A stretch of DNA of 43,575 nucleotides. Origin: a virus. Below are positions 1-43,575 of this stretch, one piece after another. Every line of letters starts with the position of its first letter. The stretch's first letter is position 1. Under the pieces are notes generated by a model. It did no database searches, had not been told where the DNA came from, and saw only the letters and a program-made list of their open reading frames with translations. The stretch lies in IMG/VR virus record IMGVR_UViG_3300045988_078367. The stretch is one strand, 5' to 3'. Both the position numbers and the translations under genes were made by a program.

Positions 1-22
1 TTTTAGACCCCAAATATAAGAA
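1..22 (+). repeat. att core direct repeat (attL copy), ttttagaccccaaatataagaa
   Basis: Exact 22-nt match to 43554..43575. The repeat may extend left of the window. Confidence 0.8.
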
Positions 23-85
23 ATTTGGAGTTATTTTCAAACAATCATCTATATATCAAATAATTATCATACATACCACAACACC

Positions 86-106
86 TTCGTAAATCATTCG
101 TAAAAC
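86..106 (+). promoter_or_regulatory. Candidate integrase arm-type site (ttcgtaaatcattcgtaaaac)
   Basis: 21-nt sequence repeated with one mismatch at 43419..43439 in the same orientation. Internally a tandem TTCGTAAA / T(C/T)GTAAAA. Confidence 0.35.
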
Positions 107-197
107 CGAAAGCAAAAATGCGTCATTTTTTAGATGATTTTCTATGCAAATATAGTGAATACTTTATAGAATAGAAACAAAGTTGGATATAATCAAA

Positions 198-224
198 AAA
201 GGCAGCTTATTCGGCTGCCTTCTC
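198..224 (-). terminator. Intrinsic terminator closing the leftmost minus-strand operon
   Basis: Minus strand reads AAGGCAGC-cgaata-GCTGCCTT followed by TTTTTT. The 5' arm overlaps the last codons of 207..458. Confidence 0.6.
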
Positions 225-458
225 TATTTTGTTTTTAAACAATCTCAACTGGTCAATAGTCGGATAAAACGTAGGGTTCTCCCAGTTCCTCGAAATCACC
301 GCTATCATCGAATCAAGGTATTTTCCGCAATCGAGAATTTTGGCGCATTTATCTAACTGGAATTCCCCGGCTGGGTATCTCTTATTATTGAGCGTTTCTT
401 TAGCCCAGGTTAGTAACTCGTTTATTGAGTCATAGTCGTATTTCTTTTCTTCTGCCAT
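207..458 (-). CDS. Hypothetical protein, 83 aa
   Basis: ORF followed by a terminator hairpin. No recognisable motif. Confidence 0.5.
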   Translation of the reverse strand: MAEEKKYDYDSINELLTWAKETLNNKRYPAGEFQLDKCAKILDCGKYLDSMIAVISRNWENPTFYPTIDQLRLFKNKIEKAAE

Positions 459-484
459 ATAATATTAGTTTTCGGCAAAGGTAT

Positions 485-513
485 AAAAAATCCCCGACTA
501 CATAGCCAGGGAC
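485..513 (-). terminator. Intrinsic terminator-like hairpin
   Basis: Minus strand reads TCCCTGG-ctatgtag-TCGGGGA followed by TTTTTT. Lies about 150 nt downstream of the 660..1139 stop. Confidence 0.45.
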
Positions 514-659
514 AAACACAAAGATGCAACCTTCGCTATCACAGCGACAGGCACAAGCCAGTCCAAAACCTTTTCTAAGCGTTCCACAACATAACCATGA
601 GCAGACGGCAGAAATCGTAATGATACCTGTCGTCCGCTTGTTCCAGCAATATGTCGAGG

Positions 660-1139
660 TTAGTCCTCATAATTCATTGCGGTCATGTACTCCCAGATCT
701 TACCAGCCGGTGCATCTTCATCAGCGAAGTAGAACCGGTAAGCGGCTTTTAGGAGCGTTGCTTCGTCCAAAACTACGCACATGTCGGCATAAAAAGAATT
801 GAAAGCAACATATTTGTCCCAGTTAGTTGTTCCGGACGGGAACGGCATGGATTTAGTTGCCTCCATGATCTGATCTACGCTCCAATGTGCACCGGTCTTC
901 TTTTCACCGGCTGCATTGGTGTATTTGATCTTCTCTACATCAACCTCGGCGAAATGTTTGTCGTAGTGGGGACCATAGAGGGCTTCATGTTGTTCACGGA
1001 TGAAACCCATGTATAGTTCCGGATGTTCTTCCCTTACAATACAAAGGATTTCATCCACACTCTCCACGCTTTTCCACATGGCCTTATCGGAGGTTACACC
1101 GTCCGCCTTGGCTTTCTTCATCATATCTATATACTTCAT
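660..1139 (-). CDS. Hypothetical phage protein, 159 aa
   Basis: Clean ORF with protein-like composition (HWSVDQ..., YVAFNSFYADM..., FYFADEDAPAGKIWEY). Function unknown. Confidence 0.6.
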   Translation of the reverse strand: MKYIDMMKKAKADGVTSDKAMWKSVESVDEILCIVREEHPELYMGFIREQHEALYGPHYDKHFAEVDVEKIKYTNAAGEKKTGAHWSVDQIMEATKSMPFPSGTTNWDKYVAFNSFYADMCVVLDEATLLKAAYRFYFADEDAPAGKIWEYMTAMNYED

Positions 1140-1219
1140 AATTCTATTTTTTAGTATTAATGTTCTTTTCCTTCTTTACGGACTTTCCCGGTGATAACCT
1201 TAGCACCGGTACGGGTTCG

Positions 1220-1624
1220 TTAAGCGGGAAAGGTGGCGGAAATAGTCAGTGGAGTAGCAAGGCTTACGCCATAGGCACGATTGCAACATTTTACATTTTC
1301 CGGTGTCACCTGTGTAACAAGCGGAGTCAAAGAGATAGTAGGGACAGCACCGGCAGCACCAATGAATGCAACCTTGAACTGTTCAACCCATTGTTTGGTA
1401 ACAGAACGGCAAGAACCTTTCGGAGTGTAGGCTACAAGAACGGCAGCGTTTATTGTCACGATAGTTTGAGTATTTACCGTCTGTTGCTCTGCAACGGTAA
1501 AATTAACAATGCCGGTAGGCTGTACACCATTGTCAGCACAAAACGCCTGGCATAAGTTTTCCACTACGTTAGTCAGATATTGCTGGCTGGTAGCAGCGAT
1601 TGCAATTGGAGTTAATTGAATCAT
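1220..1624 (-). CDS. Hypothetical protein, 134 aa, T/V/A-rich with a CC pair
   Basis: ORF tightly spaced within the left-end cassette. No recognised domain. Confidence 0.55.
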   Translation of the reverse strand: MIQLTPIAIAATSQQYLTNVVENLCQAFCADNGVQPTGIVNFTVAEQQTVNTQTIVTINAAVLVAYTPKGSCRSVTKQWVEQFKVAFIGAAGAVPTISLTPLVTQVTPENVKCCNRAYGVSLATPLTISATFPA

Positions 1625-1643
1625 AATAATAAAGATTTATATG

Positions 1644-2105
1644 TTATTTTTCGTCCGCATCTTCACCTTGCGGAGTAGGTTCTTCTGTCAACACGCTATA
1701 AGATGAAGTTGCCTCTTTAATAGGAAGATTGTATTTGAGAAGGGTTTTCAACTCTTCCAAGTCCTCCGGCTCAAATTCAACCTTTCCTTCAAATAAGGAC
1801 AAACCTCCGTTTTTTATAGCATCATCCACCACGTTATGGGCAAGTTGCGGGATGGAGTCATCCGGGATACCGCTTATATATTTGGCGAGAAAAGGTTCTA
1901 CGAGGGAGGACGAAACACCATCAAGAACAGGAGATATCTCCTTTGCCATGCTCCACATCGGACTTACCCATCCGGTAGATTTTATCTTCGATTCGATGCT
2001 GGAAAGAAAAGGCAACCGGCTCAAATTATTACCCAGTAACTCTTGGATAGCGGGCTGCGCCCATTTATTGAGCACAGCCGCCAGTTTTTGTGCGTTGGAA
2101 TACAT
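1644..2105 (-). CDS. Hypothetical protein, 153 aa, acidic C-terminus
   Basis: ORF begins 5 nt after the stop of 2111..2611. No recognised domain. Confidence 0.55.
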   Translation of the reverse strand: MYSNAQKLAAVLNKWAQPAIQELLGNNLSRLPFLSSIESKIKSTGWVSPMWSMAKEISPVLDGVSSSLVEPFLAKYISGIPDDSIPQLAHNVVDDAIKNGGLSLFEGKVEFEPEDLEELKTLLKYNLPIKEATSSYSVLTEEPTPQGEDADEK

Positions 2106-2110
2106 AACGC

Positions 2111-2611
2111 TTACCCGTTACAGCAACATCCGGTATCACACACCTTTCTTTGAGGAACAACAAGCTCACTCAACGCAGCCAGTTCTGCAATCTGTTGTTT
2201 CATACAGCTAATCGTAGCGGTATTTACACCATTGTAAACTGCCTGATTCATGTTGATTCCATTTTGCTCATCCTTGTTTCTGTTGATGATAGTTAGAAGA
2301 CGATCATAAACATCAGCAAGTTTCTGATCCGTGTAGGTGTTAGACTTAAGCAACGCAATTTCAGAATCTTTCGCTGCGAGCTTATCCATCATACCGGCTT
2401 CATAGCGGCTGACAGGTCTGTCTTCCGAAGTAATTACTTCTACCGGGCCTGCATAACCTGCATTACGTCCGTTTCCGCAACCACCAAAGAGACTTCCTGC
2501 ATTAAGCCCAAGGAAAGACGCAATACCAGCGGAAGCACCCACTGTGTTATAATTACCTTGTCCCTGTCCGGTGACGCTGTATTCCTCACCACTCATTCCT
2601 TTAATTTTCAT
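2111..2611 (-). CDS. Hypothetical protein, 166 aa: Gly-rich hydrophobic N-terminal tract, coiled-coil-like middle, C-terminal CDTGCCCNG
   Basis: N-terminal GASAGIASFLGLNAGSLFGGCGNG looks like a glycine zipper. Four Cys fall in the last 9 residues. Confidence 0.55.
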   Translation of the reverse strand: MKIKGMSGEEYSVTGQGQGNYNTVGASAGIASFLGLNAGSLFGGCGNGRNAGYAGPVEVITSEDRPVSRYEAGMMDKLAAKDSEIALLKSNTYTDQKLADVYDRLLTIINRNKDEQNGINMNQAVYNGVNTATISCMKQQIAELAALSELVVPQRKVCDTGCCCNG

Positions 2612-2683
2612 AACTTATAAGTATTTATACACGGTCAACGTTAACCGTGTAACAAAGGACAGGAAAAGTGCGTTGCTCCTAAA

Positions 2684-3007
2684 CTATTCCGTTGCTACCT
2701 CATTGCTAATATGTTGCAAGTTCGTTGCTACACTCCATTTCTTGATCTTGTACTGGAAGTTGTTCCGGATCTTGTTTACTGATTGTCTTGTGAGCTTTGT
2801 GACGGAAGAGATTTGGGTATCGGTGAGCTTTTGTGCTAGTAAATGTATGAGGATATATCTTGCATCCACAGCTTCCTCGGAGTTGCTATGGATAATATCA
2901 ATCTCTTCTACTCCCGTCTCTTTTGACACGGCTACGACCACTTCTTTATATAAATCTATATTTTTCATGCTGTCAAACATATATAGTTGAAAAACAAAAC
3001 ATCGCAA
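2684..3007 (-). CDS. Small helix-turn-helix protein (DnaA domain IV-like HTH). True start probably the ATG at 2968 (MKNIDLY...)
   Basis: EEAVDARYILIHLLAQKLTDTQISSVTKLTRQSVNKI resembles the DnaA C-terminal HTH pattern. The first 13 codons (MRCFVFQLYMFDS) overlap a TAtgTTTG box and look non-coding. Confidence 0.5.
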   Translation of the reverse strand: MRCFVFQLYMFDSMKNIDLYKEVVVAVSKETGVEEIDIIHSNSEEAVDARYILIHLLAQKLTDTQISSVTKLTRQSVNKIRNNFQYKIKKWSVATNLQHISNEVATE

Positions 3008-3266
3008 AATCTGTTGATAAAGCTACGAAAGCCCCTTAACAGGCCCTGCGATGTTAGCCCGTGTATGATTTGGTCGTCTGAAACGGGTGTGGGGCTTTCT
3101 TCTATCCCGCCCCTGGATTATTTGTTAACGATTACCGGCCTTCTACTTTACCGGGTAAACTTAGTGCTTAGGATTAATTAATGTATCATTTTGCCCTCCT
3201 TTCTTGATAAACCTTTTTCCAACGGAAATTGTTATATAGGTGAAACTTAAACTTTTCATACCGGAA

Positions 3267-3286
3267 ACGGTCTGTGAAGATAGTGC
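3267..3286 (+). repeat. Arm 1 of a perfect 20-nt inverted repeat (acggtctgtgaagatagtgc)
   Basis: The exact reverse complement is found at 39683..39702. Confidence 0.9.
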
Positions 3287-3289
3287 CGG

Positions 3290-3676
3290 TTAATTTCTGA
3301 ATAACTTAAGCATTAACACAATAGATAGTATTACAATTACGCCAACAGCCCAGCCGCCAAGCTCTATTTTCATTTGTTGCCACCGGGTTAGCTGTTTCTC
3401 CACCGGATAAGGGATCTGCACGGAATCGGTCAGCATAACCGTATCTGTTTTGTTAATTGTCAGATACCGGTATTTATACCGATACTTCTCCTTGTAGACA
3501 GTATCTCCCTTTACAACTAGGAATATACTATCATGCTCATAGATGCTGTCAAAACGGATGCTGTCACGTCTCTTGTACTCCGTTTTCACGGTCTCTACCG
3601 GAACAGACTTAATGCTCCGGCAGGATGTGAGACATATTGCCAGCATCAATAGAATGATGTAGAGCAAGTTTTTCAT
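3290..3676 (-). CDS. Lipoprotein with C-terminal transmembrane helix, a unimolecular spanin (u-spanin) candidate
   Basis: Signal peptide with lipobox LTSC (Cys19) and C-terminal TMD GGWAVGVIVILSIVLMLKLF. This is the same architecture as phage T1 gp11-type u-spanins. Confidence 0.5.
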   Translation of the reverse strand: MKNLLYIILLMLAICLTSCRSIKSVPVETVKTEYKRRDSIRFDSIYEHDSIFLVVKGDTVYKEKYRYKYRYLTINKTDTVMLTDSVQIPYPVEKQLTRWQQMKIELGGWAVGVIVILSIVLMLKLFRN

Positions 3677-3951
3677 AAAACACTATCGCTTGAAGACCAC
3701 TCCGAACTTGCCAGCAAAGTATTCAATTCTTCGCCTTCGTATACCGGATAAGGGTAAACCGGCTCTTGCGGAGTCTCCTCTTCGTCCAGTAACGGCAAAG
3801 TCATGATACTTGGGAACAACTTTTCATAGTGATCCAATTTCATAATCACCTGTGTACCGTCAACGCTCTTTCTCGGAACCAAGTGCAGTTCATCGAGTAC
3901 CTCCTGCGGTATCTCGTTCAAATTCGCTGTGGGGAATGTAATGTATTTCAT
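3673..3951 (-). CDS. Hypothetical protein, 92 aa
   Basis: ORF with a 4-nt overlap to the downstream gene. Confidence 0.5.
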   Translation of the reverse strand: MKYITFPTANLNEIPQEVLDELHLVPRKSVDGTQVIMKLDHYEKLFPSIMTLPLLDEEETPQEPVYPYPVYEGEELNTLLASSEWSSSDSVL

Positions 3952-3983
3952 AATTGCTTACTGTTTAATTACTTATCAGACTA

Positions 3984-5180
3984 TTATATTTGCTCCCAAG
4001 TAACACTCCCATCCTCATTGAAAATAAGTTTCTTGTTTCCAAGTAATATAACCTCTGTCTGTGCCGTCGAACCAAGAATCATCTGACCGTCTTTTGACGC
4101 CTTAGTATTATTGCCAAGAAGGATTACATCATTTAATTGATTAACACTACCTCCATTATCAGCACCAACCATAATATTGTTACTTCCCTTACAGTACCGA
4201 CCTGCCTTATAACCTATATAAGTATTTTTTTGATTACCATAAGCTCCTGCCTCATAACCAACAACCGTACACCCTTCTGTTTTCACTTCACTATCTACTA
4301 AATTTTTACTCGCATTATGTCCAATGACAACACATTGAGAAGAACCTGCACCCGTATAAAAACCTAATACCCCAGTTCCGATACCGACAGTTTCATGATG
4401 CTCTGTCCCTCCAAGAGCTGATCTTCCAATTGCAACATTACTATTACATTCTTTTCTACATGGATAGAGAGTATCAGCCCCTATCGCAACATTATCCTTA
4501 CCACTCGGTATATATGCAGTAGAATAGGTACCAATTGCAATATTACGAGAGCCGGAAATAAGTTCAGAAAGTGACATTGTTCCTATGCCAATACATCTCG
4601 TTGAGTTTTCAGATTTCCCAAGCGCTTTATAGCCTAATGCAACATCCCACCAACTTGATATATCATTATCCCCTATATTAATATATACATTTTGCCGACC
4701 GTAAGATATGAGTTGGCTGGCGGATGACTTATCAACCACTTCATATAACTCAACTTCTAAAGTTGACGCATATTTAGCCGATGGGAACACCTTCAAAGAA
4801 CCACCATCGCTAATCATTCCAATATAGGCTATCAGTTCACCATTATACGTATCTATCGGTGTCTTATCTCCGATACCTACCATAATGGAATTTTCAGAAC
4901 CTTCTATACCTTTTGTTAATTTGGCAAGATATTTTTTCCCTTTGCTAGTAGTAAGTGTAAAAGCAAGGGCATTATCGTATCCGCTTGCATGGGTATATAT
5001 ACCATTTTCATAGCTCCATCCTTCGGATAATTCTGCTGACTGTGTAATCAGATTATCTCCGCATGGAATCTTATCTGCTAATAGGAACTTTGCTGTATCA
5101 TCAAAGTTTCCATCAATCGCAGTAGCTAAAGTGCCCCACGATTGTTCACTGTCTTTTGCTATATCAAATATCTTTTCCAT
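3984..5180 (-). CDS. Tail fibre-like protein with repeated (N/T)(I/V)AIG-type motifs
   Basis: The C-terminal half carries about 10 tandem degenerate repeats (NIAIGTYS, NVAIGADT, NVAIGRSA, TVGIGTGV, VVIGHNAS, TYIGYKAG, IMVGADNG). These resemble YadA-head/Hep_Hag-type repeats seen in fibres. Confidence 0.55.
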   Translation of the reverse strand: MEKIFDIAKDSEQSWGTLATAIDGNFDDTAKFLLADKIPCGDNLITQSAELSEGWSYENGIYTHASGYDNALAFTLTTSKGKKYLAKLTKGIEGSENSIMVGIGDKTPIDTYNGELIAYIGMISDGGSLKVFPSAKYASTLEVELYEVVDKSSASQLISYGRQNVYINIGDNDISSWWDVALGYKALGKSENSTRCIGIGTMSLSELISGSRNIAIGTYSTAYIPSGKDNVAIGADTLYPCRKECNSNVAIGRSALGGTEHHETVGIGTGVLGFYTGAGSSQCVVIGHNASKNLVDSEVKTEGCTVVGYEAGAYGNQKNTYIGYKAGRYCKGSNNIMVGADNGGSVNQLNDVILLGNNTKASKDGQMILGSTAQTEVILLGNKKLIFNEDGSVTWEQI

Positions 5181-5184
5181 AATA

Positions 5185-7545
5185 TCATTCGTTTTTAATT
5201 AATGTTTCATTTGAAATTAAAGTCTCGTTATTCAGCATTGTCAAGTAGCTGGAGATAACAAGGTTTATCTTTTGAGGGGATTTGACTATCTTTCCCGTAA
5301 TCTCGTAAACGCCATTATCACCAGATATGGATATGTCGCTGATAGCATTGCACGACACCTCCATTAGCTTATCAGAGGTATTTGGCAACGTTACAGTGAT
5401 GGTAACCATGCTATCTACAGAGATATATTCTCCGGGATTAACAGAATAGGAAATGGAAGAATAAGGTAGATTACTCTTCACTATCGGTCTAAACTCTACC
5501 ATATCTGGATACAGCGTACCCAGCTTGTGCTTCTTCAACTGACGCTCTATCAAGAACTTGGACATACTGTAAGGGAAGGACATGAGAGAGTAGATAGCTC
5601 CATAGAAATATCTACTATCTGCTTCACGAACTTTTCCAAGAACCATAAAATCATTATCTTCTGCTGTACCAATACTCAAGGTTTTAGTATTATAATACTT
5701 ACTTTGATAACGAATAATTCTTGTTATATCGTCGGATATATTACCATTAGCTTCTCCAAATGTATAACACGCTTTACCTCCGTTTTGGTCTTCTAAATTA
5801 AAAATAAAAGAACCATCTCTAACTTTAGAAGATTTAGAAAGAATAGATGCTCTACCTCCTGTAATTGGTTCTAAATAAAATCTTTCATAATCAGCAATAA
5901 TAGTATAATCCTTGTAAACCGGCATCCCTGTCACCTTACCGAAGTCATTTACTCCGTCAAGGCAGAGAGCACCTGCGTGGGAAGGAATAAATTCTACTGT
6001 AACGTCTATGTCACCAATATCCCCTGTTACCCCAAAAGGATTATTTTGTTCAACTCCTTCGGAAAAAGACAAAGAAACTTCATGTTCTCCATTATCAAAA
6101 TTATAATTAGAACCTGAACCGCTCTTATTTGCAACAAACAACTTTCTTCCATCTGAAAGACCACTGACCTTAAATTTTATTGGTTCATTAGGAGAAATAA
6201 CAAGTAAATCACAGAAGTTATTTGTAGTATTGGTTAATTTCTTTGTAAAATGGCATTTATTAGTTGTTACTGTACCCTCAAACCTATTAGCAATTATATT
6301 TATATTAGAGAAATTATACTTCCCAATACCTGAATCCCCCTTCCAAGCTAGATTGTTCAGCTGTATATCCCTACCGTTACCTGAAAAGTCAATCAGCTTG
6401 TCGCCAAACTCTGCGTGGTTCTCGTTGGTGATGCCCTGTTTCTTGACATCACACAGTATATCAGGTTTAAGAGTTCTATCCAAGTTGAAGCAGGCGATTA
6501 CTTGGTTGATTTGGTCGGTAGTCAGTACCTTGTTGGCGATGATTGTCCAGTACCAAGCAATAGAAGCTGTTTCTCTTAAAATGTCGTCTTCTCCAATCCA
6601 GCCTACAACTGAAAACTTAGCTTCTAAATTAGAAGTATAATCTCCGCCTCTAATTCCATAATCATTTTTATCTCCAAGAATATTATTTATAACTGTAATA
6701 TTTTGATTTTTTACAGTATAACCATATATTCCGGTTTTATTATTAGAAAAACTTGTAATTCCATTACTTGTCCCCCAAGAACCTAATTTAATTCTAACAG
6801 TATTTGAATGTATATTACCTTCTGGGACATCTATATGATGTATCATAGATAAGACAGTATATTCGCTACTTCCTCTTAGCATCTCCTGTACAGTCTTGGT
6901 GGAAGTAATAAGGTCGCCAATACCGTCGGTGACGAAGGCGCCTTCGAAAGAGGGGATTTGAGTGATAGTTACTACATCATTACCATTATTTGCAAAACCA
7001 CAATTTGTACCATCAGGACTGCTTTGCACATTGTAGCATATAGGTAATTCATAATAACCATCTTGAGCCATATCTATAGAATGTTGAACACCATCACTTG
7101 ATCTATAATAATATCTAAAATGATAAGTTCCGCTTAAACCGCTGACTTTTATTTTAAACGATGGTATATTTTCAGTTATTGCTGAATATGGAATTAATAA
7201 TTGTCCTCCAATACCAAATACAACCTTACTATCGCTTACGTTTGTTACATTCTCTATATATGGGAAATATTGGAAAGTAATTTCATATTTTCCAAACCCG
7301 CTATTGAGCTTGAAAGCTGCGTTGCTAATCACAAACGGATTGTCAGGGTCTACCAAGTTCTTGACAACAGCCCTGTCCGGATCGTCGTTGCTTTTACCGT
7401 AGCAGATGCAGACGGCTTTCAAGGAGGCTAAGACTTCCGGGTCGATGTAAGGACGGTCGGACGAAGCACGAGAAGGCTTACCGATTCGGTTCAATCCGAT
7501 CCGGTTAAGCCCTATTGTGTTTAATGAGACTCTATTAAGCATCAT
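5185..7545 (-). CDS. Large fibre/receptor-binding-like protein, 786 aa, probably with LamG/concanavalin-like domains
   Basis: Size, position and beta-rich sequence. LDGVNDFGKV... and FVTDGIGDLI... resemble the LamG LDG-x-DD signature. The N-terminus has an LNTIG-LNRIG-LNRIG repeat. Confidence 0.55.
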   Translation of the reverse strand: MMLNRVSLNTIGLNRIGLNRIGKPSRASSDRPYIDPEVLASLKAVCICYGKSNDDPDRAVVKNLVDPDNPFVISNAAFKLNSGFGKYEITFQYFPYIENVTNVSDSKVVFGIGGQLLIPYSAITENIPSFKIKVSGLSGTYHFRYYYRSSDGVQHSIDMAQDGYYELPICYNVQSSPDGTNCGFANNGNDVVTITQIPSFEGAFVTDGIGDLITSTKTVQEMLRGSSEYTVLSMIHHIDVPEGNIHSNTVRIKLGSWGTSNGITSFSNNKTGIYGYTVKNQNITVINNILGDKNDYGIRGGDYTSNLEAKFSVVGWIGEDDILRETASIAWYWTIIANKVLTTDQINQVIACFNLDRTLKPDILCDVKKQGITNENHAEFGDKLIDFSGNGRDIQLNNLAWKGDSGIGKYNFSNINIIANRFEGTVTTNKCHFTKKLTNTTNNFCDLLVISPNEPIKFKVSGLSDGRKLFVANKSGSGSNYNFDNGEHEVSLSFSEGVEQNNPFGVTGDIGDIDVTVEFIPSHAGALCLDGVNDFGKVTGMPVYKDYTIIADYERFYLEPITGGRASILSKSSKVRDGSFIFNLEDQNGGKACYTFGEANGNISDDITRIIRYQSKYYNTKTLSIGTAEDNDFMVLGKVREADSRYFYGAIYSLMSFPYSMSKFLIERQLKKHKLGTLYPDMVEFRPIVKSNLPYSSISYSVNPGEYISVDSMVTITVTLPNTSDKLMEVSCNAISDISISGDNGVYEITGKIVKSPQKINLVISSYLTMLNNETLISNETLIKNE

Positions 7546-7865
7546 TCAGCCTCCGTTAAAACCCCACTTGTTACTTCTGTATAACTTTCGATACGAATTA
7601 CCTTCGGATAAACCAAGGCGTCAAAATCGTAATCGAATATTTTCCCAGAATCACTTTGGATATATCCCGGAAGAAATACAGGGTCAAAACCTCGGCTTTC
7701 GGCTGTCCTCTCATCCATTGATTCTGTTTCACTACCGGTCTTCTGATAGATTCTGATTTCTGATCCGGCAACACGGTCTAAATGAATGTTGAAATTACTG
7801 TTGACAACAATTTCTGATGCATAAAGATCCTGATTTGTTATTTGGGTAAATTGTAAATTAGCCAT
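7542..7865 (-). CDS. Hypothetical protein, 107 aa
   Basis: ORF preceded by TAGGAGGAA 6 nt upstream of the ATG. Confidence 0.55.
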   Translation of the reverse strand: MANLQFTQITNQDLYASEIVVNSNFNIHLDRVAGSEIRIYQKTGSETESMDERTAESRGFDPVFLPGYIQSDSGKIFDYDFDALVYPKVIRIESYTEVTSGVLTEAE

Positions 7866-7883
7866 GATTGTTCCTCCTATAAA

Positions 7884-8291
7884 TTATAATTTTAAAACCT
7901 GTTTTTTCACATTGCAGCTATCATAGCTAACGTGAACCCATGAGAAGTTCTTCTCATCTATCAGCTGCGTAAAAGGAAGTTCAAGTTCTTGTACGAGATT
8001 GAATAGCCTTTTGTTTTCCGATTTTGTGTTCGGAGTGCCAACTATATCGGCTGCCATTCCTTTCATGTGTTCGCTGGTCTTACTCCCTCCTACAGCCTTG
8101 TTTAATGCTTCGCAACGGTATCCGCTCGTTACAGTGATAGGTTTGCCATAGGCTTCTCGGAGAGGATCAAGAACGTTGTCTATTAAGCCATTCACATTGC
8201 ATATCAATGTTTTCGGTAGGCGATTGTCGATACCACGCCTATCTGCCGTTTCGCTCTTTACCATTTCGGCCACTGTGAAATACTTTCCCAT
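7884..8291 (-). CDS. Endolysin, peptidase M15-family (zinc D-Ala-D-Ala carboxypeptidase / L-alanoyl-D-glutamate peptidase-like)
   Basis: SGYRC...SEHMKGMAADI (H-x6-D) and WVHVSY (second His) match the M15 metal-binding pattern. Adjacent to holin-like genes. Confidence 0.8.
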   Translation of the reverse strand: MGKYFTVAEMVKSETADRRGIDNRLPKTLICNVNGLIDNVLDPLREAYGKPITVTSGYRCEALNKAVGGSKTSEHMKGMAADIVGTPNTKSENKRLFNLVQELELPFTQLIDEKNFSWVHVSYDSCNVKKQVLKL

Positions 8292-8303
8292 ATATCTTTC
8301 CTC

Positions 8304-8573
8304 CTATAATATCAATGTTAATACTCCCAACGCCAGACCTACGCAATCACAGATGATGTCTTTAATTGAAAACTCTGTTTTCTTGCAGTACTTGTCGTAT
8401 ACTTCCTTCAGAACGAAGATTACGACGGTTATAATGATTGCTAACCACAGTGGCGTATATTTCGATAGCCACATTACCAAGTTCTGGCATACTATAATGT
8501 GAGCCATGCCGTCTATTCCGATCTTGGATAGAAGCTTGCTGGCTAAGGCGCTGATTTTATTTATCATATTCAT
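8304..8573 (-). CDS. Small membrane protein, 89 aa, in the lysis cluster
   Basis: Two to three hydrophobic helices. Immediately upstream of the endolysin. Confidence 0.55.
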   Translation of the reverse strand: MNMINKISALASKLLSKIGIDGMAHIIVCQNLVMWLSKYTPLWLAIIITVVIFVLKEVYDKYCKKTEFSIKDIICDCVGLALGVLTLIL

Positions 8574-8576
8574 TTT

Positions 8577-8696
8577 CTATTTTATTCTACTATTCCCTGT
8601 TTTTCTTTTACGATTCTTGGGCTTATTTACCGCAAATGCATAGAGTATGATAAAAAGCAAAAAGGGAAAAACATAAATAGCAGTGTACAAATTCAT
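8577..8696 (-). CDS. Unlisted micro-ORF, 39 aa: single TM helix plus basic tail (MNLYTAIYVFPFLLFIILYAFAVNKPKNRKRKTGNSRIK)
   Basis: Hand-translated and below the ORF-track size cutoff. It exactly fills the gap between 8699..9160 and 8304..8573. Confidence 0.4.
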   Translation of the reverse strand: MNLYTAIYVFPFLLFIILYAFAVNKPKNRKRKTGNSRIK

Positions 8697-8698
8697 AC

Positions 8699-9160
8699 TT
8701 ACTTCTCCTTTTCTATAATTTCTTTCACATCTTCCTTATCAACCTTAAACACCTTCTTACCAAACACACCCAAAGCCCCGATAAGATTGATGTTAATCCC
8801 CTTTGGCTTCAGTATATTCCCAACTATCGAGCATCCCTCTATGAAGCATACCAATAAGCAGGAATACACATCTATAGGATATTCATTGTGGCTTGCCACG
8901 CTAATCATACAAACCATACAGACGAAAGCGAAGTAAGTGACCATCTTTCCCATAGTGGCACGGATCGCACGTGAGAATCTGACCTTTTCACCCATTAGTA
9001 TACTTTTTCTTACTCCGAATAGGAGATCACAGAGGATTACAGCACATGAGACAATCAGCCATGGAATCATATTTTGCAATGATTCGGCAACAAATGCAGT
9101 GGCTATTGCGGCAAATCCTCCGGTTGTGGTATGTACTATTGCTTCTTTCATACGATACAA
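8699..9160 (-). CDS. Holin-family membrane protein (Phage_holin_4-like)
   Basis: Multi-TM protein. CDLLFGVRKS...GEKVRFSRAIRATMGKM...FIEGCSIVGNILKPKGI matches the pattern I recall for toxin-secretion/phage-lysis holins. Confidence 0.6.
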   Translation of the reverse strand: MYRMKEAIVHTTTGGFAAIATAFVAESLQNMIPWLIVSCAVILCDLLFGVRKSILMGEKVRFSRAIRATMGKMVTYFAFVCMVCMISVASHNEYPIDVYSCLLVCFIEGCSIVGNILKPKGININLIGALGVFGKKVFKVDKEDVKEIIEKEK

Positions 9161-9648
9161 GTTAGATAAACGGTTAACAACGAAATTACCTCAATCCAGA
9201 ACATCGGCTTTCTCTTTATAAAGTCAGAGATGAAATTGCCTGTCCAGTGCTTCTTCATGGAGATAACCATGTACGCAATGAATCCAGCCCATAATAACAG
9301 CCAATACCAACTATTGCAACCTACCCATATCTGGGAAAATATCAACGACATGGCAGCACCGATACAATGTGCGGTTTTCTGGTTTCCTTTGAAATTGGGA
9401 GACACACCTAATACAATCATCCCGACAACCGAAAGGAATACAAGAAATTGGCTGTTTTCCGTGCTTGCTTCAAATGCTGCCGGGAGAAGCAATACACCGG
9501 AGCCGATCATGCACAAACCGAACCAGAACTTATGCGTCAGCGCATAGTAGGTATCACTGATAGAGTAAGGGATTTCCTTCATCTTTTTAATCATTGCAAA
9601 GACGTAGCCGGCAATGAGGATGAACGACATTAATACTAGTAGAATCAT
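9148..9648 (-). CDS. Polytopic membrane protein, 166 aa (about 5 TM helices), unknown function
   Basis: Hydrophobicity pattern. Head of the membrane-protein/lysis cluster. Confidence 0.55.
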   Translation of the reverse strand: MILLVLMSFILIAGYVFAMIKKMKEIPYSISDTYYALTHKFWFGLCMIGSGVLLLPAAFEASTENSQFLVFLSVVGMIVLGVSPNFKGNQKTAHCIGAAMSLIFSQIWVGCNSWYWLLLWAGFIAYMVISMKKHWTGNFISDFIKRKPMFWIEVISLLTVYLTCIV

Positions 9649-9667
9649 AGCTTTATCTGTTTATAGT

Positions 9668-10204
9668 TTATAATACAAAATTGAGTTTCTCCGGATAACC
9701 GGTTTTATAATTATAGTAATTAACCTCTTCTTTGCTAAGCAAATTTTTCACGGCTGCAATATGAGCCTGTGTAGTATTGTAGCAATCAAGAGCGTATAAT
9801 TCTAATTGGTCAAGCATATTTAAAGCGTCATTTACGGGAATTGCATACTTCTCCGCATTGTACCACAAAGTAGTATATACCCGGCCCGCTTCTTTTTCTA
9901 TGTTTATTGAGTTGACTAATCCTACACGGGTGTCTTTATCCAGCCATATTTGTTTTCCGTCCAGCGTCAAGGAGTTTACAGCATCCGACTTGTCGTAAGC
10001 GTTGATCTCTGCGATCTTTATCTCTTTCAATTCATCAATGGTGTACTCATGCTCAACCAATACCGGGTAACCGCTTTCGTTCTCCTTGATTTCTTTTCCG
10101 GATGATTGACCGTCAAGCAATTCCTGCCAGTACTCCACCGATATTTCTACTGCTCCTTCTTGTGGTTTATCATAGAAACCATTTTTCCAATATATTTTTC
10201 CCAT
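9668..10204 (-). CDS. Hypothetical fibre-associated protein, 178 aa
   Basis: ORF directly downstream of the fibre gene. TAAGGAGGT lies 7 nt upstream of the ATG. Confidence 0.5.
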   Translation of the reverse strand: MGKIYWKNGFYDKPQEGAVEISVEYWQELLDGQSSGKEIKENESGYPVLVEHEYTIDELKEIKIAEINAYDKSDAVNSLTLDGKQIWLDKDTRVGLVNSINIEKEAGRVYTTLWYNAEKYAIPVNDALNMLDQLELYALDCYNTTQAHIAAVKNLLSKEEVNYYNYKTGYPEKLNFVL

Positions 10205-10216
10205 AATATTACCTCC

Positions 10217-11263
10217 TTATTTCCATCTACCTATTGCCATCCAATCCCATGATTCTTGCGATAATCCAGTAGTACCACCACTTGCATAATTTCTATTTAA
10301 GTAGAATCTACTAACGGTCTTATTTGTTGCTAAAGGAGAAGCTGAATATATCGCAGAGTCACTACTAGGTTTGTATACAGTTGCAAATATTTTATATTCA
10401 GTATTATAAAAAGATGTGGGCATAGTCACACTATACGAAGCTGTAGACGAACCTCCAACTCTTCCCCATTGTACAAGCAATCCATTATTGAACTTGGCAT
10501 AACCGTTTGCTCCCAAAGAAACCTCTATAGCGTTGGAAAGGTCGGCTTTAGCATATTGAGACAGATCAATATCTTTTAATTTAGACTTCTCATCGTCAGT
10601 CATAAACTTTTTATTGTATTCTTCTGTAATGTCTCCAGCAACATGGGTATGTTTAATTAAAGCAAATAGATCTTTGCCAACAGGGAATACGTTCCATGTT
10701 GGAGACGAAATAGAAGGTTCACATCTGAAAATACACAAATAACGGTTTTGACCAAACGCTAAAAAAGAGCATTCAGTATTATCATCTGCTATTTGAATAT
10801 TTAATGCTCCTAAATTATAAAAAGCACCTTTTTCATCTATAACGTATACGATCTTTCCTGCTTTCCAAGCATTAGTAATTGCGGCTATTTCTATTAACTG
10901 ATCGTTAGTGACAATAGATCCGTCTTCTATTTCTCCAAAAGATAAAGAAGACTTATATACAGATAATTCTTCCATCAATTTTCCCTGATCCTGCCAATCT
11001 CCGTCGTAATAAGCATAATAACTATATGGCTTTTTTCCTACAGCGTACAAACCCTTTTGTGTAGGACCATCAGGAAAAGCCAATTTTAATTCTTCTAAAG
11101 TGTTATAATGCCCCAAAATCTCAAAAGATTGATTCCCGAAAGATTTAACCATATCAACCATCAGACCGCCAACACGTAACGCAGTATTCGCTCCGTCCTC
11201 TTTTTCGTCTCTGATTTGCTTTGCTCTATCTAATAATCCTTCTGCTTCCATATCATTCTCCAA
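10217..11263 (-). CDS. Tail fibre protein
   Basis: N-terminal ANTALRVGGLMVDMV and C-terminal GYAKFNNGLLVQWGRV...SVTMPTSF...WMAIGRW resemble the gp53-like fibre C-terminal domain pattern. Confidence 0.6.
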   Translation of the reverse strand: MENDMEAEGLLDRAKQIRDEKEDGANTALRVGGLMVDMVKSFGNQSFEILGHYNTLEELKLAFPDGPTQKGLYAVGKKPYSYYAYYDGDWQDQGKLMEELSVYKSSLSFGEIEDGSIVTNDQLIEIAAITNAWKAGKIVYVIDEKGAFYNLGALNIQIADDNTECSFLAFGQNRYLCIFRCEPSISSPTWNVFPVGKDLFALIKHTHVAGDITEEYNKKFMTDDEKSKLKDIDLSQYAKADLSNAIEVSLGANGYAKFNNGLLVQWGRVGGSSTASYSVTMPTSFYNTEYKIFATVYKPSSDSAIYSASPLATNKTVSRFYLNRNYASGGTTGLSQESWDWMAIGRWK

Positions 11264-11768
11264 TTATTCGATAAACCGTTCTATTTGCCTTCAATTTCCC
11301 TCCACCATTATATAGAGGGAAGTCATTTTTGCAATCATTCAAATACTGTACACACTCTTTTAAATACCTGTCCGCAATACTGAATGTATCATTGTAAGCC
11401 ATAACTTTCTCTTTTATGTCCGGACGGGATGAATATTCAGATTCTTTATTTACAAATCCAAAACGAGTAACATTGCCATCTCCATTTTTTACGATACGGG
11501 CATAAGTATAATAAGCAAGTGCTGTTTTAAGACCAACAAAGGACCGTCTGATGCCGCACTCGCTATCATATTCCCCACCATTAAGAAGAATATTATATTT
11601 TTCAGGATGTTCCTTTACTTCAAGAAATAATGCATCTCCTAATGCACTCTTGATGTCAATATTTTCAGATTCACGAATATATGTCTCAATTTTAGAATCA
11701 TCCAAATGAATAGACATATCACGGGAAAATTTAGATACCTCCTCTGCTGTTATTAGATACTGCTGCAT
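11253..11768 (-). CDS. Hypothetical structural protein, possibly a head-tail connector
   Basis: Position after the portal-like gene. The N-terminal 'ITAEEV...DDSKIETYIRESE...ALGDALF' pattern is reminiscent of gp6-like connectors. Weak. Confidence 0.35.
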   Translation of the reverse strand: MQQYLITAEEVSKFSRDMSIHLDDSKIETYIRESENIDIKSALGDALFLEVKEHPEKYNILLNGGEYDSECGIRRSFVGLKTALAYYTYARIVKNGDGNVTRFGFVNKESEYSSRPDIKEKVMAYNDTFSIADRYLKECVQYLNDCKNDFPLYNGGGKLKANRTVYRIIGE

Positions 11769-12915
11769 TTCTCACATATTTAAGAGGTTCAACACTGTAA
11801 TCATTTGAAGGATTAGCCACTTCATACCAACCGTCAAAAATCTTTTGAAAAGCCCGTTCAATCATGCGTTGTTGTTTGGAAACAATAGAATTATAGTATT
11901 CAAAAGCATCTTCCAAAATATCACCAGAAAAACCGACTTTACCAATACGGATGCAGTACCAAGGTTCTTGACCATACGCAGAATATATTCTTTCTACTAC
12001 ACTCGCATCCGTAACGGAAAACTCTTTATCGTAATTCTTTGATGACAGATCGACAAACTCCGGTTTTTCTTCATCAGAGCTAATTTCAACTTCAAGCATC
12101 TTTAATGAGTTAGTGTCTCCCTGTAACTTTCCTAGCATATCAGAAAAACCGTCATTATCATTTAAACCTGATGAATCCTCTCCGGCAATACTTTGTCCTT
12201 TTTTGGTTATAACAATACCGGCTGATAGAAAATTACAACGAACATTTCTAAACTTCACGTTAGCTAAGCCTTCGTCTGTACTCATTTCTGTTACAACTCT
12301 ATCGGCACGTGAACGAGGGTAAACATTTTTTCCGCCTCCGGACAACCATAGAATCTGTCCTTTATAATACTCAATACCGCCAGCAGCTTCTATTTGAGCT
12401 AAAACCACCTCTTTTCGAGGATTGAACACATCTATAAAATCAATATTTTCTTTTTTTACTTGAAGAGGTTTACCGGCACGTGTCTTTTTGCCGCTCCAAT
12501 CCGGATGAACTGCTATCTTTGCAACATACCCGTTAGAATCTTCTTCCAAAAGCCTGCAATTTTCAAAAGGGACATAATTCAATTCACATATTTCTCCAAA
12601 TATGTTATAATTAACATGTAATGACATTCCGTCAAAATCTCCTACGTCAGGGCATACAAGAGCGTGAATATCATCTACGGTATCTCCTTTTCTATTTACG
12701 ACATATTCAGAAAAACGAATGTCTTTAAATCCGTTACCTTCGATAAAATTGGCATATCGCTCTGCACATTCGCTTCCGGTAGAGCTTGCAGCAATGATAT
12801 TGCGGAGAGTTTGAGGGTAAAGGTTGTCATCTCCAAACCCTTGTATTCCAAACTGACGCAAGTAAGATACATCTACTCGGTTACTGCTTTTCTTTTTAAG
12901 GTCCTTTACCCTCAT
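11731..12915 (-). CDS. Portal-like protein, 394 aa (tentative)
   Basis: Size and general sequence character only. No diagnostic motif verified. Confidence 0.4.
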   Translation of the reverse strand: MRVKDLKKKSSNRVDVSYLRQFGIQGFGDDNLYPQTLRNIIAASSTGSECAERYANFIEGNGFKDIRFSEYVVNRKGDTVDDIHALVCPDVGDFDGMSLHVNYNIFGEICELNYVPFENCRLLEEDSNGYVAKIAVHPDWSGKKTRAGKPLQVKKENIDFIDVFNPRKEVVLAQIEAAGGIEYYKGQILWLSGGGKNVYPRSRADRVVTEMSTDEGLANVKFRNVRCNFLSAGIVITKKGQSIAGEDSSGLNDNDGFSDMLGKLQGDTNSLKMLEVEISSDEEKPEFVDLSSKNYDKEFSVTDASVVERIYSAYGQEPWYCIRIGKVGFSGDILEDAFEYYNSIVSKQQRMIERAFQKIFDGWYEVANPSNDYSVEPLKYVRNAAVSNNSRGGI

Positions 12916-12921
12916 AATGGA

Positions 12922-13566
12922 TTATTTTTCTTCTGTTTTCTCTGACTTTTCAATATTCTCCTCTTTCTTTTCCTGCTGTTTATCCAGCTTTTCAGCGTCT
13001 TTTCTTTTTGCAATTATGTCTTTCGCCTTTGAAAGATGATTGTTCAATTGTTTTTCGGTGATTTTTCGTCCACCAAGCTCATAATTTGTAAGTTCGGCCA
13101 GCAATGAATCTTCTGAAACTCCACTATCAAATGCTTCAACAATAATTGCTATAAGTTCATCGCTAATAGATTCTCGTTTCAGTACACGTTTTCTTACTTT
13201 ATTCTCCCAATCTGCAGGATAGCCTGCAAAAAACATGATACCTTTTGGATTATCCGACAAATAGTTTTCTGCAAATTCATCGGTAATGTTCTCATTGGTA
13301 TACATTTCCCCACTTCCAAACTCTTTTTGTAGGACAACACCATTTTTCAATATGTAATTTGATTTTTCCTTCATTTTACCTGTTTTTTTTAGATGTATAT
13401 ACATTTCAATCACAGCATCATGGTAACAGTCATTACAAGATGTTTTAACGAAATTCCTCCCGAAAACGTCTCTGTACATTAATTCAATGTCAAGTTTGTC
13501 GGAAGAAGAGAGAACATCACGTTCTCTCAATTCTTCCAACTTACCAACCACTTTTAATAATTCCAT
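12922..13566 (-). CDS. Hypothetical protein, 214 aa, with a K/E-rich C-terminal tail
   Basis: ORF in the structural block. Confidence 0.5.
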   Translation of the reverse strand: MELLKVVGKLEELRERDVLSSSDKLDIELMYRDVFGRNFVKTSCNDCYHDAVIEMYIHLKKTGKMKEKSNYILKNGVVLQKEFGSGEMYTNENITDEFAENYLSDNPKGIMFFAGYPADWENKVRKRVLKRESISDELIAIIVEAFDSGVSEDSLLAELTNYELGGRKITEKQLNNHLSKAKDIIAKRKDAEKLDKQQEKKEENIEKSEKTEEK

Positions 13567-13569
13567 GAT

Positions 13570-14184
13570 TTACCCTCCTACAACAGATGTAAGAGCATCT
13601 ACAGCCGCTTTAGTTGTTTCATAACTTGTTTTATACAAGAATAAAGCGGATTTAGGAACTTTCGTTTCCGTAAGGCTGATAGACCAACCACCATCTGTGT
13701 CTTCTGAATACTTATCATTGCTTATTTCTGCAGCTTTTAGGCCTTGATAATAGCCATATACTTGGAATGCAGAATCTCCCGGATTAGTTTCCTTTTGCAA
13801 GCCCTTGGATTTATTTTCCAGAACAACGACAAACTCCCCATTTGCTAATCCGTCAATAATATCACCACATACATCAGGGTCATTAGCCAAAACGACCATA
13901 TTAACGGTGTTAGTAAATGTATTACGATATGTCCCTGTAGCCAACGCTACATTTGTCCCTGTAAAAGGAGTACCGCCATAAACCACAACTTTATATGCTT
14001 TCTTGCCGGATTTCATCGCCAACGTTTCAATCACATTCTTTCGAGTTGAATTGAAAGTGGTTGCGGAAAAATCAACATCAGATCGATTAGCAATAACGCC
14101 TTCCTGTTCTATTCCCGGAACAATAGGATCATCGCACGACGGTGCGATGTCCTTTTTGATTAAATTGTCACAAACTCCTGACAT
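13570..14184 (-). CDS. Hypothetical structural protein (204 aa from the ATG at 14184; the ORF track extends to 14232)
   Basis: The ATG at 14184 (MSGVCDNL) is preceded by AAAGGAG and avoids overlapping the capsid gene stop at 14198. Confidence 0.5.
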   Translation of the reverse strand: MSGVCDNLIKKDIAPSCDDPIVPGIEQEGVIANRSDVDFSATTFNSTRKNVIETLAMKSGKKAYKVVVYGGTPFTGTNVALATGTYRNTFTNTVNMVVLANDPDVCGDIIDGLANGEFVVVLENKSKGLQKETNPGDSAFQVYGYYQGLKAAEISNDKYSEDTDGGWSISLTETKVPKSALFLYKTSYETTKAAVDALTSVVGG

Positions 14185-14197
14185 AAAATCTCCTTTC

Positions 14198-15265
14198 TTA
14201 ATAAGCAAGTTGGAACAAATTATCCTCTCCAATCAAACAGCCAAGGCGACCAGCTGAATAAGCCTTGGTTACTCTTTCATCCTGATTGAACCAAATTTCC
14301 AAATCAGAAATAATTTGATTTGCGGGAGAACCAACAAACAGCTGCTTTGGAGAACCATAAATCGCACGGTGAGGAAGATTCAGCTTAGTTCCATTGTTCT
14401 GGTATTTTTGAATAAAGCGATCCCAAATAGAAACCCTATATACCATAACTCCATTGTACTCTGTTACATCCAAACCTTTAAAGATTTGTTCCCATGTCAG
14501 AATCTCTTTGTATTCACGTTTCAAATCTTTGGTAAGGGCATCGCCTAAAGACTTAGTACAATAAATAGCAGCACCTTCCATTGCAGCAATACGAGGATCA
14601 GCGTTTTCAAGCAATGAATCAAAGATTCCGATTGCAACATTGGCCGTTTTAATTCCGCTCAATTGTGCTGCAGTAGAAGCTTCGCTGTTGGCTGCAATAT
14701 TCACTCTTTGACCTGTATTGGCTGCACCGATGGCAAATAATTGTTTCCAGAAACCATTGCACGGTTTGAACAGTTCAACATCTACCCCATCTGTGATTTG
14801 TCCTGTTGACACGTTTTGAGCTTCTTTGTCGCCAAACCAAATAAAACGCCAGAACATGCGCTTAATTGCAAGGTCAAGAGCCGGATAAATGATAACATCC
14901 ATAATCTCCGTGCTTGTCAAATCACCAATATCTGTACCGGTCTTTAACGCATATTCAGCAATAGTGTTCATGAAGTCCTCATAACACCATTTCAAAGGAA
15001 CTGACCATTGTCCAATATCCCATGTCTTTTCCGCTGCCTGTACAGTAACATCTTTATAAGTAGGATTACAGGGAGCACCAGCCCAGCCTACATCTTCCAT
15101 TTCTCCAGTCCATCCAAGTTTTTGCCCGTTCTGTACATTTTGAACAAACGTAAAGAACTGCTCCAAGGATTCATCAACAAAGTTCGTCAACACTAATAGA
15201 TCACGCAAGCTTTTTACCGCTCCGTTATCCTTCGTCAAGTTTTTTACTGAATCTAAAATATTCAT
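14198..15265 (-). CDS. Major capsid protein (probable HK97 fold)
   Basis: 355 aa ORF immediately downstream of the ClpP-type prohead protease. Assigned by position and size. Confidence 0.6.
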   Translation of the reverse strand: MNILDSVKNLTKDNGAVKSLRDLLVLTNFVDESLEQFFTFVQNVQNGQKLGWTGEMEDVGWAGAPCNPTYKDVTVQAAEKTWDIGQWSVPLKWCYEDFMNTIAEYALKTGTDIGDLTSTEIMDVIIYPALDLAIKRMFWRFIWFGDKEAQNVSTGQITDGVDVELFKPCNGFWKQLFAIGAANTGQRVNIAANSEASTAAQLSGIKTANVAIGIFDSLLENADPRIAAMEGAAIYCTKSLGDALTKDLKREYKEILTWEQIFKGLDVTEYNGVMVYRVSIWDRFIQKYQNNGTKLNLPHRAIYGSPKQLFVGSPANQIISDLEIWFNQDERVTKAYSAGRLGCLIGEDNLFQLAY

Positions 15266-15268
15266 ACC

Positions 15269-16429
15269 TTATACCTTTTTTGAGTATCTCTTTTTATTTT
15301 TATCTCTCGCTTCTTCTAACTTTCGTTCCACCAAGCTCACCGGTTTTGTTTCTTCATCTTTCTTTGTCTGTGGAGTATACGACCGGCCTGCAGGCACATA
15401 AGAACCAGTGGCCTTTTTTAACCAAGCTTCTCCACCTGCTTTTTCCACAGCCGCAATGATACGAGCATCGGTTTCACTCTTTGCACTTGATTTTAGAGAA
15501 GCGTTCTCTGCTTCTAGTTCTGCAATACGGTCTTTCAAGGCTTGTGTATCTTCTTCGTTGGAAGAAGGATCCTTAATCTCCGTAATAACTCCATCAACCA
15601 CGATAACCGTGCGTCCGTCTTCTAATACAAATTCACCATCAGGAGAAGCCGGATCACCAACCTGAATTTCTCCTTCCTCACGTTCTACAGTCAACTCATC
15701 ACCGGTTGATGTAGTAATTACCATTCCGACAGCTTCAGGAGTTTCCTTTACTACCCCCAAAGCAACACCAAGCATGTGAAATGCCTGTGCAACTGTCACT
15801 TTCTTTTCTTCTTTTGCCATACTTTCAATATTAAGATTACTATTAAGCTCTGGTTTGGATGCAGATGCAGATGCAGAAGCAGCCGGAACAATAGAAGACA
15901 CAAATCCCAGCTCAATAGCTTTCTCTGCATCAAACCAGCTATCTGTTGCCATCTGCGCCTCTAATACTTCTCTTGATTGTCCTGTGCGATCTACATAGAG
16001 ATTAAGCATCTTTTCTTTTTCTGCTTCCAGATCGCTTTTCAATTCTTCCAATTTAGCCAAAGTTATATCCCCAATTTTTGCACCGGACGGATAATAAGGA
16101 GAATGAATCAATAGCTCGGCATGTTGATATGCGCTTCTTCGTTCAAGTGGTGCAGCAAGTAAAATTACTGTAGCCATAGATGCAGCATTTCCTACAACCT
16201 TACATGATATTTCCTTTCCAGAAGCACGTAAAGCATCATAAATAGCATAAGCTTCTGTGCAGTCTCCACCACAAGAATGAAGCTCAATATCTATTCTATT
16301 ATCATCGTTGGGAATCCAGTCTATAAAGCCCTGTATATCAGGGAAAGAAATTGAATCGTTACCTGTTAGCCAATATTTTACCTTATCAGCATCAGCAGCA
16401 ATGTCTTTGTTGATGTATAATTTAGCCAT
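15269..16429 (-). CDS. ClpP-family (S14) prohead protease with a C-terminal scaffold-like coiled-coil extension
   Basis: HSCGGDCTEAYAIYDAL...VVGNAASMATVILLAA...LIHSPY matches ClpP serine and histidine regions. The C-terminal half is E/K/A-rich. Confidence 0.75.
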   Translation of the reverse strand: MAKLYINKDIAADADKVKYWLTGNDSISFPDIQGFIDWIPNDDNRIDIELHSCGGDCTEAYAIYDALRASGKEISCKVVGNAASMATVILLAAPLERRSAYQHAELLIHSPYYPSGAKIGDITLAKLEELKSDLEAEKEKMLNLYVDRTGQSREVLEAQMATDSWFDAEKAIELGFVSSIVPAASASASASKPELNSNLNIESMAKEEKKVTVAQAFHMLGVALGVVKETPEAVGMVITTSTGDELTVEREEGEIQVGDPASPDGEFVLEDGRTVIVVDGVITEIKDPSSNEEDTQALKDRIAELEAENASLKSSAKSETDARIIAAVEKAGGEAWLKKATGSYVPAGRSYTPQTKKDEETKPVSLVERKLEEARDKNKKRYSKKV

Positions 16430-16500
16430 ATATCTGTAATTGTTTGTAACAAAGTTACTAAACCAGATACGGCTATAAGAATGTAGGACTAAAATTGCAC

Positions 16501-16520
16501 TGAAGTAATCGTTTCAGTAA
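16501..16520 (-). promoter_or_regulatory. Conserved 20-nt box tgaagtaaNNNtttcagtaa (copy 1), upstream of the protease/capsid genes
   Basis: 17/20 identical to 25566..25585. Sits directly after a terminator and upstream of a TAacTTTG box about 21 nt before the protease ATG. Confidence 0.4.
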
Positions 16521-16546
16521 AAAAGAGGGTGAGCAACGCCCACCCT
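16519..16546 (-). terminator. Strong intrinsic terminator after the 77-aa gene
   Basis: Minus strand reads AGGGTGGGC-gtt-GCTCACCCT followed by CTTTTTT. Confidence 0.65.
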
Positions 16547-16550
16547 TAAA

Positions 16551-16784
16551 CTATAAATCAACGTTAGAGGAAAGCTTCTCAATAACGTTGTAAACCATCC
16601 TTTCCGATATATTATATTGATCGGAAAGATATTGCATTATGTAAGTCTTTTTATGCCCTTCTTTAATCATCAGATAGTACTCCTTATATAAATCCAAATA
16701 TTTAATATCGGAAACATTCAAGGATTTGTCACACATCACTTTTAAAGCTAATGCATTCATTGATAATAATTCGTATGCTGTCAT
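16551..16784 (-). CDS. Small HTH protein, Mor-like late activator candidate
   Basis: C-terminal YIMQYLSDQYNISERMVYNVIEKL resembles the Mor/C family HTH pattern (LA..Y.vS...vY.Ii). Confidence 0.35.
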   Translation of the reverse strand: MTAYELLSMNALALKVMCDKSLNVSDIKYLDLYKEYYLMIKEGHKKTYIMQYLSDQYNISERMVYNVIEKLSSNVDL

Positions 16785-19399
16785 AGGCTACCTAAATTTT
16801 CAAGTACTTCAACTCGTTTTCCAACTGTGTTTATTTCAGTTACAGATACCACCGGATTAGGCATCATCTGGACTCCTTTTGCTACAGCTCTTGCTAACAT
16901 ATCCTCTCCCATGGTCTGATTACTTGATGCGGTGATATTTATTGGAACTCCTCCGCCCATTTGGTTAAATGAGGAAAGGATCGGAGCGAATAACTCCGTA
17001 GTTCTTGCTGTCATTACCGATTCTCCGTTACTTAGTTGTGCCGGTATGCTATCACTCGTTCCGGTTCCCGGCCCAGTAACTAGTCCACCGGTTGCAAACT
17101 TGGCGGACTTTACGGTTTTAATAGCAGTTGCAATATTGGCAAGGATAGTAGCGACAGTTGTTGCAATAGCTGCAATATTACCCGGGAAAGGCACTGATTG
17201 CGCCTGCGCAACACCTGCAGCAATTGCCTTTCCTGTATTTACTGCTATTTCACCCAAAGCCAATACCTTAGAGAATTTAGCCAGCCCTTCATTACTTTCT
17301 CCTAATTGTTCAGTCAGAGATATAAGCCCTCCGGTAATTTGGGCAACTGCATCATATTTAGCCTGCTCTATAGCAATCTCCTTATCTGTTAATTCTTGCT
17401 TTGCATCAATGTATGCATTTTCAGCCTCTAATTTACGCAGATTAAATGCTTCGATACTTTCACCTTCCATTTGTTGGATAGCGTCTAATTCAGCTTTTCT
17501 TTGCTCAACTTTAACACGGAGAATTTCTTCTTCATTTCCATGTAATTCTGCGATTTCTGTTTCAAAGCGAAGCCTTATTGCCTCCTGCTCTTGTTTAGCA
17601 ATATTGGCGTTTCGAGTATTAATTAACTCTTCCAACTGCTTATCATATTTTGCACGTATGGCAATTTTCATCTGCTCGGTAAGTTCCGTATTTGAAAGCT
17701 CCAACTCTTGCTGTGCCAGGAGTTGATTCATTTTTAATTGATATTCCTGCTCGCTCCCCTCTTTTACAGATTCTAATTGTAAAGAGATAAGTTTTTGACG
17801 GTTTTCAATCTCCTTGGTTATCTGTTCATCTGCCAACTTCTGCAGTTCTATTTCACGTTCTTTCTCTTTAACCTTAATTGTGGTTAGTATGGCGTCTCTA
17901 GCTTTAGCAGTAAGATTTTGCTCCTCTTTAAGTTTCTTCTTTAAATCCTCAATCTCACGGGAATATGAGAGATTTATTTGCTGGCGTTGCTTATCTGCTC
18001 CATCTTTGACCAAAGCCAACATAGCATCTTCTGCTTGCCGGATGGCTTCTATCTCTTTATCTTTTTGCTCTTTTACAATACGGGCATATTCTTCTGCTTG
18101 TTTTTTTGCTTCTTCAGCCCTAGCTTTATCTTCTGCTGCAATTTCTGATTTTATAGTATTGGTCTGCTCCAATAATTCCATTGTTTTAGCATAGTACTCT
18201 TTCTCTGCATTAAATTTGGCAGCTTCCAATTTAGCCAATTTGTCATTCGTTTCGGCATCGTTTTCAGCCCATTCAGAACGCTTCTTCAATAATTCATATT
18301 CTCTTGTCGCCAATTCAACATTTCTTTTCGATTGCTCTTCTTCCAATTTATTAGCCTGTTCCACAAATTTCAGTCGTTCCTCTGCTGTGAATTTTTCTTT
18401 ATCCTTGGCCTGTTGTCTCAACTTGGCAACTTCTAATTGGTCTTTAGCGTTCTGTACTTCATCCTTTCTGGATTGTTGCCTTATGGCAATTTCTTCTTTC
18501 GCTAACTCTATAGCCTCTCTATTCGCATCATTATACTGCTTATACAATTTCCCCAATACCGGCAATTTTTCAAGTTGGGTATAAATCCAGTCATTCAGCT
18601 TTGCACCAGCTTCTACTACAGATAAGATTGCTCCTGCAACAAACTGAATAACGCTTAGAAGTCCATCCAAAGCCCTTTTTAATGGAGCGATGATAATACT
18701 CCATCTATTAGATGCTTCCTCACTTGAATTAATAGCCTTTGCGACCGCCATAACAGCTAGAGCTATAGCAGATAGGATTGCTACAATAGGATTAGCCAAC
18801 AAAACGAGTAATTGCTTAGAAAAAGCCTTAACTGCTACTGTTCCCGCATTAAATGCTCCTTTCAATCCTCCGGCTCCTTCTTGCATTTGTATTAGTTGCC
18901 CTATAAAGGGAACATTGGAAGATACCGCATTTTTGATAGCCTCTTCATAACTTCCAACACTTCTATAAAATCTTTGTGTTTCTTCTTCAGCTCCTTTTAT
19001 AGAATCTGTAATATTGTTTATACTATTCTTTAATTCTTGACCTTTGGCGGCATTTCTTTCCGCTTCCGAAAGACTATCATACTCGGCTGTGAGGTTAGAT
19101 AGTTGAGCACGAAGTTGTTTCAGGCTTCCTTCTTGTTCCTGCTCAATCTTTCGGTTATTCTGTATCTCTTTATTGAGTACACGAATAGCCTCTGTGTATT
19201 CTTGTGATGCAATTTTGGTTTCAGTCAGCTTTATATTATAAGCATCACGACTGATTCTTCCTTTCTTTACATCTTCCGTTAATGTTTTCTCAACCTGCTT
19301 TAAAACATCAAGTTGCTTCCGATATTCTGCAATCTTCCGGATCGCATCATCATATCGGACTTTTATCTCTAATACTTTTTCTACTGCATCTTCTGCCAT
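16781..19399 (-). CDS. Tape measure protein
   Basis: 872 aa with long coiled-coil E/K/A/Q-rich segments, hydrophobic central helices and C-terminal GGLVTGPGTGTSDSIPAQLSNGESVM. Confidence 0.8.
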   Translation of the reverse strand: MAEDAVEKVLEIKVRYDDAIRKIAEYRKQLDVLKQVEKTLTEDVKKGRISRDAYNIKLTETKIASQEYTEAIRVLNKEIQNNRKIEQEQEGSLKQLRAQLSNLTAEYDSLSEAERNAAKGQELKNSINNITDSIKGAEEETQRFYRSVGSYEEAIKNAVSSNVPFIGQLIQMQEGAGGLKGAFNAGTVAVKAFSKQLLVLLANPIVAILSAIALAVMAVAKAINSSEEASNRWSIIIAPLKRALDGLLSVIQFVAGAILSVVEAGAKLNDWIYTQLEKLPVLGKLYKQYNDANREAIELAKEEIAIRQQSRKDEVQNAKDQLEVAKLRQQAKDKEKFTAEERLKFVEQANKLEEEQSKRNVELATREYELLKKRSEWAENDAETNDKLAKLEAAKFNAEKEYYAKTMELLEQTNTIKSEIAAEDKARAEEAKKQAEEYARIVKEQKDKEIEAIRQAEDAMLALVKDGADKQRQQINLSYSREIEDLKKKLKEEQNLTAKARDAILTTIKVKEKEREIELQKLADEQITKEIENRQKLISLQLESVKEGSEQEYQLKMNQLLAQQELELSNTELTEQMKIAIRAKYDKQLEELINTRNANIAKQEQEAIRLRFETEIAELHGNEEEILRVKVEQRKAELDAIQQMEGESIEAFNLRKLEAENAYIDAKQELTDKEIAIEQAKYDAVAQITGGLISLTEQLGESNEGLAKFSKVLALGEIAVNTGKAIAAGVAQAQSVPFPGNIAAIATTVATILANIATAIKTVKSAKFATGGLVTGPGTGTSDSIPAQLSNGESVMTARTTELFAPILSSFNQMGGGVPINITASSNQTMGEDMLARAVAKGVQMMPNPVVSVTEINTVGKRVEVLENLGSL

Positions 19400-19403
19400 A
19401 GTA

Positions 19404-21209
19404 TTACAATTTTAAAAGTTTACACTCGCATATATCGTTTTCTTTGGTCTTTATCTCTATGATAGCCAGATAACAACCATATTGAGCCAAATAAACCGGT
19501 ATATCCATCTCTAAGTCCCGCAATTCGATACTGTTAAGACGGATATACTCGGTCACTACCTTTGCATTATTGATTAGTCCTTTGTACGTCTGATAGTTAT
19601 TTGCAATTAAGGTAGTCCATTCTAGCCCCTTGAATATTCCTTTCGTGCCATCAAGCAATAATATCCGGGGATTTGTTTTGTTATACTCCAACTCTCCTTC
19701 CTCGTTATAAGAATAAAGAGGAATATAAGCAACGCCTCCTTTTGTACTGCAGGCGGAGAAAGGCAAAGTGATGGCATCACGTTCGTACTCAATCGTGGCA
19801 TCATCAACCTGGATATTTCCGTCATAGTTTCCCATGACATTATCATCTTCTTTATACCGGAACCAGTTGTTTTGAGCAATGTTATCAAGAGTGTACTGTA
19901 AGTTTCTTGGCGTTACGCTATTATAAGCCATTATCACACGATTCGTCCAGTCTACAGCTTTAGATTTGTTTGCAGACAGATTATCGAAGGGAATAAACTT
20001 GATCCCGTTTTCGCCATCCGGTAAGGCAAACAAACCGACCATTGAGGCAACGGCTTTAATGAAGTCTATTTGCTTGATGTCCGGAAGATTGGGAACTAAG
20101 GGGAATTTCTCACCAAAAGATATTTCATTACGATCATACACCGTTAAAGACAATACGCTACTACTTGCTCCTGTAGCAATGGCTTTTATAGTAAAATGCA
20201 TAAATTCGTCAGATTCAATAGATACTAGATCGTCAAAATTGAAAAGTAATCTAACGTTAGGAGCCTCAATATATGCAGCATAGTTTTTTCTTTCTATAGT
20301 AGATACGCTAGATATATTACCAGAAGAATCAGACTGTGACACTCTCAAATTCAAATACTGGTTATTTACGTCCATCCCAGAATTGTATTGAACCAACATT
20401 TCAATAGTTCCTTTAACTTTCAATGTGATAGGATATTTGGTATACAATCTATCTCCATAAGGACCACCAACACTTGCATACTGTTGGGTACTATCTCCTA
20501 TATAGTTTAACTTTAGATAAGAAAAAGTGCTTTCTACTATCACATATCCAACCATTTGCAAAGAAGATGGGAAAGCATCGTTTATCTTTTGTGAATCATT
20601 CCTCGTTAGAAGAGGAACAATCATTTTATCTATAAAAGTCTTTTTATCAGAAGGGAAATTAAACGTTACTCCGCTTTCTTCTTGAATCTTTTCTAAGATC
20701 CATTTGACAGTAATTGCCGGATGATACCACACATTCGAATCACCGGAATTAAATCCGTAATTAATCAAGGGAAATTGTGCGGAATTACTTCCTTTATTGT
20801 TCCATACTACCCAATCTGTTCCCTCTTCTGTGCCATATTCCAAATCTGTCAATTTCTTATCACTACTTACTATTTCCGCAAAATTAGTTACATTTCCCCA
20901 GGACAAAGCGGTTTCGATATATTCAGACACAGATAACAAAACAACATTCGCATCTTTCACAATTATTATTCCATTCCGTAAAACATTCCCTACATGCTTA
21001 AGATATGGGAATTTAGTAGTTGAACTGGGAAGATGTGCGCACTCAATCAAAGCCAGATTCTTTGCTGTTTTAGGAAGTTTTATCGTATAACTGTTATTGC
21101 TCACGATCTTACTAATATCAGTGAGTAGATTGCTTTTATAGTTCAGGCTAATATCAGTATCTCCGACATCGACCTTATCACCATTAATATATAATTCGTC
21201 TCTTATCAT
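19404..21209 (-). CDS. Tail tip/baseplate-like structural protein, 601 aa
   Basis: Adjacent to the tape measure. The N-terminal LYINGDKVDV...ISLNYKSNLLTDI pattern is typical of distal tail proteins I have seen. Tentative. Confidence 0.45.
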   Translation of the reverse strand: MIRDELYINGDKVDVGDTDISLNYKSNLLTDISKIVSNNSYTIKLPKTAKNLALIECAHLPSSTTKFPYLKHVGNVLRNGIIIVKDANVVLLSVSEYIETALSWGNVTNFAEIVSSDKKLTDLEYGTEEGTDWVVWNNKGSNSAQFPLINYGFNSGDSNVWYHPAITVKWILEKIQEESGVTFNFPSDKKTFIDKMIVPLLTRNDSQKINDAFPSSLQMVGYVIVESTFSYLKLNYIGDSTQQYASVGGPYGDRLYTKYPITLKVKGTIEMLVQYNSGMDVNNQYLNLRVSQSDSSGNISSVSTIERKNYAAYIEAPNVRLLFNFDDLVSIESDEFMHFTIKAIATGASSSVLSLTVYDRNEISFGEKFPLVPNLPDIKQIDFIKAVASMVGLFALPDGENGIKFIPFDNLSANKSKAVDWTNRVIMAYNSVTPRNLQYTLDNIAQNNWFRYKEDDNVMGNYDGNIQVDDATIEYERDAITLPFSACSTKGGVAYIPLYSYNEEGELEYNKTNPRILLLDGTKGIFKGLEWTTLIANNYQTYKGLINNAKVVTEYIRLNSIELRDLEMDIPVYLAQYGCYLAIIEIKTKENDICECKLLKL

Positions 21210-22204
21210 AGCATCTGTGTAATAGTTTCCGGCATAGTTATTTGAATTTCAAAGTCTTGAAGGTCTGCTCCATTATCTGTAAATGATCCGGCCACAATAT
21301 TAACCGGTATCCAGTTTTCATCAATATACATATCAACAATGGGAGAAGAATGAATAGAAGATAACATATTGAATGTTTCTCGTTCTACGAGCGTAGCACA
21401 AGCCTTTCGTGTCGTTTGATATGTTTTGCCTTGATAACGGCTCATTCCATTGTAAACGTATTTTATATTGCTATAATCAACGTTTAATTGCTCCCCTTCA
21501 TTGGAAGATTGTCCGGTCAAGTCCCCCTCTTGGAAAAGCCAATACTGAAGGAATCCGTGACGGTCTAACCAACGAAGATATATTCCTTTATCACAATCAT
21601 TAAACAATACTTTGATAAATACAGCATCATCAGGAAGAGGTTTAAACGTCCGATCGAAAGTATATTGAAATGTGCTGGGAGCCTCTGGGGTATTAAGTAT
21701 CTTAATCATGCCGAACTCCTTTGCATCCTTGAATAATTTGGAGAAATCTTTGTGTAATAACCCAGTTTTTTCAACTTCAACAGAGGTATATTTTTCCGCA
21801 TCATATCTTACATTTATTTCTCCATTGCTATAAATGGAAATAGTAGAAGGGAAGTTTCTAAACATAATAACCGTCCTTGAAGGGTTAAATACCTCCCCTA
21901 TATTCATAGCTCCCCAAATCACATTTATATAAAATTCAAATGTCGAACCATCAACATCAATTTGAACATGAATGTTTTTTGAGTTAGGTCTAGTTGCGTA
22001 ATCAAATCTAAGTAGCGATCTTAGATATTCTGAAATGTCGATAGATACCTTACCTGATATAGGATCCCTCATATCTGAATAGTCACCAACATAAAATATA
22101 ACAGAACCTGTTAAATTATCTATCGTTATAATTTGCGGATTAAAAGCAAAACAAGTTTCATCCGGATATGTTATTGTATGTCCATTAAACTCCTCTGTTC
22201 TCAT
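21206..22204 (-). CDS. Tail structural protein, 332 aa
   Basis: 4-nt overlap with the 601-aa gene. Assigned by position only. Confidence 0.4.
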   Translation of the reverse strand: MRTEEFNGHTITYPDETCFAFNPQIITIDNLTGSVIFYVGDYSDMRDPISGKVSIDISEYLRSLLRFDYATRPNSKNIHVQIDVDGSTFEFYINVIWGAMNIGEVFNPSRTVIMFRNFPSTISIYSNGEINVRYDAEKYTSVEVEKTGLLHKDFSKLFKDAKEFGMIKILNTPEAPSTFQYTFDRTFKPLPDDAVFIKVLFNDCDKGIYLRWLDRHGFLQYWLFQEGDLTGQSSNEGEQLNVDYSNIKYVYNGMSRYQGKTYQTTRKACATLVERETFNMLSSIHSSPIVDMYIDENWIPVNIVAGSFTDNGADLQDFEIQITMPETITQML

Positions 22205-22655
22205 TGCTATTTAAATTTATATGTTTAATATCTCTTTCGAATATGCCGAAAACTTTCTCCATGACAGACTGAATTGTGCGTTCAATTTCTTTTGAGTAAA
22301 TATCATCTCTACCTCCGTCTCTATAAAGTTGCGTGCCCTCTCTTGCAATCTTTCTCGCAATGAAATAAGCGAAAGTTTTAGGTTTCTCTACCCTTATCCC
22401 TTTAGCCTCTATCCAGTCAAGGATTATTTTATAGAATCCTTTAGGAACTCTTCCCGGCCTTCTTCCGGTTTCTAAGGTCCCAAAAGCTTTCCTTCCCCAA
22501 AGAATACCGCTGTTTTCTGTTATTTCAACCCGTAAGCTTGCAATAGTTTTTCCGCTAGCTTTTTGCCTCGCTCTTATATGATTGTCGATTATCCTTTGGC
22601 GGAGATCGGTTAACTCATATTTTATAATTCCTAATGCTTCATCCTTCCCTGCCAT
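22185..22655 (-). CDS. HK97 gp10-like head-tail/tail component protein
   Basis: ASGKTIASLRVE...GTLETGRRPGRVP resembles the gp10-family pattern. Confidence 0.45.
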   Translation of the reverse strand: MAGKDEALGIIKYELTDLRQRIIDNHIRARQKASGKTIASLRVEITENSGILWGRKAFGTLETGRRPGRVPKGFYKIILDWIEAKGIRVEKPKTFAYFIARKIAREGTQLYRDGGRDDIYSKEIERTIQSVMEKVFGIFERDIKHINLNSNENRGV

Positions 22656-23130
22656 AAAGAGAATCCCTTATCTTTTTGAATATTTCACCTATAGCCTTAC
22701 CGTAACAAAGCAAAAGGCCTTGTCTTTCCTTCAACTGCAGTTCTATTGCAACAATAGCCACATTAGAATCCAACCCGTCATAGGTAGTAGAATAGTAAAT
22801 ATCTCCTTCTATGTACTCAAATAATCCACTTTCATTCAAACGAAGTATAAACTCTTTAGCATAGCTTTTGCAAAGCTCTACTTTCTGATCTGCTTCTGTT
22901 CCGTCGAAATCAAAATCTATCTTATCCATGAAAGCAATCAAGCAATTTGGATAATCTTTTAATTGATTTTTGTTCAGGTTAAAGCGTCCGGAAACAGGAA
23001 GTACATTTACCACTGCTGGAAAAGGAAGCTTATCTAACCTCAAATTGGCGGTTTGCCAATTATCAAAGACATAGGTCAATCCCTCCATCTTATCAACTAC
23101 GCTTTTTATCTTTTGCTCTACTGTTGTCAT
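22639..23130 (-). CDS. Hypothetical neck/tail-completion-like protein, 163 aa
   Basis: Position between terminase and tail genes. Confidence 0.4.
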   Translation of the reverse strand: MTTVEQKIKSVVDKMEGLTYVFDNWQTANLRLDKLPFPAVVNVLPVSGRFNLNKNQLKDYPNCLIAFMDKIDFDFDGTEADQKVELCKSYAKEFILRLNESGLFEYIEGDIYYSTTYDGLDSNVAIVAIELQLKERQGLLLCYGKAIGEIFKKIRDSLYGREG

Positions 23131-23131
23131 A

Positions 23132-23686
23132 CTATCGTTTTGCTTTTAATTCACTCTCATGCTCAATAATTTTACTCTCCTTAATTTTGCATAGCGCTAT
23201 TTTTTTCTCCATATCAAAACATTTATAAATTCTTATCCATGGAACATCCTCTACATCATCATGATTGCTTATACCCATCATTTGAGCATATCGATGGATA
23301 ATTCCAAAAGCACCAAATCTTAAATCCCCATACCCGGCTTTTTTTTGAATAGGAGTTAACTCAATACTTGTAGATGCAAATAACTTGCTGATATGCTCTA
23401 CTTCCGTTATAACCCACATCGAGAAACCAAGAACTACCTCTGCCTTTGATTTCAAAATCTCTTTCTCTTTCATGCCAAGGATAGTCTTACAAGGAATCAA
23501 CGCAACATCTTTAGAATCTCCCATAGATTGAAGCATTATCAGCTGTCCCATGGTTATATCATTCAAATCGGAAGGAGTGCGCTTATTCCCGATAAATTCC
23601 GGCTTCGGAAGTTCCTCTATCTGCTTTCTCAATTCTTCCTGATCTCGGCAAACATCGCTCTTTATTAAAAATTCTTTTACTGTCAT
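23132..23686 (-). CDS. Hypothetical protein, 184 aa
   Basis: ORF with a 4-nt overlap to terL. Confidence 0.5.
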   Translation of the reverse strand: MTVKEFLIKSDVCRDQEELRKQIEELPKPEFIGNKRTPSDLNDITMGQLIMLQSMGDSKDVALIPCKTILGMKEKEILKSKAEVVLGFSMWVITEVEHISKLFASTSIELTPIQKKAGYGDLRFGAFGIIHRYAQMMGISNHDDVEDVPWIRIYKCFDMEKKIALCKIKESKIIEHESELKAKR

Positions 23687-25002
23687 ATCTGTCCTAATTT
23701 TGCTTTTGGTCTTTGTGGTATAGGTTTAATTCGAAAAAACATTGCCATTATCAACATATCCAAATAATCAGGAGAACGACCTAATATCTCCTTCATTTTA
23801 TCTTTGCTGATAATACCCTTCTTTCTAGTATCAGCGTCTATATGATCCTGTTTTAATACGCCTAATTCTTCCGTTATATGCTCTTTTTGATGTTCGGAAC
23901 ACACAACCCTTAAACTCCGAGAATTAATCAATTCTGCAAGCTTAAAAGCGCATTCTGATTTAAGATTATCATATTCTGGGTTTATTGGCCTACTACCTCC
24001 GTGAAACTCTTTGATTCCTGTCAAGTAACTTTCTAGGTAGGCTCCTAATCCGTCAGAGTCTACAATCGTCATACTACGAGGAATTTTGCACTCTATCATC
24101 ATATTTTTTAGATCGGTCTCAATCATCTTTCCTGGACTGAAATCTTTATCTATTCGGATAGTACAAACATTTCCGATCCAATGCCCGGCCACAAATCTAT
24201 CACGCCCCTTCATTGCAAGGTCAGCAGAAGCGGAAGAGATGCCGACGGCTTTAACATGGTCGTTTACAAATAAGTCGCATATAGCATCGTATTCGCATAG
24301 TACGGCTGGATCACTATCATATTCCCAGTTTCCATAAAGCAAACGCTCTTTTGTTACTTTGTCTTTTGTGTTCCGTAAAGATTCAAGATAATCATCTGTT
24401 GCGTATGGATTATCCTGAACTAATGCGGGGATGAAAGCATAAGGAGAATATAATTTTTCTTCTTTCCATGGTTTATAAAAGTCTCTATAAAGCCAATTCT
24501 TTTTAGGATTACATGTTATTAATATTTTCCCCTGTATATTATAAACATCATTTAAATGTCTCCCTATGCGAGTTTTAAGGACTTCAAAAGCGAGGTAATG
24601 AACTTGCCCAGCCTCTTCTATCCAACCTCCAGTAAACTCTTTAGATCCTAATCTTTCGTACATTGGATCTTTAACCGGATAATATGTCAGATCAAGGAAG
24701 ATTATTTCTGAACCATTATAAAATGATATTCCATCATCCGTATTGGTAAATGATGTGAAGCCATGCCACTTTGCAACTTTATCAAATGTGACAGTAATTG
24801 ATTGGCGGCTATCTTTTAAATTATTTCTTCCCGCAAACCAACGTGTGCCGGGTAAGTAATAAGCGCATTGCATTAACCATTCACAGCCCAGCCAAGACTT
24901 ACCACCTCCACCGGCTCCACCATACAACAAAAATTTCGTTTCATTATCACGAAGATAATTGTACGCTAACCTTTGCTTTATGTTGACTTTACTCTCAATC
25001 AT
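23683..25002 (-). CDS. terL: Terminase large subunit
   Basis: Walker A LYGGAGGGGKSW near the N-terminus, 439 aa, follows the small-subunit-like gene. Confidence 0.8.
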   Translation of the reverse strand: MIESKVNIKQRLAYNYLRDNETKFLLYGGAGGGGKSWLGCEWLMQCAYYLPGTRWFAGRNNLKDSRQSITVTFDKVAKWHGFTSFTNTDDGISFYNGSEIIFLDLTYYPVKDPMYERLGSKEFTGGWIEEAGQVHYLAFEVLKTRIGRHLNDVYNIQGKILITCNPKKNWLYRDFYKPWKEEKLYSPYAFIPALVQDNPYATDDYLESLRNTKDKVTKERLLYGNWEYDSDPAVLCEYDAICDLFVNDHVKAVGISSASADLAMKGRDRFVAGHWIGNVCTIRIDKDFSPGKMIETDLKNMMIECKIPRSMTIVDSDGLGAYLESYLTGIKEFHGGSRPINPEYDNLKSECAFKLAELINSRSLRVVCSEHQKEHITEELGVLKQDHIDADTRKKGIISKDKMKEILGRSPDYLDMLIMAMFFRIKPIPQRPKAKLGQI

Positions 25003-25484
25003 TTTTCTTTGCCTACTTCAGGAGTATATGGTAAAAAGTTGAATCCCTTAAACTCTTTGCCTGCATTAGTATGATCTATTTCTTGCTTGTCCGCCAATCC
25101 ATTAATGCGAGAGACAATATTAGCATTAAACGCTCCGACAATAGCACCTTCTAGCTGTTGAGACTTGATTATGTTTTCTACACGTGTAATGACCCCAAAA
25201 AAATCTTCATGTCCAGCTTTCTTAAATTCTCTCCAATATTCCTCACTAACATCTAAATAGGAGCATAATCCTGTTAGAGTATAGGGGCATTGAGTAGGAG
25301 ATTCCTCCTTTTCTTTATTTTTACCCTTTGTTTTATCTTTTACCACTTTCCAAGGGTGCTTATCACAATAAGCGAAATATTCACAAGCCGCTTCCCACAA
25401 TAAATCAGGAGTAGCAAACAACTTGTCACGTCCATGTTTACTTCTTAACTTCCAAAATTGGTTTCCTTTAGGTGCAGCACACAT
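24999..25484 (-). CDS. terS: Terminase small subunit-like protein
   Basis: The N-terminal GNQFWKLRSKHGRDKLFATPDLLWEAACEYF pattern is one I associate with small terminase/DNA-packaging proteins. 4-nt overlap with terL. Confidence 0.55.
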   Translation of the reverse strand: MCAAPKGNQFWKLRSKHGRDKLFATPDLLWEAACEYFAYCDKHPWKVVKDKTKGKNKEKEESPTQCPYTLTGLCSYLDVSEEYWREFKKAGHEDFFGVITRVENIIKSQQLEGAIVGAFNANIVSRINGLADKQEIDHTNAGKEFKGFNFLPYTPEVGKEK

Positions 25485-25528
25485 CTTTTCTTAATTTTAT
25501 CCATTTCACAAACTAAAAATACCGAATA

Positions 25529-25545
25529 AAGCCCTAATAGGGCTT
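25529..25545. terminator. Perfect palindromic hairpin aagcccta-a-tagggctt between the methylase and terS
   Basis: 8-bp stem. Only a weak T tract on the minus strand. Confidence 0.3.
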
Positions 25546-25565
25546 ATAGTAGCACACAAAACTAT

Positions 25566-25585
25566 TGAAGTAACTATTTCAGTAA
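25566..25585 (-). promoter_or_regulatory. Conserved 20-nt box tgaagtaaNNNtttcagtaa (copy 2), upstream of terS
   Basis: 17/20 identical to 16501..16520. On the minus strand it is followed by TAgtTTTG (TAnnTTTG-like). Confidence 0.4.
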
Positions 25586-25641
25586 CCTACCAGCTTCCTT
25601 CATACATTCCTCCAGTAGGTTGCTGTCTTCTTGGTTCATAA

Positions 25642-27171
25642 TTATTCGTCACTGTCTTTTAACATTAAATCTCCATTCATTAACAGAGGAAGCATTGAAT
25701 CCCTAAGCTCCGCAAGAAGCCTGTTTTCTTCATTGTTGAGATAATAAAGATGTTGTTTATACATATTCATGAAGAAAGGCATGATACTTGACAATATCTC
25801 CTTATCTGTATTTTCAATCACAAAAACCTTACTATTAGATGACTGGATATATTTGTTCTCAATAATTTTTTCTTTTACTTCATAATTTTTGAACAAAGAA
25901 AAACTTTCATTTATGGCTTTTACAACTTCATTAGTTGCTTCACAATCACTTATTACCTCTGCAAGCCCCAGCCTTTCCGCCCATACTTTATTGACAGTAA
26001 CTTTAATAACATTGCGTTCACGGATAATACGATTAATATCTGATATGATGGCATTAAAGTCACGATGAATCGTTCCTTCCAATTCAATAGATAAATATGG
26101 ACCAATAGTCAAGTTATACCCATGCTCTTCCAATTCTTCCTGGGAGATTCTTTTTGAAAATGAATCTTGCTCTTTTGTTGTAAGCTCACATATAGCAGCG
26201 ATTTGTTCATCTGAAAAAGTGTTGAACTCTTTTTTGTAAATACGGTTATAATGTGAAGCATTACCTTCTCCACGTTGTTCTCTCACCTCAACTGATTTCA
26301 TTTTTTCCGCATTAACAAGCATTACCTCTTTGCTTATATTTTTCTTATCAAGCAAGAGAATACATGTAGCAACAGAGGTAGATTCAAACATCTTTTCTGG
26401 TAAAGAGATAGCAGCTTTCAGCCAACCTTTAGATATAAGATACTTCCGACACTCTAGTTCTTCTTTGCTTGTTAAAACACCTCTAGGTAGAATCAATGCG
26501 CATCGTTCGCCTCTTTGCAGGCAATGAGCTACAAAAGCAAAATTACAGGTGTATTTTAAAGGTAAATCCTTTGTAATATCTTCGGAAACTGAAGATTTTA
26601 AATTGAAAGGAGGGTTTGACACGCTTACATCCGCTTTCTGGAGTTCTGTTTCCGGGAACATAGGACGTTGGACAGAAGCATACATAGCCCCCTTCACTGT
26701 ACTGTATGAATGGAAAATATCGCCAGATAAAATATCTCTATTCACAATAGTAGCTTCAATATTCCGGATACAGAGATTAAATAAAAGGATTGGCAATACC
26801 TTTTCGTCCAACTCCTCACAGATAAATTTCAATTTCGGATTAGCGCACCACTTTTGGATAGACAAAGCTCCGGAACCACAGCAGCAGTCATAGACCACTT
26901 TTTCGCCTGGCATATAGCTAAGATAAGCAACAAGTTTAGCAAGAGCCACTGGCGTATAATCCTGTTTCTTCTCGGTCCTATCTGCATGATAAAACTGATA
27001 CACCCTTTGTAGCCAGTCTACAGTCAAATCCGGACACACTTCTTTGTATTTATCAAAATACATTGTCGGATTTTGAGAAAATAAAGCAAACATTATCTTA
27101 TCCGGGAGTGTATCAACACTGGCACACCCAAAAAGATCACATATTCTCGCTGTTAATTCTTTTAGTTCCAT
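25642..27171 (-). CDS. N6-adenine DNA methyltransferase (HsdM-like, gamma class) fused to an HsdS-like C-terminal region
   Basis: Motif I VYDCCCGSGALS and motif IV VSNPPFN. The C-terminus LLAELRDSMLPLLMNGDL resembles the conserved end of type I S subunits. Start moved to the ATG at 27171 (MELKEL); the ORF track extends to 27225 and overlaps the upstream gene. Confidence 0.75.
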   Translation of the reverse strand: MELKELTARICDLFGCASVDTLPDKIMFALFSQNPTMYFDKYKEVCPDLTVDWLQRVYQFYHADRTEKKQDYTPVALAKLVAYLSYMPGEKVVYDCCCGSGALSIQKWCANPKLKFICEELDEKVLPILLFNLCIRNIEATIVNRDILSGDIFHSYSTVKGAMYASVQRPMFPETELQKADVSVSNPPFNLKSSVSEDITKDLPLKYTCNFAFVAHCLQRGERCALILPRGVLTSKEELECRKYLISKGWLKAAISLPEKMFESTSVATCILLLDKKNISKEVMLVNAEKMKSVEVREQRGEGNASHYNRIYKKEFNTFSDEQIAAICELTTKEQDSFSKRISQEELEEHGYNLTIGPYLSIELEGTIHRDFNAIISDINRIIRERNVIKVTVNKVWAERLGLAEVISDCEATNEVVKAINESFSLFKNYEVKEKIIENKYIQSSNSKVFVIENTDKEILSSIMPFFMNMYKQHLYYLNNEENRLLAELRDSMLPLLMNGDLMLKDSDE

Positions 27172-27181
27172 ATCTTTTTTA

Positions 27182-27481
27182 TTACTTTTCCATTTTTCTT
27201 TTAAGATTACTGTATTCATCCTCAATGCACTTGCTTATCTTAGCTGCATCTTCGTAACGTTCAGACTCTATCAGTATTCTTTTTATCTCTTCAAGCTGAT
27301 TGATGTATACGATGTCATTGCGATCCGTTACGTGCTGAATATAACTTTTGATGTCATTCAGCTTGCCCTCCATGCGTCTGTGCCATTTGCTTATTAAAAT
27401 TACAATGATGGCAACGGTTGTGGCATTGAGGATGAATAATGCGATTTTAAGTATTAGTTCTGCTACTTCGCTTATTGGCAT
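27182..27481 (-). CDS. Small membrane-anchored coiled-coil protein (99 aa from MPISEV)
   Basis: The ATG at 27481 is preceded by AAAGGAGGAA with a 7-nt spacer. N-terminal TM helix. Confidence 0.5.
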   Translation of the reverse strand: MPISEVAELILKIALFILNATTVAIIVILISKWHRRMEGKLNDIKSYIQHVTDRNDIVYINQLEEIKRILIESERYEDAAKISKCIEDEYSNLKRKMEK

Positions 27482-27494
27482 GGCTATTCCTCCT

Positions 27495-28082
27495 TTAGTC
27501 AAATAACACAAACTCGTAAGCAAATACAAACGGATTACTTTCCCATGTACCTTTGCCGGATACTTTATTTATCAAGAATTCGAAAGCTTGTTGAGGTATG
27601 TCTGTTGACAGGTATCCTCTTTTTGTGTGAGGGGTATGATATCTCTTTATTCCATCATTATCGGTATACGCATGTATAATCCCCTCTTTCAAGCAATCTT
27701 CATCGGATATATCCTGCAAACGCTCTATTTTTATATTGGTTATCTTTATGTGATGCTTACAAGCATACGACTTAACGAACATTTTGTTATTCCATCCTGC
27801 GGAATCCTTCAGAAAGCCACGAATGCTTAAATCTTTCGGATGCCTGTCTAGTGAGTCTGGGGAATAGCCTGAATCCCTATAGCTTTGCGCAATGGCAACA
27901 ACTTCACCAACCTTGTATTTAGGCTTTATTTCATACCCATGTATGCTTTCATAACCACTCTTACAAAAGATACTGTTGCGTATTTGGTCTTCCGAAATAC
28001 GTCTCGTCATAGTCTTTCGACCATCCAATACGGCTTGCGTTAAGCCGAATTTATCATTGAACATTATTTTCTTCATTGTCAT
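27495..28082 (-). CDS. ASCH-domain-like protein (tentative)
   Basis: N-terminal MFNDKFGLTQAVLDGRKTMTRR resembles ASCH-type openings. The likely start is the second ATG at 28076, after GGAGGA. Confidence 0.4.
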   Translation of the reverse strand: MTMKKIMFNDKFGLTQAVLDGRKTMTRRISEDQIRNSIFCKSGYESIHGYEIKPKYKVGEVVAIAQSYRDSGYSPDSLDRHPKDLSIRGFLKDSAGWNNKMFVKSYACKHHIKITNIKIERLQDISDEDCLKEGIIHAYTDNDGIKRYHTPHTKRGYLSTDIPQQAFEFLINKVSGKGTWESNPFVFAYEFVLFD

Positions 28083-28468
28083 TCCTCCTTGATTAAATCT
28101 GGGTTATCGTAGATATTTCCAATCACGATAGTATCATCCATTTTTGTAAGATCAGATTGCCCGAAATAGAATAAATTTCGACCATTAGAAAGTTGAAAAC
28201 TACAATTACGATATAGGATAATAGCTGTATATTCTTCTGGATTAAAACCAAATGTAATAGTGTGAAGAATATCTCCTTCATAGATTTCTTTTCCGTTCTT
28301 GTCGAATAAACCGGAGAACTGACCTACGGTTTGTTCTTTAACACCAATACCATTGATTTGTACCGGAGAAATTGTTTTTGGGCTATCAATTCTATGAACT
28401 AAATCACCATAAATCCATTCGTCATTTAAGACTGACTTCCCTCTGAATTTTATTGTACGCAATACCAT
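28079..28468 (-). CDS. YopX-family protein
   Basis: KFRGKSVLNDEWIYGDLV...TVGQFSGLFDKNGKEIYEGDIL matches the YopX pattern. Confidence 0.65.
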   Translation of the reverse strand: MVLRTIKFRGKSVLNDEWIYGDLVHRIDSPKTISPVQINGIGVKEQTVGQFSGLFDKNGKEIYEGDILHTITFGFNPEEYTAIILYRNCSFQLSNGRNLFYFGQSDLTKMDDTIVIGNIYDNPDLIKEE

Positions 28469-28592
28469 AATATTATTTTATTAAATTGATTTTACTGACA
28501 ATTTTATCATTCTCACAAATGTTAATCTACGTATTAAAAGAGTTAATTTAATAATTAAGTGCAAGATTAAGACTTATATTTGCACCGTGTTT

Positions 28593-28613
28593 GATTTGGA
28601 AGCTAACACCTCC
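28593..28613 (+). promoter_or_regulatory. Anti-SD arm of a long-range helix (gatttggaagctaacacctcc)
   Basis: 28600..28613 is perfectly complementary (14 bp) to 28768..28781. A further 5 bp pair after a small internal loop. Confidence 0.6.
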
Positions 28614-28965
28614 AATCTGGCGAACTGTCATTCGCCTCCTTAGTCAATCTCCAAGAGAAGACATTAAGCCCATTGTCCTGCAAGCTTTGGGCTTTTTTAG
28701 TTACGCTTGACAGGGTGTAGCTAATAACGAGCCTATCTATCTTGCAGGTGGGTAGGCAAAACAGAAAGGAGGTGTTAGCTTGAAAAATCAAACACAAAAC
28801 GAGGATTGCAAAACTCGCATTTTCTGTAGGTATATCGTGAAGAACGGTAAAAGGATTTATCCTAAGAGATCCAAGTACTTTTCTTTTTTGATAAACGATA
28901 AGAAAGTTGCTTAATGCTATTTTCGTAGGGATGTTGCAGGCATCCCTTTTTATTGTACGATTCAT
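28603..28965 (-). CDS. Questionable 120-aa ORF, either a membrane-like protein or non-coding
   Basis: Has a good GGAGG-6nt-ATG context. However, it contains two opposite-strand terminators and both arms of a 14-bp inverted repeat, and its composition is Cys/Ser/Leu-rich. Confidence 0.3.
   Translation of the reverse strand: MNRTIKRDACNIPTKIALSNFLIVYQKRKVLGSLRINPFTVLHDIPTENASFAILVLCLIFQANTSFLFCLPTCKIDRLVISYTLSSVTKKAQSLQDNGLNVFSWRLTKEANDSSPDWRC
28666..28698 (+). terminator. Plus-strand intrinsic terminator T1
   Basis: AAGCCCA-15 nt-TGGGCTT followed by TTTT on the plus strand. No T tract on the minus strand. Confidence 0.6.
28768..28789 (+). promoter_or_regulatory. SD/start-codon arm of the long-range helix (ggaggtgttagcttgaaaaatc)
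   Basis: Contains GGAGG (28768..28772) and TTG (28780..28782). Complementary to 28593..28613. Confidence 0.6.
28780..28914 (+). CDS. Candidate 44-aa highly basic protein (TTG start): MKNQTQNEDCKTRIFCRYIVKNGKRIYPKRSKYFSFLINDKKVA
   Basis: Hand-translated. AAAGGAGG lies 7 nt upstream of the TTG, and a plus-strand terminator follows 13 nt after the stop. Confidence 0.35.
   Translation: MKNQTQNEDCKTRIFCRYIVKNGKRIYPKRSKYFSFLINDKKVA
28927..28952 (+). terminator. Plus-strand intrinsic terminator T2
   Basis: AGGGATG-ttgcagg-CATCCCT followed by TTTTTATT on the plus strand. Confidence 0.65.
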
Positions 28966-28966
28966 T

Positions 28967-29407
28967 TTATTCCTCCTTTTCTTTAAAGTGTTCGATTAGC
29001 TCTTCTACGGTAGCCTTGTGATAATACCCTGAAATGATTGTTGCGTGCATCCAATTTTCATCCCAAAAGAATACGCTACCTTTAGGCTCTGTAAAATAAT
29101 GGTCGTTACCCACAGCATCATCATAAGAAACGCTAAGCGGTGAATCTGCTACAAACCATTGATTTTCGTTTGTATCATCCCTCAATGCGGCTATTGCCAA
29201 GAAAAGTTCTTCGTTTATTCCGCAGTTAATAAAACTATCGTTTAGTGGTACATTATAAGGGACATATTCACCATCAATAGTTGTAATTAATTTGCTATCA
29301 TCAGTTATTTGAAAAGGGTTGCCATAATTTTTATATCCCAACTCCTCCAACTTCTTCCAAAGCTCCGGTGTATTGCGTCTAATAAACGCTGCTGTTGTAA
29401 ATCCCAT
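28967..29407 (-). CDS. Hypothetical protein, 146 aa
   Basis: ORF preceded by AAAGGAGGA 7 nt upstream of the ATG. Confidence 0.55.
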   Translation of the reverse strand: MGFTTAAFIRRNTPELWKKLEELGYKNYGNPFQITDDSKLITTIDGEYVPYNVPLNDSFINCGINEELFLAIAALRDDTNENQWFVADSPLSVSYDDAVGNDHYFTEPKGSVFFWDENWMHATIISGYYHKATVEELIEHFKEKEE

Positions 29408-29432
29408 AGTTAATCCTCCTTTCTGTATCTTT

Positions 29433-29624
29433 TTATGCTAGTACTTTTGTTTTATCTTTAAGGCACATGCTCTTAGCCTTTTTCGGATAATTCCAGTCGA
29501 TGGAACTGCGAATAATTGCTTTAATATGATCTAATTCTAAACTATCCGGGCAATGTTTATTGAGAAAATCCAAATCCTCTTTGGTTAGTTTCTCATACGC
29601 CTCTTTACTTATCTTTATGCTCAT
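29433..29624 (-). CDS. Hypothetical protein, 63 aa
   Basis: ORF in the early array. Confidence 0.45.
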   Translation of the reverse strand: MSIKISKEAYEKLTKEDLDFLNKHCPDSLELDHIKAIIRSSIDWNYPKKAKSMCLKDKTKVLA

Positions 29625-29641
29625 ATCTATCTTTTATTGAA

Positions 29642-29962
29642 TTAATCTTCTTCCTGCAAATATAATTTCATGCCTTTTTTAGTTAAACCTAATACATGAA
29701 TATCATCAGCCCATTCATTAGCAATTCGCATAGATTCAGCCGGACAACCACAATCAAGTACTACCTCATATTCTCCATCGGCATGCATCATCATATCTCC
29801 ATATCCCGCTACAAGTTTTTTATTAAAAGCCATCAAATCACCGTAATTGTTAGCAAAGTAAATTCCTGCCTTTTCACAGTCTTTATACGCCTTTTTTAGT
29901 CTATTAAAAGCTCTTTGTTGTTCAGGCGTTAGTTCGCATACTGCATATAAATCTCCTTCCAT
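29642..29962 (-). CDS. Hypothetical protein, 106 aa
   Basis: ORF in the early array. Confidence 0.5.
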   Translation of the reverse strand: MEGDLYAVCELTPEQQRAFNRLKKAYKDCEKAGIYFANNYGDLMAFNKKLVAGYGDMMMHADGEYEVVLDCGCPAESMRIANEWADDIHVLGLTKKGMKLYLQEED

Positions 29963-30008
29963 ATTGATTCCTTTCTTTTTTTGTTATAAATTAAATTTCT
30001 ATCCTGTT

Positions 30009-30170
30009 TTACGTATATCTTTCTTTCATTTTCTCAATCCAATCAAGATAGGATTGCGTTGCCTGTTGTTTAGCGCCTTCTTTAAATCCTTTTCTGAAAC
30101 ATTCTAATCGACTCCAATCAGGATGTACACCGCTGATGCTATTTGCTGCTTCTTCTAATGTCTGTTTCAT
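30009..30170 (-). CDS. Unlisted small ORF, 53 aa (MKQTLEEAANSISGVHPDWSRLECFRKGFKEGAKQQATQSYLDWIEKMKERYT)
   Basis: Hand-translated. ATGA start/stop overlap with 30167..30445, and it fills an otherwise empty 200-nt gap. Confidence 0.45.
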   Translation of the reverse strand: MKQTLEEAANSISGVHPDWSRLECFRKGFKEGAKQQATQSYLDWIEKMKERYT

Positions 30171-30445
30171 AATGATAGTTTTTTAATGTCATCCACTGAT
30201 AGTTTGTCCTTACCTTTGGCATATTCAAAGAAATCTACTACAGGACATACACATTCAGGAATAGTATAATCATCTGTTTCAGATAATGTTACCAATATAC
30301 TAAGTCCTACGCCATTGATATATTCGCAAGAAACGAATTTATCAAAGTCGATATATCTTTGCGCCTCCTTAGCTATAATGTCACAATTCTTTCGATATTC
30401 ATCATAGCTTTTGATAGTACTATTAATAAATTTATCTATATTCAT
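30167..30445 (-). CDS. Hypothetical protein, 92 aa
   Basis: ORF in the early array. Confidence 0.5.
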   Translation of the reverse strand: MNIDKFINSTIKSYDEYRKNCDIIAKEAQRYIDFDKFVSCEYINGVGLSILVTLSETDDYTIPECVCPVVDFFEYAKGKDKLSVDDIKKLSL

Positions 30446-30456
30446 TTCTGTTTTAG

Positions 30457-30714
30457 TTATTTAGTTACTATTGTTCTATCACTCCTTACCACTTTCATCT
30501 TAGGCTTCTTAAACTGTTTGTCGCATGATGTATAAGGAAGCCAATACGATCTATCTTCGTAATAATCTAAGTCGATAGGAACAAGATGAAATAATTCGTG
30601 ATCGAAATCTACCCCTATCAGCATACATTCAATATCTACTTCTGGGTGCTTTTGATGCCAGATAATGATCTCACTATGTCGATAGGAGTAATGAATAAAT
30701 TGATTGCGAGTCAT
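30457..30714 (-). CDS. Hypothetical protein, 85 aa
   Basis: ORF in the early array. Confidence 0.5.
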   Translation of the reverse strand: MTRNQFIHYSYRHSEIIIWHQKHPEVDIECMLIGVDFDHELFHLVPIDLDYYEDRSYWLPYTSCDKQFKKPKMKVVRSDRTIVTK

Positions 30715-30878
30715 GATTAGATCATTTTTCGTTTTTCAAAAGAGTAAGAACTTGGTTTATCTTCCGCAGATGGGCTACTGTAGAGGTAAAGGCGTAATGG
30801 CATTCACTGTATTTGCTCATGTCTATCTTGTTTTACGCAAATCCTTGATAATTCTTCAAGAACTTGCAAGGTTTTACT

Positions 30879-31361
30879 CTAATTGATTCGTATATACTTA
30901 CCTGCGATATCGCAAGTTCTTAATATATCGGCATTATCTTCACCGAAAGCTATTAGGACACTGCCGCAACCGGGCGAATCTCCACGAGTCCCATCAGGCC
31001 GGAAGAACCTAATCCGGTTACGCAAAAACTTCATCGCTGTTGCCTTTTCGAATATGACATCCTGAAACATCTTTGAATCACAACGATTAAAGAGTAATGC
31101 AATTCCGTTTCCATGTTCTGCCATCCGTTTTATAAACTGTTCAATAAGCGGACGGGAATAAGGAGGATTAAGCCAAACACGACCTACCCAATCTTTAGTT
31201 AATCCGTCATGGTTCTTGTTGTACATTTGTGTAGCTGTTTGCCAAAGCGGTTTAACCGGAGCGCATGGATCTAAATCGAACTTTCCCAATGCGTCTATAA
31301 TTTCTTTTGGCGTGTACCATTCATCGGTGGTATTAACCGATTTCTCAAAGGTTGTATTCAT
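30879..31361 (-). CDS. Phage-type DNA N6-adenine methyltransferase (Dam, PF05869-like)
   Basis: DEWYTPKEIIDALGKFDLDPCA and WLNPPYS motifs. Typical size of 160 aa. Confidence 0.75.
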   Translation of the reverse strand: MNTTFEKSVNTTDEWYTPKEIIDALGKFDLDPCAPVKPLWQTATQMYNKNHDGLTKDWVGRVWLNPPYSRPLIEQFIKRMAEHGNGIALLFNRCDSKMFQDVIFEKATAMKFLRNRIRFFRPDGTRGDSPGCGSVLIAFGEDNADILRTCDIAGKYIRIN

Positions 31362-31375
31362 TGAAAATATTTTAA

Positions 31376-32449
31376 TTAATTGTCCAATTCTTCTATCGCT
31401 TTGAAAATTTCAAGAATCACCTGCGGAACTATGGCGTTTCCGTATCCTTTGACTGATTCCTGTCTCCACTTTGTGAAAGGAATGGTAAGGTTGTCCACAT
31501 CAAAGGGAAGCCCATCATTTCCTCGACAAACAGGGGATTGAGTTGGGAACTTTTCCCAGTTTGTGCAAAGCAATCTGCAAGATTGTTGGTCATTGGATTT
31601 CTCCCTCTCTTTTGGATACTTTCTATTGTTGGAGCACCTTTGTAATCTCTCATCGTTGGGGTAGGAAGTATTTGCACCATTCTCGCAAGCCCTACACTTC
31701 CGTTTATTCCGTTCTGATTGACCTTCCTTAGGGTGCCGTTTCCAGTCGTAACAAAATGGTCGTTCCTGCCGATTATCGCTCCGGTTGTTGCATCGCTTGC
31801 CATTGGTGTCGGGAGTAATTCTATCGGATAAAACCTTGTCTTCCCGTTCTCGTCGCACATCTTCAGTCCTTGAGTCTGCACAGTGGGCAATAAACCACAC
31901 TCTGTCTCTTCTGTGGGGCGCTCCGACGGCACAAGCCGGAATAAGCAACGGTTGGACGGAATATCCTTCTCGCTCAAGGTCTTTACAGATGGTTTCGACA
32001 ACATACTCTTGTCGTAGCAATATTCTTTTTCGGTTATCTTCTCCGAAAAGAGAGGTTTGGCTTTCCACTTCAGTCTCCTTGCCGGGCTGAACCATCGTGA
32101 GGATTCCAGCAACGTTTTCACCAATAACCCAAGCGGGTCGGATTTCTCGTATAGCACGGAGCATGTGCGGCCAGAGGTAGCGGTTATCATCCGCTCCCTT
32201 TCTCTGACCTGCGAGGGAGAAAGGCTGGCAAGGAAATCCGCCTGTGAGGACATCGATTCTTCCTTTCCATTGACTAAAGTCTGTTTTTGTAATATCTTCA
32301 TAATGTTCTGAATCAGGAAACCAATATTTTAGTATCTCGTTGCAAAAAGGGTTTATCTCACAGTGAAAGGCATTTTCCCATCCCATCCATGAAGCTGCAA
32401 CGCTAGGGGCATCAAAGCCGCTGAATAAACTGCCATGAACTAATTTCAT
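31376..32449 (-). CDS. DNA cytosine-5 methyltransferase (frame A, 357 aa)
   Basis: Motif I LFSGFD, IV GGFPCQPFS, VI GENVAG, VIII APHRRDRVWF and X YGNAIVPQV. The central 120 aa or so is low-complexity R/E/K/N/D-rich. Confidence 0.8.
   Translation of the reverse strand: MKLVHGSLFSGFDAPSVAASWMGWENAFHCEINPFCNEILKYWFPDSEHYEDITKTDFSQWKGRIDVLTGGFPCQPFSLAGQRKGADDNRYLWPHMLRAIREIRPAWVIGENVAGILTMVQPGKETEVESQTSLFGEDNRKRILLRQEYVVETICKDLEREGYSVQPLLIPACAVGAPHRRDRVWFIAHCADSRTEDVRREREDKVLSDRITPDTNGKRCNNRSDNRQERPFCYDWKRHPKEGQSERNKRKCRACENGANTSYPNDERLQRCSNNRKYPKEREKSNDQQSCRLLCTNWEKFPTQSPVCRGNDGLPFDVDNLTIPFTKWRQESVKGYGNAIVPQVILEIFKAIEELDN
31429..32301 (-). CDS. Alternative-frame ORF (frame B, +1 relative to frame A, 290 aa) carrying methyltransferase TRD/motif IX-like signatures
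   Basis: ELLPTPMASD, ILPTPTMRDYKG and LNPLFVEEMMGFPLMWT are read in this frame. There is no stop for 873 nt inside the C5-MTase gene. Confidence 0.3.
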   Translation of the reverse strand: MKILQKQTLVNGKEESMSSQADFLASLSPSQVRERERMITATSGRTCSVLYEKSDPLGLLVKTLLESSRWFSPARRLKWKAKPLFSEKITEKEYCYDKSMLSKPSVKTLSEKDIPSNRCLFRLVPSERPTEETECGLLPTVQTQGLKMCDENGKTRFYPIELLPTPMASDATTGAIIGRNDHFVTTGNGTLRKVNQNGINGSVGLARMVQILPTPTMRDYKGAPTIESIQKRGRNPMTNNLADCFAQTGKSSQLNPLFVEEMMGFPLMWTTLPFLSQSGDRNQSKDTETP

Positions 32450-32559
32450 TTTTATCTAGTCTTAATTGATATTATCCATCAGGTGGTTCGCTATCGCATA
32501 TACCACCAGGTAAAATAAGATGTTCACTCCTAGGAGAAGGAGGATGTTTAGGAGTATTC

Positions 32560-33219
32560 TCATCTGCGGGAAGATCCTTTCAATTCGATTACATTAAACA
32601 TTTCATTGATTCGGTCTGCGATATATTCCCCATATTTAGGCTCAAACTCTTCCGGTTGCATATTGGTAGTCATAAACGTTTTGCATATCCTACGATTGTC
32701 ATATCTGGATTGGAGAATATACTGTATTATATCCATTTCAGAACCAAAGTATTTCACCCTTGGTTCTTTCCCTACTTCGTCAATACCTAGGGCAATGCCG
32801 TTTAACCCATCATATTTAGAAATACCATCAACTCCCTTTCTGGTGTATTGATTGGAAATGAATGTAGCTGATTCAATAGGAAATCCACCAGATAAGTAAT
32901 ATCCGGTTTCGTCTTTACCGTTGCTATACCTGTCGTACAATTGTATAATTTTCAATATCGTGGATTTACCAGTTCCAACAGGACCATACAGTAATAAACC
33001 TTTGTTGCTATTTAGTTTTTCCGATCCCTTGATGAGATATAAAAAAAGCTCGTTCATAAACTCACGATTTCTTTCATCAACAGTGAATTCGGGGCATGCC
33101 AATAAACAGCACCTACGGAAAAGATCTGAAGAGTTCCTGAAAGCAACTGCATCATAACTTGACCGTCCGAACTTTAACGGCACACTTTGAGGATTGATTT
33201 GATTTCTGATTGTTTCCAT
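32560..33219 (-). CDS. DnaC/IstB-like AAA+ ATPase (helicase loader candidate)
   Basis: Walker A LLLYGPVGTGKST and Walker B-like GIDEVGKE. Directly downstream of the replication initiator-like gene. Confidence 0.65.
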   Translation of the reverse strand: METIRNQINPQSVPLKFGRSSYDAVAFRNSSDLFRRCCLLACPEFTVDERNREFMNELFLYLIKGSEKLNSNKGLLLYGPVGTGKSTILKIIQLYDRYSNGKDETGYYLSGGFPIESATFISNQYTRKGVDGISKYDGLNGIALGIDEVGKEPRVKYFGSEMDIIQYILQSRYDNRRICKTFMTTNMQPEEFEPKYGEYIADRINEMFNVIELKGSSRR

Positions 33220-34054
33220 ACTTCAATTTTAACCATTCTTGATAATCTCGTTCAGTTCCCGTAAATACGACTCCCGTCCAATCAGACTCAATAGCTCTTT
33301 CAATTTGCCGGATAGCAAACTCTTCCTCAAAATTGGATAGTTTGTTTAATGAAAGCTGAAGGGCATAATTAAGCTTCTTCTTCCATTTAGGAGTTTTACG
33401 GAGTGCTTCCCATGCAGACATAAAAGCCATAGAAGTGAAAGGATAAACCAACGGAGTTTCATCCCCTTTTTCTTTTCGGGATCTCTTCTTTGGAGAGGGG
33501 GGAATCTCACGCACACGTGCGTGACTATCTACGTTTATAGTTTTATTAATTACTATAATAGGTGTATTTCCAATATCATCTGGAGTATTTCCAGTTGAAA
33601 GTAAAGGAGAAACTTTTTTATCAACTGGAATTATTCCAGTAAAAAGTAAAGTTGATAATACAGGTGATAATATTTTTAAATCACTCTTGTCCGTATTCGC
33701 TTCTTCCGCATTTTCATTTATAATATCAACTGTACTTTCAACTGTATTATCACCTGTATTTATTCCAGTTGAAAGTAAAGGAGAAAACGAATAATAGCAC
33801 CCAACTCGTTTATCTTTGCATGTTTGATAATAAATCAATTTGGCATTATTCAGAGATTGACGTGATTTTATCAGGGTCTTCTCTGTTATATTCAGATTAG
33901 AACATAATTGAAGATTTTTAATTTCAAATACATCTTTCCACCCCTTTTCATTACAAGTAGATACAAGCTCATGGTAAAGAGCTTGATCTATCGCTGTAAG
34001 ATATGTATCAGAACGTATCTTCTTTAATTTAGAGGTTAATTGATAACTATTCAT
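33152..34054 (-). CDS. Replication initiator/replisome organiser-like protein containing iterons
   Basis: The N-terminal winged-helix-like region (YLTAIDQALYHELVSTCNEKGW...) resembles DnaD/phage replication proteins. The internal repeated DNA encodes (S)PLLSTG repeats. Confidence 0.5.
   Translation of the reverse strand: MNSYQLTSKLKKIRSDTYLTAIDQALYHELVSTCNEKGWKDVFEIKNLQLCSNLNITEKTLIKSRQSLNNAKLIYYQTCKDKRVGCYYSFSPLLSTGINTGDNTVESTVDIINENAEEANTDKSDLKILSPVLSTLLFTGIIPVDKKVSPLLSTGNTPDDIGNTPIIVINKTINVDSHARVREIPPSPKKRSRKEKGDETPLVYPFTSMAFMSAWEALRKTPKWKKKLNYALQLSLNKLSNFEEEFAIRQIERAIESDWTGVVFTGTERDYQEWLKLKYGNNQKSNQSSKCAVKVRTVKL
33585..33787. repeat. Iteron cluster (candidate ori) inside the replication gene
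   Basis: Identical 24-mer ttccagttgaaagtaaaggagaaa at 33589..33612 and 33763..33786. Degenerate copy at 33635..33658, inverted core actttcaact at 33734..33743, and palindrome actggaat-t-attccagt at 33624..33640. Confidence 0.6.
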
Positions 34055-34383
34055 AAACGAAAATATCTATTTGCTGCACATTCATCAAAAGACTTCACAC
34101 GCTCTATTAGACGCTTTTGTTTGCGTCTAAAGGATAGATCATTATCATACCTATTGTGGCATTCCCGGCACAATCCAACTATATTCAAGGGATTTGTATA
34201 GTGCTCGGGATACATGCTTTTGGGAACTAAATGTGCAGCATCTACAGCCGGTTTACCACATATAACACAATAGGAAGGAAGGTTTTCCTTAATCTTGGCT
34301 ATTTCTCTGTTACGTTGTGCTTGTTTAGTACTAATCTGTTTCATATAAGTTATTTTAAAAATAGTTCCCGGATACCGAACCAA
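34051..34383 (-). CDS. Zinc-finger/HNH-like protein, 110 aa
   Basis: CVICGKPAVDAAHLVPKS...LCRECHNRYD is a Cys pair plus His-Me-like pattern. Confidence 0.45.
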   Translation of the reverse strand: MVRYPGTIFKITYMKQISTKQAQRNREIAKIKENLPSYCVICGKPAVDAAHLVPKSMYPEHYTNPLNIVGLCRECHNRYDNDLSFRRKQKRLIERVKSFDECAANRYFRL

Positions 34384-34395
34384 CGGACACCGGGA
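34366..34395 (-). promoter_or_regulatory. Hairpin family member 1: stem tcccgg/ccggga, 18-nt loop ataccgaaccaacggaca
   Basis: The loop is 18/18 identical to 38282..38299. Lies in the gap upstream of the 34383 start. Confidence 0.5.
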
Positions 34396-34399
34396 TTAT

Positions 34400-34663
34400 T
34401 TATTTACCATGCTTCATTGCATGACAATCTTCACATAGCGTTTCAAGGCAATACAAGAACTCTAATTCATGACCTACGATAGAATATCCCGCAACCTCAT
34501 AGACTTTATGATGAATCTCTAAATTGTAGGTTTTACCGCATACTTGGCAACGATGCCCGTCACGAATACGAACCTTTCGTTTCACTTCCTCCCAATATGG
34601 GTTATTCTTCAGGCTCTTCCGATACTTCGATGGCCTCCCCTTCTTGTGTGCTAGTCTCGTCAT
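34400..34663 (-). CDS. HNH endonuclease
   Basis: RDGHRCQVCGK...LEIHHKV...CEDCHAMKH is a classic HNH with flanking Cys pairs. Confidence 0.7.
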   Translation of the reverse strand: MTRLAHKKGRPSKYRKSLKNNPYWEEVKRKVRIRDGHRCQVCGKTYNLEIHHKVYEVAGYSIVGHELEFLYCLETLCEDCHAMKHGK

Positions 34664-35432
34664 TATTTTCCTCCTTTCTCCATGGACTTTCTTCTATTGG
34701 AGAACGATGTAATTCATGTCGTTGAACAGGTGTAGATTCACCGGTTGATGAATCAACCAAATCCTCTATCCATTGTTCCAACCAAACATCATATCCATCT
34801 TCTTCCCATACCTCAACAATATTCTCACCCTCACCAAACTGACGAACATTTCTTCGTGTATCCTTGAAATCAATATTAGGAAGATCATAACCTAATTCCT
34901 TAAATGCTTCCTGGTTCTTTTCTCCAGAGTTAAACAAGTCATTGTATTCGTGTTTCGGAATTTCCTGAACCAATGCCAAACGAAAAGCATCATTCACCCA
35001 TGAGTAATACAAATAATACCCCATAACAGGGATACGGAAGGTATCAATCATTTTTAGGGGATAATCTCTAACTCCTTTTTTAGCAAGATTAACAAGGTCC
35101 TTAAATTGGGTATGTAACGCTGAAATTTTCGCTTCAAACTCCTTCTTTTCATTATTGAATTTAGCTTTTAACGACTCTAATTGCGCTTCTAATTCCGGCA
35201 TCTGTTCTTCCGCAATTTCACCGTAATTAGCACGAATAGTTGAGATTTCATAATCATCCATCACCCGATTGGCTATTACATCTTTTTCCTGAATGGCAAT
35301 AAAGTTCTCCGCCAGTTTCTTTTTTATATCATCCATACATACACAATCGGGAAATATAATCTCTGGAAACTTTACTGTTGTTGGAAGTTTGAATTGAACT
35401 TCTTCTGGAGAGTAGTCTTTTAAATCAATCAT
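34602..35432 (-). CDS. Hypothetical protein, 276 aa, coiled-coil with an acidic C-terminal tail
   Basis: ORF downstream of the nuclease. Could belong to a recombination module, but no motif was verified. Confidence 0.5.
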   Translation of the reverse strand: MIDLKDYSPEEVQFKLPTTVKFPEIIFPDCVCMDDIKKKLAENFIAIQEKDVIANRVMDDYEISTIRANYGEIAEEQMPELEAQLESLKAKFNNEKKEFEAKISALHTQFKDLVNLAKKGVRDYPLKMIDTFRIPVMGYYLYYSWVNDAFRLALVQEIPKHEYNDLFNSGEKNQEAFKELGYDLPNIDFKDTRRNVRQFGEGENIVEVWEEDGYDVWLEQWIEDLVDSSTGESTPVQRHELHRSPIEESPWRKEENNDETSTQEGEAIEVSEEPEE

Positions 35433-35451
35433 TGTTTTTTATTTTAGTTAA

Positions 35452-36597
35452 TCATACAATATCGTCAATAGCAACCGGATGAAGCATTTTCTTACTCCAT
35501 TCCGGAAGTTGCATATCAATAATACCACGGGCACCTTCTTCCGCATTAGCATCATAGCCGGGGAACCACTTCTTTTCAAAGCAGTCCTTTACGATGGAAA
35601 GAGCATAGTGATATTTATATTTGCCATTTGCAAGATCATCAGGAGACCAGAATAGAACAGCAACATCAAAAGGCTCAACTGTCTGTAACATTATCATTAT
35701 TGTTACATTAAAGTTTCGTCCTGTAATACTACTCATTACTTCTTGGTACATTCCTTCTGAAAGCTCGTATTTAAGCTTCGCACAATCATAGTAGAACTTA
35801 CCGAGATCATCGGCTCGTGTGGTCTTGAAGGAAATTACAGCATTTACACCAATATTTTCCTCTACATTAAAATAATCCGGCCTAACTCTAACATCTAACC
35901 CTGTTTCTTCATCCTTGCCATAAAAAGACACCTCTGAATAAGCCCCTTTCAATAATTGGGGGATAATACCACCACCATACCAATAATAGTTTCTCTCAAG
36001 AGCTTTTATTATCATACTCATATCTTCACTGATAAAGGAGTAACCCAGATCCAAACATTTCTGTTTTTTATAATCACGGTAATCTTTAAGATCGCTAAAG
36101 TTCCATTTTTCAGAGGGCATTTCTTCTTCGACATCTGGAACATAGTTTTTATCATTTGATAATAACTCGTTATAGAACTTAATCATAACTATTACACCGT
36201 CTTTGGAAGATTGATTGCATTTAGGTTCTACTTTGACAAGTTCAAATAAACGTGGCTCCAAGAATGCCATGTGGGCAAATGTGCCTAGTTGAAAACAGGG
36301 CTTTTCTTTTTCCTCAAATACCCTTTCATAATCATAGTAAAATGAACGAGGAGTCTTGAGGGCATTTTTGAGGTTAGAAGAAGAAATATGCTTGCTTTTC
36401 AAATACATCTCCATTGGATCTCGCTTAACCAGTCCGTTAACGCTTAATTCTTTCAAATCAATATTAACGGGTGGTTTGTGAGAATTTGAGTATATAAAAT
36501 CAAGCATTTCTTCTTTGGTAGGATAATCTTCCGGATTATAAGCAGAAGGGTTGAGTTCTTCCCCTTCTGCAAATCCATTCAAGTCAAATGCTTCCAT
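35452..36597 (-). CDS. PD-(D/E)XK-family nuclease (RecE/Cas4-like exonuclease)
   Basis: GTFAHMAFLEP, RVRPDY, ISFKTTR and KYELSEGMYQ fit the H...D...(E/S)xK...QxxxY order. The ATG at 36597 (MEAFDL) overlaps the upstream stop as TAATG; the ORF track extends to 36642. Confidence 0.55.
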   Translation of the reverse strand: MEAFDLNGFAEGEELNPSAYNPEDYPTKEEMLDFIYSNSHKPPVNIDLKELSVNGLVKRDPMEMYLKSKHISSSNLKNALKTPRSFYYDYERVFEEKEKPCFQLGTFAHMAFLEPRLFELVKVEPKCNQSSKDGVIVMIKFYNELLSNDKNYVPDVEEEMPSEKWNFSDLKDYRDYKKQKCLDLGYSFISEDMSMIIKALERNYYWYGGGIIPQLLKGAYSEVSFYGKDEETGLDVRVRPDYFNVEENIGVNAVISFKTTRADDLGKFYYDCAKLKYELSEGMYQEVMSSITGRNFNVTIMIMLQTVEPFDVAVLFWSPDDLANGKYKYHYALSIVKDCFEKKWFPGYDANAEEGARGIIDMQLPEWSKKMLHPVAIDDIV

Positions 36598-37064
36598 TAG
36601 CCGGCAACAGGTAAGTTTATAAGCAGGGGTTTGACAGACCAATTGTCTGATTGGAAATTATTGGTTTTATTCTTCCTTTTACCCATGTACGTGATTTTAA
36701 GGGGAGTTCCTTTTTTAAGAGCACCATTCTCAATATATTGCTCCAAAATACCGACTAATCTTCTGGAACCGTTAGTTATAGTTTGAACTGTTCCGTCCGC
36801 CTTTCTTTCTAAGAAGAAAGCACAATCTAAATCTATTAATTCATCTGGATTGGTAGCACTCAATACCTTTTGTGGTTTGATTTCTACAAAAAATATTTTC
36901 TTAAATTCTCCAGCCTGTTCTGGAGACCAATAATTACCGCACAAGTCTATTGGAAGTTCTTGGGCATCATCCAAAGAAGGAAGATTGTCTTTACTCAAAT
37001 CTGCTGTTTGAATCTCAAATACAGATTCTTTCTCTCTAATGGTTAATTCTTTTTCTTCTTTCAT
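36597..37064 (-). CDS. Hypothetical protein, 155 aa
   Basis: ORF preceded by a conserved leader box. Confidence 0.5.
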   Translation of the reverse strand: MKEEKELTIREKESVFEIQTADLSKDNLPSLDDAQELPIDLCGNYWSPEQAGEFKKIFFVEIKPQKVLSATNPDELIDLDCAFFLERKADGTVQTITNGSRRLVGILEQYIENGALKKGTPLKITYMGKRKNKTNNFQSDNWSVKPLLINLPVAG

Positions 37065-37095
37065 ATCTTATATTATTTAAAGTGGTTTAAATTGC

Positions 37096-37125
37096 TCCCG
37101 GAGTGCCGATCAAAGCAAACCGGGA
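37096..37125 (-). promoter_or_regulatory. Hairpin family member 3: same stem tcccgg/ccggga, 18-nt loop of different sequence
   Basis: Same stem and loop length as 34366..34395, with 9/18 loop identity. Lies in the gap upstream of the 37064 start. Confidence 0.4.
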
Positions 37126-37130
37126 TTAAG

Positions 37131-37897
<767 letters not shown>

Positions 37898-37910
<13 letters not shown>

Positions 37911-38179
37911 ACCGGTACACTTTCAATAGATTTTACAGCTTTATCCGAACACGGGATAATTTCAATCACATCCAAAATCTCTATCTCTGGAACCGTAACT
38001 GTGAATTTGCATTCAGATGGGTTAGTCGTACCATTAACTGCTAATTGAGATATACTAGCAGCACCATCCCAATACCACAATCTACGACAATTTGCGAGCT
38101 TAACCTCACTACCATTTCTTTCTACTAACTCTCCGAAAAATACACCGGAACGATCTCCTCTTACAATTACTTTTTTCAT
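37898..38179 (-). CDS. Hypothetical phage protein, 93 aa
   Basis: ORF. The VIVRGDRSGVFFGEL...RRLWYWDGAASISQLA pattern recurs in phage early genes I have seen. Function unknown. Confidence 0.55.
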
Positions 38180-38275
38180 AACTATATATTATTAAAGTGG
38201 TTAATCGAAATAAATAAAGCGCCTATCCTCACGAACCGACGCCTCCGAAAATGAATTTAAACGACAAAATTTTGT

Positions 38276-38305
38276 TCCTAGATACCGAACCAACGGACAC
38301 TAAGA
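38276..38305 (-). promoter_or_regulatory. Hairpin family member 2: covarying stem tcctag/ctaaga (G-U on the minus-strand RNA), identical 18-nt loop
   Basis: Loop identical to 34372..34389, with stem changes that are compensatory. Confidence 0.5.
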
Positions 38306-38393
38306 TAGTATAGAACATTTAAAATAAAATACAGAGGCTTGCACTCTACGACATCCTGGGGTGTCGGCATTGGGTTAATTAATAAATGAATGG

Positions 38394-38720
38394 TTATTTG
38401 CGATTTTGAAGACATTTTAGAATATTGCCTTTTTCTATCGCTTCTATTAGGTCGGATAGTTTATAATAAATATACCCTTTTGCTTTTTTGATTGGTTCTC
38501 CTTCTTCATCCACTACTTCCTCAATACCAAATTGATATGGATATATAAGTTTTCTTTTCTCTAAATTTTTAAGAACTCCGCTTCCGAAACGGTCTTCCGC
38601 ATCGGATTTGCATATAAGAATTTTTTTATTTTTGAAATTTGCATTTCTTTCATTCTTATATGCTTCAATGCCAAATTTAATACCTATTTGTATAGCTTGG
38701 CTAATAATGGGATCATCCAT
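38394..38720 (-). CDS. Hypothetical protein, 108 aa
   Basis: ORF preceded by TAGGAGGG 4 nt upstream of the ATG. Confidence 0.5.
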   Translation of the reverse strand: MDDPIISQAIQIGIKFGIEAYKNERNANFKNKKILICKSDAEDRFGSGVLKNLEKRKLIYPYQFGIEEVVDEEGEPIKKAKGYIYYKLSDLIEAIEKGNILKCLQNRK

Positions 38721-38728
38721 ATACCCTC

Positions 38729-38941
38729 CTATTCTTTTTGATGAATTTCCTTAGCGCTTCTTTCCAGTAACATTAATATAGTAAGGACTACCATTATAGT
38801 GGCTGATATAGTCTCGTTAGTAGTCATTTCTAATTGCATTGCCAAACGCATAGACATTCCTAAAGCGATGACCGCAATTACATTTTGTATTTTATGAATT
38901 GTTTTCATAGAACATATTTTATAGTTAAAATTAGGTAGCAA
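38729..38941 (-). CDS. Small membrane protein (70 aa, or 59 aa from MKTIHK)
   Basis: Two hydrophobic helices. Confidence 0.45.
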   Translation of the reverse strand: MLPNFNYKICSMKTIHKIQNVIAVIALGMSMRLAMQLEMTTNETISATIMVVLTILMLLERSAKEIHQKE

Positions 38942-38948
38942 ATAGATA

Positions 38949-39317
38949 TTATATTCTTCTTGCTCTTACAGAAGTTTCCACCGTTGTTCTCCTACTTCTT
39001 CTCATATCGCCTTGCTCATGAAAAAGAGAAAAGGAAAATATACCAATAAATACCCAAGCCGTAGATGCACGTACAACAGGAGAAAAATCAAAAGTAAATT
39101 CAATACCTGAAATTCTTTCATAGAACCTACGACATAACTGCCTCCCATTTTTGACATTAAGAACCTGAAAAGCTTTTTGTAACTGGTTATTGATAGTACT
39201 AGACGCCCGGCATTTTATTTCAGCAATTTCTTCTTTTTCTAATCCTGAAATATACATTTGGGTAGTAAGTTCGCATTCAGGAGTAAGTTCAGTTAATACT
39301 CTTTGCATGGCTATCAA
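38949..39317 (-). CDS. LuxR/GerE-type HTH protein with a C-terminal hydrophobic segment
   Basis: LTPECELTTQMYISGLEKEEIAEIKCRASSTINNQLQKAFQVLNVKNGRQL matches the LuxR C-terminal HTH. ASTAWVFIGIFSFSLF is TM-like. Confidence 0.6.
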   Translation of the reverse strand: MIAMQRVLTELTPECELTTQMYISGLEKEEIAEIKCRASSTINNQLQKAFQVLNVKNGRQLCRRFYERISGIEFTFDFSPVVRASTAWVFIGIFSFSLFHEQGDMRRSRRTTVETSVRARRI

Positions 39318-39320
39318 ATA

Positions 39321-39563
39321 TTACTTTAGTCGAATAATAGAAGTGTATCCGGGATTTACTGTTTCCGAAACCCGAAACATTAAATCTATGTTCGACTTTA
39401 ATTTGTTAGTTAATCGAGCATCACGATTTCTACGTGCAGCTTCTGATTTTATTCCTACATGTCGGGATTTGTCATAGGGGACTTTATAAATATCCCCTAC
39501 TTTCATTTTATCAAACAGTTTGCTCGTCTGATAGCTTTCGTCAACTACAATTTCTTTTTCCAT
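39321..39563 (-). CDS. Hypothetical basic protein, 80 aa
   Basis: First ORF after the tRNA-like element. Confidence 0.5.
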   Translation of the reverse strand: MEKEIVVDESYQTSKLFDKMKVGDIYKVPYDKSRHVGIKSEAARRNRDARLTNKLKSNIDLMFRVSETVNPGYTSIIRLK

Positions 39564-39588
39564 AAGATCAATTATTTGATTATTATTG

Positions 39589-39670
39589 TGGATGGTAGAG
39601 GAATCGAACCTCTCTCAATCGTGATAATTGGTTACGCAACACTAAGCTCTAACCGATAAGCTAACCATCC
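39589..39670 (-). tRNA. tRNA-like element / non-canonical or pseudo-tRNA (82 nt)
   Basis: Minus strand reads GGATGGT-TA-GCTT-ATCGGTTA-GAGC-T-[TAGTG-16 nt-CACGA]-TTGAG-AGAGG-TTCGATT-CCTCT-ACCATCC-A. The acceptor is a perfect 7 bp and the D and T arms are canonical, but the anticodon loop is 16 nt rather than 7 and the stem has an A-G mismatch. Confidence 0.45.
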
Positions 39671-39682
39671 TTATTAAAAAGT

Positions 39683-39702
39683 GCACTATCTTCACAGACC
39701 GT
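39683..39702 (+). repeat. Arm 2 of the perfect 20-nt inverted repeat (gcactatcttcacagaccgt)
   Basis: Exact reverse complement of 3267..3286. Lies 13 nt from the tRNA-like element. Confidence 0.9.
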
Positions 39703-40090
39703 ACACTATACAACACAAACACAAAATAAAACACTACAGAAAAGTGCCCTACCCGATTCTCGCTATCGGCTGCCGTTCAATCCGTCAGTAGGGCTATATT
39801 GTAATCAGCGTACGGACGCCTATTCCCGTTTTCTTACTGATAAAGACGATGTTTTTCAGACTGATTTTTTTCGATATATTACTTACTCACGTTGCTTCCT
39901 TCCGCTCATATCATCGCTGGTTGGCTATTACGCTATACTCCGCATCGGCTATACTGCTTATCTGCGCAGGCTACTTTAACGTGCCCTGAACACGGATTCA
40001 TTTTTGAGGGTTAATCCTCCCATCCCGAATTAGGAATCATCGGTTTACCGTTGTGTCCTGAAAGCGTTTCGCTCGCTTCTTTCGTAGATT

Positions 40091-40276
40091 CTAACCTAAC
40101 AGGGCTTCGTAATCACTTATTAGACCTAAGAAGTAATTTATAACCTCTTTCTTTGTCTTGTTGATGGCGGTTAATCGCTGAACAATCGTTTCATCCATTC
40201 CTTCCAAATCCACCACGTATTTCCGAAGGAAAGCTAACTCCTCGTTAATCTGTTTTGTGCTCATAATTACCTCCAA
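40091..40276 (-). CDS. Hypothetical protein, 61 aa
   Basis: Second gene of the leftward early transcript. Confidence 0.45.
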   Translation of the reverse strand: MEVIMSTKQINEELAFLRKYVVDLEGMDETIVQRLTAINKTKKEVINYFLGLISDYEALLG

Positions 40277-40536
40277 GAGCTATCATAGTTAGTATATTTA
40301 TCGGCAAAGAACGCTTTCAATACATTTCCCTTGCTTGCATTGAACACCGGCTTGAAAGACTTCTTTTCCTCTTCAACCTCTCTGTATTCTTTTTGCTGTC
40401 TCTTTGCCAGAAACCAAGCCTTTTTCAAAGCTTCACTCAAAGAGATACGACGATACGCTTTCAAAACATGAGCATGTTTCATGATTTCGCTGTTATTGAA
40501 TTTTCCGGTTTCTGTCAAAAATGTAAATGCGTTCAT
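40267..40536 (-). CDS. Hypothetical early protein, 89 aa (Cro-position gene)
   Basis: Divergent from the repressor gene across the operator region. Confidence 0.5.
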   Translation of the reverse strand: MNAFTFLTETGKFNNSEIMKHAHVLKAYRRISLSEALKKAWFLAKRQQKEYREVEEEKKSFKPVFNASKGNVLKAFFADKYTNYDSSWR

Positions 40537-40569
40537 AATCGTATCTTTTTAATTTTAATATAAATGTAC

Positions 40570-40672
40570 TATTGCGAATCATTTCAAAGTTGCGTATCTT
40601 TGTAACGTTTCGATGATGCAAAGATAGCGATATTCTTGAATTATCGCTAATTATCGCAATAAAATATCGCAG
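40570..40672. promoter_or_regulatory. Divergent promoter/operator region with clustered TATCGC / GCGATA motifs
   Basis: TATCGC at 40642, 40652 and 40665. Inverted GCGATA at 40627. Related ATTGCGA at 40574 and TTGCGTAT at 40593. Confidence 0.5.
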
Positions 40673-40694
40673 TATTAACATTATTTATCAATAT

Positions 40695-41213
40695 ATGAAT
40701 GCTTTAAATATCACATCTTTGCGTAAATCACTGGGAATGAACCAAAAAGAGTTTGGAGATAAAATAGGCATAGCACAATCCTATTTATCTGAAATAGAAA
40801 GAGGGAAGAAACCATTATTAGAGGATTTATATAACAATATAGTTAGACTATTTGGCGATGATATTGTATCGCAATATTCCAGTGATAATATCGCAATTAG
40901 AGATAATAATAAATCATTCGGTTCTATAGGAAACAATAGTAAATCTACATTAAATAATGTAGGAAATACGAAGATTTCCGTAACAATGCCCGAATCCGGT
41001 ACTCAAAAAATTATTAAGCCAACAGGGGAAGTTGAAATACACCGTCTTGATCCAAGTGATAAATCAAACTCGGAAGAGCTCGATAGGCTAAAACAGCGTA
41101 TTCAAGACTTAGAGCGGATTATTGCGGAAAAGGACGCAACTATACAATCCAAGGATGATACCATTAAGACTAAGGATGAATTAATATCTTTCTTGAGGGC
41201 TGATAGGCAATAG
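40695..41213 (+). CDS. XRE-family (cI-like) repressor with a C-terminal coiled coil
   Basis: LRKSLGMNQKEFGDKIGIAQSYLSEIERGKKPL is a canonical XRE HTH. Divergent orientation next to the integrase module. Confidence 0.8.
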   Translation: MNALNITSLRKSLGMNQKEFGDKIGIAQSYLSEIERGKKPLLEDLYNNIVRLFGDDIVSQYSSDNIAIRDNNKSFGSIGNNSKSTLNNVGNTKISVTMPESGTQKIIKPTGEVEIHRLDPSDKSNSEELDRLKQRIQDLERIIAEKDATIQSKDDTIKTKDELISFLRADRQ

Positions 41214-41374
41214 GCGGTAATGTATTAGATTAAGGTATTATATTCAAAGGCTGAAAGTCAACACTTTGCGAAGAAAAAAAGTTTAACCAAATGCCGTATT
41301 AAAATAATAAATTATTAGTATTATACTATAATAAACAACAATCAAATATATTAATCAACAAAAAATAAGAGATT

Positions 41375-41881
41375 ATGAAAAAGACACTATTATTAGTTTG
41401 CGCTATCATCGCACTTTGTTCATGTGGAAAATCAAATGAAGACAAAGCAAGAGAGGTTATCGAATCAGAATTAAAAACAACGATGAAAGATTGGAATAGT
41501 TATGAATTTGTAGAAATATCTAAAGTAGATTCTGCATTCACTTTATTTATGGATAGCCAAGAAGGCAAAGCTATAAGAGAACTACAATCTGCCCTGTCGT
41601 CAAAAAAAGCTGAATATGAGGTAAATTCAAGATATCCAGAATTATATAAAGAAAGAATCCAGGTGATGAAAGATAGTATTCCAATTATTGAACACATGGA
41701 AGATAGCTTAAAAAACGTGTATGACACAAAAGAAAAAGAATATAAAGGAGATTTTATAGGATATAGAGCCAAATTCAAATATAGAGGAAATAATAGCCTT
41801 GGCGGAAAAGATATCAGTTCTTCTATATATTTCTTTAATCCTGAAATAACACAAATTACAGATCGGATTTCATTAGACTGA
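41375..41881 (+). CDS. Lipoprotein, 168 aa (lysogeny-expressed moron candidate)
   Basis: MKKTLLLVCAIIALCSCGK is a signal peptide with a Cys lipobox. Same strand as the repressor. Confidence 0.65.
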   Translation: MKKTLLLVCAIIALCSCGKSNEDKAREVIESELKTTMKDWNSYEFVEISKVDSAFTLFMDSQEGKAIRELQSALSSKKAEYEVNSRYPELYKERIQVMKDSIPIIEHMEDSLKNVYDTKEKEYKGDFIGYRAKFKYRGNNSLGGKDISSSIYFFNPEITQITDRISLD

Positions 41882-41908
41882 TGAACCCATATATCCAAAA
41901 TTGCTCCT

Positions 41909-41970
41909 GTGAGAGAACAAACGCCCTTCACTGTTCTCTCACTCCTACCTGCAAAGGTTGGGGATGCAGG
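41909..41970. terminator. Two hairpins between convergent lipoprotein and integrase genes
   Basis: GTGAGAGAACA-12 nt-TGTTCTCTCAC (11 bp) and CCTGCA-11 nt-TGCAGG. T tracts are weak. Confidence 0.4.
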
Positions 41971-42080
41971 TTCCTTGTTACACCCATAGCAGAAACACCA
42001 ACCACCGAAAAAGAAAAAGCAAAGCTATTCTCTTCAGTCTATCGGGAAGCAAAGCAAAAGGGAGTATTAGAGTGCCCGCA

Positions 42081-43406
42081 TTACAGATCATTGTTTATAG
42101 ACGAAGTACTGGAAAGGCTTTCTCCAAATACATAGTCGGCCACTTTACTTATTACTTTGTCTATTCTTGAGAAGTCCCGTTTAATATAGGTGTCTGTTAT
42201 TGTCTTACCATCTGAATGGTTCAGGCATAGCGATATATCGTCTTTACTTATATCGCATTCATTACGGGCAATAGTAGCGAAAGAATGGCGAGCAGAATAG
42301 AATTGAATATAATCTATCCCAATCTCCTCACACAGAGACCTCATACCCCGATGTATTCCTTTCGTCAGATTACGTATATTACTATATCTCTTATAAAAAT
42401 CAAATAGACAATTTCCAGATGGATCACGATATTTTTCAATGATGGGGAGTGCCAAAGGGTGAATGCATACAGAAATAAAAGCCTTATCCTTTCTCCGATC
42501 TTTTGTTTTTTGGCGTTCATACTCTATTCTACCGTTTACCATTTGACAATCAAGCATATCAATCGCATTCATTCCTGCCAACAGGAAAGACAAAATATAA
42601 ATATCACGGGTAAAAGTAGTAGTTCTTTTTCGTTTATTTATTGGAGAGTAATTATAGATTTTCCTGATTATATCAACATCTACAGCTCTTTTCTTTGCTT
42701 CCAAGACTGGCGGGATAGTATATACTTTAAACGGGTCATTGGTTATTATAATATCTCCTTTTTCGTAATCATTAAAATATAGTAAGGCCGCATTAAATAC
42801 AGACTGGATTACCCCCATATAAGAATGCACACCGGTATCATTTAAAGCCGGTTTTCTAATTGTCCTATACTCTTGTTTTGCTGTTCTGTTTTGCCTGACA
42901 GTGATTAATCTTTCTTTTCGCAACCATCCTTCGTATTCTCTTAATAACTTAGACGTTAAGTCTTTTATTGAGAGTTTATCATTACCATTTTTATATTTAA
43001 GAAAATGACAAAGTGCATTTATTCCGGTAGTCTTAACTGTTCTAGTCCCCGCATTGGGAGTCATTTGGATATGCTGTCTAGCAAATTCTATGAAATCTAT
43101 ATCCTTACGCTTCTTCCGTCTTTCGATCATTAAAACAATATCCTTAGACGTCTCACATTCCTGGACAATCTCTTGATTATCATTTATAATATGGCGATAC
43201 TCCTTCACTATATCATCAAGTTCTTCTTTTATTTTTTCTAAAGTAATAGTACCTGAAGCCGATTTTTTCTTAAATCGAACCATATCCGTATATATGGGAG
43301 TTGATATATACGATGATGTTCTGTTATGTGATATTCGGATTTTGGGATTGTATGTACCATCCGATTTTTTATGATGCTTAAATACTACCCATGATACAGT
43401 TGCCAT
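42081..43406 (-). CDS. int: Tyrosine recombinase/integrase
   Basis: 441 aa. The C-terminal catalytic region has ...YSARHSFATIARN... (R-H) and ...LNHSDGKTITDTYIKRD (H...Y). Adjacent to the att repeat. Confidence 0.85.
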   Translation of the reverse strand: MATVSWVVFKHHKKSDGTYNPKIRISHNRTSSYISTPIYTDMVRFKKKSASGTITLEKIKEELDDIVKEYRHIINDNQEIVQECETSKDIVLMIERRKKRKDIDFIEFARQHIQMTPNAGTRTVKTTGINALCHFLKYKNGNDKLSIKDLTSKLLREYEGWLRKERLITVRQNRTAKQEYRTIRKPALNDTGVHSYMGVIQSVFNAALLYFNDYEKGDIIITNDPFKVYTIPPVLEAKKRAVDVDIIRKIYNYSPINKRKRTTTFTRDIYILSFLLAGMNAIDMLDCQMVNGRIEYERQKTKDRRKDKAFISVCIHPLALPIIEKYRDPSGNCLFDFYKRYSNIRNLTKGIHRGMRSLCEEIGIDYIQFYSARHSFATIARNECDISKDDISLCLNHSDGKTITDTYIKRDFSRIDKVISKVADYVFGESLSSTSSINNDL

Positions 43407-43418
43407 ATTTTTTTATTT

Positions 43419-43439
43419 TTCGTAAATCATTTGTAAAAC
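43419..43439 (+). promoter_or_regulatory. Candidate integrase arm-type site / int promoter-overlapping site (ttcgtaaatcatttgtaaaac)
   Basis: 20/21 match to 86..106. Lies 13 nt upstream of the integrase ATG on the int-proximal side. Confidence 0.35.
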
Positions 43440-43553
43440 AAAGATAGAAATCTTAATGATAAAAACTCCGGAACATCTACCTTTTTAACATAACAAAAAG
43501 CGTAATAACAAACTATATGAGGGATAAAACGAGTATAAAGGCTCTTTTTTAAT

Positions 43554-43575
43554 TTTTAGACCCCAAATATAAGAA
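43554..43575 (+). repeat. att core direct repeat (attR copy)
   Basis: Exact 22-nt match to 1..22. Lies 148 nt from the integrase start codon. Confidence 0.8.

What the first reader, a model, noticed from the sequence alone, without database searches (positions are those of the whole stretch)
31376..32449. C5-methyltransferase locus with two long overlapping same-strand frames; canonical motif order needs frame A, then B, then A
Frame A (31376..32449, 357 aa) has C5-MTase motifs I (LFSGFD), IV (GFPCQPFS), VI (GENV) and VIII (PHRRDR) at its N-terminus and motif X (YGNAIVPQV) at its extreme C-terminus. Its central 120 aa or so (HCADSRTEDVRREREDK...NDQQSCRLL) is R/E/K/N/D-rich low complexity.

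Frame B (31429..32301, 290 aa, shifted +1) reads ELLPTPMASD, ILPTPTMRDYKG and LNPLFVEEMMGFPLMWT over exactly that central stretch. In phage-type C5-MTases these (L)PTPxxxD and MGFPxxWT signatures lie between motif VIII and motif X. The textbook architecture therefore appears only as A->B->A, a +1 shift followed by a -1 shift.

Neither frame has a stop over 873 nt. This includes about 420 nt where frame B overlaps the catalytic core, which is improbable by chance in AT-rich DNA.

A C_CCT_TTG heptamer (X_XXY_YYZ form, 31501..31507) sits right after the MGFP codons. A -1 slip there would join frame B to ...DVDNLTIPFTKWRQESVKGYGNAIVPQV. That puts MGFP about 20 aa before GNA, the usual spacing.

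Possible explanations:
- Programmed frameshifting that yields isoforms.
- A split enzyme encoded by overlapping frames. Split C5-MTases such as M.AquI are a precedent.
- A dual-coding gene.
- Two compensating indels.
Basis: partly seen in the sequence, partly recalled or inferred. Interest (0 to 1): 0.85.

Follow-up and report, generated by a model that had tools for sequence, protein, structure and literature searches.

The report
Methylase gene hiding a second gene
This phage DNA-cytosine methylase gene carries a second 290-codon gene nested in its +1 frame. Together they most likely encode the two subunits of one enzyme, as in the known oddity M.EcoHK31I, and the same nested layout recurs in at least 130 phage and bacterial loci.

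Summary
On the minus strand, frame A (31376..32449, 357 aa) and frame B (31429..32301, 290 aa, +1) are both open, and the third frame is full of stops.

This is not an assembly indel or a slip-site recoding signal.
- **Recurrence:** the nested pair occurs in 130 of 167 loci examined, including phages of Bacteroides, Paenibacillus, Lacticaseibacillus, Acinetobacter and Synechococcus.
- **Stop avoidance:** synonymous resampling predicts 5-17 stops in each alternative frame; none are seen.
- **Which frame is selected:** substitution phase shows frame A selected over motifs I-VIII. Frame B is selected over the central PTPxAxD modules and motif IX.
- **Frame B start:** it begins upstream of motif IV. 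In hosts that use Shine-Dalgarno sites, 76% of loci have one before it, against a 16% background.
- **Slip site:** the proposed CCCTTTG heptamer occurs in only 12 of 117 loci.

Best reading: two polypeptides. Alpha carries motifs I-VIII, a disordered linker and motif X. Beta carries an N-terminal extension, target-recognition modules and motif IX. M.EcoHK31I (1995) is the biochemical precedent.

I class it as a new member of a known kind. Pfam and NCBIfam have no model that matches beta.

The parts
31376..32449 (-). Alpha ORF (frame A), 357 aa. C5-methyltransferase large-domain chain: motifs I-VIII, a linker, then motif X.
   Evidence: ORF list. PF00145 E = 2.6e-36. phrog_363 E = 3.9e-67. M.HhaI matches residues 8-117.
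31429..32301 (-). Beta ORF (frame B, +1 relative to alpha), 290 aa from the first ATG, wholly nested in alpha.
   Evidence: ORF list. phrog_1008 E = 4.3e-22. 3955 homologues. 2818 clusters at 50% identity match its C-terminal 161 aa.
32411..32428 (-). Alpha motif I, LFSGFD. This is an atypical form; relatives such as BS-TP4 have LFSGIGG.
32216..32239 (-). Alpha motif IV, GFPCQPFS (catalytic Cys). The same bases read DFLASLS in beta.
32111..32122 (-). Alpha motif VI, GENV.
31901..31918 (-). Alpha motif VIII, PHRRDR.
31559..31879 (-). Alpha linker, residues 191-297. Charged, low-complexity, cassette-like and variable among relatives. Its sequence is dictated by beta's coding sequence, but it is kept free of stops.
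   Evidence: 69% RKEDNQSG. AlphaFold2 pLDDT 23-37, with no secondary structure beyond one short low-confidence helix. Alignment shows cassette indels. Its first codon position is the most variable phase. 14.7 stops expected, none seen.
31508..31561 (-). Alpha pre-motif-X segment, NWEKFPTQSPVCRGNDGL. It overlaps beta motif IX in the other frame, and both readings are conserved.
   Evidence: In locus L155 the two readings occur one after the other in a single frame.
31418..31444 (-). Alpha motif X, YGNAIVPQV.
31900..32301 (-). Beta N-terminal extension, residues 1-134, overprinted on alpha motifs IV-VIII. Candidate starts are the ATG at 32299..32301 and Met17 at 32251..32253.
   Evidence: Over this interval in 31 lineages, 1 stop was observed against 99.9 expected. 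Synonymous-codon identity in alpha is 0.492 against 0.376 expected, bootstrap 95% CI of the difference 0.07-0.15.
31546..31899 (-). Beta central modules, residues 135-252 (GLLPTV..., ELLPTPMASD..., ILPTPTMRDYKG...). Putative target-recognition region.
   Evidence: Beta's third codon position is the most variable phase (0.64-0.70 against 0.45-0.61), so frame B is the selected frame here. Module number and order differ between phages.
31492..31542 (-). Beta motif IX, LNPLFVEEMMGFPLMWT.
   Evidence: Invariant columns in the beta alignment. Joined in silico to alpha's C-terminus it aligns to PF00145 positions 280-323. The natural in-frame version in L079 aligns to 277-322.
31432..31491 (-). Beta C-terminal tail, residues 271-290. 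The stop codon (31429..31431) lies inside alpha's motif X codons.
   Evidence: Across 130 loci beta's stop lies a median of 1.5 codons before alpha's GN of motif X.
31501..31507 (-). It is present but not conserved.
   Evidence: Present in 12 of 117 related loci.

Best explanation
The locus encodes a two-polypeptide DNA (cytosine-5) methyltransferase from two fully overlapping same-strand genes.

- **Alpha (frame A)** makes the large catalytic, AdoMet-binding domain: motifs I-VIII, then about 107 residues of disordered linker, then the motif X helix that returns to the large domain.
- **Beta (frame B, +1)** is initiated independently at an internal start upstream of motif IV. It supplies what alpha lacks: the small domain, made of PTPxAxD target-recognition modules plus motif IX. 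These are preceded by a roughly 130-residue N-terminal extension overprinted on alpha motifs IV-VIII. By analogy with M.EcoHK31I, that extension probably helps beta dock onto alpha.
- **The linker** need only be stop-free. Its sequence is a by-product of beta's coding sequence.

**Shown here:** both ORFs are kept open by selection; which frame is under protein-level selection in each segment; the position of beta's start and its Shine-Dalgarno signals in relatives; conservation of the layout across phyla.

**Inferred:** that the two chains associate, that both are required for methylation, and that beta determines target specificity.
For: 1. **Same nested pair in distant phages.** Bacteroides phages BKO1-TP3 and BS-TP4; Paenibacillus phage Leyra, whose record annotates both CDSs; Lacticaseibacillus phage R9.1; Acinetobacter phage ABMM1 and Synechococcus phage S-H1.
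2. **Frequency.** 130 of 167 examined loci are strictly nested. These come from IMG/VR and from GTDB genomes of Bacteroidota, Bacillota, Chlamydiia, Omnitrophota, Pseudomonadota and others. The third frame is always closed.
3. **Stop avoidance in both frames.** P(no stops) was at most 0.0045 per locus in the seven loci tested.
4. **Stop avoidance over alpha motifs IV-VIII alone.** 1 stop was observed against 99.9 expected in 31 lineages. The summed log10 of the per-lineage probabilities is -52.6, treating lineages as independent.
5. **Substitution phase.** Frame A is selected over motifs IV-VIII; frame B over the central modules and motif IX.
6. **Raised synonymous-site conservation** in alpha where beta overlaps: 0.492 against 0.376, with no bootstrap replicate at or below zero.
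7. **Beta's start.** The first ATG lies upstream of motif IV in 120 of 130 loci. A Shine-Dalgarno-like motif precedes the start in 22 of 29 loci with the W-type motif IX variant, mostly non-Bacteroidota, against a 16% background.
8. **Beta's end.** It ends at alpha's motif X. In the top 150 library representatives, nearly every match whose best stretch reaches the query's C-terminal end also lies at the protein's own C-terminus.
9. **Natural variants split the enzyme at other domain boundaries.** In L155, alpha stops after motif VIII and beta carries IX and X. In L079, L160 and L166, alpha carries IX and X and beta carries only the modules.
10. **Alpha linker** is predicted disordered.
11. **Biochemical precedent.** M.EcoHK31I beta is encoded entirely within alpha in another frame and carries motif IX. 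Both chains are required, and beta's N-terminus is needed for association (PMC2836561; PMC3404938).
Against: - There is no direct evidence of translation, association or activity for this locus.
- AlphaFold2 of beta alone is poor (pLDDT 42.5). Its fold and its identity as the MTase small domain rest on motif IX and on position, not on structure.
- The Pfam match of motif IX is weak (12-14 bits, E = 0.04-0.12).
- Over the N-terminal extension the most variable phase is beta's second codon position. That part is only weakly constrained as protein and could be little more than a leader.
- Motif I in the window's clade is atypical (FSGFDAPS).
- Some chromosomal copies keep beta intact while alpha is decayed (L089-L094). 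The simple two-subunit model does not explain this.
Confidence: 0.8

Rival explanations
1. Programmed double ribosomal frameshifting: +1 after motif VIII, then -1 after MGFP. This would produce one canonical chain of motifs I-VIII, TRD, IX and X, as the only product or as a minor isoform beside alpha and beta.
For: The homology and selection pattern is A, then B, then A. A CCCTTTG heptamer sits at the MGFP codons in the window. The in-silico B-to-A junction gives canonical IX-to-X spacing and a weak PF00145 match over positions 280-323.
Against: The heptamer occurs in only 12 of 117 loci, and any X_XXY_YYZ site in 41 of 117. I did not scan for a +1 site after motif VIII, so none can be cited. 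The model does not explain selection keeping frame B open over motifs IV-VIII, or frame A open through the linker. It also does not explain the Shine-Dalgarno motifs before beta's start. The end of beta relative to motifs IX and X differs between lineages. Two successive low-efficiency shifts would yield very little product.
Confidence: 0.07
2. Beta is a real overprinted protein, but its function is independent of alpha (for example a DNA-binding or anti-restriction factor). Alpha alone is the methyltransferase and uses its central region as the TRD.
For: Copies with intact beta and decayed alpha exist in several Bacteroides chromosomes (L089-L094), and the matching beta cluster is abundant (P0104, 1140 members). 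For M.EcoHK31I the literature assigns the TRD to alpha.
Against: Alpha's centre is low-complexity and predicted disordered. It has cassette-like indels, and alpha's first codon position is its most variable phase. It is therefore not under protein-level selection. Beta carries the only motif IX. In L155 beta carries motif X as well, which ties beta to the methyltransferase fold.
Confidence: 0.08
3. Artefact or decay: two compensating indels from assembly error, or a recently frameshifted pseudogene.
For: Public protein sets contain many alpha-N::beta fusion ORFs with scattered junctions, which look like single indels. An E. coli prophage copy is annotated as a pseudogene with an internal stop.
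Against: The identical two-frame layout occurs in isolated, independently sequenced phages of five host genera and in 130 loci. Frame-specific purifying selection persists over deep divergence. Stops are avoided in both frames.
Confidence: 0.02

Closest known systems
M.EcoHK31I (E. coli HK31; Lee, Kam & Shaw 1995, cited in PMC2836561 and PMC3404938)
   Same: A C5-methyltransferase made of two polypeptides. Beta is encoded entirely inside the alpha gene in another reading frame. Alpha has motifs I-VIII and X; beta has motif IX. Both are needed for activity, and beta's N-terminal part is needed for association.
   Different: Its beta is shorter (176 aa, from my own recollection of the 1995 paper) and alpha is 309 aa. 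The literature places the TRD in alpha, whereas here the selected frame over the variable region is beta's. It belongs to a restriction-modification system, while this one is a phage-borne methylase with no nuclease identified nearby. Sequence homology was not tested because the sequence was not in hand.
M.AquI (two-subunit C5-methyltransferase)
   Same: A naturally split C5-methyltransferase whose parts reassemble. The variant in locus L155 copies its split: alpha carries I-VIII, beta carries TRD, IX and X.
   Different: In M.AquI the larger subunit carries motifs I-VIII and the smaller carries IX-X. In the window, alpha keeps motif X. From my own knowledge, not checked here, the M.AquI subunit genes are not nested one inside the other.
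Nested 'DNA methyltransferase' CDS pairs annotated in Paenibacillus larvae phages (e.g. Leyra gp61/gp62, NC_048692)
   Same: The same family and the same nesting. Beta is 31% identical to the window's beta over 91% of its length.
   Different: The passages matching 'methyltransferase' or 'overlap' in the genome paper (PMC6070908) list two cytosine methyltransferases but do not comment on nesting or mechanism. There are fewer recognition modules, and Shine-Dalgarno-driven initiation is evident.
Multispecific Bacillus phage C5-methyltransferases (SPR, phi3T, rho11s type; own knowledge, not tested)
   Same: Phage-borne C5-methyltransferases whose variable region holds several tandem, exchangeable target-recognition modules. 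Beta here has 2-6 shuffled PTPxAxD modules.
   Different: Those are single chains in one frame. No sequence similarity was demonstrated here, and multispecificity of beta is speculation.

Membership tests
C5 DNA methyltransferase (PF00145), alpha chain | Significant match to the family profile, with motifs I, IV (PCQ), VI (ENV), VIII (RxR) and X (GNxV) | tested here: met
   PF00145 E = 2.6e-36, above the curated cutoff. Motifs located. TIGR00675 scores 99.7 bits, just under its 100.65 cutoff. Motif I is atypical (FSGFD).
C5 DNA methyltransferase (PF00145), alpha chain | Motif IX and a folded target-recognition domain between motifs VIII and X in the same chain | tested here: not met
   Alpha residues 191-297 are low-complexity and predicted disordered. 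They are not under protein-level selection. Alpha's C-terminal fragment gives no PF00145 match.
M.EcoHK31I-type heterodimeric C5-methyltransferase | Beta ORF lies wholly inside the alpha ORF, same strand, different frame | tested here: met
   31429..32301 lies within 31376..32449, in the +1 frame.
M.EcoHK31I-type heterodimeric C5-methyltransferase | Alpha has motifs I-VIII and X; beta has motif IX | tested here: met
   The motif IX assignment is supported by natural in-frame relatives and by a weak PF00145 alignment to positions 277-323.
M.EcoHK31I-type heterodimeric C5-methyltransferase | Both polypeptides are made and both are required for methylation | not testable with these tools
   Indirect support only: selection keeps both ORFs open, and Shine-Dalgarno motifs precede beta's start in relatives.
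M.EcoHK31I-type heterodimeric C5-methyltransferase | Sequence homology of alpha and beta to M.EcoHK31I alpha and beta | not tested
PMC306636 is not held and no supplement is held.
M.EcoHK31I-type heterodimeric C5-methyltransferase | TRD located in alpha, as stated in the literature | tested here: not met
   Over the variable region the selected frame is beta's. The literature assignment for EcoHK31I may itself rest on position only.
Programmed -1 ribosomal frameshift cassette | A conserved slippery heptamer at a fixed position | tested here: not met
   CCCTTTG occurs in 12 of 117 loci and any X_XXY_YYZ site in 41 of 117, between motif IX and beta's stop.
Programmed -1 ribosomal frameshift cassette | A stimulatory RNA structure downstream of the slip site | not tested
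   No fold was computed downstream of 31501..31507.
M.AquI-type split C5-methyltransferase | Alpha has I-VIII; beta has distal TRD, IX and X | tested here: not met
   In the window, motif X is in alpha. The relative L155 does have the AquI-type split.

The most novel reading that the evidence does not exclude
M.EcoHK31I is not a one-off. It would be the first-described member of a very large, ancient family of phage and mobile-element C5-methyltransferases in which 200-400 codons are dual-coded.

- The large domain is read in one frame. In the +1 frame lies a swappable, possibly multispecific cassette array of target-recognition modules plus motif IX.
- The family spans many bacterial phyla, with at least 2800 clusters at 50% identity.
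- Pfam and NCBIfam have no model that matches beta, and in the one RefSeq record examined only alpha is annotated. Many 'short TRD-less' cytosine methyltransferases in databases may therefore really be half-enzymes.
- This would make it one of the longest and most widely conserved same-strand overlapping gene pairs in prokaryotic and phage genomes.
Probability: 0.5. Interest if true: 0.75.

Novelty: new member of a known kind. Interest (0 to 1): 0.6.

Why it matters
- **Annotation.** In the one RefSeq (PGAP) record examined only alpha is annotated, and no Pfam or NCBIfam model matches beta. The specificity-determining half of these enzymes may therefore go unannotated. Methylome-to-gene assignments could then fail, and alpha expressed alone could be inactive.
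- **Overlapping genes.** Long, conserved same-strand overlaps are considered rare in bacteria and phages. Here 81% of a gene is dual-coded, with frame-specific selection that can be measured in more than 100 lineages. That makes it a good natural system for studying how two proteins share one sequence.
- **Protein engineering.** The natural variants split the enzyme at several domain boundaries. They offer ready-made designs for split methyltransferases.
- **Gene finding.** A single indel anywhere upstream produces a long, plausible fusion ORF. This explains the odd chimeric 'methyltransferases' in metagenome protein sets.

Tried and rejected
The chimera scored 126.9 bits against 126.1 for A alone, so the test does not discriminate.
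- **PDB sequence search with a beta profile.** No match at E up to 1.
- **AlphaFold2 of beta alone.** pLDDT 42.5, too poor for a fold search.
- **AlphaFold2 of alpha alone.** pLDDT 47.6. I used it only for the contrast between the ordered N-domain and the disordered linker. The alignment was shallow, at 74-97% identity.
- **Alpha + linker + beta model.** I tried a concatenated alignment to model the complex. MAFFT aligned the beta homologues onto the alpha part, so I abandoned it. A properly paired alignment from the 130 loci would use sequences the prediction tool does not accept.
- **Fully in-frame canonical relatives.** I looked for single chains with I-VIII, PTP modules, IX and X. None turned up among the 167 loci or the top 150 representatives. 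L079, L160 and L166 looked in-frame but still hide the modules in the +1 frame.
- **The 1995 M.EcoHK31I paper and sequence.** Not held.
- **E. coli genomes.** Only 4 of 5426 hold a relative of the Acinetobacter-phage copy. The one I examined has stops in both frames and is annotated as a pseudogene.
- **Literature searches.** Searches for a description of the phage-wide nesting found none. The library is incomplete, so this does not show that no description exists.
Full report
**1. The observation**

The gene is on the minus strand. Frame A (31376..32449, 357 aa) and frame B (31429..32301, 290 aa, +1 relative to A) are both open. The third frame is full of stops.

Frame A carries motifs I, IV, VI and VIII at its N-terminus and motif X at its C-terminus. 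Frame B reads ELLPTPMASD, ILPTPTMRDYKG and LNPLFVEEMMGFPLMWT over A's central stretch, and the CCCTTTG heptamer is at 31501..31507. Frame A matches PF00145 (E = 2.6e-36). Frame B matches no Pfam family but matches PHROGs phrog_1008, 'DNA methyltransferase'.

The double openness is not chance. With A's protein held fixed and synonymous codons resampled, about 6 stops are expected in frame B (P of none = 0.0005). With B's protein held fixed, about 15 stops are expected in frame A, and none of 2000 resamplings was stop-free.

**2. It is systematic, not an indel**

The closest isolated phages are Bacteroides phages BKO1-TP3 and BS-TP4. Each annotates a single methyltransferase CDS (389 and 440 aa). 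In both, the +1 frame is also open (320 and 372 aa) and reads PTPxAxD modules plus LNPLFVxEMMGFP. The number and order of modules differ from the window.

A tblastn search with frame B found the same protein at about 31% identity over about 90% of its length in 48 Paenibacillus larvae phage records. It also matched Lacticaseibacillus, Acinetobacter and Synechococcus phages. Details of individual records:
- Paenibacillus phage Leyra: the record itself annotates a 345-aa methyltransferase and a 234-aa 'methyltransferase' nested in it.
- Lacticaseibacillus R9.1: 283 aa with 201 aa nested.
- Acinetobacter ABMM1: 304 aa with 298 aa nested.
- Synechococcus S-H1: 271 aa with 218 aa nested.

A pattern scan of IMG/VR and of one genome per GTDB species returned 160 more loci. 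In 130 of 167 loci the motif-IX frame lies strictly inside a frame that carries PCQ and GNxV, and the third frame never exceeds a few dozen codons. Hosts include Bacteroidota, Bacillota, Chlamydiia, Omnitrophota, Cloacimonadota, Pseudomonadota and Spirochaetota.

Frame B has 3955 homologues in the 5.8-billion-protein set. Its C-terminal 161 residues match 2818 clusters at 50% identity.

**3. Which frame is selected where**

I built a codon alignment of 104 non-redundant frame-B sequences and measured diversity at each codon position.
- Over alpha motifs IV-VIII, the most variable phase is B position 2, which is A position 3 (0.54 against 0.20 and 0.28). Frame A is the constrained protein there.
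- Over the central modules and motif IX, the most variable phase is B position 3 (0.64-0.70 against 0.45-0.61; motif IX 0.47 against 0.19 and 0.25). Frame B is the constrained protein there, and A's centre is a passenger.

Both 'passenger' stretches are nevertheless kept free of stops.
- Over motifs IV-VIII alone, in 31 lineages below 70% identity, frame B has 1 stop against 99.9 expected. The median per-locus P(none) is 0.022. The summed log10 is -52.6, treating lineages as independent.
- Frame A's linker has none against 6-17 expected.
- Synonymous-codon identity in alpha is higher where beta overlaps: 0.492, against 0.376 expected from the upstream non-overlapped part with the same amino-acid mix. 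The bootstrap 95% CI of the difference is 0.07-0.15.

**4. Geometry and initiation**

Frame B opens a median of 31 codons upstream of alpha's PCQ. Its first ATG is upstream of PCQ in 120 of 130 loci. Its stop lies a median of 1.5 codons before alpha's GN of motif X.

I split the loci by motif IX variant. Of the 29 with the W-type form, which are mostly non-Bacteroidota, 22 (76%) have a Shine-Dalgarno-like tetramer 4-13 nt upstream of beta's start. Examples are AAGGAG plus 7 nt then ATG, and AGGAGAGG plus 6 nt then ATG. The background is 16%. Of the 88 loci with the F-type form, which is the Bacteroidota-like form, only 1 has such a tetramer. That fits hosts that, from general knowledge, rarely use Shine-Dalgarno sites.

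The proposed slip heptamer is present in only 12 of 117 loci.

**5. Natural variants**

- In L155 (a Bacillota MAG), alpha stops right after motif VIII. Beta carries the N-terminal extension, six modules, motif IX, the pre-X segment and motif X. This is an AquI-like split, but it still overlaps motifs IV-VIII.
- In L155 the two readings that share the same bases in the window (LNPxWVEWLMGFPxGWT and EPxxPRVAxGxPxRVDRLK) occur one after the other in a single frame. Both readings therefore appear to be functional peptides.
- In L079, L160 and L166 (Rickettsiales type), alpha carries I-VIII, linker, IX and X. The +1 frame carries only the PTP modules.

The split point moves between lineages, but the modules are always in the other frame. 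This fits domain-level complementation and does not fit a fixed recoding site.

About 15 loci have single stops or indels. Public protein sets also hold alpha-N::beta fusions with scattered junctions, as expected when any indel joins two open frames.

**6. Structure**

AlphaFold2 of alpha gives a recognisable alpha/beta N-domain, with pLDDT 60-85 in the core elements. Residues 192-344 have pLDDT 23-37 and lack secondary structure through most of the linker. The alpha alignment shows near-invariant ends and a cassette-like centre full of indels.

AlphaFold2 of beta alone is poor (pLDDT 42.5), so no fold comparison was possible. A beta profile finds nothing in the PDB by sequence.

Motif IX identity rests on three things:
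- the invariant LNP..V..MG.P..WT columns;
- natural in-frame motif IX-to-X relatives;
- weak PF00145 alignments to profile positions 277-323, at 12-14 bits.

**7. Mechanism**

The best explanation is two polypeptides. Alpha is the large domain, with a stop-free disordered loop standing where the small domain would be. Beta is the small domain (recognition modules plus motif IX) with an N-terminal extension.

This is the architecture shown biochemically for M.EcoHK31I. There, beta is encoded entirely within alpha in another frame and carries motif IX. Both chains are required, and N-terminal deletions of beta weaken association (PMC2836561; PMC3404938).

Association, requirement of both chains and specificity are inferences for this locus.

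Double frameshifting cannot be excluded as a minor route. It is not needed, it lacks conserved signals, and it leaves the selection on both full ORFs unexplained.

**8. Novelty**

The gene architecture has a characterised precedent, so I class this as a new member of a known kind. Three things may be under-appreciated:
- the breadth of the family;
- the evidence that the variable, recognition-type region is read in beta's frame rather than alpha's;
- no Pfam or NCBIfam model matches beta, and the one RefSeq copy examined annotates only alpha.

My literature searches found no paper describing the phage-wide pattern, but the library is incomplete.

**9. Context**

The window looks like a temperate Bacteroides-type phage. 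It has an integrase at 42081..43406, a large terminase, a tape-measure protein, a DnaC-like loader, a replication initiator and an exonuclease. It carries two further methyltransferase genes beside the nested pair.

Noticed in passing
window 30879..31361 (-) and 25642..27225 (-): Two more DNA methyltransferase genes sit in the same phage. One is a Dam-like N6-adenine type (phrog_111), ending 14 nt downstream of the nested pair. The other is a 527-aa enzyme (phrog_6380). The phage therefore carries three methylases.
   Followed up: partly
window 32411..32428 (-): Motif I of alpha is LFSGFDAPS rather than the canonical FxGxGG. It is invariant or nearly so in 51 close homologues, whereas BS-TP4 has LFSGIGGPE. 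The effect on AdoMet binding is unknown.
   Followed up: partly
proteins P0010, P0023, P0052, P0065, P0078, P0093, P0094, P0098 (public sets): These are chimeric ORFs that join alpha's N-terminus to beta at different points, and all end at beta's stop. They look like single indels, either assembly errors or real knock-outs, that are read as long genes because both frames are open.
   Followed up: partly
L089-L094 (Bacteroides faecalis, B. faecis, B. reticulotermitis and related chromosomes), about 1416..2532: Alpha is decayed: no motif I, a stop after motif VIII and no motif X. The beta ORF is intact (335-353 aa), and the matching cluster P0104 has 1140 member sequences. The two-subunit model does not explain this.
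   Followed up: partly
L155 900..2720; L079 1100..2200: These loci show alternative split architectures of the same enzyme. In L155 alpha ends after motif VIII and beta carries IX and X. In L079-type loci alpha carries IX and X and the +1 frame holds only the recognition modules.
   Followed up: yes
L006 1120..1776 (Synechococcus phage S-H1); L005 1114..2010 (Acinetobacter phage ABMM1): In L006, beta's N-terminal 'DFPAKTS' motif is simply the +1 reading of alpha motif IV, GGFPCQDIS. The corresponding stretch in L005 reads 'AAFRAKTS'.
   Followed up: partly
L167 800..1580 (E. coli PCP07014 prophage): This E. coli relative of the nested pair has stops in both frames at the same place and is annotated as a pseudogene, with only alpha recognised. 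Only 4 of 5426 complete E. coli genomes hold a relative of the Acinetobacter-phage copy.
   Followed up: partly
window 42081..43406 (-): An integrase lies at one end of the window, and a public contig holding the identical beta protein has the same length (43575). The window is probably a whole temperate-phage or prophage contig.
   Followed up: no
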